Source: Tubiluchus corallicola (taxonomy: Eukaryota; Animalia; Priapulida). From it: a stretch of DNA of 64,000 nucleotides. The stretch spans positions 868,001 through 932,000 of the forward strand of contig JAQGDQ010000008.1 of NCBI GenBank assembly GCA_030141605.1, read 5' to 3'. Of this stretch, positions 1-64,000 are shown piece by piece (the stretch's first letter is position 1; each line of letters starts with the position of its first letter). Made by a program: the position numbers and the translations under genes. The notes under the pieces were generated by a model that saw only the letters and a list, made by a program, of their open reading frames with translations, was not told the origin of the DNA and searched no databases.

Positions 1-2800
1 AACATGCATGTTATGCCTTTTACATTCTGGCTCAACCTTGTTGAAAATTTAAACGTCTAAAGTTGAATATTAAATTCAAAACGTGCAATGACACTGATTC
101 AGAATGCTCCTTTGAAAGCGATGGATCTTTTTGAGCTTCCTCCATGGGCACACACTTTAGGAAAAAGTTTTTATAAGAGTGCAGAACCGTGTTCACATAA
201 ATCTCATGTCTGTCTGCAGAATGTCTAATGTCATCTTCAAGTTGCTTTGCAAGTTTTTGAAAATTTCATGATGAGTGCTTTGTCATGTTTACCTTGCTAT
301 TGCCTAAACAAAGTTACACTGCTAGAATTTCAATATATGTTTACATTAGTGGCTGTAGTCAGTCTGTTGAATTAATATCTTTCCGTCTTTCATATTCTGT
401 ATTATGTATACCATTTTCTGTATTATGTTATTATATTATAATTATAATATGCTAGTTATTACAAGCTACTTAGGCAGCCTGTCTTGTAGTATTTAATGTT
501 TAATAAACCTACCAGATCTGCTCAACACGTATGCTAAATTAGACGTCCTCTTTCATGTGCTAAACCACTTGCAATTGATGTCTAACATCTCAAAGAAACT
601 CAGCTGAAATATTTCAAAGAGTGTACGGCTTTCATGTGTTAAAACACGACAATTTGCTGTCCGGAACATTCAAAGAGAACGATTTGCTGGTGAATTACGG
701 CCATGTCTGCAGATGCGAGAAAATTTTTATCTGCTCAACATTTAATTGACGGCTTGACGAAGTTGTTGCTTTGCTGGATTAACAAGATTTAGAAGCTGAA
801 GGAATTGTGGGTAACTCTGAGTCAGTTTACAGAACATTTGCAGTTATGTTGAAACAGTAATGGTGTAAAATGCAAAATGACATTGCTGCCTGTATTCTAA
901 ATGCTTCTAGGTATCTACATACTTTCTAATATCAGTACACTATGTTTCTGTGAGGACCTTTCAGGTGTAATTGCTTTGCTCTCATATTGGAAGATTTTTT
1001 CTAATTGCTCAACGATTACCTATGTTAAGTTGATTAATGCATCCTTGTGGTAGAAGGGCATTACACCCATCGGTATTAGTTTTCTCTTGATGGTTTAAGC
1101 ATCTAGTTCTGAGTGTAGTATATAGTTGCTCAGTACATCCATATATAGCGAATAGTAATGTATACATCTGCTTGAGAGGAAATTTACTCATATGTTTTGC
1201 ATCCATCTGTGCAGATACATTCTTGGCTTGTATCATTGGCTGCATGTGGTATTCCCTACACTGCGGACAAAATTACTAAAAAAAGTTTGTTATAATGAAG
1301 CTGAAGATAATACTAGGTTGCACTCTGCCAACGAGCTGGAAGGCCATAATAGTCACTTAGAGGTTTTGGGAAAAACGGATTAAACTTTTGGTTTGCTTAT
1401 GACATCGCCATACTGCATTTGATCTAATATGGTACTGTCAGAAGCTTTTGTGATGTATATGTATGTCATAACATGGTGGGATTAGTCTAAATAATAAGTG
1501 AAATATGTAAATATATGCTTTGTGAGATTTTTTATTGTGACACACCGAAACATTAAAAAATACGATTTAAAAAAGCTGAACCTACATAATAAGACTGTCA
1601 TATTTAATAAAAAGTGGAAACAATAATAGTTTTTTAATACATTTTGGCACAATGTTAGCCAAAATCCAGTGCTCAATACCAGAGCCTGCTTACTTGTGTT
1701 CATATGTATGATAAAACCTAGAAGCTCATTGTCAACGATAATTCATAACTAACCAGATCCACTGTTGCTTAACTTCATTTTCCATGTATGAGAATTATTG
1801 CATTTTCAACATCATATTTCTCAATTCTTGGCACAAGTGCCAGCATGCAAAATTTTCTGTGGAGATAATGAAGTCAAATTTCATAAAGTGAAAAGTTAGT
1901 AGTTTATGTTCTAATGGAATCAATTATCCTAATGTCAACAATAGTAGTCAAAGAAACAAAAGTTTTCTACATTTCTCAAAGTGTTCTAGTGTCTTTGTTT
2001 TTTCTACACTTTGAAGTAGTTCTAAATTGCTGTTCTTTTTTATATGTAATGTTCTTCGTATTTGGAATGCTGAGTTTGTTTAAATTTGGAACGCAAAGGT
2101 TAGCTCTTTTGGTAAATTAACAGTTTTCTACATTTAAGATGAGATTTGTGATTTGCACCATTAAAAACAATTTGTGGTGTTAATACAATGTAAGAATATG
2201 TGCTCATATGTCTATATTTCTATCTCAAGTTTTTTCTTCTCCTTAAAACAGCATTTGCAAGTGCCTAAGTGTTTAGGTTGAAGTAAGTTTATTATGCAAA
2301 CATTTACGGAGGTTTTTACAACATTTTTGCTTGCTTACTACATACTAACTTGTGAGATCCTTGATCAAAAATTAGTTTACCGCAAAAGCGTGTTCAAACA
2401 GTTTTTGCAATCATCTTGACTTTGCCACTAATAACTTCGGAATTTCATTACCAAAGATTGATTTTATGTAGCTTTTGACAATTGCATTTTCTTTTGTACA
2501 TGATATACTTCATGCGACATTTAATGGAAAATCTGTTGCAAATTTTCCTTCGAAAATTTTGATATTATTATTATCATCAGCATTAACAGGCGGTAGTTTC
2601 GCAGACTTTAATTAATTTTGTCTTAATCACAACATTTTTCTCTTTTATGGCTCGGCTAAACCTCTCAGTCATATTCTTTTCATATCGTATTCTTTTCCAA
2701 TTTTCTTTGATTACGGACGACATTTTCACATAATGGACAAGACATGTCGCAAGCATAAATGTCACAGCAGGAACTTGATATTATCTATTTTCACTTTCAG

Positions 2801-5800
2801 GTTAGCTGTTCTGAATTCGGTAGTTTGCAAGAAAAGCAGTTGGGTTTGCTCAAGAGACATGTAAGTACTTGAGTTATTTTACACTTTTTCCATCATAACG
2901 TGGTTGAGACAAAGGAAATAGGAGAGCTTAATGGGGTACTTCATCATTCGTTGCTGTAGGACATCGTTTACAAGCCATTTCCCAAATATGTTAGAATTTT
3001 CAGAAGCAATGCAAGAGCAACAGTGCAAGATTAGGAAACTGCCCATTAATAGGATCTCAAAATAAACTGTGCTCAAAAACAATGCTATTTTAAATGCATT
3101 GTTTTTGATGCTATTTTATAAATACGTGAATTTCATAAATTGGCTAAAGTTCACAATTGTTCATGCAAGAAATTAGGCTTAGGCTTAGGCTTAGGATTAG
3201 GATTAGGGTTTGGGGTAGGGTTAGGGTTAAGGTTAGGGTTAGAGTTATGGTATTTAAATTGTGTGGAGAATTATAAACTCCTTCCCATAAATTTTATTGC
3301 AAGTGTTAATTAGAAATAAAAATAGATGGCTTAATAACGGATTATGAAATTTGAAATTGATTTAATTGAAATTTCGGGCAATATTATCGTGGGACTAAAC
3401 ATCACACTTATAAAATGACATATCTTTAAAAACAAAGCTAATTGTTTTTTTCAGTTTTGAAAGATTTGCCATCTTGTAGTTGTGATTGTTCGGTTACTTG
3501 AAACGTTTGATAATATGTGTATTGTTAATTAAATCAGTTTTAAATTCTACATTCACCTGTTAAGCCATCTATTTTTATTGTTATAAAAGTGCAAAAGCAC
3601 AACTTTGAATAAATACAACCACTAAATAATTACTTGTATTACATGTATTACTAACTACTGCATATTATCTTACTGCACTAAAAACATCAACGATTTCCAA
3701 AATTTTCAAGAATGAAAATGAACTTCCAGTAGATGCAATTCTGTTATTAAAGGAAAATTTTTCGTAAGAGTCGATGTTTTTAATTTTATGTTACATGTTT
3801 TCATTTCAAACAACATTAACATCAGTGATTCCAGAAGATGCCTGCCAGTTTTCATTCAACAATTTGGATGATTATTTATAAAGACCGTTCAACGATGCGA
3901 ATAAACTTGCTTTGTTATCATACAGATATATTTTGCTTGGATCAGTATGCAGTCATGTTTATCGAACGCGAAGATTTCTCATTTCTGCCATCTTCATGAG
4001 AGCAGGCTTGGCTACGTTATTAAATTTTGAATCACCGAGTCGCTCACTATAATCTAAAAATCTGGTCAATCATTGCCGATTGCTTGTAATGATTATTACT
4101 TCTAGGTTATTGCCACTTGTATGGCGATTCTGGTTTGTCTTGCGTAGTCGTCCAGGGAGGCATTAAATATGAATTAGTGGTAATTAGATGCTCAGTCCAT
4201 TATTTCCAGTTAATTAGAGCTTATGGTGAAGCTCGAATAATCTACATAAACAGTGTTAATTTTTGCCATGATCATGGGCAGTTTCATTGTAAACTTTTCT
4301 GTATACTTGTTAATTTCTTAATTGATGCATTTTTAGTTTGTTTGATTGTTATTTGTAAATACATTTTGTATGAGAATACTCATTTTTGTTGTGGTTTTAC
4401 TAGATCGCAGCCTCTTGGCGGCGGCTCATAAATGGGAGACGGTCCTCCTATGCAGGTATGGCAGGTATTGAGGACCAGGAACATGCAGCGGATATTCTTG
4501 CTTTGTGTGGTATGTACTCAGACTTTCCTAAAAGCGTGTAATAATATTAAATTTACTAACCAATAATATAGCCACCTTTAGAGATTAAACAAAGCATCAA
4601 GCTATACTCATAATCCAATTTTCAGTATATTATAGGCATATTGGGTACCAGATATGCAAATATGGGGTACCAAGTTTACCTAGTCCTTGTGTAAGTTATG
4701 ATCGGAAGTGCTTGCAGTGAAATGATCATTGCTGCTAATTCTGTGGCTACCATTTGAGTGCAGTTTCCTGGACCAGTTTACCATTATTACGATCCTTGTG
4801 AGTTAGTAGATGTCTTTCACTCAAAGAACCGAGTAGTCTTGCATTTAATGGAAATTCCTAAACTTGTCATGTATAAATGTTCACTAACATTACTGTCCGA
4901 TAATTCTTTTCTTCACTAAACAAAGCATGAAGCTTATAGTCATTTTACAATGTTAAATGTTATCTTACATTTCTGACAAAAACTTGAGGATCTACAGCTA
5001 TGTATTTTTAGTATTTTATTGTTATCGTCTTTTTCTGTAATTTAGTTTCTATTATATTTTTATCTAGCGGAATTGTATGACCAAGATGCAAGAAAGCTCC
5101 AACTTAAGTTGGTCAACTATGTAAGTTTTTCATTTACTTATAATGTGAATGTTTTTTATACAAACCGTCTCTAGCTTGATGCGTGATCAGTGGTACCAAA
5201 TGATATGATACTAGATAGAAAGGTGGAAATAGAGACTCAGATCCAGAGAAATAGAATTCTTGCAACTAATTTGCTAGCGATGGAATGTATCTATTAACAA
5301 CTTTTCTGATGAGGCTGTTGGTAACAGGGAAACAGTTTTCTGGTAGAAAATTCACAGATACATGTAAAAGGCCTTAGGGAAAAACTGGATTTATGCCAGC
5401 TGTTTTGCATCTAGGAATGTCCAGAATAAAACCTTGAGACCGATTGTTCCCAGTAAACTGTCTAATAAAAATATTATGTATAAAAATGAACATTGAGGTC
5501 TAAAAATGAAAATCAAACAATAATGATATTCTAAATAATAAATTTACAGATCATGTAGTACACAACGCCAAATGACAAATGACCAATGCCAAAAAAAATA
5601 AAAAGAAGCGATGTTACTCCAATACAATTTGTTCTCTGACTAATGCCTGTGCGTGGTAATGAGACAAACTTTTGCACCAATGCATGAACAATACTGTAAA
5701 CAAGAACTGACAAGACAAGCTCAAAACAATTCTAGGGACAAAAAAGAAAGTTAATGATTAAGCTCTGGTTGAAGTTTTTTATCAAAAGAGTTTCAAACAT

Positions 5801-8800
5801 GTGCAAATCAAAGTTACTGCTAGTAGATTCTAAAATTTTGAAGTATTAAGATGAGTCTGAACAGTGCTCATGGATTAATGAGTGTGGTGCTGATTTCAGC
5901 TGCCTACCAGTAGCCTTTGACCTACCCCTTTGCTCATATATACTAACTGTATATATGTGACTTGTTTGCGTTAAATTGTGCAATTCTAGCAGTTGATGCT
6001 CTAGAAAATTTATCATTTTGTAAGTTTCTGGGCTCCTGAGTCCAGATTGTGTGGTAACTCACAGAATAGTGGATCCCTACCGAGGTGTAAACAAATTGAT
6101 ATCTAATGGAATTCCCTTATCGTGCATATTTTATACTTTTCAGCTACAAAAGCACACCTCAGCTCAATGCGGCTTCCTGATGCTTGTAGCTGAAGACACC
6201 GGAACTCTTTTCTGTCAAGTTATCGGTGATAAAGTCATTGAAGAAGACATAAAATACCCTGTAAGTTTACCCTTGTTATCAGCATCAGCAGGTTTTGCTT
6301 ACCGTGCAATGACATCGATTACATTTTGCACAGTTGGGCATATATTTTATAAGATTAAATATTCCTGTGTTTTTATGTTTGGTTTTTATTGTTTCTGTGT
6401 GATGTTAGTGATTTATATTTAACAGTATTATTAAGTTGAAGGATCATTAAAAACTTTGAGCAGGATAACATATTCTTTAGTGGGGATCAGAAATCACATT
6501 GAAAATATTTTATTCTATATGGGATCATCCAGAAAAATCCCAGACCAACTCGTAGCCTTGTGCCATGCGTGCCAAACTGCATAAAAAATAAGAATAACAA
6601 ATTAAACTTTGTGCAAATTGCTTTTGCAGCCTTGCTAGTGTATAAATTGATTTTCTTCTTATAAAATATTTTATGATTGCAAGAATTTTGTAAGCAATGT
6701 AATAATTTCGTAATGCATGCAGTATAAAATGGACAGCTAATTTAGTAGTAACATTTCCTGGCATTATTTATCGTATGCTTGCTAGTAGCCGACATTTACA
6801 TGGTGTGAGCAAATATTGATTTGAAACTAGTCTGTGTGGAACGAGGAGACACACTGATTTTAAAAATGTGATTTTGCAAAGTATAACTTGTGTTAATGAA
6901 TATATTTCACACAATCTACATGTTTCTTGTACATGTTTTGGAAACTTTGCAAAAGATGATTGCTGATAATACACGCACTTGAGCAGCATGTGGATGAAAT
7001 TTGTTGGTGTGGTTGCACCATTGCAGCAGTGCATTGTGTGGGAAAGCAAAGCATGTTTCACAGCTTAACCATATTCAATTGTATATCTGTTAAATATAGA
7101 TTGGACAATGACCGGCTAACTGTATATATTTATTTACATCTACACAATGCTTTATCCTTTCTGTCTATTCCTTTGTTCATGTGAAATATCTTTTATATGA
7201 TCTAGATAATTTACTTTGAGTTAGAGATTTCTCAGTAGTTGCTTTGTGTTACGATAGCATCATAAAGCAACATTTGTATTGATCGGGCTTGTGTTTCTTT
7301 ATGTTGTAATTGTAGTGGAACGAATCTGTTTGCAGTGATTTTCATGTCTAGGGAAAGCGGTCTGTATCATCAACTTTCGTACTTTGATTCACGACGACAG
7401 TAGTCAATATGTGGGGTAGTGCATTTAGTCGCATCTGTGTGTGTGTTGTTGCTGTCAAATCAAAACAAATGTATCTATAATCACAAAACTTGGCATATGG
7501 ATAATTCTGGACAACGTCTGGAAATCCATTGCAGTTTACTTCAGAAAGTCAAAATTTAGGTCACAAGGGCAAAAAAATGTCAAATTAATACTAAATTTTT
7601 GCCTGCTGGGTGTTGTTTGTGGTTGTGGCTCTACACTTCTATTGAGTATGTTCTAGTATTTTTTGTATTTTTAGTGTTTTACGTCTAGCGTAAAACAGAA
7701 AGTATGTTAATGATGATTTCAAGTATTTTTATGAGAACATATTTGCAGTCGTACTCCAGTACTTTAACACTTGACTGTTATGACGGTGTTGCTTCAGTGC
7801 TAAAACAAACTGAGCTGCATGGCATGCTATTTAGAGGCCATTGCATGCGACACGGTTACGTGCGAAGCCCGCAGCTGCTTCTAGTACACTCTGCTCCTTA
7901 TTGTATTTCTGGAAGTGTATCAGTTATTGTACTGTGCTATTTTTCAGAGTCACTGTAACAGTTTCTCCTCTGTCCTTGACGACAAGAAGCCAATTTCTCT
8001 AGATGATATTTCTCAGGTAGTTTAATTTTTGTTAATTGTTTCCAAGTTTGGGTTTAAGTGCTGCAAATGTTTTTTGTGCTTATTCTTGAGATACTGGGAG
8101 TAGAATGTTGGGTGTCAGTCTTCTTGAAATATATCAAATGCACTGCTTATCAAACTTATCGAAAGAGAATGTATCGAAGATTGTAAAACCGATAAATTAG
8201 AGAACAGCTCATTGCATTATTGTAATTTACAAACTTTATAAATGAGTTAAATTTGTTTCGAAAATGCAAAAGTAAGTACGGTTAAACTAGAGGTTTTTTA
8301 AAATGAACAACAACGGTCGTATCATCCACTACTCTTAAGTTTTTTATTCATTTGCAAACATTTGAGAATTCATTTGAAATGACAAGCATTATTGTGAGTA
8401 ATAACTTGCTGCTTTTATTTGGTTTTGCAGCATTTAATTAATAGTATTGATTATCAAGAAGCAAACTGGAGATTTGCAATTTGAAAGTCCTTGTTCAGAG
8501 TTAGGCAAACTTTTTCCCCAGATGTCAATATGGAACACGCTGAGTTCTCAAATTCAAATAAATTTATTGGTATCTTTTTAAAGTTACAGTACAATTTAAA
8601 GTTATCATTACAAGTTTAAAGTTATCATTACAATTATGTGCTAGCAATTCTGGAATAATTTTGTAATGCTAGCAGGTCTGTTTCGGCAAAAAACAACTAA
8701 ATTTACTCAATAAAAATGTTATGTTCACTATAGTATAGCACTTGTTGTTAAGCTAAGACAATTTGAAATATACTTTAACATATTTTAATGACTTTGAAAC

Positions 8801-11800
8801 GTCATCCTGTGATGTTGTCATTTATTTCGTTCTAATCTTGTCACGTACTTTATTTTGTGCGAAAATTTTTAAATGTCTAGAACATAGTAGGTATAGCGTT
8901 CTAGAAAACATCCATCAGATGAACAAATGCAGATTTGGATTTAATTTGCTAAACTTGCTCATTTGCAGGAGTCTAGAAATGATATCAGCAGTTTGCTCGG
9001 ATTTGATGTTCACTCGATGCTGTGTGTGCCTGTCATTGAACCGGCCGAAGGGAGGGTCATCGCACTTGCTTGCGTTGTCAACAAAATAGGAGCTTCCCGG
9101 TAATTGTTGTTGATGCTGAGGAGCCTGTTCACGTGTTTGATGTGAATAAATTGGCACAATTGTTTAGTTTCTTTGTCAACGTAATTATTTCTAATGCTTA
9201 ATGGCAGAAAGCATTTGAAATAACACTGAACAGCAGTAGTAACTAAGGGCAGCTAGTTCTACTCTTTATCAGCTAATCTTGATAAGCATTGTTTTGATCG
9301 TTGCATTTTGTTTTCCTAACGTGTGGAAGGCACCAACATTTTTGCCTACACTGAAATGTGATGAATTGGTTGGGTAAATCAACATTTGTCACATATGTGA
9401 ACATTTTTCTCTGAAATACATAAAATGTTGAGTTATTGTTCTTAACATAAAAAAAAGTTTTATGATTTCGAATACATGCTTATAAGCCCATAAAAGATAA
9501 TCTCAGTTTGGACTGTGATTGGATTACAAACTAGTTACGATTTTAATGCAGTTAAACGTAATTAATATCGGCATTTATTTCATAAAATAAAACTTTGCTG
9601 AACAAGCTTTCAGCCGTTTAAAATAAATTTTTATAGGCTATCATGATAGTTTTGAATAAATCCAAACTGAACTATTAATAACTTGCACTGAATTGACATG
9701 AATAAAACATGAGTCATTCTCTCATGAACCTCTGTGGTGTAAGAATGTATCAACTAAAATTCAAGTCATCTTAGTGGACATTCTTTACAGGTTTACCGAA
9801 GACAATATAAAAGTTGTGCAAACTTGTTTCAAATATACAACTCCAGTATTGACCAGCACATTAGCCTTCCAGAAGGAACGGATGCTCAAAAATCAGACAC
9901 AGGTAGCTTAAATTAAATTAATTAACCCGGTCAGTGTCTCATTCTGTACAACATAAAAGCTTGTTTTCTCATATCTGTTATAATTTATTTACGCTTAACA
10001 TCTGAGAATTTTTTCTATTGTTTCAATGATGTCAATGAGTGTAACATAACACAGTATTGCAAAGAAAAATTGTGTTAATTTGATGAACGGGTTTGTGACA
10101 AATTTTTTCCTTTGCAATTTCAGACTTTGTTACACGTTGCGAAGAATTTATTCACGCATTTAGGTGAGTACAGCCTTAGTGCACCATGTGAAGAAAGCCT
10201 TTCCTTTCCCGTGTTTCATAGCGGACACATTGGGTTGCGCCTTCAGCATTCGCTTCACCATGACTCATCTAGCGGACTGGATTCGCTTACTCGGCGTCTG
10301 AGTATCATTCGCAAAAACACTCCTTTGATACACTCCACAACCGAAGATTTGAGCACAATTGAAGAGAGTGCTGAGAGTGCAAGGTCAAGCGTTGAATTCG
10401 ACGGAAAGTCATTCATCTGTGACTGTGAGGTTGAGCAAGAGATTAAAGATGTGCGACCAAAGAGCAAAAGCTTAGAAGAACGCAAACTGCCTCTGGTTGA
10501 GCAAGAGATTAAAGATGTGCGACCAAAGAGCAAAAGCTTAGAAGAACGCAAACTGCCTCTGGTTTCTGGTCCAGAATCATTACATCTCTTTTCAAAACCT
10601 CACGAACCAACAATGAAAGATTCAAAAGAAAAACAACCAGTGCTTCCCATTCAAACACTTTCAGAGCCAGAAACAAATGATTCAGAGATAAAACAGCCGT
10701 TGCTTAATTTTCCAAAACCATCTGAGCTAGAAATGAAAGAATCGGAAAAAAAAGAACCATTGCTTTCTCTTCCAGAAACTTCTGACCTGGAAACAAAAGA
10801 CTTGGGAAAAAAAGAACCACTGTTTTCCTTTACAAAACCTTCCAAGCCAGAAATGAAAGATTCAGAGACAAAAGAACAATTGCTTTTCTTTCCAGAACCA
10901 TCCAAGTCGGAAGTGAAAGAGTCAGAGACAAAAGAACCATTGTTTCCTATTTCAAAACCTTCCGAGTCAGAAACAGAGAACTCAGAATCAAAAAATCCCT
11001 TGTTTCCGGTTCAAGAAGCTTCTGAGCCGGAAATAAAAGACTCGGAGACAAGAATGAAGAATTTCTTTGACCTAGATGATGATCAGTCTAGTGGCGAAGA
11101 TGATTGGTGTTTAAGTGAACCGTCCATGGAAATGATTCCTGTGTTACCTCCAGTTAAGAAAACGGGTGGAGAAACAAAAAGGACTGCTACTGCCCGCTCA
11201 CCTGTAATTAGCAGCTACAGTTATACTCCTCGAATTGAAAATTTTGCTCCACCTCCTGCAAGGCCACCCGTCGAGTTCGACATAGAAGATACCATTGTGC
11301 CTGAAGTGCTGAACAAGCCCGTGCGGAAGAGGTTCAGGATATTGCCACATATTGATACTAATCCAGATCTTCCTCCGAAACTTCTCCATGAAGATGATGC
11401 TGATGCTGACCTGGCCATTCAGCAACGTGTTTTCATCAACTCGCAAATTACAAAACAAAACAAGGTAGCTACTAGAGTTACTGGAAGTCCAGAGGCAGGA
11501 ACGAGTAAACCACATGCAATCATTGGTCGAATTGAACCATATCACCCACTGCCCAGTCCAAAACGGAAAGCTCGTGCAGAAACCGTGGCCAAAAGTCCAT
11601 CAGATAATAATGCACCTAGTAAACCAAAAAGTGCTAAACATTTGATCGAGAAAGACAGTGCTGGGAGTTACGGAGTGGACAATGCTAGCGTCAACCGAAT
11701 TTTTGATCATGTCAGGTGGAAAGGAGAGATGTCCACTCTGACTGGAAGAATAAGTGCTGCCGAAAGAATAAAAGATGATCTTGAAAAATCACTCAAAGCT

Positions 11801-14800
11801 AGCAGCGACTCTGACTCTGAAAATACGCCAACTGAAAAAGAACCCATGACTGTCGTTTGCAAAAATGAAGCTGCAGAGTTAGCTGCTGGTACTGCTTCTT
11901 CCTGTAGGGATGCTCCCATTATTTCTAGTTTAACTAGTGATAACCTCCCACACAGTGACTCATTTTTACAATTTTGTAATGACACATTCAGTGATGACTC
12001 TTTCGAAACTGCTGTAAGTCAAATTACAGCTGATCATTCGCTAGAGAATGATGCGATAGAATCTAGTGTAGTCAATAAGATTGTTGTGAATGTTGCTGAA
12101 GATGAAGCTGTTGCTACAACTGCTGCAACTCAAATTACAGCTGATCATTCGCTAGAGAATGATGTGACAGAAACTAGTGTAGTCAATAAGATTGTTGTGA
12201 ATGTCGCTGAAGGCGAAGCTGCTGTATCTGGATCTTTTGAAACATTTTTTCCACCAGATGAGAAACACACAAAGTCTCTCGATGCTGCTGAAAGTTCGAG
12301 AATGCTATGCGTAAACCAAGGAATTAAACTTTCTCATGCTAGCATTGAAGAGCTTATAGTTACGCAGGTACCTACTAGACAGAGGATATTAAGCCGAGGA
12401 TTACTAAAAAGCACTGAATTTTCAACTGAGTTTCTTGAAAGGTTATCAAGAATACGCAGCTCTACTGAGACGTCGATGAAGAGATCCAGCTCTGGCTTTG
12501 TCATCCCTCCTTTGAAGTGTTGGCCTTTGCATGTTGTGTATCCCGGCATCATGTTCCGCAGCATTGAAAATAAATGTCAGCAATTCCAGTGCATTCCTGA
12601 ATGTTTTCCTGTTAACGGTATCTTCCTTTAGTCCTCTATTAATGTTTGAAATGATTGATCGTTTTTTGTGATTTCGTTATTGTCAAAGAGAAATCAGCAC
12701 AATTTTTTTCTTTTTGAAGTTAGCCTTTCTCATGTTTCTCTACTTTGGTAGACCATAACTTTTCGAAATCGGAAAATAAACCCAATGGTTAAAAACACTT
12801 AAGGAAACAAAGTAGGCTTTAAGATTGATGAATCAAATGATGTGAAATTTTAAGGTCTTGCAATTGGTTTACTGACTGTGCTCAGTGTTTTCTCTGAGGT
12901 AATAACTAGCAGTTGTTTTTACTAACAAATATGTTTAATTAAATATATTTCATTTAATATCTGTTGAGTTTGCGCAACTAACAAATTAATTGTTAAACAG
13001 TTTCTGTATTATTGTTATTTGTGTACTAATTTTCATTTTAAATAACCATAATAATTCATTGTTGGTCGTGCTTTTTCACCATTGCTTTTTAACTACATTC
13101 ATGTACTAATTGTTATAATAAACTATAATTCTGAAGATGTTAGAATTTTTCACTTTTATTTAATTGAAACAAGTATTTTTGTTGCTGTCATACAGCGGCT
13201 GAACTGTAAAGTGCTATACTTTTTGTATATTTGCTAACAGATTAAATTTTCAATTCATTTCATTCAGTTTCCCTCTCTAGTTAAGAAATGCTGATTTTTA
13301 AATTTCATGATTATTTTAACTTTTCGTTTGCCGTACTTTCTTGAAAGTTTCATGTTTTTTTGTTTTTTTAGAGGATGTGACTTTGCTATTGAAGGAGATA
13401 ATGCAGGAAGCTCGACATCTGACTCAAGCTGAAAGGTAGACCTGGTTGTTCTTGAAATACATGTACTTCATTCTGAGAGGTTGTTTTTAAAATATTTAGA
13501 ATGTTTATTTGACACCCGCCATACAGAATAACGAGTATAGGAATAGATAATGAAAGCAATACAATGGGGTTATAAATAGTTAAGTTATGTATGCACTAAG
13601 CAGCATTTGGAATGCATGCTTGTAAATATGGTTCTTACAGGTGCACTAAACTTGTAAAGAACATGCGATCTTTACACATGTACTTAACATATAATTAATG
13701 GCCATTCCTGACAGTTGTACTAAATATGTAAAGGACACAGACCTACAGGTGTACTAAACGTAAAAAAGTACAATTCTTACAGGTGTACTAACTGTGTAAA
13801 AGACATACAATTGGTATTTAATCTATGAAGAATATATAATTCTTACAGGTGTAAGAATACTTAACGTGTAAGGAACGTGTAGTTCTTACAGGTGCATTTA
13901 ACTTATAAGAAACATGCAATCTTTACAGGTGTATTTAACATGTAAAGAACATGCAATTGTTACAAGTATAACTATGCGAAATTCATACAAGTGTAGTTAG
14001 GCTGTTATTAATGTGAAACCGTAAGGTGATGTTCTCACTGTACTATCATGTGCAATTCTTGCAGGTGCTCACTGTTCCTGTTGGATAGAGACCAGAATGA
14101 ATTGGTGGCTAAAGTTTTTGATGGAGACATTGCCAGTCAAAGTCCATCCAGAACAGACGTGAGTGCTGAAGAAAAAATGTTTTCAAAAATTACTCCTGCT
14201 AAACAGAGAGAAATGCAAAGGAGGCAGGAAATGGAGAATGAGGTAATGTATAATGTATAAATGTCGTATTTTCGAGCTTGTTAATAAGTACTTAGAATAT
14301 ATAGTGAGTGCTCACCTAACGTCTCCCCCGTTTAGTGACATTTCGTTTTAACGATGCAACACGTCTCATTTTTTCACTTAAAAATGCATGTTTCGTCTTA
14401 ATGGCAATTTTCTTGACTTGTTCAATGCAATTTTTGAACGTAATTTGAAATGTTGAAACACTACATGCTGCGTTATTCGGTTCAAGAGTTTTTGTAGTAA
14501 CAAAAAACTATGTACAATATTTATGTTGTGCTAAATGCTAAAGACTGCATCTCTATTAAGCAGAGATCTACTTGGGACTCACAGTACCTGACAGCCTGCA
14601 ATTTTTTTAAACTAAGCCTGCCTACATCCTGTTGCTATAGCAACTAATATCAGTCTAGATGAAACTTTTCTAAGGCATAGTTAGCCCAACTCTTCTATAG
14701 TGAGGCTCAACTTTAACATAACCATGTTCACGTTAGGGATGTGCATTATTTGCACAAAAAAGGTGGATTCACAGTTGCGTGTGTTGTTGAGATACCACTT

Positions 14801-17800
14801 GAAAGGGAAGCAGCTAAGAGTTGATGAGAAAAATAAGTGGTTTCAAGGCAAGTGGAAAAAAAGTTAAGGAACAAGTGATGCAAACATCGTAGCAGCTTAA
14901 TAAACGCGCATCACTGCAGCGATTTAGCACAATGAAGCCCACCCAAGATTTTCCACATCGCTAGAAAAAGCATCACTTTTAATTCAGATTTTTTATTGTA
15001 ATCATTTTATCTGCTGTAGAAGCTAAGCTTTTGTAAGCTAGTGACAGCTATCTTGTTGGCGATCTTGAAACATGCTACTGTATTGGGTAATTTGATTGGG
15101 CCCCACATTCAAAATTGATCACCTTTGTGTGTTCTATGATTGTGCAATGCACCGTGCTACTGGGATCTTAACTGGGTGTAGAAGGAGCAGTGACACAGAA
15201 AATGAACTTTGACTGTTACAATGCTGACAGATTTTCCGTTTTCTGTGCTCACTTATTCGTAGTTTTGTAAATGTAGTTTTTTGCCCTTACTTAATAAAAT
15301 CTAATTTGGCTGCTCGAAATCTGTCTTAAAAGGTGCAGTTAGTAATGGCAGCTAAGGCTAAAGTAATGTTGTGTGATTGGACAGCACTTACGGTATATAC
15401 TATCATGAATGAATTTATGCAGAGATTGGAAACTATGGCCAGCTTATCATTACAATTTTTTTCATATTACCTGCCAACAGCATAATTATGTCCAAGTTTC
15501 AGCTAACCCCGTTATTTTTAGGGCTACTAGATTAAAACTTTCAGAGAGGGGTTACCATATGCTCAAGTGTTTAAATACAGAAAAAGACATTCATTTAGCT
15601 AAACAGCAGTTTGTATACCTGTAGATACATCTATCCTTTTTTGTTTTAAAAATGCTTGTTAGTGCTTTCTTTGAATGGCTCTAAAATAGTTTATCATCAT
15701 TTTGACAAGTAAATAAGGTATCCTATGATACCAACATATAAGTGCTTAAAAAATATCTCTGGAGTTGCACAATATTCCAAGCTACAGGTATGAATTTCAT
15801 ATCAATTTAAGTAGTATACCCTATGCGAAAAATTCAAGTACTGTAAATTCTAGGACTCCCCATTTAACGACCTTTCATTTTAGCGACACTGAACATTTGA
15901 AACCTTTTTCTCACTTAACGACTCACTACCTGAAATTGTCTTAAAGTCGTTTTATGCAGGGCTTGGCTTTCACTACACAGAAACACTGGGACCTGTATAC
16001 ATACAGGCTTCAAGAAACCACTATCAAGGCTAGCTAGATATTGGTAAGAAAGATAGGTGGTTTCAAGCAAACAGAAAAAAATTAATCAGTAGAAATATGA
16101 ATACAGTCTAATAAAACGTTTGATGTATATGATTTAAGCGGCATTGATTTTTGCTTCTGGAACGTATCTCAATTCTTTTACATTACTTTCTGTGGAAGTC
16201 TTGCTTTTGTTTAACGACATTTCACTTAAGGTCTCATTTTGCTGGAACGCATTAGCGTCGTTAAGCGAGGACTTACTGTATGTGGAATCTGCTGTAAATT
16301 TGTTTTGTGAAGTAAAGTTTAGTAAACTTTAAAGTTAAAGTTGACATAAAGTTAACCTTACATAATCCTTTAACAACTTGTTTTAACATTCAGGTTCGCA
16401 TACCAGCAAATCAGGGTATAGCTGGACATGTGGCGACCACTGGTCAGCTATTGAACATACGTGATGCTTATTCGCATCCACTTTTCTACAGGGGTGTAGA
16501 CGATTCTACAGGATTCAAAACTAGGTACTTTTTGCTTTTATGGTTAAACGGCACCTATGGCGAATCTGCAGAAGTCACCTTAAAGTATTTTCACTTGAAC
16601 TAGACATTGTGGCAGGACCAGAATCCGACTCATTATCAAGGCGGCTAACCTTCAATATAAAACACTAAATGACAGAAGTGTCTCAGCCACATTTGGATGT
16701 GAGTACTATCTCCTTCAATGAGGTAAACAAGCAAAATCCGTATGCAGAATGAAGCCTTCTTGAACAAGTATTGAATTTAGTGGTCATCCATCCATTCACT
16801 GACCAGCCTGGCACTTATTTAACTTAGGTGGCAAAGCACACATTGTGACCATTCGGGTATTTGTTGCCCCAATGTCAGTAAATGAAATAGTGACATACCA
16901 GCAAAAGCTACAGTTATTATACATGTACAGCATGTTATGTTAGGCAATGCTGAAAAATTTTGGAGATGACTCGATTGCTTTGCGAAATTTAGCACTTCTG
17001 TTTCCTTTAGATGTTGTTAGTAGTTTCCAATACTTTGTTAAAGTAATAATAATGTCAAAATTTATGTCAGCTCAAAAAAATTACACTATTTATCTTTGTT
17101 TTAGGAATATTTTGTGCTTTCCAATAAGAGATGAAAAAGGTATGAATTTATTCATTTCTGATAAATACTGATTATGCCTGGAAGTTAGTGTTTTAGTATC
17201 TACAGGTCGGAAAAGCGCTTCTAAACACTAATTATGTCCAATATTAATCAGTTTCTACACATGAATAAGAAATTGGAAAAATAAACCTATTGATTTTTTG
17301 CTTGTAAACACAAGTTTCACCTCCATGTTTAGCAACTGGTGACGTAAAATCGAGTGGAGCTTTAACTATATCTTATTATGTAAAAGAACAAATGCATGTA
17401 GTTGAATGAGTGATAAGCACTGGCACTTAACTACAAAATTAATCGAGTACTTTCAAGTGCTTTGTACACAGCTACTTGGCTGTGAAGTTTGATCAAGTAC
17501 TTTTAAGTACTTGTAAGCAAATGCTAAGTATTGATCTAAGGTTTGACAGTTCACCTATAAAAATAGAAAGCTTAGTGTCACAATTGCTTAAAAAATTTTG
17601 AGAAACATAGTATACTCAAATTATAAAGTTTTTATAGCTCTTAAAAGTCTTTCAAAACTGAAATTTAATTCTTTCCTTTTCTGTGAAGAACATCGTTCAT
17701 CTGTTCTGTTGTCAGATCCTAAAGGAATGATTGTCAGTGTGACTCTCATCCAAACTGAATATTACAGTAGTTTACTGCTTAATAAAACTGTTGCCAGTGT

Positions 17801-20800
17801 GTGTATTTGGCAAAGTACAATATGTAAATGTTGCTCCCTAACTAATACTATGACAATTAAACAAAGGGCAGTCACCTCCCTGACATGCCTTCCAAATGAC
17901 TTAAGTGCACAAGTCATTCAAGTGCTTAGCATCTGTGGAGAGAGAGAGCAGTTGTGACGAAACAATTGACTAACTTTTAGGGTGACTTTGATTAAGTAGA
18001 GGTGAATCTAAGGAACGGCCCTTAAATTTCAACTGTATCTTAAAAAGTAGACAAAGCACTATTTAATATTTCATTTTGTTTTTGTTTTTCTAGCTTTTTA
18101 CTGAAAAATGTGTTCTTGTCAAATGATGCATTGGTTTTGTAGTCGAATTTTCTTAACTAAGTGGTTCTAAAGTGCGACTGGTTTTATTATCCTTGGTTTC
18201 ATTAAGTAGCATCTACTATATACCTTTTAAATTTGAGTACTTGCATAACACAATTCAAAAATACTGCAAACTTTTGACCATTTTCTTTTTGTTTTAGGAG
18301 TGATAGGAATTGCAGAATTGTGCAATAAGATCAATGGTGCTTATTTTACACAGTTTGATGAGGAGATAGCAACTGCATTCTCTGTTTACTGTGGACTCAG
18401 CATCGTACATGTATGGTTTTTTCATTATAGTTTCTCAGCAAAATATTCCATGCTAACACATGTCGTTAGTTGTTTTTTAAAGTAAAAACCAACTTTTAAA
18501 GACTCCGGCATAATAGCTGCAAAGTATTATAATTAGTTTACAGAGAGATTAACATGTTAATTTAATCCAGTAATGTAACTGATTAGCAACTCAAGAATTT
18601 AAAATAAATTAATTCATTAATCGCTTTTCTGAATTAGAAAATTTATTTGCAAAGCTTGAAATTTACCATGACTATGACTGTTTTAATATTGCCTCATTTC
18701 ATACTAATTTTTTTATCTTTAAATTACCCTATACTATCCTACACTGCTAAATGTATTTAAAATAAAAAAACTGAGAATTGAAAACTTGGGTTTTACATTT
18801 CTTGCTAATGGTTACATCATCATCAGATTACCAATATTCAAGTCGGAGAATTCACTTGTAATGACGTCGTAGTGTAGTGGTTACCATTACAGACTGAAAG
18901 TCATATAGTTTAGGATTCATACCATCGTGTATAATCTCAGATTTTTTCTGTAAATTTAATGTATGCCATTTATCTAGGAAGTTTTATCAGTAAGACAGTT
19001 AATTAACAACCTAACTTGTCACCATTAATTAACGAAAATGTGACACAATTTCTTTGATTTTTCAGTCTCTAATGTACAGAAAAGTTTGGGAAGCACAACA
19101 TCGGAGCCACTTGGCTAATGAATTGATGATGTACCATATGAAGGTTGGTGTGTCGTGCTTAAATTGTAGTAATAAAAGTTTCAGTATAAAAGTAATGTAA
19201 CCATTAGTAAGTAAGCAATTTATTTAACTATTACATGTACTATTGTAATAACAGCTATCTTGCAAACAGTCATTTCTAAAAGCCAAGTCATATGAGGATA
19301 GAAGAGGACGATGTATTTCTAGATTCCATTGTGAATCCTGTGGGATTGTTGGGAAAGCTCTCGGACACATATGCTATTGTTGTTCCATAACTGGCTATTA
19401 TGATTTTACAACTAACGTGTCTATGTCTACACTTCATCATTAACCTTATTGTTGTTAGGCAGTAGTAAACAACATGCGTGGAATGTTTATCTCATCGAGG
19501 GTTTTTATACATATTATTTTACTTAGCTCTGCACAGGTTTTATACTTTGTCATGTGACTACAGGTTACCGAACCGGAATACAGGAGACTTACTACCTGTG
19601 ATGTCAAACATCCGGAAGAATATGGAGAAATGTTCACGAAGTTTTGCTTTCTGCCACGGTCCCTTTCAACAGAGGACAGTTTATCGGTAAGGTGGAAATC
19701 TTGTCAAACCCTACAGAAGGGTTTCTGTTCTACTTTTGCTTATCCAGAATTCTTAATTTTAGGTGTTGTTTACAGTGCAATTAAATATTTTACTGTGTCT
19801 GAGAAATTTTTAGTGATTACATGAATATGTTCATTTAAGATATTTATTGTTTCATACACTATTTGCAGTACATTTACAAAACATTTTCACAAAATACTAA
19901 TTCTCACAGTTTAAAGTTCAATATACAATGAATCAATATGGTGAAACAAACATTAAAACAAATGAAAGCTGTTGTTCTGAAAATTTCCTAGGGTGCTTAT
20001 ACACTAGATTTTCTACATTTTCAGGCAATGTTAAGCATGTTTGATGACATGGGTTTCATTCGGAGGTGGCGAATAGAGAGAGAAACATTGGCTCGATTTA
20101 TAATCATGGTGAAAAAAGGATACCGGGACGTACCGTATCATAACTGGTTTCATGCTTTCGCTGTTACGCACTTTTGTTACTTATTGTACAAGAATCTCCC
20201 TTTGCTAGACCACCTCACGTAAGTACTGTGTGTAGTTGTTCAATAATTATTATTATAAACTGATGTATGCTATTATTATTGTATGCTATTTAAACCAAAT
20301 TAACTAATCTTGTTATCATCTTGGAAACAACATTTGAAATTTTACATGGTTTCTGACCACATTTGAGATTTTTGGTCCTGACAATGAAAGTCCTTTTTTC
20401 TTTTTTAGGGAAATGGAAGTATTTGCCCTGTTTGTTGCATGCATGTGTCATGATTTAGATCACAGAGGTACTAACAACTCATTTCAGGTAAAGTAATGAG
20501 TTTTTTCTAAAATATTTCATTCTCATTTATCTTAAGGTGTGGTCAAAATGTGCCATGCTGATGACCTAACTTTGAAAGTTTCTTTCGATAAATTGAATGT
20601 GTTATCTCACATCAATTTCTTTCTCAGTTAAAAATATTGATTTCTTTCTTTAGCAATTGTATTATACTAAACCACTAATGTTTGTCCTAAAATTCACGAA
20701 GCTCTGTACGTGTTTCATTGACTACATTCTGCCCTTTGAGAAGATTTGTGTATCTGTCCTCTATATGAAAGTTGTCTTTGTTAACTGTTACATCTTGCCA

Positions 20801-23800
20801 CTGTTGATACTATAAACAGAGAGTGTGTGTGAATGTAAACAATCAAAAGTAGTATAAACTTTGTTAAGAAAGCAAGACAAACAGCCATAATAAAATATGT
20901 CAATGATGTCATTGGGTATTCATGTTTCAGGTTACGTCCAAGTCCATACTGGCTGCTCTGTACAGTTCTGAAGGATCGGTAATGGAACGACACCACTTTT
21001 CACAAGCCATGTGCATCATTAATATGCAAGGTTCAGACATATTTGAAAACTTATCAAGCAAGGTAAGAAATTCCTCATCTTTGGAATTGTGGCATCTGCT
21101 TGTGTAAAAATAAAGTGCAGTCACTCAAAAGTTATCCTTTTGTAGGATCAAACTACACTTTCGGTTTTTTGTTAGTGTCTTGTCACATTCCTGTTGGCTT
21201 ACTTTGCATAAATGTGTTTATATATGATTCTAGATTTACAGCGTGGCATCTGGCTACATGTGCATTTGATCTACCACAATTATAATAAAACAACACTATT
21301 GTCAAACATTGTCAAATTTCGGTGAAAAAACCTCTGACAAAGCATATAGTAATCCACAATTCTAATATTATTTGCCAGAGTAGGGATTTTCGGCATGTAT
21401 ACGTATGTCATGCATGAAAACTGTTTTAATGAGTTATAATCATTATTGTAGCATGTTTTATTTATTTATCTGTATAGGAGTATCAACAAGTTCTGGACCT
21501 GATGCGAGATATTATTCTTGCTACTGATTTATCTCATCATCTAGTTATTATGCCTGAGTTGGAAGCCATGGCCAAATGTAAACTGCATATTTATTTATTT
21601 TCTCTAAGCTAAGTGTGTAGTAATTATTTTAGGCCTATAGTAGGCCTGTAGTTCATAACATTTTAAAATATTTGAATTAAGTGTTTCTGATAAAAGCTAC
21701 GTCGTAATTTCACACGCATCTCTATTATCTTATTATATTCAACAATGTATTTTTATAGGTGGATACCAAGCTAATAACCCAAAGCATCACAAGTTGTTAC
21801 TGTGTCTTCTGATGACATCTTGTGATCTCTCTGACCAAACCAAGAGTTGGAGTTCAACAAAGAAAATAGCAGTAAGCAACAGTCTATTTGTATTGCTGTT
21901 TTTCCAGAAATAGGTTGATAATAAGTACATTGTTGGATGTCATAATCACTGTTTTGAAGATTTAGATTGTCTTACGTAGAAATTACGTGTGCTGTTTGTG
22001 TAACATGCAAAGAATCAGATTTTTTGTCTTTTGTCCTGTCAAAACAGTCACAGCACTGTATCTTTTTTTCAGTGGCATGTATTCCTTAAGTGTCTGTCAG
22101 GTGTTTTAGACGTATTTTATATACATCAGTTTATGCTGATTTCAAGTAGAATGTTATTACAACTGATGTAACATCCCATAAGTTGTGCACAAAGTTTTAT
22201 CTCTATATCTAAATGAAAAAGTCTGTGTTTTCAACTGAATTTAAAAATCTCATTTGTTCCAGGAACAGATTTACCACGAGTTTTTCAGTCAAGGTGACCT
22301 TGAGAAAGCAATGGGTAATAAGCCACTAGACATGATGGATCGTGAGAAAGCATGCATACCTCAACTACAAATCAATTTTCTGCAACACATTGCTATTCCG
22401 CTTTACGGGTACATTTAGTTTATCATAAATTGATTGATGAAATGGGGTTTTTCTTAGACTTTGTTTGCTTACTTGCTGTTTGTATTGGTAAGCTTTTACT
22501 TTCATTGAAATACAAATTTCTTTTCAGCTTGCAGCAGGTTAGTGATGGGAATCTATTATAGTTTTATCGATGAAAAATTTTACATCAATTTTCGCATCTA
22601 TACACTTTTATCGCATGTATTATTACATGAATTATCGCATTGATAACCATAGGAAATCGATACAATCTGAGTACCATCATAGAAACCAAATTTCCTGTTT
22701 TTGTGCCATAGCAATACTGAGAAATAAACATAATGCACACTACTATCTTGCAAAATAACACAGCATTCGCATCAGCAATTGGGTGGTCATATTTTTCCCA
22801 TGCTGTGATTACTGTTTGCACTCCGCAGTTGGTCATTTCATCTGGTTTACATAAATTTTTGCTTTCACAAGTTTCATTGTGTCGAAGTACGTTGATCATT
22901 TCTTAATCAACAAAGTGTATTAAACTGTGAAGTACAAATTTTGCAGAACATGCTACAAATTCCTGAATAGCACAACTGTGCTGAAAACGCACATGGAGAA
23001 AGTAAAAAACCATGCTTTGACAATAACAGCTTTCATAATTTTTGTATGTAATAGTAAATTTATTCAACTCAATAAAGTTTCATATAATGGTTTAAGTGTT
23101 AGTATACAATATACATGTAAAAGGAATAAAGAAGAAATGTAAATTTGCAGCCAATTTTTATTTTATTCAAATTTGTTGTATGCAAAAAAATGTGAAACAA
23201 ATTGTATGCACGTGGAAAATTTATTCACTGATGTATAACTGTATGTGTTACATGCAAGTTTGTACATATATATCTTGTAAATGTATGCCTAAACATCTGT
23301 AAACTTTCCTAAGCTATGTAGTTGAAATAAACTTACTAAAAGGTATTAAAGTTTATTAAATCATTTTTTATCTGAAATTGTGGCATCGAAATTGATTAGC
23401 ATCAGTCATCAGAAAAGACATTTTCTTGCTAATAATGACTGCGTTGCTGTTGATGTAAGTTGTAATACTTTCAGAAAACAAGAAAGTGAAAATAGTAGCC
23501 ATTTTCTCTATCAGTAAGAGACCTATAAAAATCTTGAACATCTGACCCTTTGATACTACATTAATATTATAATACTAATACTAATACTAATACTAATGCT
23601 AATACTAATACTAATACTAGAGGTAATAAATTAGTGTAAAGACTACAAAGACAATGTGTATTTTGGAAATTGAAATCATATTAAATGAATTTCTGTTGTC
23701 GATTATCAAAATCGCTTTATAAGATACTGACAAAAAGGTGCTCTTTATCGTTTATCGAAATCTTATCACAATTTTTGTATCGATTCCCGTCACTGCAGCA

Positions 23801-24156
23801 AGTAACTTGTTTTTAATTTCTGCTTATTTGAAACTACCTAGTTAGAACAGAAGTACATTATGCTGTCATAAATTAGGAATTGAGTATATTGTGCTGTTTA
23901 TCATTGACAGTTTTTGTCTGTATTAATTCATTGCAGCGTGCTGACTCAGATATTTCCACCATGTTGGGAAGTTGAACAACAGGTGGCGCAGCATCAGCGC
24001 AGTTGGGCGCACGTCCAGTCAGTGTGGCAGAAAAAACGAACAAAAACGGGAACATCACTGGATATTTTTGCCGATGAAGAGCTGGAGAAACTTGTGCAGC
24101 GACATCTATCAGAACACGGCACTAATAGCTCAAACGGCAGAATTGATACAGAATGA
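2801..24156 (+). CDS. PDE2A: cGMP-dependent (cGMP-stimulated) 3',5'-cyclic phosphodiesterase 2A-like, GAF-A/GAF-B/catalytic; spliced, 5'-partial
   Basis: GT-AG exons that join in phase: 2801-2860, 4404-4509, 5068-5120, 6144-6260, 7948-8016, 8969-9099, 9791-9902, 10124-10163, 13372-13435, 14065-14242 (alt donor 14158), 16394-16524, 17105-17139, 18298-18410, 19066-19143, 19564-19686, 20025-20218, 20409-20487, 20931-21062, 21478-21577, 21759-21871, 22263-22408, 23937-24156 (TGA). Translation has PDE2-specific segments ([78 protein letters not shown]) and PDE catalytic motifs ([47 protein letters not shown]). Confidence 0.95.
3172..3250 (+). repeat. Interstitial telomere-like hexamer tract (TTAGGC/TTAGGA/TTAGGG variants) in PDE2 intron
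   Basis: Direct reading: ttaggc ttaggc ttaggc ttagga ttagga ttaggg tttggg gtaggg ttaggg ttaagg ttaggg ttagag. Confidence 0.85.
3315..3579. repeat. Perfect 20-bp inverted repeat pair (possible MITE remnant)
   Basis: aataaaaatagatggcttaa (3315-3334) is the exact reverse complement of ttaagccatctatttttatt (3560-3579). Confidence 0.7.
5068..10163 (+). CDS. PDE2A: PDE2 GAF-A domain and linker helix exons (6 exons)
   Basis: Exons encode ...[18 protein letters not shown] / [34 protein letters not shown] / [15 protein letters not shown] / [13 protein letters not shown], collinear with PDE2A GAF-A as recalled. Confidence 0.9.
7405..7657 (+). mobile_element. Degenerate non-autonomous Helitron/Helentron-like element
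   Basis: Has a (TG)n tract, 'aaacttggcatatgg', 'gtcaaaatttaggtcaca' and a 3' end '...ctctacacttctattgagtatgttCTAGt', the layout of common invertebrate Helitron-like short elements (recalled, not searched). Confidence 0.45.
10124..12631 (+). CDS. Extended (read-through) form of PDE2 exon 10124-10163: 822 extra in-frame codons, acidic Ser/Glu/Lys/Pro-rich low-complexity protein with internal repeats; putative alternative terminal or giant exon
   Basis: 839-aa ORF 10112-12631 in the ORF track. Residues 5-17 are the PDE2 exon (acceptor tttcag at 10123). The frame passes through the G|gtgagt donor with no stop for about 2.5 kb in otherwise stop-rich AT-rich intron DNA. Internal repeat periods (66, 60, 111 nt) are all multiples of 3. 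Confidence 0.75.
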   Translation, partial: TLLHVAKNLFTHLGEYSLSAPCEESLSFPVFHSGHIGLRLQHSLHHDSSSGLDSLTRRLSIIRKNTPLIHSTTEDLSTIEESAESARSSVEFDGKSFICDCEVEQEIKDVRPKSKSLEERKLPLVEQEIKDVRPKSKSLEERKLPLVSGPESLHLFSKPHEPTMKDSKEKQPVLPIQTLSEPETNDSEIKQPLLNFPKPSELEMKESEKKEPLLSLPETSDLETKDLGKKEPLFSFTKPSKPEMKDSETKEQLLFFPEPSKSEVKESETKEPLFPISKPSESETENSESKNPLFPVQEASEPEIKDSETRMKNFFDLDDDQSSGEDDWCLSEPSMEMIPVLPPVKKTGGETKRTATARSPVISSYSYTPRIENFAPPPARPPVEFDIEDTIVPEVLNKPVRKRFRILPHIDTNPDLPPKLLHEDDADADLAIQQRVFINSQITKQNKVATRVTGSPEAGTSKPHAIIGRIEPYHPLPSPKRKARAETVAKSPSDNNAPSKPKSAKHLIEKDSAGSYGVDNASVNRIFDHVRWKGEMSTLTGRISAAERIKDDLEKSLKASSDSDSENTPTEKEPMTVVCKNEAAELAAGTASSCRDAPIISSLTSDNLPHSDSFLQFCNDTFSDDSFETAVSQITADHSLENDAIESSVVNKIVVNVAEDEAVATTAATQITADHSLENDVTETSVVNKIVVNVAEGEAAVSGSFETFFPPDEKHTKSLDAAESSRMLCVNQGIKLSHASIEELIVTQVPTRQRILSRGLLKSTEFSTEFLERLSRIRSSTETSMKRSSSGFVIPPLKCWPLHVVYPGIMFRSIENKCQQFQCIPECFPVNGIFL
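10430..10561 (+). repeat. Perfect 66-bp tandem duplication ([22 protein letters not shown] x2) in the read-through ORF
   Basis: Identical units at 10430-10495 and 10496-10561. Confidence 0.95.
10585..11050 (+). repeat. About 8 diverged copies of a 60-bp (20-aa) coding repeat, consensus approx. [19 protein letters not shown]
   Basis: Consecutive 60-nt sequence lines 10621-11040 align column-wise with no indels. Confidence 0.92.
12020..12225 (+). repeat. 111-bp (37-aa) tandem duplication [25 protein letters not shown]
   Basis: caaattacagctgatcattcgctagagaatgatg begins at both 12020 and 12131. Confidence 0.92.
13372..19143 (+). CDS. PDE2A: PDE2 GAF-B (cGMP-binding) domain exons and following helix
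   Basis: [29 protein letters not shown]...ELVAKVFDG...[17 protein letters not shown]...[18 protein letters not shown] (intact NK..F..DE motif)...[13 protein letters not shown]. Confidence 0.93.
13631..13970 (+). repeat. Degenerate ~37-bp minisatellite (about 9-10 units) resembling the downstream 3' splice site
   Basis: Unit approx. ttcttacaggtgtactaaacatgtaaagaacatgcaa; compare the true acceptor tgcaattcttgcag|gtgctc at 14064|14065. Confidence 0.85.
14300..16280. mobile_element. Degenerate Tc1/mariner-superfamily (Tigger/pogo-like) DNA transposon relic
   Basis: Left end TATAGTGAGTGCTCACCTAACGTC matches the reverse complement of the right end (TACAGTAAGTCCTCGCTTAACGAC) at 18/24. Ends are TA-flanked CAGT type, with repeated subterminal TTAACGAC motifs (around 15860-15925 and 16210-16265). 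No intact transposase ORF. Confidence 0.55.
16605..16830 (-). mobile_element. 5S rRNA-derived SINE-like repeat copy
   Basis: ggtcatccatccattcactgaccagcctggcacttatttaactt is a diverged reverse complement of the 5S internal promoter region (AAGCTAAGCAG...GGTTAGTACTTGGATGGGAGACC). The body (caggaccagaatc...attatcaagg...tttggatgtga) recurs near 37590, 56722, 58320 and 62530. Confidence 0.6.
19564..24156 (+). CDS. PDE2A: PDE2 catalytic domain exons and stop codon
   Basis: Metal-binding His/Asp motifs YHNWFH, HDLDH, DLSD and the invariant Gln in IPQLQINF. Last exon 23937-24156 ends in TGA. Confidence 0.95.
22540..23795. mobile_element. Non-autonomous hAT-family DNA transposon (about 1.26 kb) in the last PDE2 intron
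   Basis: TIRs TAGTGATGGGAATC / GATTCCCGTCACTG; 8-bp target-site duplication cagcaggt (22532-22539) / cagcaagt (23796-23803); subterminal ATCG/CGAT-rich repeats at both ends. Confidence 0.8.
23570..23619. repeat. (TAATAC)n microsatellite
   Basis: About 8 tandem taatac units. Confidence 0.9.
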
Positions 24157-25968
24157 GCAGCACAGATATATAATTTATTGCATGGCGGATATTGTATTAA
24201 TGGACGCAAAAGATGAGTTAATTGGTTTTGTAATGGGTAGTTAAAACCATGGAGCCTATGTGTTTATGTAAATATTTTGGTGTGTACATAGATGAAACAA
24301 TGATGTTACTTTCCTCTGAGAACATATTTTGCTAGATTCTGTATTGCACTTAGAATGAAATCCAATGATCATAGTCTATGTTAGGGAAGTGAGAATTATA
24401 AATGCGTAACAATCGCTGTGAATAATTTTGCGGCACGGTTTCAAGATGAGAAAAATATTATTTGTTGTTATATTATATATCACTAAGTTCAAAAACCTCT
24501 TAATCTAGCTACAGTGTCCACACTCGAAAATCACGAACAGGTATCCACTGCACAGCAGGGAGAGAAAAAGTATAGCTTACGCAATACTAAACTGCTTGTA
24601 CAGATTCACATCTTCCCATCTTGAATCCACAATTCCAATCATATCATTTGATTTTAAGTTCCTAACCTTTAACCTCGGGCCTACTTTTTGTAAATAGCAT
24701 ATACAAAAAATGCTTGTGTAGTAACTGCTACTGTGAAGCTACTATTAAATTCTTATTTTCCCAGACACTTGTTTCCGTAGAAGTTATAATTAGTAATTCA
24801 TACTATAAGTGTGTAGGTATCTGTTTTTAATCCAATAGTCAGCTACACTGGAACCTTTCCTTCAGATATTTTTTACTTGTATCTATCTTGTTACTAGAGT
24901 CAGGTGACAATGATGATTACGGTATATATATGTTGTTATCCTACCATACGTTGTTATGTATAGTACCAAATTTTTAATTGTGGCTGTTTTCAGCAAGCTT
25001 AGCTTGAAACTGTTTTTTTGATGTTTTCCTGTTAGCTTCTCGGATTTGTTATTGATTGCAGACAGTGATGACTGTAGTGGTGTGGTTTAGTGTCAAGTTT
25101 AGACTTCAAAAATGAGAATAAGGTCATCATTGGAGACATGGAGTAGTATGTTTTATGTTATTCTGTGTGTTAATATTTTTTGTACCTAGGTTACACACTA
25201 CTGGTTAATCAACTTTGTCATTTGTTAATTATATTACTACAGTATGAAATTGCTTGCAACATCATCAAAAGGCAGTTTTATTTATATATAGGCTTTGCAT
25301 TTACAATACAAACTGTATTGGAATAGAGTTGCTTTTATATATTTTTGCTGTTAGTTGTTAGATTGCAGACCGCTAGATGAACGTTGGCTCAAGGAGTTCA
25401 ACACTGCTATATATTTATATACATTGCATAATAATCAATATTTCTGTCTAAATGTATACTGTGTCTCGTCTTGTTCAACATTATGATTTCTAGTGTTTCT
25501 GAAACACCAAGGTATTTTGTAGTTGCACAGTGTTGCATGTATTTATTATTAGGCATACAAAACTATAGGATGTCAAGCAATGATTGATCCATCTTGTATG
25601 AAAAACACAAAAGGAATAAATAGTTTGACAGAGCCATGAAGAAGAGCATTTAATTTTGTCTAATGAACACAAATTTTAACATCTAGTATTGCTGCCATTC
25701 GCAGCTCTGATAACCATTAATCAGTGAGTGATGTAACCGTAGGAGCTTCTCAAAGAGGCTGGTCGTATGTTGTTTATTCAAGAATTCATCAATTTTTTTT
25801 ATTTTTGGAAATGAAAACGTATAAGTATTTATTCATAGTATTAAAACATTTCTTGACATCCTGTAGTGTATGCATTGCCCCATTATCTGTTTTTGACTTG
25901 ACGTTTAATTCTATGAATGTCAAACGTTTCTTCATTTTTTTTCAAATAATATCTTCGTAGTCATGAAA

Positions 25969-25974
25969 AATAAA
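25969..25974 (+). promoter_or_regulatory. Candidate polyadenylation signal for PDE2 (AATAAA)
   Basis: AATAAA about 1.8 kb downstream of the stop, just before the minisatellite. Position only, no transcript evidence. Confidence 0.35.
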
Positions 25975-25999
25975 GTGTTCACAGTGAGGCAAATATATT

Positions 26000-26570
26000 G
26001 CGCAAGAGTTTTCACCAAGGTAAAAGTATGGCATAAGAGTTTACACCAAGGTAAAAGTACGGCATAAAAGTTTACACCAAGATAAAAGTATGGCATAAGA
26101 GTTTACACCAAGGTAAAAGTGTCGCATAAGAGTTTACACCAAGGTAAAAGTGTCGCATAAGAGTTTACACCAAGATAAAAGTGTCGCATAAGAGTTTACA
26201 CCAAGGTAAAAGTGTCGCATAAGAGTTTACACCAAGGTAAAAGTGTCGCATAAGAGTTTACACCAAGGTAAAAGTATGGCATAAGAGTTTACACCAAGGT
26301 AAAAGTGTGGCATAAGAGTTTACACCAAGGTAAAAGTGTCGCATAAGAGTTTACACCAAGGTAAAAGTGTCGCATAAGAGTTTACACCAAGATAAAAGTG
26401 TCGCATAAGAGTTTACACCAAGGTAAAAGTATGGCATAAGAGTTTACACCAAGGTAAAAGTGTCGCATAAGAGTTTACACCAAGGTAAAAGTGTCGCATA
26501 AGAGTTTACACCAAGGTAAAAGTGTCGCATAAGAGTTTACACCAAGATAAGTGTGGCATAAGACCAAGGT
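26000..26570. repeat. 31-bp minisatellite, about 18 copies (cataagagtttacaccaaggtaaaagtgtcg)
   Basis: Exact 31-nt periodicity (e.g. gtttacacca at 26101 and 26132) with few variant positions (gtgtcg/gtatgg, aagg/aaga). Confidence 0.97.
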
Positions 26571-26981
26571 AACTCAAGTGTTCACAGTATACGCTATGCA
26601 AAATTTTGTTTTTTCGTTTTGTTAGAAGCTAATGGTTACAGCATTTACATACACCGCTAATTCTGAGTAATTAAAGTTCATTCTCTCATAAGAATTGTCC
26701 TTTTCTTACATTTTAGAATGTTGAAAGATTTATTCTGAATTTTAAAATGTTTGCACAAAAACGAAATATTTCATACCAGTTTTGTAGGCAGCGTTTCCAT
26801 TGTCACTCACATTTTGTGTATTTTGATATGTTTCAGATGTTATTTATGTGGATTTAATTATTTCTTTCATCACTTAATAAATGATACATTATTTGCAAAT
26901 TTATTTATAATAATTTATGAGCTTTGTTTTAAATGCGTTTAAATGGGAGGATCTAAATGGTGATGGTATTTGTTTGACGAA

Positions 26982-27145
26982 ACTGCTGCATCGGGGCGGT
27001 TTGTCTGGAGTTATCTCATTACCAGCTGGTCTTTCAAGACTGAAACTTGACAAAACCAGAATCACTGCTGCATCGGGGCGGTTTGTCTGGAGTTATCTCA
27101 TTACCAGCTGGTCTTTCAAGACTGAAACTTGACAAAACCAGAATC
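26982..27145. repeat. Perfect 82-bp tandem duplication
   Basis: actgctgcatcggggcgg...gacaaaaccagaatc occurs at 26982-27063 and 27064-27145. Confidence 0.95.
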
Positions 27146-27613
27146 AATCAATGATCAGTACACTAGAGAATTTAGAGTCTGCATAAATTATATTTACATG
27201 AATAACAATAAATCAAATTTAACTCGCTCGTACGCTGCTAAAGTACACTGTGTAAACATATAATAATAAAAATGTGGATCACCATGCCGGACCAGCTTGC
27301 CTTACAATATTATTTTTATGCAAGAAAGTTCCAAAGAACAATTTAACGAAATCATTTCGATGCAACATTAATTTTTTTCAAAACACAAACGGTCCTGTTC
27401 ATACCTTCCTAAATCCAATCATGAAAACTGAAACAGAGTTAAATTTGGCAAACAAATACGAAGGTGTGCAGGGAATTAAAAAATAGCTTTAATTACTTTG
27501 ACGGGTGAAAGAGTTAAACAAAAGATAAATTCTGCTTTGACTTGGTAACTTGCTAACCAACAATGTGCATTCTTAACTCACACTCAGAAGCTACAAAAGT
27601 TGTGAAAATGCTC

Positions 27614-30600
27614 TTATTCAGAATCGGGCACGATAATGACATCGCTGTTCACGCTGTCGTCATCGCTACCGTCACTGTCGTTGCTGGAGTCGACTACAAC
27701 GTCACCGCTCAATGCTATGCGTGCGTAATCATCTGTATCAATTGACTTGCAGAAGTGTATGGCGTACTTGAGTTTCTCGCGTAGCACATCTTTACAAGAA
27801 TACCGAGGCATCTTCAGCAGGAAGAAGCAGGTGTAGCTTTCCGGGAGAAAGTCGTCTGCGGGGTTGTATTTATCCAGCACCTAAAATGTAAAGTGAAAAC
27901 GTACATACACACACGCGGACACCCACATATACATTTTATACACGATTAACCCTCGGCTACCTGGAATGTGGTGTTTTGCAAGTGTGTTTATTCAGTTATA
28001 TCATTTTTGCATGAAGTCGCCAGTACCTGTCCTCTTCTGTGTTTAAACGACTATCTGTCTGCTATAAGCAAATGTCATTTGACCTCTTACGTGTCACTTA
28101 CTCTCGCTATAATAGTAATCACAACACCATGAGGTATTGCTGTCACATTGACTTTCTCCATTATTTGATATAGGCAAAAGTAACCTAATGCTAAATATTT
28201 TTGTTGCGTGTTACCTGGCTTTGAAATTTACCACTGTTGTGGAAAAATGACCTATATTAGGCCTTGGAGGTCTAATTAAGTAAAGTAACCTAATTCACCA
28301 AATAAAACATGTATTCTGCTGACTTTATTGGAATCTTTCACATGTCAGCTTGATACAGCACATGCCAACATAGAAGTCAAGGATATGATGTAGATTTACC
28401 GACCAGCGGAACAGAAGGGGTACAGTAGTATTTGCTCTGTATTTAAGTACGGTGCATTTATATCTCATTGCCAATATTCATGTGACAACGAAATACTTCC
28501 AGTGGCACAGAAAATTCACCACCAGTTCCTTCAAAGGCAACAAAAGTGGAAATGTTATTTGCATTAATGAACTTGCATTCTTAAACAATACTGAGCTGCT
28601 GACACTAAAGGTAACACAACAAAAAGTAGATGCACAGCATCAAATGACCAAAAAAGGATTTGTACTGGGAAACTAATGAAGCACCATCAACAAAAAGAGA
28701 CGACTTGTGTGACTAGGACATGCAAACTATAAACTTTGTTTAAATCTTAAATTACACTGATGTAATAGCTAATATTTTTATCTACACTAGATGAATAAAA
28801 AAGACACAGTAAGAAACAGAAATTTGTAGAGAAAGAAGGCAGTAAGAACAATGTCAACAGCGTATTTGCTATACATAGATAGATCGATAATATAAAGTAA
28901 CCTGATTTTTAAAGGCAGTACCCACACTGAACATTAATTTCTCTTTTCACTACATACTTGTAAAACGAAATCACGGCCCCGGAAGTCTGGTATAGTTCTT
29001 GGCAGTCGTGTTCTGCCCCAGACAAAGCGCAGGAACAATGAACGTTCATTATTAGTAAACTCTTCCATTGTTTCCCAGAACCAACGTACTAGAGGTGCAG
29101 TCGCTTCAACACCTTTGTAAGTCGCCACTGACTTTAGCAAGCTGATAGAAATTTCTGGACTCCCACAAACCTGCAATTAGATTAAATAAAATTGATCTGT
29201 TACTAAACAAATGATCTTACAACCCAAAGCATCATCACTTACATCTATGTGTAATAACAATGATCGTGAAAATAATGAAAGACATCGCAGATGGTTTAAA
29301 ATTACTGTTAGGGCGCTGACAAATAAAGCAGCTTTCATAACTATAGACCGCTGTAATAATTTCAGTTGGCAATTATAATCACAAGAATTTTTGTAACACA
29401 CCACAAATAGTTTTTTAGACACTCCTTACTGGTAACAAAACAGAATTTGTTTCGTTGTCATATTTCATGTCTTACTCATCTACTTCACAATTAGACCTGA
29501 TAATGGCAACCTTGCTGTTTCGGCGTTTTGATAATTTAATGATATTTCATATTAGGTGAATAGGAATAACGCTAAAACAGTGGCTTATGGGAATTAATTG
29601 CGACACAAATACTTTTTCTTTTTTTTGAATCAGTATGCTACGTAGTGTTCCAGAAACATTTGTGTCGCAATTAATTCTCAAAAAATTGTTCTCCTACTTG
29701 CCTATATGTATGATTTTCTTTTCTCCTACCGGATGACAGTGAGTCGATTTTTCATTTTTTGTTATTGTTTAGAAGTGCGACAAAATATTCAAAATATTGG
29801 TGTTTAAACATTTCTAAGCGTTCATAACAGCAATATCTAATACGAGAAGAACTAATTACTGATATAGCTGTAACTGTTGTTATCAACGAAAATTTCATCG
29901 GTTTTTGCACAATTTGAACTATTTTTGGAAAATACATAAAAATGTCTGCCATAAATTCCAGTCATGTCATTTGACCAGTTATGTCAAAATTCATAACCGC
30001 TATGATAGCCTTACTAGCCAATTAGTGACTATTAGTAACTTATACTCACCATCGTCTCTAACTCATATCCTGTGAAAAGAGACAGCAGGGGTACAGGTAT
30101 CACTTTTGTCATGCCTTCTCTTACTGCTGCTATTTGCTCATCAAATTCATGTAGCCTATGAAAAGATTAAGTCTGAAGACATTGCAAGGATAAACATTTA
30201 GTGTAAAGAAAACCATTGGGACAAACAGATTGACAGAAAAACAGGTAAATCTTTTGGTTTTAGACAGTGAAAGGCACCGAAAACTATCATAATTAAAGAC
30301 AGCCAAATAGTTTACCCATCAATAGGATTATAATCAATAATGCACAACAATTGTACACAGTTTTTGTTTCCTATCTTTACGTTTTAATAGGTTGGTAGAT
30401 TATTTGTATTTGCAAAAATAAAAGCCAGGTTATATGTAAATGTCTTAAACAACCTGTAACTCATGATGATGTCACAACAATGAAAAGACATGTACTTCCC
30501 TAGCAAGACTTCAACAACAGAAAACCAAGAACTAAGTTGTACTCATTCGCCCGGAAGAGCTATTTTTGAAAGACACCTGCCAAGTCTTGTACATGACCAT

Positions 30601-32907
30601 CACAAAGCACCATGTGGATGCTAATCTACAATTTTCAGCAAATTTTAAGAGTGTAGGTTTGGTAAAATGGTTTGACGACTTTTACAAAAAAAGGAAAAAT
30701 AGCTATTTTTGGAGGTTTTCGCTCTTCATTTGTCACAATGATGAAAAATAAATGATCATTCAGAAGACATTCGAGTGAGCCCCTTCAATTGTAGCATGAA
30801 TTGTCAGTATTGGAGATGTTACGATGACAACAAAACGACACTAATGCGTTATTTACCAACTATTTGTTATTACTAATTGATTTACCAAAGAAAGAATACC
30901 TGTAGTTCAAAGCAAGTCTGACATACTCATGTCGATTTTCTGTATTCACTCGTGTGTGCCTATGACTGAGCTGAACCTCTGCACCAGATGCACTCGGAGT
31001 ACCAAATGGCATTTCCATGCTTTCAAAAATCTTCGGATCCGTGTCCATGTCGCGAATGCACAGCAAACCTAAAACATAACGAGTTGTGTTTCACAAATTA
31101 CCAGTACACCAGAGTACAGTACTACTGAGAAACTGAAACCAGTAGTGAAACATGAAAGAAGATGGTAAACATCACAAGGAATTCACTAAGAACTAAATCT
31201 ACTTCTTACAATTACAGATTTTGCAATTCTAGTACCGAAAAAGGTCAATGATTGGGGACCTTCTAAAAAAGTACAACTAATGCTGGAAATGAACAGTCTA
31301 AAATGAAGGATTTCAATTATTACGAAATTAAAACACAAAAATTATTAATTGTAATGTTAAATTCTGCTGCACAACAAAGAAAGAATATGACATAACGCAA
31401 TACATGGTATTTGTTTTAAAGCAACTAAAGAACATGAAATAACACAAAGCAACGGAAGACAATGCAGTGCAAAATAACTTGATACCTGGAACATAATCTT
31501 TGTCAACTTCAGTTAAATCAGCTGGCGTCAGTGACATCCCTGCTAGCTGCTTCCACACAGGTTCAGCAATATTCAGACTAAGAGGACTACCTGTGCGTAT
31601 TGCTATGCCCATTAAAATACCTGTAATTAATAAATTACTACAGGTAACAAAAACAGATGCACAGCAAAACCACGTAAGATGCAACTATGTACACCAAAAA
31701 ACAATAAACTGCTCTTACCTAGAAAATGCAGCATGCTTTTTTGCATGTGCGACTTTGTTTGGGGATTTAGAAGAAAACAGTCTTGATTTGTGCCCGATTC
31801 CTCACGTGCATTAGGGGTGGGAATAAGGAGAGGGGTGGAACCATTCTGCAGTTCATCACACATCTCGGCAATTGATTCGCTGTATCCACCCCCACAATCG
31901 TCGACACTCTCGCCTATGAAAACAATTTGTTTTGTTTTTTAACATTAAATAAATAAATTTAGTGAAATAAATTTTATAAATCAAAAATCAAATTATTAAT
32001 AGCTAATACTGATAATTCAAAGGGAATTTCGTGTGGTTTAGTTTACGTAGAATAATGCGGGGTAACCTGAGCTGGTCCCTCAACCTGTTGCTTCTACCTA
32101 GGACATTCTCATATGCAGAACAGCTTAATAATCTAATTTTTTCTTATGGGCTTCTTACTCGTGGAATTCTTTACCAGAAAATTGTGCATCTGCTTCAACA
32201 GCAATATGAACAGGTACCTTCTATTATCAGTAAAAGCAGTTATAAGGATTCTATTTCACCGGACATGCATTCATATATCCAAATTTCTACTACATTACCT
32301 TGAGTGGCCACTGGCCCTGTTTGAGGTGATGTGTATGAAAAAAATTTCTATGAAACAAATCATTTAATGTAGCTTTTAAACAAAATCATGGAAAAATATT
32401 CTTTCTATGTAAATTTTATGGTTTGCATTCACAATTACTAAAAAATTTTATGTCAAGATTCCACTGATTTTTTCATAAAATTTTACAACATTATTTAAAA
32501 AAATATATTCTTCATTAAAACTCTATACTGTGAGATTCATTCAAATTCTATACTGTGGGATTTTATATGAAAATACATTCACAAATTTGACAGTAGATCA
32601 GCTAGACAGTTTTTTGGTCAAGTTACAGTACTACTAAACAAAACATCCATGCACGCACATGCATGCACACACACACCCTCACGTACGCACGCATGCACAT
32701 ACACACACACACACACAGTGATCCATACGTTCAAAACAGAAATGCACATTATCTCAATACATTACCAACAAATTTGACTTTCCACACTCTATGAGGCAAA
32801 AGCAAGCTGTCTTGAGGACATGATGAAAGCTTAGTGCACATCTGACCAAATACAGACTTCATACCATCTACACCTGCCAAGCCACCCTTTGTACGCGATC
32901 TCTTCAC
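27614..32907 (-). CDS. HERC2: HERC2 HECT domain exons (catalytic Cys in ESYTCFF)
   Basis: ORFs 27614-27880, 28934-29176, 30860-31066, 31328-31684 and 31627-31863 contain HECT motifs ([45 protein letters not shown]). Confidence 0.95.
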
Positions 32908-35900
32908 CTATAACAGTAAATTTACTGCTATGTTATTTATTTATTTGAAAGGAAAATATCTACTACAATTGTGACTGCCAAAAACTTGAAACTTGTTGAA
33001 TGAAAGACATAATTATATGGGGTGTGTCAGTCCTGAGTGCCAAATAATTGCAGCCGTATAATTACGTTTTACAATAAAATTGGCATTACAGTGTCAAGGG
33101 TGTAATGGCGTCTTGAATGCTTTTAACGATATGCATCTATTAGCTTCAAGTCATGATCGTTTGCTTGATTAGGCCTTAGACTCTTTGATACTTTGTTGTC
33201 AGTTTTAATGTTTAGTGGTTTAATGCTGTGTGTTAGTGCTTTAGAGTCTATTATGCAGAGTAATTTGAGTCAATTGTCGACAGTTTTTATATACTTTTGC
33301 ATAGGAGCGGCCCTACTAGACATTTTTGAGACAATTAGGCAAATGATTCTACGTTACCATGAGTCTAATACACGGCGCCTACTATATTAACCTGGTATTG
33401 GAAAACATGGACAATCGGCAAATTCATACCGAAGTCTCCCCGCTTTTGTCCAGCAAACCGAGATATGAGTGTGCTCGATTATATCTTGGTACAGTTTTGG
33501 ATTTCGGGTGGTACATTTTGAGCACCCAAAGTCCATATACAATTTTCAACTTAACATTATCTTCTGATCATTATACGTTTGTACTTTCTTGTGATGTTTG
33601 GTAATATATCAATAAATTTTTCTTATCAATTATCTTAACATTTAGTAATTTATTTCTGCTGTAACTGATGCAGTGAATGATTCATCTACCAAGTCAGTGA
33701 TTTACCATACGAGGGCGGTAATTTGGATGCCACAGCCACAAATGACTTGATAAAAGAAACCTTTTCCTATTAAAATTTACAGCCAAACACAATGCAAAAA
33801 CCAGAACTGAAACTTTACATTTTAGAACTTTTCTAAATAGGTTCAAATTTAGCAAACAATTCACTTTAATTTTAGTTTTGAACAAAAGCAAGGTGCACAA
33901 ATCAGTTAGAAAAACCAGAATAGCCATTTTACCTGGATTCTATTGAGCTCCACGACTGGTCCATGTTGGCGATCCCTAACCATTGTAGCTTGAACAACCT
34001 TCCTAAATGCTGCTTCCTGTATTAAGATAAGTAATTATTTGCAAAAACAACTGAAACTAAAAATTATTAGCATATATGTGATGATAACATCTTAAGATAC
34101 TCCCATTCTTCAAGATACGTAACTTGCTCTTTTACATTCTAACAATGTTCTTTTACACAAATATATGTTCATTTCTTTCACGTTTAGTTACTGATGGGTA
34201 TATGGGTAGTATATTTCATTGCAAAGGTATTACAGCTTAAGTAACATTGTATATATTAATTCTACCGGTATATATATATATATAGCAGTAGAATTATATA
34301 TACCATTATATATATATCTTTTACCTCGAATCTTATATATATACATATGTATATATATAAGATTCGAGGCTACAGCTCCGACGACGCCACATTTGCGGCG
34401 ATCTATACATCAAACGAAAGGTCTCGATCTAGTGTCGTGCCATTGGGGGTTTATTTTCCGAATTGGGCCCACCGTGAGGAACGGGGGGCGAAAAACCACC
34501 AAAAATGGCCATTTTCAGCTGTTTTTTGCAAAACTTATACCTCTGAGATCTGGAGAATGGGAACGGGCCATGGATAGATAGCCCGTTCAGCAATGGGTGT
34601 AGTAGGCATATTTTGAATTCGCGAGATGGCCATGGCGTCCCGTAACGGGCGTTTTCCCGGACCCACCTCGCGATTTTTTCGAAACTTTGGTCAAACAGTA
34701 TGCGGAAAAAACGTTCTAGCAGCGCCAGGTGGGACTCTCGAAAGGAGATATATAGCTCTTTAGAAAGAGGAAGAACAGGGCTACACGATGATGTGGGCTA
34801 TATTTTAGGGCAGGTCCATCAAGATGAGTGCCGACGAGTTAATTAGATGTTCTATTTTTGGCAATTTTCGCTTGGAAAACTGCTGATGCAAAGCCATTGT
34901 TCTGACGTTATCCATTATACTCTGCTTATCTTATAACATTAATTCAGTAAAAGCTGCTGCTGCTGACTTCAGGTAAATAAACGAACACTAGGTGGAATGT
35001 TCGCGCATTGTTGATTATTAGTGTATTTATACGCAAAATTTTTTGTGGGGCCTTTGCTAGTAAAAAATTGATAAAAGTATACGCAAAGTACAATGGTAAA
35101 ATCAGTTTACTAGTAAAGATGAAACCACAATAAGTTCAAAAATAAGCCAATACTGAAAGTAACTTTGTGATCAGCCGTTAAGTATGTTCTATGCTGAAGT
35201 AGCACTTAAGTAATACTTAAGCAACAGCGACTTACCTTGCCAGCAGATACAAGCAAACCACGCAAAGTACTCGAGCCAATAGTCCTCGTACCAGTGATGC
35301 CCTCACCAGATGGCCGGTCCAGATCAAACATTGAGATGGAAGGGCAGAATAAGTCAGAGAAATGATGAAGCAAAACCTATTATTTAAGTATTTATTAGTA
35401 CACAAGTTGTACAAAAAAGACTTCGAAAATCTTCAAATTGTAAACAGACCTATTTCTATAACTCGCAATTGTGCAAATGATACTGTCATAAGTCTCCCAC
35501 TAGGTTCACTAATAAAAGCTGCAAATGGTACTGTTGTAAGGCCCCCACTAGGTCCACTAATAAAAGCTCCGTTTCTTGTACGCGAGCATTTGCAAAATTC
35601 TCATTAATCTCACCTGTATTGACCAAGATTGGATGTTGTATGATTATCTCTCCACTTTTAGTGTTATTTAAGTAAAGCCTACTTTCTCCACAAAAAAACT
35701 TCTACAGTTCTTGCAAACTAAGACTTTAGCTCTAAATGATATAAAGGGTGAACAACATTTTTTCGAATAAAACTTTGATGAAGTTTCTGATCTCTCATCC
35801 CATCTGCCATCCATCACTGTTCTGTTACACTGTTATTGAACGTTTTGTGGTTGCTAAAGTATTGGTGTCGTAACACATTTTGCTACCTACCTGTACTTCT

Positions 35901-38900
35901 ACTAGATCATACGTGTATATCTATAGTCCCAATGTTGGTTCTCTATTATCTAATGCACTATTTATGTGAATACATGTATTCTTTATTTTATGGATCTTGA
36001 CGTGTAGGGTGACAGAACTCTAGTACTGAAATAGCTACATGTTCAAATAAATCAATTAATGTGGATACTGTTGTATTGATTTGAACCCAACCAGTACCAG
36101 AGGTCAGCCAAACTAACACAAACCACACAAAAGCAATGTGACAGATTCAAGAAGATGAAAACTTTCCCAAACAACTGGGTCTATAAATGAATATAAAGGC
36201 ATATTTTATCTGTCGTAAGTTCATCACCATTACACACCAGTTCCGTTATCAGAAAATGAACAAGAAAAGTTTACATTATAAATCAAATGTTCGTAATATG
36301 CAGATACGTACTAAGCGATTCCGTAGAATGGGAATAAGAATATGTTCCAAATGCGGATACTCCATGGGTACTACAGTCGGTAAGCGAGTCGCATGTACTG
36401 GTTTACTAGTCGACCAAGCTAAGCTGTGTGCAGAACCACAAGCAACTCTATTGATCTTCCTTCCCTGCAAGTTTGGAATTTATAAAAATGTGAACAAATT
36501 CTAAGACAAAGCGGTCTAATTTGACGGTCTAAATTGAGCAGTTAACATAATACCAATTTTTTTACAAAATAAAAACACCTTTATTAAAGTGAGAAAAGTG
36601 TATGTAATGATAGTAATAAGTAATAAGGAAGTAATATAATGCAGCAATTCTTTTTGTAAAAAATAAAACATCAACATTTGAACAATAACAAAAAGTTTTC
36701 ATTAACGTCATAAGAAAGGTACTCTGCAAACTCTATTTAGAAAACACAGCAGAAGAAATAAATCCCAGGAAATGACTATGTTCCACCTTACTTATTTCAA
36801 AAGCACAACATTCTTCTTCTTATATACTAAATTTAAAAGTATGGCTATGTTCTACTATACTTACTTAAAAGCATGACTATGTTCTACTATAGTTTCAACT
36901 GACTGAAATTCTTATACTTCATAGTTTTAAAATTTACACACTACTGAAGAACGGCAGATGCAAAATCTTTCTAGATTTACAAAATAAACCAGCAAAAAAA
37001 TTTGTTACTATAAGCATGCATGAAAGATGTTTGTTTTCTTTAAAGCTCTACTTAACTTCAGTACAGACAATAACCTGTTCTGCTATAGTTTCTTAAAAAA
37101 CATGACAATGTTCTACTGTACTCACTTGTAAAGCAGTTACTAATCGAGGTCGTGGTATAGCATTAGTTGTACTGTCTCCTAACTGTCCTTCATCATTATC
37201 ACCCCAAGTGTACACTTCTCCTTGATCTGTACAGACTATGCAGTGCAAAGAACCAGTAGCAATACTAATCACATGTTTCCCTTGTAAAGCAGTGACTCTT
37301 CTCGGTCTACGAACATGGTCATCTGCCCCATGGCCCAACCGATGATAATCTCCTTTTCCCCTACACAAACAAACAGCATCTTGTGTTATTAAGCTTTGAG
37401 GGCTAACTACGTTGTCAAAAATACTGTTGACCAGTTAAAGTCAAAAATGATTTCATTATATACAAACGTATTAGCTTATTTGAACAAAAAAACGATTACT
37501 TATTTATTTTAGAATACAATGTAGCAGTTTGAAAGTCAGAATCTATCAATCACTTCTAAGGCCTACATATTGTAGATGTTCATAACAGGATGGGAACTCA
37601 GCTTATTATCAAGGATAGTCATCTAAGGTGAGACATTGTGCACGGGAATTGAATGTGTGTTAGCCACGTGTAGATGCTTACATATCCTCCCTCAGTAAGG
37701 TTAATAGCCAGAGGCTCAGCTTTCTTAGCAATTACTTAGTAACCAAGCTCCATGTTGCTTGACTTCGGTTGGTAGGTGCTCACAGTGACTAACATTTTCT
37801 CAGTCTCATGCTGACGTTTATACAGACCCAAGTACTGTACATGTTAATATTACTAAAAGAAGTGTGTGTGTGCAGCGAGTGCCTTTCTTACCACGTATAA
37901 ACACTTCCGTTTCTTGTTAATGCCATGGAAAACTGTGATCCACATTCCACTTTAATCACACCTACGCCCTCCAGTGCTTCAATCTTCATAGGTACTTTGC
38001 AACCATCACTGCCGCCACGACCTAGTTTGCCATAGTCACCATCACCCCACGACCAAACGTTGACATCATCAGTAATACACAGAGTTTGAGCATCGCCACT
38101 TCCGCAGGCAACATCAATGACACGGAAACTTCTCAGTGCCTCCACCTGACAGTAGAACCACAGATTACAATAAGGAAAAGACAAGTTTGCACTAACTGTT
38201 TCTATAGCAATTACATGCACATACTATAAAAAAGTATAAAAGTCACTTCTTCTGTACGGAGAAGAATTTGGCAGCTCACCAAAGTAACAAGTGACTGAAT
38301 ATAAACTTATGTAAAATGTTAATAACCACTAGTAAATTGGCAAAATTCTGAAATTTTGGACCTTGGTTGATGCAACTTCACTATGTAATGGCACATGAAA
38401 TATAAAAAGTAATTAGTAATGAATGAATTAGTACTAACACCAAGAAAAGTTTAACTAAAAAACATGCCTATTACATGGAGAAGAATTGCCATGAATATAA
38501 GTTTGGATTAGAAAGCTTTGAAAATTTACCCAAAGCCATATTAACAACACCCTCTGTTAATTAAAAAGCAGGTAAAAGACTTGTAACACTTACCAGCTTA
38601 GGTTTATACTGATCTTCTGAGTCACCGTGTCCAAGGCGACCGTACCTGCCCTTGCCCCAAGTGAACAACTCCCCGGCTGCAGTAACGCAAGCACTGTGAG
38701 CTCCTCCTGCTGCTACATCGACAATCTCTGTGCCGCGCAGAGACTCAATCACACGGGGACGATCGCATGGGCTGAAAAATTCAACATCAATAATGTTATA
38801 TATAAAAGAAATGACAGCCATTAGGAAATTAAAATCGTATTTATCATAAATTTTGGCTTTGCTAATATTAAGTTGCCATTTAAAATTATTTATTGACGAA

Positions 38901-41900
38901 AATGGATGCTTCATCAATCTCCGTTGATTTCATAAAAAATGGACTATGGAAAATTCTAACACGAAGCAACAGTAGCAAGAGAAATTTGAAAAATCCTAAT
39001 TTTGTTAATTAATTATGACTGTGATTCCCAGAATTGTAAGGATTTGAACCCGAGGCCTGGAATCGTACTCCCACGCTGTACCACCTGAGCTAGTCCACAA
39101 TGTTCCAGTGTCTCCATTCTCCAACTCATTACCCACAATGGGTAATAATTTGTAAAATAAACCGCACATGGTTTTACAATTCCGGCAATCACAGTTATAA
39201 TTAATTAATGATACTGCCATCTAATATGGGAAAATAGCAAACCCTAATTTTGGTGCTAATTCTGGACTAAACTTCATGAAAACTGAGAGGAATGTTCACA
39301 AGTCAGAACGCTACCAAATCAATGAGTAACATCGTTTTTGTAACTTTTTACAGGATCAGTTTGTGGCAAAAACCTTCGATCTTAGTGTTCAGTGAAGATG
39401 CAAGATCATTTATTAGCAGATCAAACTTATGATAAACACATTTAAAAAATAATGTTAGTTTAAAATTTAACTAACAGCTGAATGAAGGTAACGACAACAA
39501 ACTTAGAAGATGTTGATTTTTCAGTATTGGTATTAACAGACCTTCAAAAATGGTTGACTGGATTAAGTATAGTGCTTTGAAACATCAATATTATCAAAGG
39601 CATTACGAATAGTACCAGCTGTGCTGTACCAAGGAGTGCAAACAAACAAAATTGTTAGAACAACACCAGGCAAATAATGTCTGGACTAATTTCCATGTAG
39701 TATTGACGACAATGTAGGGTATCATACCTAAACTGTATACTAAGATATAACATTAAAAATACGCATTTATAAAAGCAGCAATACTAGGTACAAAAGCACT
39801 AAATCAGAAAATGGCAGTGGATACTTATTAAAATGATGGTAGTGAAAGCACCAGAATCTAGCTAATTATCTAGATAATGCTTTGAGATGAGATAATGAAA
39901 ATGCCTAGCCACATTATGTATATATATTCCAAAGAATAATCAAACTAAGGCTGTATTGACACAAAATCACCCAAAGGCATTTTTTCTATTAATCACCCAT
40001 CCATCACTAATCAGGATCAATATTGCTTAATTTTAAGTTCAAAGTACACATTGTATGCTTCAGGCACTCACCCTCCCCAATTAAAGAAGAACCTCACCTT
40101 CTATTTCCATGTCCGAGTTTTCCATCTTCACCCTCTCCCCAAGTGTACACTTCCCCATCTGCTGAGAGCGCCAAACAATGTTTGCCTCCCGAGTTGACAG
40201 CAACTTTCTTGATAAACACATGTTGAATGCTTTCCAACAGCGCAGGAGTGGACAAGGAATCAGTACCTCCTGCTCCTAATCGACCGCCAGCTCCATAACC
40301 GGTAGCAAACACCTAAATGATGAAAAGAATTTGTTTAGTATAAGCTTAAATTGGCTACGGAAAATGTTAATATCTGATTTACGCTGGGAAAATTCACCTG
40401 GAACAGTATCAGTTTTTGTTACTGTGGTCAGTGTGTCAGAATAAAGCCCCTTTAAAAGAAAACCAGACGATTGTGTAAACATTAGTTCAGAATAAAGAAT
40501 GCTCTATAATATTGAAAACTACAACAGCTTTTTCAAATCAAAGCTTAGATTAAATAATAATTACCTCGATACTCAAAATTTTGTTAAACTTTCAAAGTTA
40601 CGTGCGGCTCAGTGAATCTACTAAGATTGGCAATGGCACCTTTTTCTCACACTGGTGTGGCCGACAAATAGAAGGCGGTACCGTGATAACCATGATGATG
40701 AACTGCACTGTTAGTTCTGACGTCATATGACATAGAGCCCATTTTCCTGACATCACGCGTTTAAGCAGTAACACTTACGCAAACGTGCTTGACGCACAAG
40801 GGAAGATGCCTACCATTGCACAAACTGTGGTTAGTTTCTGACGGAACTTTTATAGACAAGAAAATGTATATTTTGGACAGTAATTTAAAATGAGATTGAG
40901 TCTAAACAATCGTCCCGTTTCCTTTAAGCCAGGGATGTGATTAGTGACCTGAGCCATGCACCCAAAGTTTCAGCAATCAAGTTCCAACTTTCCAACTTAT
41001 GATATATACTCTTCCATGCTTTATCATTCAATACCATGTCGACAATATGCAGTAAAATTACTATCAGCATTAGTAGTACCAGTATATAAAAGAAACACAT
41101 TTTCTAAGTTTTGTTTATTATTTACTTACAAAATTACTGAAATATTTATCCAAATAACTACTATCCCAGTAGAATCCTTATTGGGGATTCTTAAGTTGTT
41201 GCCCAGTTAATGCATGAAGTAGGGGTGCTCTTAACAGTAATGTCCCCACAAGCTAAAAAACAGTATTACATTTCAGGGTGCACTCTTATTGTCATATTAA
41301 CGATACAACATTGTTAAATGGAGGCAACTGCTGGGAAATTCATTTATGAACAACATATTACAGACCTTACCAACCAAGTAATATTGCCTGTATGTTTACA
41401 ATTAAATCTGTGACACTATGACATGCAATATGATCACGTAAACTTACATTATCCATCTTTCAACTATTTTAGAACCATAGCATTTCTTATAACAAAGAAA
41501 CAAACATGTGTGTTGCACTTATACCTTTCCATCTGCAGTAACTGCAAACAAGGTTTGCTCTCCACCTATAAGTTGAACAGGTCGCAGTGCTGCTACACCA
41601 TCACAAGGGGTCGGGATTTTAACTTTTGCACCTTCAATACCACCCAGCTGGCCACGATGATTGTGTCCCCAGCCGTATATTGTTCCACTTCCGCCCCAGG
41701 ACAGTGTCCAGTCATCTGGTTGCCTAGCAGCAGAATTTTGTTATAAGTTTGACTTATTAACTAAAACTTATCAAACAGAATAACAAATCAAAATACCAAA
41801 TGACAAAAATACATTTTAGCAAAGAGACTACCGAAAACACCATTCAGAACAGGAAAGAGCTGACACCGGTGCAAAGGATTTAAAAGCTGCTCTAGGGAGA

Positions 41901-44900
41901 GGTTATTAACCAAAATAAACCTGCTTTACTTAGATGATCAAAATTTATTATTACAACTTTAATCATTTTCTCACACATTTTGGCATGGCCCCAGTATTTA
42001 CTGACACAGCATACTGGATGTAGATGATTGTAGCAAGGCCAAAACCTAGATCATTATCAAAGATAATCTTTAAAGATGAGAAGCTGAAGAAACTGAGGTA
42101 TTTCAAACACTTGTGCATGCTTAATAATCTTCTCTCAATGAGGTATATAGCCATAATAGTATGACAAACGGAAACAGTCCAATTTAACACTCTCAAAGGG
42201 AAATTACAGATTTTAAGCAAAATGAAAATCTCACTCACAAAATTTTCCAAATAAGAAAGCAAAAAAAACAATTACCCAGCACCTTTAACTAATGTACTAT
42301 ATTAGCTATTTTCTCAGATTTCCTAATTTAAATTTAAAATTTCTCAGTTGTTTTAAAGCCTAGCAATTTGCTCATTTTTTGCCAAGCAAGACCCTGTCGT
42401 TACCTTGACAACCATAACACCAGTTCCTCATCTTGCTCTTGTTTAAAAAGGGAGTGACTCTCATGCCGACGATCCACTTCTTCCAGAGGACACATTTCTT
42501 GAATTTTTCTGTAAACCTTCAAACAAATTTTGACAATTAATCTTTGTCATAAGTAAAGAACTTTTATAATGTGAATTTCATCACAGTGAACATAAGAGAC
42601 CTGCATAAATTTATGACAACAAATTTGCAGAATTTATGCACTGCTTCACATCCTTATAATTAGCTGCTTGTCTAACTGGAATGTAATGCACACCACCAAT
42701 TGTATTATTATGTATAATTATAATATTTTGGAAACAAAACAAAAAATTACCCATGTAATACAGAACTGCTAGGAACATGATCAAGATTGAACTGAAAATT
42801 CAATTGCTCTACCTTTGAAACGCTATAAATCCTCCTCCAAATATTGTTTTGTACATGGTATTTCAAATGTTTAAAAAAATTAGGTTGACAGGATTTAGCA
42901 AATGCCGACAGGAGAAATCCACATAGCTCTCAAAAATTCTAAATATTCTTATTCCACCTACAGTGAGCAGACACTGCAACCATTACCGATTTTGCTGTAG
43001 TCGTGTCACGTACCATCAAAGTTAATATAACAAACATATATACGTCAGATAATATGGAATCTTCACATCAAATGTGGCCTGGCAATTTACACTAATCAGC
43101 CACATAAAACAACTAGTAGCAAGGAACGAAATATTAAAAGTCTAAAATCTCAGTGTCACGTTAATTTACATCTGAATTTATGACAGTTTTTTCAAAAACT
43201 ACAAACATTTTTTACAGAAATTTTACAAATTTGCAAACGATGTTAAAAAAATTGTAAAGGCCCAGAATCAAGCAGTTGGTAACTATCTTGAGCAGTAATC
43301 TTCCAAAAAAAAAGAAATCTACCTCTTCGCAGAATGCAGTAGGTAGCTGTACCCTCTTATCTAGGGAGTTGGCTACCCTAGCCGCCATGCAGTACCTCCT
43401 AAACCATGCCCACTTGTGCTGATCGGTACAGCAACGCAATGAATCAAGTCTAATGTCACATGCTAAAGCAACCAGTACCTAAACAAGTTATAAAGTATAT
43501 GAAGAGATCAGAAATTGATAGTGTCATTGTAAAATCACAAATACTGTGAAAATCTTAATTGTGTTAGTACGCAATTTTACTACTTATGTCGCAAGTGCAA
43601 AGAACTAGTAATTAAAATTAATGAATTGTATTACAACTACTGATAGTAAAAAGCTATAATCACTTTGATTGAAAAAATGGGTTCAGAGTCCAGGCATTGA
43701 AGTGTTATATCCATAATTACTGACCTTGAAAAAAGGACTGTGCATCAGTTGCTTTCCTCCGCGGACTATAGGATCTTCGTATTCAAACTGACGAAGCAAC
43801 GCTTCTGGCAGGCTCTTCACTAGCGATGTCAGAGCTGAACCGCTGATAGACTATTAAGCAAAAATACATTTCGCAGACAACAATTGAAACAATTATAACC
43901 AGACTCAATAAAAATGAGGAATTTCTGTCAAATCACTGCGGAACTATTACTAATATAGACAGTTTTTGGCATGTCACACATTCAATTTTGTCTATTTTCT
44001 ATACAGCCAGTTGTTGACTTACGACCACAATTCTGAGTGACAGGTTATAAAGTGATATGGACATGAGTCGGACGTGTATCACGAAGAAATATCATATACA
44101 AGTATCATTTGCTTTACATTGTTGTTTATACTATTCTTATATACTCTATGCTGAGGTCATAAAATCTGTAAGTTATAAGTTGCACAGGATGTAAGTCCAT
44201 GAGTGTCTGTACTACACTAAGCAAAAAACACACAAAACATAGCAAAAGCACTCACATATTGTTTATTGGAATCCACCAGCGATCCAGACAGTGTATCTAT
44301 AATGTTAATGTTTAATCCACTGGTCACCAGCTGGCGTAGTCGTTGCAGAGCCCACATACGCTGACCTGCTCCTAAAAAAACATGGTTGATAACAAAAAAC
44401 TAAAGCACAACCAAACATTGCATCAAAAAGATGTCAATTGTACAGGATGTATATATAAAAGAATTTTTAAATAAATAAAATGTCTACCTAAAGAACTCAA
44501 TTGGGCACATGCGGCTAGTGCAGCTGCTAGACGGGATATAATGTTCTTGTCCAAACTATCTTCCAACTTGAAGTCCAACAAGCAAGTTACAAGGTCTATG
44601 GATGGCCGAGACAGCACAGAGCGGTCCGAAAGTAGCTCTTTTGGCGTCGCAGCTGGCATGACGGGATAGACGGTAAACTTCCAACCCCAGCCATTGACGG
44701 AGCCATCACTGACAAACTTCCACCGGAGTTCATCTCCAGGAATCCGGAGCTCTTGTGACCAATCGGCCCATTCCTGCCCTGTATGCAAGAAGATGTTTGC
44801 GAGTTTAACTGCTTATATCTACAAATTGTTTACTTATTAAAGGTAAAAATGGTATACTGATTATAATATTATCATAGCGGCTAAACAATTGCTCAACAAC

Positions 44901-47900
44901 TTACAAACAAAGTGATTTTTACATCTAGCTGTTATGACAATTTCCAATTATTGACTCGCTTGGTGAAATTAACCAGAATTATTTTTGCTTAATTTTTTGC
45001 GAAATGTCTTTACACGTTACTGAGATTAAGTTAAATACAAAAAACATCTGATACGGGCTACTCTCATTCAAATGTACACAAAAACTGTCAATAATAGACT
45101 CAAATAAAATTGATCTATATTATTGCTTCACGTGCTTCGATACGACACTTTTGACACGAAACGATACAGCAATGAGCTTTTACGACTTTTATGTCATACT
45201 GGTTCACTCAAATGCTCTAATATACGTAACAACAATCGTGTTAAGTACCGTTTTGTTTGTAAGCAGGAACGTTTATCATATGCTAATATGCTAGCCTAGT
45301 GGTTTGCTTTGACCCACAGGTCCACTTGTTACGCAAGAATTTTTGGGAGCTAAACATTTAAACACTTGCCTAGCTGTTTGCTTTTGAAGCTCTGGGTGTC
45401 TTTCCCAGAAAGTTTAGTCAGTTAGCTGTTATGCCAGGGATGCAGGTATAGTACAATAAGTACGTCACAATAAGACACCACCAACAGTTCAAGCTAAGCA
45501 CTTAGTATTTTGCGAGAATTTGTGCATCACACAGTAACAGATTTTCAATGTTTTTTCATTATGTGAATTTTCTGACCCAACAGGCAAAAAAAATGAAGGA
45601 GCCGACCTTGGACGTATTTTTGTAGTTTTTGTAATTAAACAAACTTGCGTGAATTAGAAAAGTAAACATTTTTATTTTATTTTTTATTAAATCACTTTAT
45701 AAGTTAATATATTTAAGGACTACATAGGAATTTAGGCATTACTTCGTTTCTAAAATTCATTAAAAGGCTTTGCAGTGCATACTAAGCTGATAATTCATAG
45801 TTCTATAATGGTAACACCACATCTGTAGGAATAACAGATTCAGTCGATTAATTGGGTCAAAACACTTCCATCCCAAAGTAAGTCTATTAAGCAATGCCTA
45901 CTGTACAACAAATCATAGTTAAAAGAAAAGCCGTTAAGCGATAACTTACTGTATTTTAAAAGTTGAAACATTTACTTATAAACTAAAACTTTTTATCAAA
46001 AATTCAGTCAGGCTTATTACAATTATATATGATCAATATTGGCACTAAAACGTACTGCACAAGGAGATTTTTAATGCTTCCAAAGCTACAGTCGAAAGAT
46101 AATTATTGTCATGAAAAAGCAATAGAAAATTAGCAAGTTAGCAGAAGCAAAGTTAGAAACAGGTAGACATTGTCAGTCACCTGAACGAACTGCTACTGTC
46201 CTTCCGGATGCATCCATTAAAGTTAGCGGATCGTGTCTGCGTTCTGTAGAACATCTCCTGTCAAACTCCACCCTCAGTGCTTCAGCTCCGGGCAAATGCA
46301 CTCGACCCTGCAAAATAACAAACATTGAGACAGTTACAAGTATAATGAGCTTACACTTATATCAACTCCATCACATATAAGCTTTTAATAAGTTAGCAGT
46401 GCCATTTTGATCTCATCGAATTGCACTTAGTAATTTTACCTGCAGGGATAAATCATCAGTGTAGGGATGATTACTCTCCTGAACAACAGGCTGAGGAACA
46501 ACTCGGGTCGTCTCTATATCAGAGGCAACGTCTTCCAACTCTGTCACACAAAGTTCTAGCAACATCTCAGCAACCTACAAGAAAACAATAACTGAATCAT
46601 GCTTTACGTTATCCTCTAATTTTACCAGAATTAAACAAATATAATACAATGAAAATATGCAGGGATAAAGCAGACCTTACGAGACAGAGGTAGTTATTTG
46701 CACAAAGAAGCTCCAAACTAAATCAGAAAACATAGCTTACTGGAAGTTGGGTTTTTCCAAGAATAGTCAACATGCCGGATATGGCTTCTTTACCACAGTT
46801 TCCGGCACGTCTGGCAACGGCTAGCTTAAGTAGATCAACTAAAACTCGTGCATCATCAACAGTCAACTTCTTTGTAAACTCATCTAGGGTATCAGTGCGA
46901 TGTAGGCCAGGTGTTTCTTTACTCGTAACCTAACATTTTAAAGCAAAAATTATGAAGTTGAATTTATTTCCACAATCAAGAAATAGCTAAATTCGATTAT
47001 AATGCAAATATTTCGTTGCTCACATAAAATACCTTACGTTTTTCAATGCATTAAATAATAAGTTTAACTGTGAGGATACAGCAAATGAAGATAAGCCACA
47101 TTGAAGCTGGTCAGCGAATGAAGGGTGACAGTGAGTTCAATTTTTTAGAGTTCACCTCTTTGAAAGAAGCTCCATACAAAACCAAAACATGGCTAAGATG
47201 CCTCTGCTATTTCGATATATCATTAAGGACGAGCTACGTTAATAACGAGCTATGTACTGGTACCGCCACAATCAAAACAACCATGAACAAATGAATCACT
47301 ATATTGAATTTCTGTTCACCAAAAACAATTATGTTACATTTAAAGCAACAATCATAGACAAATAAATTGTCTATAGAAGCATAAAAAAGAGAGCATTAAA
47401 AACCTATAGAGACAATAACAGCAAAAATAAGACTCAATTGCATATGTTACTCTCAAGATTTAACAGTCTCAAGTTTGTGCTTTTTTTAATCAACCAGCCA
47501 CTTAGAAACGGTTTTCTTTGTGGTCAGCCAGTCCACCAATTAGGACCGGCACTGTATTACTTTCGTGGTCAACACAATACAGTGATTGCCCAGCTATTTC
47601 CCTTGTTCCGAATCTACAGCTGTAAAGCTTTTTTAAATCAATAAGTAAATGTGCTTTTACACAAAACAGCATAAACTGCAAAGGCCAAGATCAGCCTTTC
47701 AGTTTTGCTAAACAGCATTTAAGGTTGCCACAAGCATGAATTGTTTGAAAATCACAAATAAGATTGGACCAAAATAATGCTCATAACCAAACCTGTTCTG
47801 TAGTTAGCTGGGAGGCCATGAAACTAGCAGCGGACAGTGACGATATTGAACTACCAGTTAGTGATGGCATGGACATAATTGAACTGGTCATGGATTGTAC

Positions 47901-50900
47901 CATAAGCGGCTTTGCAGATGCTTCAGCTACTGGATGCTAAAACAAAATAACAATTAATAAGAATCGTGTGTAACCAGGGTAATTTAACACATTTAAATAC
48001 AGTTGGGCAATGGTCATTTCGCGAGATGATTTACACAAAATTTTTGAACCACTTAATAATGTTAAACCCATACTGCATGTCTAAATGAGAGTCGTATGAA
48101 CGAGAATAACAATAAAACACACAAGTAAATTGTTACATATTAAACTAAAGTACTTTCATCTAACAAAACCATGTAAACAAGGATTGATACAGGATTACTT
48201 TGTCTCGACACCTCTTTACTTAAACATCACATACTTGTTTGAAGCAAAACAGTTGTATTTAAGAAAATACCATATCTCCTGCAGCTTTGCTGCATGATGG
48301 CTCTTTATGCATATCAGAATCGAAAACTTCATCAACAGGTAAACTGTGAGCATCAAAAACACTAGGCGACGTATATTCACCCGGACTCACAGGTGTGGTG
48401 CTACGAGGAGGCTGCTGTTGCAAGGTAGCATCTGTGATGCTGACTGCAGTTTGTAGTGGCATTAAAGCATTGACAACTGCATCCCTAAAATAAACAAGAG
48501 GTGGATGAAGCGGCGGTTCGGACAATCGTATTTAAAAGCTTAAGTACTACTATGAATTATAACACAAACCAAAAGCTAAACACCAATTCTATTAGAATTT
48601 TAAGCAAAATTTCCAGGGCAATTTTTGAAGTCAAAATATATATTTTAAAGCATTAAAACTATTCATTTCAATATCAGTATTTAACAAAAAACTAAGATCT
48701 AAATGAAAAAATACAGTACAATAGAAAGAACAGAATAAGAATACAGAAAAGAATGCCATTCACGATTTGACATGTCAAAAAACAAATGATTTGTGGTTAA
48801 CTAAATTATATTTAATTATAGTGACACATGAAACAAATCCACTACTTGGCACAAATAATTTGCTATGTTGTGTACATTTGTCTTGCTCCATTTTCTGCTG
48901 TTTTATATTATTGGATTCAATGGTAAATTTTGAAACAATTCGACTACCTGGCATAATTAATCTGCAATTCTGCATTTGTCCCAGTGCCTGCTGCTTTGCA
49001 CTATTGGAATTTATAGATTCATTTATTAGTAAATTATGAAACAATTCCATTACCTGGCATAATTAATCTGCAATGCTGCGAGCATTTGTCCCAGTGCCTG
49101 TTGCTTTGCACTATTGGATTCTATAGAGAGAACTATCTTAGCCAATGACGGTCGTTGAGACTTGGCCGGATTGTTGTTATCCACTGGAATGCTTCCACTA
49201 TTGCTCTGATCATCACTAGAGATTCCTGACAAAAATTAGCAATTAACAGGTATCTTAATTAATTTTCCACCTCTTTTTATTCAGTCAAAGCATTAAAATA
49301 GCCATGACAAATAAAATAACATTGAAACGATAGTGCAGCTTTATAAAGCAGTGTCAATATATGCATGACAATCCAATAGTCTAGTCAAACAGCACTTGTA
49401 TAGCAAAATATTGCCTAACATCCTATTTTAAATAGCTTGCACGTAACGGAAAATAAGCAAAGACAGGCTAATGCAATTACTGGATGAGTGAATGATTATA
49501 ACTAAACAAAGTTTACTTCACCACATACATGAACAATTTTTCTTGCAGAACAGATTTGCGTTGGGTCTCTAAAGTGGTCTAATCAGTGAATTGTGTAATA
49601 AGTTTTTAACTAGTTTTACATTGTGACCTACTTCCTATTGTACATTTTTACTAAGTTCATGGCAATGGTAAATTGTTTTCTAATTGAATGGAAGCGCATC
49701 AAATGAAACGTTGCGTTCGAGCTATATTCATGTGCACAAATGTAAGTTCGTACACTTACGTAAGAGCAAAACGTATATGCATGCGCGTGTAACCCAATGC
49801 TTCACATTCTGGACTAGTTGTTCACATTAATAATTCTAGATGAGATACAAGGATAATAAGATACTTATTAAATTTAATAGACACTTACACTTCCCAGAAA
49901 TTACTCACTTGATATCCAAACTGATAAACAAAAAATGAAACAAAAAACATTGAACTGTGGAACATGATTATAAACCAATACACTTTTTTACAGAGTTCAG
50001 CATAGATGCAAGCCAGAACCCAATACTCAGTGGCAGGGCCTACTAAATGCAGATGGTTGTAGAGAGACCGTATCTATCTCATTATCAATGATAGCCCTTG
50101 AAAACGAGACAACTATAGAATAAATATATAATTAACCAATCTTTATGAAAGCTCAGCATCCCATTAACAAATTCTGTTTGTTCCTCATTGAAACATTTGT
50201 GAAAACTCAAAGAAGCCTTTGGATTTGGTAAAATTACACAAGACTAGAAAATTGCATTACCTAAGAGTGTGGCACCAAGGGAATCTTTGGTTGCAGTAAA
50301 CAGTACTGGTTCGTGCATACTGGGTGAACTCAGTTCTGTCGTGGCCCAAGCAACGCTGTGCGAGGAGCCGCATGCCACCTTGGTAATCTTCGTTCCTTCT
50401 AAACTTTGAACTAAACACGGTCGCTTGTTGACGGTTGTGGTGCCATTGCCTTGCTGACCATGATCGTTGTCACCCCAGGCAAACACCTGTTCAAGAATAA
50501 GATATGTAAAATCACTAGTTTCTGATCATTAATTAATTTCTCTCATTAATTTCTGATTAATTAATCAAAAGTGAGCACTGATTAATTTGTTAAATTTTCC
50601 AAATTAGCAATAATCTGTTTCATTCAATTACATTAATATTTTCTTAACACAAGTCAAAAAGTTTTGTGCATAATTTTTTAACCTTTTTCTTATCCCTATG
50701 TGTAGAAGCTTATCCAGGATCGATCGCATCTTATGTGCCATGTAAATACTACCAAAAGAAATTATTAAAAAATGAACAGAACCTATCCTCCATACATAAA
50801 TATGGAGGAAACTAATAATCGAATATTAGAACTAATATTCAAATTTACACAATTATCGAAATTGTTCTAGGTAATTAAATTGCCATCTAAAACTTAAAAA

Positions 50901-53900
50901 TGTCAGTAATAAAAGACAAAAAATCCTTCACCAACTTTTATGATAATTGTATCGGGGTAACAACTAATTTTTTGTCTTCTCAGTATTAAATAAAAAACAA
51001 AATTTTTTATTAAATTACCTGGCCAGTGTCAGTGACAGCCAAGCAATGCAGTGCACCAACAGACACATGAATGATCTTTTTTCCATTAAGCCCTTCTACC
51101 GGTTGAGGTCGTCGTACATGAGCGTCAGAACCATGTCCTAGACGATAGTAGTCACCTTTACCCCTGAAAACATGATGCTACTCAAGTCCCAAAATACTAT
51201 CATCTAAAATATAGTTGCGCATTGGCAAACCACAAAATAATTTTAGGTTTAATAGTGAGTTTCAAGTGTTATTAATAATGACAAATGATAAAATGATAAA
51301 ACTACAAAATCAAAAAATCTGGTATTTTATTTCTTTTCCTAAACTGCAAAAACTTTTCAGCACATCTAAAGACTAAAATTAATATACAATAAAATGACAA
51401 TGTGAATAAAGTGAATAGCTGAGGCTGGTCAGTGAATAGATGGGTGACCACCATTCACTCTGGGGGGGGGGCAGCTGTTTACACAGTTAAGTGAGGATTT
51501 ATTCACATCAGAATGTGGTCAGAATAGTAAGATTCCTCTGTTGGTTTAGTATCTCAGCGTAGATGATTATTATTATTTTATTATTATTATTTATGGGTAA
51601 TTAGGGGACAAAATAGTGTAGCATGTCATACAACACTATAATGTAATTGTATATATTAGCGCTAAACTTTACGTACCTATGACAATAACAATTAACAGGA
51701 AGGACAAAATTATAAATAACATTACAAATTTTGGTAAAGATGGCTGTGAAGGCGAGCTTTAAAAGTAGTTAAGCTGACAACATTTATGACTTTAAATGGC
51801 AAAGATTAAATACATTTATTACTCGACATGCAAAACTGTACAGATGTACAATGAGTCAAACTTGAGGTTAACTCTGTAAGCTTTAAATTATGTCCACAAA
51901 GACTTGTATCACTAGACAACACAAAAAGACATCTGTAGTCATAATCTACAAATTCCATGGAGCAACTGGTAAGTAAGAATCAAGTCAGCTCGTTGATGCC
52001 TAATGTAGAGAGACTGAAGAGAGAACACAAAAAGCCACTCATTATAACTAAACTGGGATAATCCGTAGACTAAGAGTGTGACACTACGCTGAACTTTTTC
52101 CAAATAATCAATATCTCATTGATAATAACGCTACCAAACATGACAGGTGTACTCAAATTTTGAGTGTATTAGAGGCTGATACATAAGTAGGAATGACTGT
52201 TTGTCTAATCAAAAGAGCGTTGTATTAAGCTAATATTTGCGCCTTGTCTGATTCAAGTTTTTGACAATGCTCCGAAGATTTAGCATCAGATGAAATAAGA
52301 CAGCATAGGTAACATTCACATGCAGAAGTGATCACGTCATCATTGAGTGTATACTCAAATTACGGATTGTAAAATTCAAAACGTAAGATTGCACATTTTG
52401 AGGCCATCAACCAGAGGTGAGCCCAATCACTAGCAGAATTTAGGTCATCCTGCAGAGCAAAAACATTGGCCTGATTTGTGGTTAGATGGAGCTGTTAGGT
52501 TCCCATCTCACCACAGCCAACGAACTGTAAGCAGGCCGCCCAGAATTAGCTTGGAAATTGCCATACTGTGTGTAAAAATGATTCAATTCTAAATTCAACA
52601 ACAACAAGCATACAAGTTAGTTAAATACCTTATAAAGGGATTTCTTACAAAGTTAGTTAAACACCTTACAAAAGAAATGTTTTTATAGAAAAGCCATTTA
52701 CCAAGTCCAAACTTGTCCACTTTTTGTCAAAGCTAACGAAAATTGCGCACCACATTCTATCTGATAAACTCCAAGTCCAGATAATCTGTCAATTTCCTAA
52801 AAAAAATCAAAGAATCCAAGAGTTCTCAAATTGTATCCATGCTTTTGTACAATATACGTAAAAGGATACTAGAATTTAGAAATGAAAAGCACAAAAACAT
52901 CACTTTATTTAAATGAAATAAAGATTTTTATGACATACATAAAAACTTAAGGCAGAAAAATTTTAGGATAGAAAAATTTCTGATTAGGAGCAAAAAACTG
53001 GGTTCAAAGTGACAAAATGAGAATATTGTTTTAATCGTAATTCCAAATCCAGGTTATGAAGGTTTATGAATTTCATTTCGTGTTGAGCCAACTAATTATA
53101 TAGCTAACTAAGAAAACTAATGAAAAAGTCACTCTGTTTCTGTTAAAGTTGTTACGGAGGGTAAAGAAACACCACCCAAAAACAACAAAATCAATCTGAA
53201 ATAACATTTAGCAGTAAAATCAATCCACTGTTCCTGCTACTAACCTGAGGCACATTGCACCCCTCACTCCCGCCTCTACCCAACTTGCCGAAATCTCCGT
53301 CTCCCCATGAGTAGAGTAAACCTTCATCAGTTAGAGCGATCGTCTGAGCGTCTCTGCTACCACAAGCTACTTGAACCACCCTCTGCCCAGCTAGAGCCTT
53401 CACCTAAAATGCAGAAAAAGTTAAACATTCATTGAAATACTGACACTTTAAATTTTTTAGCAGTTATTAGACATACTAAATCTACGATGGTTGGTATCAA
53501 TGTAAGTTCACTTTGAGACTAGCTGGAGACTATTTATGTTACGAGAACATATTGATTGAGATCTGTGATCTCATTGCATTTATTAGCATTTTCTATGTGG
53601 TTATATTGCCGATACTTTTGTCAGGAAATATGGTTGTGCATCACCTATTTACGAGGTGTCTATTAATGTACAACTAGTTCTCCAAGTATGCAGTCCGCTA
53701 TAATATTTATTAGGTGAAGACCTACAGGCCAACACTCTTTACCATTAATCTTAACTGCTTACTTAATCTTGACTAGGCCTAGTTAGTTTTCATGTTTCAC
53801 TGAATGCTTTTACATCTACATGAGCTAACTCACTTGGTGGCTACAGCCCTGTCACTAGATTTCTGTTTTTCTTCTTATCAAGTATGATTCGAGTCATTTG

Positions 53901-56900
53901 ATAGGTTTATTTATAGTGTATTATTATGTTTTCAATATATGCTTTCTGCGGCTGAAAGTAACGCTTAACACTGAGGTTAAAATCTTATTGATATAATAAC
54001 ATTTTCATTATTACAATCATTACAGTGGAAGTTATTATCGTTACTAAGTCAATACATAACCATTTATATGCGCCACGTTTTCCTAGCTAAAATGTGCAGG
54101 TTGGGCCCTTTTGTTAGTTTCAGCAATGTCATTTACTAATATAACTTCACAAGCAATCAAGAAACTAATTTATTACATCAATATACTCTCTAGATTTTCC
54201 ACAATTTTACACACTTAAAACCAATTTCTTCACATCTTTTATTAAAAACTGATTGTTGTTCAACTGTAAGGATAGTACTTAATGTTTGTTATACATATTA
54301 TAATTGCTGCAAATTTACCCAATTTTTTCGATGAAATTTTTGACATTTATTGCAGCGAGTTTCATTTCTAGTGATTAATTTAGACATTTTGCTTTTGCAG
54401 TCGACCATTTCTTTTCCTGACAACTATTTGCAATCAAGATGAGAGTTTATAAAGAGACTAAGAAACTCGCTTGTTACACTGTTCTTGCACTGGTTTTTAC
54501 ACTCAGCCTTACATTTTGTTACAAATGCTGAAACAAAAATGGTTTTCGCAAGAGGTCTGGCCAAATTTTTCTACACACGTATAAAAACACAAACTATGTT
54601 TTCTAACCTGTCCATCATTACTACATTTGCAAAGAATTTTCTGTTTTAGAGCCCGTGTGGCTCCAGCTAAAGTCGAACAACAACTACGTTTATTGCGCAA
54701 ATTGCTTTGAGATAAGATGTTGAACTGAAAACATACAAAAAGAGCAGACAGGCATTGTACAGCAATTTTATGTTTAGGGAAACAAAGGTAATGACATTTT
54801 TTGCTTGTTTTACTTTTCTGGATTTCGGCCTCAAAATAATTTATACAGTACATGCAAGCATGTTTGCCTGCAGCTGTGTGAATTAAAAAACTGACATTAT
54901 CACAACGAAGACAATTAGCATCAGTGTAAAGGGTTACCTGTTTTGGTCTTAGCTGGGTCATGGTGTCACCATGTCCTAAACGTCCATATTCTCCAAGACC
55001 CCAGGTGTACAATTCTCCATTCGATATGATGGCAGCACTGTGAGAACTACCACATGAAATATCCCGCACTCTCTTAGACTTCAAAGCTTCTATCAACTTC
55101 GGTTTGTCACAACTCCTACCGAAAAATAGCAAAAAAATGGTTAATTCTGCTTTAATATATATTTTTTAAGTGATAAATAAAGTAACCAATTACATCACTA
55201 ACAGACAACCGGCTTTAGTGATCTAACTTCAGTTAGCCAACAAAAAACATATTTCAAAAACATTTAGTTCCTAGTTAGCAGTTGCGTCACCATAATCAGA
55301 TAAAGATTAAGCCTCAATTCACTAACTTTCATGACTTTATGTAAAACTAAAAATATACTTAAACTGATATTGCACCTATTTTATGATTTTCTGTACAATT
55401 GCAATTTTCTTACAAAAGCATCATCTCAGTTTTTTTAAACACTGAGCATGCTACGGTAAAACACTATGATGGACATAAGCTTCTGAATCTTGATCTTTGA
55501 TCAGTTGTTCACATTGACATGCTAATTTGGCTTCGTGAGCCAAAGAAATGTATTCTTAATGGGTAATGTATGCAAATGGGTAAGAAGCCATGTGCAGATT
55601 TGACTGCATAATACTTCAACAGCTAAAATATTAACACATACATTTGCAGAAAAAAAGAAATGACAAAATATAAACCAGACTTAACACCCAAAACGAATGA
55701 TAAAATGGATAATCTTCTTGATACCTAAAACCAATAAACTATTAATCCCTAACAATTTTCAATAAAGGCTTGAAACCGTTACTTAGTTGTGCTGTACGAC
55801 TGTACTATAATTTAATTGTCTGAGAGTATCATTAACTGCATGTGGCACTAAACTGAAATGAACTGAATTAATAATGCTTACATTCTGCTTGAGTGTCCTA
55901 ATTTGCCATCATCACCTTCACCCCACGAGAACACCTTACCGTCAACCGTAAGTGCTAGCGCATGTCTGCCACCTAAAACAATGGTAAAATTTGACAAAAA
56001 GGGCAAACACATTCAGACATCTGGCACACATGACACCATGAATAGTAATCCAATTAACCAAAAATTAACGTTAGCAAAGTATGTTATGACATTGCCAAAA
56101 GTGCACTGACTTACTTAAGTGTTACTTAAGACTTAAAAAACAGACATCAAAGTTCAAGAAGGCAACCATTCAGAAAACTTTAAGAATCTTGTTCCTCAAT
56201 TTAAAATAAACTACAGATTTGCAATGCATGCAGCTATTCTAATTATCACATGCCATAACTAAAAATTTCCAGACTCAGTGATTCCTTACCTAACATAAGC
56301 TACTACAATACAATGAATATAAGTTTTTAACATACCAGAATGAACTGCAACTTTCTTAATGACATATTGGCTAAAAGCTGTTATGAGTTTTGGTGTAGAG
56401 ACATTGTTACAGTGACCAAGTCCTAATCTGCCGTTTGTGCCTTCACCGCAAGCATACACTTTGCCATCCTGTGTCACTAAATGAAACATTAATAATTAAC
56501 ATTTACGTCATGTGTCGGCTTTCTCACCATCATATACCAGTTATGTCTGTTTACAGGCACTACACAAGCAGGATTCTAAAATAAAAGAAATCTGCCTTCA
56601 GGACAGGTAAATATAGGTTTAGTCCAGCAAGAAAACTAGACAATGCTATGCTTGTGGCTACTCAGCATCGTTTCCGACAGCCTGTGTTCCAACAGCACTC
56701 AACAACAAGGACATAATCATGCCAGGACCAGAATCTAGCTTATTACAAAGAAGGTGTCTTAACCATGTTTGGATGTGACTACTGCGCCTTCAAAAAAGTA
56801 AATAACCAGAATCGTATGGCAAATAAAATTCTCCAGAGCGAGTACTGAAATCGGTGGTCACCAGTGGCTCCCAGACCGACTTCAGCATTGTTTGACTTTT

Positions 56901-59900
56901 GTTACAAGTGCACAATGTGATTACTCACCTATTTCCCTAATCTCAGTACTAAGTATTAAATGCAAAAAAACCATATAATTATAGGTTCCCTGAAACAATT
57001 CCAAATTTTGTGGCACAATTCAACTTCACACAAACAGCAAAAACAAGCATAAAACTGTAAATTTGCCTGATTTAGTTCTAAGCTTGAACATACCTATGAA
57101 AAGGCTTTTTGAGCCGCCTGCTATTTGAACACATTTCAACGAGGAAAGTGTCTCAGAAAACACGGGTGTCTTAATTTTCGAACCTTTCAATCCTCCCAAC
57201 TGATCCTTATCATTCAATCCCCAGACAAATACTTTGGATTGTATTTCACTTTTTCCTGCAACAGAATCAAAACTAATTTTATCCCAGAAGCTTGTAAGGA
57301 TGACGGAAAAGTCACAAAAACATTTTACGAAACAGACGAAATTAAGAACAAAAATTCATGTAATTAACTAGATTATGGGTGTGAATGGCAGAATATTTAT
57401 TCCGTTTATTTCACAACAATTGTTAACTACGGCGGGTCATGCGTTGAAGGAAGAAGGAGCATGCTGAAAAATTGTGGACTAGTCTGGACAATTTCCACAA
57501 TTCACAATTTGTCAGCGTATTTTCTGTTCTTTTTCCAACTCATTACTCGCAATAGGTAATAATTTTGTAAAATAAACCACAAAGGTTTATGAAAATTCTG
57601 ACAGTCATAATCTAATTAATGATATCGTTAATTGCCAGGTAATTTGAAAAAGGTGACCATAAATTCATGTAAGCATATTCACATAAAATTTACAAACATA
57701 CACAAAAGTCAAATAAACATAAAGACGAAGAAAAATAAAAACATTTACACTAAAAATCCAAAATTAAAATACCAATAGAAAGCTAAGATTACAACTGCAA
57801 GAAAAGCTTAAAAAAAGCAAAAGAGCTCAGACATGTTAAAAAAATGGAACAAACAAAAATTAAAATAAAAAATGTCACATAATACACAGCCAGTTCCATC
57901 TAACTTTTATCAAGTATACATTGATTCATGCTCTTCAATTTGATTTCGCTTATTCGGATGATATTTCCTTCATTCTTACATTTATCCTCACATTGAAGAA
58001 GTTTACTATCCTTCATTCTATGATTCATTTTGTTTATTACAACATCAACACTCAGTTTTTCCTGCTGAAAAATCAGTCAACCTCATTTAGTTCATCACAC
58101 AGTTATGCAAGACAGTCCAAAATATGTCATTTCTTTTCTTATGCTCATCGAATGTAAGAAAATCCTCGATGCTACTAGTGATGTTCAAGATTCTTTGAAC
58201 ATCAAGTAAGGATGTTCTTTCTTTTTCAAGGTTTATACTAATAAATGATTTTTTACATTTCGGTATATTGCAAGCTGTAGTCCAGCTGTAGTACGGCCTA
58301 CTTAGAGTAAATGGTTATGTCAGGACTAGACCTGGTGCATTATCAAGGCAATGCCTCTAACATGGGACAATGAACCATCAGAGGCATCTTAGTCTTATAG
58401 GAATGTGAATGTTTCCACGTTTTAAGAGTTAAACAGCCACAGAAAACCACCCACAGGGAGTACTGAACCCAGGCAATCATAAACCATTCACTGATATGCC
58501 TCAGCAATGCTTAACTTTGGTCACAAATCACATGCACATGACCAGTTGGCTATTTGCTCCCTCAAAGGATACCAGTAATATAAAGGAACATAAAAGTTAA
58601 ACAAAACAATACAGCTTTTATAAAACTTACCATCAGATTTTCCTTTCTTTTTCGCACTCATGACATCCAAATCATTATCCTCCTCATCTGATGCTAAGAA
58701 AGAAAAAGAAGCCGCAAGGTTGTCCTCATCACCACGGAGACGGCCAATGATTGACAAGCCATGCACTTTGCAGTCAATACCATTGCTTTTGCATTGTTTT
58801 ATAGCAATTTCTATGAACAGGTAGTACTAAAAAATGAAACATTATTTTGGTTATTAACAATTATTATCAACAATTGTAATCTAAAAAAATTGGAATAATA
58901 TCTTCTGTCACCACTACATATAACGAATGACACACAAATGGAATTAATGATGAAGAATGTAAAAATTTGAAATGTTTTGCACCCGTAATGGAAGTTTTTC
59001 TTATTCTCTTTGAGTTTTACATATGTCTATTGATAGGCCTTCTCAGGCATAGAATTTCATTGGACTTTTTCGTTAATTGATGTCGATAAATGTTATTTCA
59101 CAATCAAAAATATATTGGTGAAATGGAGGTTTTAATAATTATGAATATTATACTAAAATGCTAACCACTATAATAATTTTTAGATATTTTATAAAATAAT
59201 GTTTCTGAATACACTGCAGATTTCTAAACTGGTAATAAGTTAAATAATGAGCACTGTGAGACATTTTCGATCCTGGAAGTTATTAAATGATGTTAAAAAA
59301 TAAAAAGTGTCTGTAATTATTAAATTTCTGAAACCAAACTAAACCAAGAAGACAAACGTGAAAAAAGTGAGAGAGCATCTACAAATAAATCAAAAACTTT
59401 TGGAATGCAAGGCAATTTCGTAGTGTTAGACTTGTAATCCGAATGTCCCAAGTTCAAATCCAAGCTGAAGTGCAAACGTTTTGCCATTTGCTTTCTATCC
59501 ATTTACATTGGTTTCAAATATTTAACAAGTGTGAGCTCAATGCAATAATTTTTGGTTGCAAAAATCTAGAAGCTTCTCATTTTCATCGAAAATTTGTACT
59601 TGAAATCATCACATTTGATTTTGAATGAATCGTGAGTACCATGAATACATGGGGAGTTTTTCTTTAACTGTCCCACCTCAAACTGATAATCTTGGAAGTT
59701 GGATTAAAATAAATAAATAACTATGTAAGTTTTTTAATTACATTTACACGCAATGAAAATGTGCAAACAGCTGATACTTGATGATGAATATTTCCAAACA
59801 TATTTTTCATCAATACTGTTACAAAACTTTTAAAATATTTTTCAATAATCGCACACCTCTGTCATATCGGAAAGCAAAGCTGGCTCGTCGGGTTGTAAGT

Positions 59901-62900
59901 TGATTTTTCGTAGCTCCTTCATGCTGCCAATAGCATCACCTCCACTGACAACAACCACAGATGGCATGTAGCTAGCATCTGAGTCTTGAACTCTCATCTT
60001 TAGGGAACAGATGAGGATGTCAGCATGTAACTCTAACCTAATCCAGTGCTGAAAATAGTCAAAAGGAAGTAGTTGTAATAGTCATCCTTGTTCTACAAAC
60101 TATATTTGTATTTACTATGACACTGTTATATGTTTGAAAAAAAAACAAATGGTTACAAATTTCCGCATGTTAAGAAGTTATTTAGAAAGAAAATGTTTAC
60201 TTTCTATTTACTTTCTAAGATTTGGTGAACAACTAATGTGTAACTGCATGACTTATACGATATATATCAACAACCATTATTGATTTTTGCCTTTGGAATA
60301 ATGCTTTCTATGTAATGGTTTCATTTAACAAAGTTTGACTCAACACTGGACAGTGCTTTCGTTAAGTGGTGACTTATAAACCAATCATATTCGAACTATT
60401 ATTATGCAATTGAGGGAAGTAAATAAAAGACAACATTATGTTGCAATACTAAATAGAAAGGTAATTAAAGCAATAGAGCAAAGCACAGCACTAATAACTT
60501 AAAGGCCGACTCATTGAAAAAATACAATTTGCCTCTCATGCTGTGCTTTTACACAGAGTTAAGCAATGTTAGCTTTAGGCAATTGACAACACACTGCCTA
60601 GCATGTCTGCCTGCAGCAATGGCTACAACACAGATGACACAGTAATTCTACCATGCATAATGGTGTTATTAAAGTGGATACTCATTTTGAAAAATTTCCT
60701 AAAATGCAGAACACCAGAGGTAACAATTTTTGGATGATCACAACAAAGCAGAAAATAAGTTTCTTTGTATCCATTTAAGTAAGATGAGAAGTAGAAGTAA
60801 GTGTAATTTAAAAACATTCAACCAATTACGAGATACGCGCAAAACATTTTTTGGGTCCGACCCAGCCTGCTATCTTCTGCCCGTTACAGCTATTAAAAAA
60901 TCACCCTACTTTAAAGCCAGATGGGTGTAAACATTCTTGGGTAAGCAGAAAAATCGTCTATAGATACTCTACAGGCAATTTAGAGTTCCAGAAAAATTGA
61001 AATACAATAAGTACAGAGCCCAAGTTAGCAGATCCAAACCAACAAACTATACAACAAGAGCAATTGTCACTACAAGTACAAACACCTGTTATATGTAAAT
61101 TCGGGTTTTTTTGAAGAAGGTTGTGCCCTATATCTATTTATCCGCAAAAGCAATTTTTGTCAATTTAATTTAGTATTTAAAAAGAACTGTTCATCTGTTC
61201 ATCTAAGAAGTTTTTTTTATTAACTAATATTCTCAATCCCCGTAAATTTACATTATCTTACTCAAGCACTATAAGCTACTGCATGTTGTATGATGCGTGC
61301 GGCACAGCCGTTTTCCAATAAAATTATAGTTTAACATGTCGCACCATACTAAATAACATACAGTATGCAAAAAGGTACGCATAAGTAATTTAGTAAGTAA
61401 ATAAATTTTCTGGATATAGGGATAATAAAAATTCTTTTCCTTCGACACACTTCCAAGTAAATCATTTTTAATAATTGGACGTTTATATTTTAGACAGGCA
61501 TCCTTTTTTTGTTTTTTCCAGTGCTGTTTTATCCTTGTGGAAGTGCTGTTAATTGATAATTATGTGAATTTTTTTATATAGTCACAGCCCGTGGTTTATT
61601 TCAAATACACTTTAACTCATGGTTGCTGAACACAGTAAGCCTGTGTTAAACTAATAGTAGAGTTACGGTTCAGTCTGCTGGCTTAGGCAAAGTGATGTTG
61701 TCAAACATTTGCTTCCCGATAGTTTTATTTGGGGGAACTATGCAGTAAATACGCAGCATATACTGTCAGCTGTTTATAGAGGTAAAAAGGACGCTTTTTA
61801 AAGCAATTTGTTAGCAACGTAATGCTAACAGTTGGCTATTTACAACATATTTTAGGTAAGAAAATTAATAACAAAGTGTCTAAATAAATGACAGATTAAA
61901 TAAGAAAAATGCAAAAAACTAGCAGTTCATATCCAGTAATTTAAAGCAAAGGTAACAGAGTTCAACAAACTAAACAAAAATGATGACAAATTTTGTAAAA
62001 TTTAAATACATACTTTGCCCTGCGACCCATGACTCTGCCAGTAAGTATCAGGCTTCCCATCAATAAGCCTATGGGCTTGATTTTCTCTGGACGACACCGT
62101 CAGATTCTTCACGCACCGTCCCCAGTCTTTAATATGCTCACAACCTGCCCCACCAGAAAGCGCCCCGTGCTTACCATACTTCCCAGGTTTACCCACATAC
62201 ACTGGAGCACAACCTGTGAACAAATACCTCTTAATATTGACTAAATTAATTACACAGTGAATTCCATCAGTTCAGAAATGTTAAATCACAAAGAAAATCA
62301 AAATCACAGCAAAAGACCACCTATACATATCTTTATGATAGTTGTTGGGTAACTGTGCCCATTATAGGCCAGAAAGATTAAGCCAAATGCCTATTTTCTG
62401 TACAGTTCAGCAGGCTGAAAGCTTTGGTACAGCATTCAACGCCAGGCCTACTTGATGTAGAAGATTGTGGTGGGATGGATTCCTAGGTCGTTATAATTCT
62501 CTAAGATGAGACACTGGAGAGGTTGAGAGAGGTATCTTAACCATGTTTGGACGTGCATTACAACCTTACTTAATAAGGTAAATACCTACAAGCACAATGT
62601 CAGATGAAACCATATAAAGGAAGTTTAATACGAAGGAAATCCATCCATTTGCTGAACAGGCTCAGCATTTCAACTGCTAAGTACTACACATTGCCAACTT
62701 GCCTATTAACCAATGGCAGCAGAAATTTCACAATATTGGAGAAACTGTTTCCAAAAGTGGATATTCTAATGTAATTAAATTCACTTATTTAGAAAAGTAG
62801 AAAAAAAAATAAGTAAAAAATAAATAAGTAGAATTCATGCACATTTACCTAGCGAGAGCATGACTATGACAAATTACATTAACAAACGATAATTTCACCA

Positions 62901-63049
62901 GAAGTTTAGTATTACCTGGCTCAAAAATCTTGTTGAAAGGATGTTTATGATCTTGACGAGTCCGGAAACAGTTTTCACAGAAACGAGTTTCACAGGACTT
63001 GCATTGAAAGAGGGCGCCACTGATAGGTGACACTTTACAGCCATCACAC
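27614..63049 (-). CDS. HERC2: HERC2 E3 ubiquitin-protein ligase, 3' portion (ZZ, DOC, RCC1-like domains 2 and 3, HECT); spliced, 5'-partial
   Basis: 38 GT-AG exons on the - strand (ascending coordinates): 27614-27880, 28958-29170, 30050-30155, 30900-31068, 31486-31620, 31719-31913, 32766-32907, 33933-34016, 35236-35376, 36312-36464, 37126-37360, 37892-38145, 38594-38771, 40098-40312, 41525-41723, 42404-42516, 43323-43478, 43725-43850, 44256-44371, 44488-44778, 46181-46307, 46440-46574, 46741-46929, 47793-47936, 48271-48484, 49054-49225, 50261-50486, 51019-51163, 52702-52796, 53245-53403, 54938-55115, 55882-55972, 56336-56476, 57094-57255, 58631-58826, 59857-60048, 62014-62213, 62916-63049. 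Diagnostic peptides: [74 protein letters not shown]. Confidence 0.96.
29552..29704. mobile_element. Small foldback/MITE-like element
   Basis: gaattaattgcgacacaaat (29591-29610) pairs perfectly with atttgtgtcgcaattaattc (29658-29677). Outer imperfect arms are taggtgaataggaataac / gttctcctacttgccta. Confidence 0.6.
32651..32717. repeat. (CA)n / (CACG)n compound microsatellite
   Basis: gcacgcacatgcatgcacacacacacc...acacacacacacacac. Confidence 0.9.
34248..34880. mobile_element. GC-rich inserted element with (TA)n-centred palindromic left end; unclassified DNA transposon-like fragment
   Basis: Perfect 46-bp palindrome 34324-34369 and an imperfect one at about 34258-34296, followed by about 500 bp of CpG-rich sequence that contrasts sharply with the host intron. 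Confidence 0.55.
36312..41723 (-). CDS. HERC2: HERC2 RCC1-like domain 3 exons
   Basis: Repeated RCC1 blades: [61 protein letters not shown]. Confidence 0.93.
39005..39208. mobile_element. MITE-like element with 35-bp terminal inverted repeats and an internal tRNA-like segment
   Basis: ttaattaattatgactgtgattcccagaattgtaa (39005-39039) versus ttacaattccggcaatcacagttataattaattaa (39174-39208), 3 mismatches. A related copy lies at about 57361-57620. Confidence 0.75.
50261..57255 (-). CDS. HERC2: HERC2 RCC1-like domain 2 exons
   Basis: RCC1 blades: [60 protein letters not shown]. Confidence 0.93.
51405..51560 (+). mobile_element. 5S rRNA-derived SINE-like repeat copy
   Basis: gctgaggctggtcagtgaatagatgggtgaccacc resembles 5S rRNA GGGCCTGGTTAGTACTTGGATGGGAGACCGCC and is the reverse complement of the motif at 16781-16810. 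Confidence 0.6.
51565..52480 (-). mobile_element. Decayed 3' fragment of a CR1/L2-clade LINE (ORF2 C-terminus and (AAT)n tail)
   Basis: Minus-strand translation gives [25 protein letters not shown] and [45 protein letters not shown], typical of post-RT CR1 ORF2, with stops. A (TTA)n tract lies at about 51565-51595. Confidence 0.8.
56720..56900 (-). mobile_element. 5S-derived SINE-like repeat copy
   Basis: Shares caggaccagaatc..ttatta, gtgtctt.accatgtttggatgtgactact and ggtggtcacc...gaccgacttcagcattgtttgactt with the copy at 16605-16830. Confidence 0.6.
57361..57620. mobile_element. Diverged copy of the 39005-39208 MITE-like family
   Basis: Shares ccaactcattac.c.caat.ggtaataatttgtaaaataaacc and the terminal acagtcataa...aattaat; its ends are imperfectly inverted. 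Confidence 0.6.
58320..58525 (-). mobile_element. 5S-derived SINE-like repeat copy
   Basis: caggactagac..cattatcaaggc at the start and ccattcactgatatgcctcagcaatgcttaactt at the end match the family. Confidence 0.55.
58631..63049 (-). CDS. HERC2: HERC2 ZZ zinc finger and DOC/APC10 domain exons
   Basis: [27 protein letters not shown] (ZZ); [22 protein letters not shown]...[56 protein letters not shown] (DOC). Confidence 0.92.
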
Positions 63050-64000
63050 CTGTTAATTGCATATAGACGAAAAAAGTAACTACAACATACAACGCACAAC
63101 TGACAAAAGACAACAGAAAAATTATTAAACTAGCAATACAAAAGTAATGCATTAACAATACTCAATTTGTTAAGGTGATAATGTGACATTATTGCAGTGT
63201 ATTGATTATCTGATAATGGTCGATATTGTGGCTCTAAGCCAACGAAAATGCACTACACTATAGCACACAATAAAAAAATAAAGCACCAGTTTCATTATTG
63301 TGATGGTTAAAAAGCTTAAGACAGGAGGGTACAAACAAACAAAAGGAAAATCTGGGGAGTGCTGTAATAAACAACAAGCTGGATCAGAGATAAGAACTGC
63401 CTGTTGACAATGCATTTCCTGCCTTCTGAACAATGTATGTAACCTATACAAGTAATAGTTTACGACAATTTCATATTTACAATATTTACTATGACTATGA
63501 AATTTATTTCACAAAAAAATAGTAAAGTTACAACATATTATCAACAATAACAAATCTTAAATGGTGTGAGGGGAGGGTACGGCCAAATGGTCATTTACAC
63601 ACTCCCCTTACATACTAGAAGGTATTATTAGTACATGCGTGGCTGTGGAAGAATACAGGTGTTATAGAACTATTACAATAATTCAACAAAACATAATGAT
63701 TATGACATAAGAAGACAACGATAGTTGAAACTGAATCAGTTAAAAATTTATAATAACGACTTACACAAAGCAAAACAGGAAGGGATACTAATGATAACAT
63801 TTATGAAAAGAGAATATTTAGCCTTTGTATATTAAATAATAATTATTATTACTACTGCAGCGGTAGTATACAATATATACATACAAGCACATACTATGTG
63901 CTTGTGTTTGTATATATGACATTATTTGAAATCAGAGGGTAAAATTAAAAAAAAATACCAAAACTTCTCTAAATCTGTGTTTTGTGTGTATTTGCAGCCA

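Follow-up and report, generated by a model that had tools for sequence, protein, structure and literature searches.

Known PDE2 Variants and Long Optional Exons

Vertebrate PDE2A occurs as three splice variants which differ at the N-terminus (PMC13095499). Another kind of variation, a single very long optional exon, is known from giant ankyrins (PMC5135030) and from exon 4a of Big tau (PMC12896622); such exons are disordered and Ser/Glu-rich, with position and composition conserved more than sequence. A third arrangement, intronic polyadenylation with a composite terminal exon, in which a donor is ignored and the frame continues into the intron, is common in human cells (PMC5928244). A literature search on truncated, long, or invertebrate PDE2 forms, covering titles and the openings of abstracts, returned no description of the insert reported here; supplements and most subscription papers lay outside this scope, and a mollusc transcriptome table could list isoforms.

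The gene described here lies in a 64,000-nt stretch of DNA (the window) from the priapulid Tubiluchus corallicola. It resembles vertebrate PDE2A in its GAF-A, GAF-B, and catalytic domains and carries the same linker sequence at the junction; however, the known vertebrate variation is N-terminal, and the vertebrate, amphioxus, and hemichordate proteins among those fetched have no insert of more than 100 aa at this site. In composition the window insert recalls the ankyrin long exons (Ser plus Glu 23.5% here and ~25% there; S/E/T/D/K/P 51.7% and >55%, the ankyrin values coming from PMC5135030). Ankyrins and tau are cytoskeletal scaffolds, whereas PDE2 is an allosteric enzyme whose regulatory path the insert would split, and the PDE2 insert would arise from a distal 5′ donor that extends an existing exon. 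Intronic polyadenylation, as outlined in PMC5928244, gives a truncated product, whereas PDE2 homologues splice back. The closest counterparts are long mollusc PDE2 proteins (XP_076070343.1 of Mytilus galloprovincialis, XP_034300944.1 of Crassostrea gigas, XP_021362109.1 of Mizuhopecten, and XP_064609581.1 of Liolophura), which read through the identical donor into hundreds of acidic, disordered residues, come from one gene with short and long forms, and show partial motif similarity. They are, on the other hand, database models only, several named "uncharacterized," and they are spiralian, whereas the window is ecdysozoan; their inserts measure 442–708 aa, as against 818 in the window, and the distal splice is annotated in molluscs but predicted here.

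The PDE2 Host Gene

All features lie on the + strand. Six modelled upstream exons (4458..9902) encode GAF-A and the greater part of the linker helix, the N-terminus of the model being provisional. A 40-nt exon (10124..10163; 13 codons plus a final G) encodes the last stretch of this helix, which links GAF-A to GAF-B, and is the common start of the short and long forms. The exon reads CAG| at its acceptor and TTAG|GTGAGT at its donor, aligns with Priapulus and human PDE2A, and ends at the position of human L407|D408. The next PDE2 exon (13372..13435) supplies the initial residues of the Pfam GAF-B domain, and downstream exons (14065..22408) supply GAF-B, the second linker, and the catalytic domain, with the frame open in a model that stops short of the last C-terminal exons. 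Taken in order, the exons tile Priapulus and vertebrate PDE2 and give an open 686-aa model. The best PDB matches of the host protein are PDE2A, and the catalytic exon returned at least 120 matches, the 120 listed being of PDE2 type. The protein is 73.6% identical to that of Priapulus and 61–62% identical to gar, lizard, and frog PDE2A. In a 19-row tree it is sister to Priapulus at 100/100; this tree was built without other PDE families and without arthropods, which are missing among the matches listed, and "priapulid-like" thus means that, of the 18 other rows, Priapulus is the closest. The exon tiling and the proximity to PDE2 orthologues confirm the identity proposed in an earlier, sequence-only reading of this DNA, and assignment as a PDE2 orthologue is supported; cGMP-stimulated dual hydrolysis of cAMP and cGMP is a prediction from this homology.

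An 822-Codon Frame Beyond the Donor

Beyond the donor TAG|GTGAGT (10164..10169), the frame stays open for 822 codons to a TAG at 12629..12631, exactly as the earlier reading had it. That reading also named this the longest ORF in the window, which it is (850 aa stop to stop, from 10079), although the runner-up has 218 aa, not 207. Base composition predicts 50.5 stops in the ORF, with a probability of none of 2e-23; the longest frame reached 207 aa in 1000 mononucleotide shuffles and 245 aa in 1000 order-2 Markov shuffles, and the remaining five frames over the ORF hold 19–89 stops. A chance origin of the open frame is excluded. Beyond the remaining 19 PDE2 donors of the model, the frame stays open for 1–53 codons.

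The ORF has the character of coding sequence. Its GC content (47% in the first 300 nt past the donor, 42% overall) exceeds that of the upstream intron (29%) and of the sequence beyond the stop (27%); the GC step falls at the exon and not at the first in-frame ATG, which is codon 164. The ORF contains three tandem arrays, each with a period that is a multiple of three, as against 4 of 12 arrays elsewhere in the window: an exact 66-nt duplication (22 aa × 2.1; 10429..10564), eight diverged 60-nt repeats of 20 aa in preserved frame (10586..11065), and a 111-nt (37-aa) duplication (12007..12221). The product is acidic, Ser/Glu/Pro-rich, and predicted to be disordered, so that the earlier description of an acidic, disordered tail is borne out by composition and disorder prediction alike; a single-sequence AlphaFold2 model (mean pLDDT 34.6) is uninformative beyond its consistency with disorder. 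The NLS-like and PKA-type motifs to which that reading had drawn attention are present, but at shuffle level (PKA-type, 2 vs. 0.8, p 0.21; NLS-like, 1 vs. 0.9, p 0.57), and carry no weight as evidence.

A word search of the protein database found no whole-ORF homologue among 7,986 candidates. The ESM Atlas gave no usable match to the whole ORF and one match of 0.77, under the lead level, to residues 400–520; Rfam gave none over 9000–14500. The absence of transposase and RT motifs held up in Pfam, in phage tblastn, and in viral and metagenome contigs, a eukaryotic repeat library being outside this scope, and a transposon or viral ORF is rejected, with no similarity to transposase, RT, integrase, or viral proteins. 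An independent nested gene is not supported; the ORF is a genuine in-frame extension of the 40-nt exon. Purifying selection was looked for and not detected: five of the seven listed SNPs are nonsynonymous, and pN/pS between repeat units is 0.69 vs. a neutral 0.74.

One contig documents the short splice form. This contig (X2), from a small RNA-like run for the species (RNA by guess; 14 Mb, ~3% divergent in exons), joins 9902 to 10124..10163 and the latter to 13372, and its GT..AG joint at the 10164 donor omits 3208 nt. This one RNA-like run carries the short form only; it leaves 10640–13295 uncovered, which is no evidence of absence. Contigs from a second source (X1), of unknown kind and with no spliced joint among those shown, cover the region at depths of 26.9 (10535–12048), 69.3 (12239–12855), and 8.9 (13191–13872), values that cannot rank parts of the gene. 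The pattern would fit a 3′-biased transcript or a multicopy stretch and was left out of the evidence.

Mollusc PDE2 Inserts at the Same Site

Among the 120 best matches listed (of 534) to a GAF-A query, seven are proteins of 1355–1643 aa with a PDEase domain. All seven read NLFTHL|GE, run on through the insert, and resume at DLT[KT]LLREIM. Of the 190 PDE2 proteins fetched in which both anchors are present (cluster members included), 39 have an insert at this site; these 39 represent 10 species and four lineages (mussels, oysters, scallops, and a chiton) and are not independent. Every one splices back in frame into GAF-B and keeps the catalytic domain, the first residue after the insert being Pfam GAF position 1 in the mollusc long forms. 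The anatomy of these models is that of the window, and short forms are present in the same mollusc species. Most of the long forms are automated models. The full long oyster form P0225 takes up 4,926 nt and is contained entirely in a Logan contig of 5,456 nt, which is thus a spliced transcript with the distal donor joined to the GAF-B exon. The current Magallana gigas RefSeq isoforms among those listed are all short (896–936 aa), and the long form was not seen in Priapulus caudatus, Lingula, or Lineus.

Window and mollusc inserts are alike in acidity (D+E 17% vs. 12–20%; net charge −36 vs. −11 to −65) and partly alike in sequence. A combined mussel, scallop, and chiton profile of the first 150 insert residues matches 82 residues of the ORF product (417–498; 11372..11617) at 12.0 bits, a score reached in 0 of 5000 shuffles, for a block that was chosen after weak BLAST matches (E 0.17 and 0.25) had been seen. 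The block reads I.Q/KQ..[LV]A..[LV]TG, then P..SP.K and a second SP. The mussel profile alone finds it (3/5000 shuffles), while those of scallop, chiton, and oyster do not; the block is absent from oysters, and its region is a helix in a mussel AlphaFold2 model. In comparisons with two scallops and a mussel, the 22 residues that directly follow GE rank 1, 1, and 3 of 794. The C-terminal end of the insert does not match the mollusc ends (ranks 46–769 of 789), a mollusc C-proximal block (S.SEP, LNYAF, IIVED) was not found in it (23/1000 shuffles as good), and a whole-insert profile fails on it (−17.4 bits). We would therefore class the window insert as a same-site insert that appears partly similar to the mollusc one and not as a full match; the profile match to the 82-residue block suggests an old protostome exon.

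The AlphaFold2 model of a mussel long form has folded GAF-A, GAF-B, and catalytic domains and an insert with pLDDT <50. Its catalytic domain superimposes on human PDE2A (Z 42, rmsd 2.8 Å); compared with 3IBJ, the PDE2A domain arrangement is not reproduced (rmsd 19.9 Å, pTM 0.43), and the linker end (170–191) also has pLDDT under 50, so that assembly of GAF-B across the insert is only putative.

A Predicted Distal Donor and Alternative Readings

The predicted extension comprises 818 codons (10164..12617) and would end at a candidate phase-1 donor, ACG|GTATCT (12618..12623), whose predicted use would join insert and GAF-B exon within a 19-residue junction sequence. Joining 12617 to that exon gives an open 1,504-aa model. 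At 5.0 bits, 12617 scores highest among 32 productive phase-1 GT sites; the sole higher-scoring phase-1 site, 11903, was rejected, as it would create a TAG at the junction. The donor is nevertheless weak, scarcely above the next site (11888, 4.8) and below the 5.3–10.3 of 21 training donors scored in sample; leave-one-out, these score 1.7–9.6, with one boundary (later corrected) set aside.

Because molluscs carry an acidic insert at exactly the same site, we consider it likely, with a probability of roughly two-thirds, that the ORF is a giant extension of one PDE2 exon, produced by an alternative 5′ splice site, with the catalytic domain kept. The sequence-only reading had instead ended the protein at the stop, as a catalytically dead, GAF-A-only isoform. 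Its PDE2 host, in-frame extension, and acidic, disordered character stand, and the ORF is neither a transposon nor an independent gene; the truncated, catalytically dead product is not supported, and that part is probably wrong. All 39 insert-bearing homologues resume into GAF-B, none ends in the insert, and GAF-A plus tail alone is absent among the fetched PDE2 proteins. In addition, the in-frame donor lies four codons before the stop, as an internal exon predicts, and in unspliced oyster ORFs the stop falls 10, 20, and 41 codons past the distal donor. The AATAAA signals cited for that reading do exist at 12775 and 13117, the latter followed by a U-rich stretch, but at background density (2 in 740 nt vs. 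1.28 per 740 nt in other introns; shuffle P 0.13), and three more lie within the ORF. A composite terminal exon, polyadenylated within the intron and encoding GAF-A, the linker, and an 822-aa tail that acts as dominant negative or scaffold, is accordingly an unlikely reading, though a live one: the distal donor is weak, and an insert C-terminus unlike those of molluscs makes a terminal, truncated form possible. PDE2 dimerizes via GAF-A, and isolated GAF-B disrupts PDE11A dimers (PMC13095499). Such a product could be the main one here despite an ancestral internal exon, or could coexist with the giant form.

Considerably less probable is an alternative first exon, with a promoter within the ORF or immediately upstream of it, an internal Met start, and splicing at 12617 to give insert, GAF-B, and catalytic domain without GAF-A. 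Some Crassostrea virginica models (P0233–P0240, 1036–1111 aa) do begin within the insert and run on through GAF-B and the catalytic domain, and N-termini are often variable in PDE families (PMC13095499). However, two of these oyster accessions, XP_022322472 and XP_022322473, also exist as version.2 models, which are 1606 aa long and include GAF-A; the 150 codons upstream of the first ATG are open and GC-rich back to the exon, and the N-terminal residues that follow GE are similar to those of mussel and scallop inserts. More doubtful still is a decaying or non-functional ORF, or a piece of a multicopy element, that lies in the intron by chance: undetected purifying selection, the missing whole-ORF homologue, and a low-depth 1-nt gap at 12093 in X1, inside the 111-nt repeat, would fit it, but 822 codons in frame with the exon, three frame-preserving arrays, no stop among the seven SNPs, a gap-free 1,514-nt X1 contig, same-site mollusc inserts, and the lack of mobile-element matches argue against it.

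Proposed Mechanism and Significance

Splicing at the first donor (10163) gives the short mRNA; for the giant PDE2, we propose that skipping this donor and splicing 2,454 bases downstream, at the predicted donor 12617, would give the long one. The long form would place 818 disordered, acidic residues between linker helix and GAF-B while retaining the cGMP-binding and catalytic domains. Since the insert would sit at the linker helix/GAF-B handover, on the route along which cGMP binding is believed to open the catalytic sites, cGMP activation may be altered in the long form, which may be expressed in a subset of tissues and anchored via short motifs that are conserved, namely an amphipathic helix and phosphosites of the S-P-x-K type. 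The most likely function of the insert would be that of a switchable tether and tuning arm.

If the insert shares its ancestry with that of molluscs, the exon would go back to early protostomes; Ecdysozoa and Spiralia diverged over 500 million years ago. The broader proposal, to which we give slightly less than even odds, is a protostome-wide, undescribed giant PDE2, in which an optional exon extension, kept since that divergence in both groups and absent from the deuterostome proteins seen, would place, at the hinge coupling cGMP binding to catalysis, a disordered arm that bears a conserved helix and proline-directed phosphosites. Splicing would then switch anchoring and cGMP/cAMP cross-talk, and a skipped distal donor may yield a catalytically dead partner.

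Cross-talk from cGMP to cAMP runs mainly through PDE2, whose variants, as described in PMC13095499, differ only at the N-terminus. Mollusc long forms are already in databases, unremarked, and priapulid short gene models may miss the exon. The pathway logic would be unchanged; the giant-exon theme of ankyrin and tau would reach a signalling enzyme. An optional insert of several hundred residues between linker helix and GAF-B would be a natural experiment on the allosteric path, one open to immediate testing in oysters and mussels, for which both forms are annotated.

Open Reading Frame and Host Gene

The sequence-only reading had claimed that reading past the donor of the 40-nt PDE2 exon (10124-10163, + strand; TTAG/GTGAGT at its 3' end) gives 822 uninterrupted codons before a TAG at 12629-12631 (+); both the coordinates and the open frame were confirmed. 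The feature is real: base composition predicts ~50 stops in this ORF (P of none, 2e-23), the longest frame across 2,000 shuffles was at most 245 aa, the other five frames contain 19-89 stops, and read-through from the remaining 19 modelled PDE2 donors halts after 1-53 codons. Codon position 1 is high in G and low in T, as in the PDE2 exons, and GC content, 29% and 27% in the intron sequence on the two sides, is 42% across the ORF and 47% directly past the donor. Three tandem arrays (periods 66, 60, and 111) lie within the ORF, and within-species data revealed no amino-acid constraint on it. Because the earliest in-frame ATG is codon 164, the coding unit begins with the 40-nt exon, not with a start of its own. 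In the run X1, contig depth reaches 69 at 12239-12855 (27 upstream within the ORF, about 9 downstream), which would fit a transcript end with 3' bias or else a sequence present in many copies.

The PDE2 exons from 4458 to 22408 join into an open 686-aa model that shares 73.6% identity with Priapulus caudatus PDE2; the two are sisters with 100/100 support in a 19-row tree that excludes arthropods. The Priapulus model is incomplete, since the second linker-helix exon and the two termini are missing from it, and is uninformative on a long form in that species. By counting along the alignment, the exon junction corresponds to human PDE2A L407/D408, and the Pfam GAF-B model begins at the first residue past it. 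A spliced contig from one RNA-like run (9902>10124..10163>13372>14065) demonstrates that the short form is real and that the ORF is handled there as an intron; RNA over the ORF was found in none of the runs, the RNA-like one included. A GAF-B exon (14065-14242, +) offers another such choice between two donors in frame, GAC/GTGAGT at 14158 (+), which would yield the usual loop length, and GAG/GTAATG at 14242 (+), which would add 28 charged residues.

PDE2 introns also contain a degenerate telomere-like array (3173-3251; TTAGGC grading into TTAGGG) and a high-copy dispersed repeat (about 15900-16280 and 14326-14358), for which one bin reaches an X1 depth of about 1,100. A 31-nt unit repeated 18 times with 95% match (26004-26563) separates PDE2 from a large tail-to-tail gene (27617-63129, -) with RCC1 repeats by Pfam and with segments resembling HERC2 (HECT C-terminus).

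Long PDE2 Forms in Molluscs

A query of Priapulus GAF-A plus linker gave 534 matches; the best 120 listed include seven PDE2 proteins with lengths of 1355-1643 aa, found in mussel, three oysters, two scallops, and a chiton. All seven read NLFTHL then GE, identical to the window, carry an acidic insert of 442-708 residues, and continue in frame at DLT[KT]LLREIM, followed by GAF-B and then the catalytic domain. After a cluster look-up added species and isoforms, the insert was present in 39 of 190 fetched proteins having both anchors, these 39 being all molluscan and mutually non-independent. Short forms also exist in the long-form species. For P0225, an oyster long form, 4,926 nt are required, and it was found on a 5,456-nt Logan contig, a fit that implies a spliced transcript. 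Unspliced oyster ORFs start in the small exon and stop 10-41 codons beyond the distal donor, which is the layout of the window; eight C. virginica models begin within the insert. These long forms are already in databases as automated annotations, and our literature searches turned up no description of them. In scallop and chiton PDE2 (P0179, P0186), the second linker-helix exon occurs in two tandem versions, likely mutually exclusive exons; a single copy was found in the window (19066-19143).

The composition of the window insert agrees with that of the mollusc inserts, and is akin to that of the ankyrin long exons (PMC5135030). A profile built on the N-terminal 150 residues of the mussel, scallop, and chiton inserts matches residues 417-498 of the ORF protein at 12.0 bits, beating all 5,000 shuffles, for a block picked after weak BLAST matches had been seen; the mussel profile is the only one to find it on its own. 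In the alignment, the block has the pattern I.Q/KQ..[LV]A..[LV]T[GS], followed by P..SP.K, whose S-P-x-K is a putative kinase site. For the window residues directly past GE, comparison with two scallops and a mussel gives ranks 1, 1, and 3 of 794, and comparison with oysters and chiton gives ranks 152-337. Whole-insert and C-terminal profiles gave no match in the window insert, nor did its ends match the ends of the mollusc inserts. Judged from these sequences, a common origin is likely, not proven.

Candidate Distal Donor and the Truncated Alternative

The ORF contains 41 phase-1 GT sites; 32 of them permit a stop-free join to the 13372 exon, and the best-scoring of these, ACG/GTATCT at 12617 (+), lies 4 codons ahead of the stop. 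The model that joins 12617 to 13372 is open over 1,504 aa, of which the insert makes up 818. This donor is weak (5.0 bits versus 5.3-10.3 in training donors; runner-up, 4.8), and we infer its use in Tubiluchus corallicola. With a probability of roughly two in three, the ORF is a giant exon of PDE2 spliced through a distal 5' donor.

The main rival, a truncated protein ending at the TAG without GAF-B and the catalytic domain, appears unlikely, although it could arise as a co-product alongside giant PDE2. The mollusc long forms resume into both domains, no fetched protein consists of GAF-A plus a tail only, and the AATAAA sites and short linear motifs named in the sequence-only reading are no more frequent than chance.

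Structure and Proposed Role

In an AlphaFold2 model of the mussel long form, GAF-A, GAF-B, and the catalytic domain are folded, and the insert has pLDDT under 50 apart from helix hints at the common block. The modelled catalytic domain agrees well with human PDE2A (Z 42, 2.8 Å), whereas the overall arrangement in the model does not agree with 3IBJ (19.9 Å). PDE2 dimerizes via GAF-A, and cGMP on GAF-B stimulates cAMP hydrolysis (PMC13095499); twisting of the first linker helix is one part of the activation path proposed in PMC6392808. Most plausibly, the insert would serve as an optional disordered arm at the linker/GAF-B hinge that anchors the enzyme and retunes its cGMP response.
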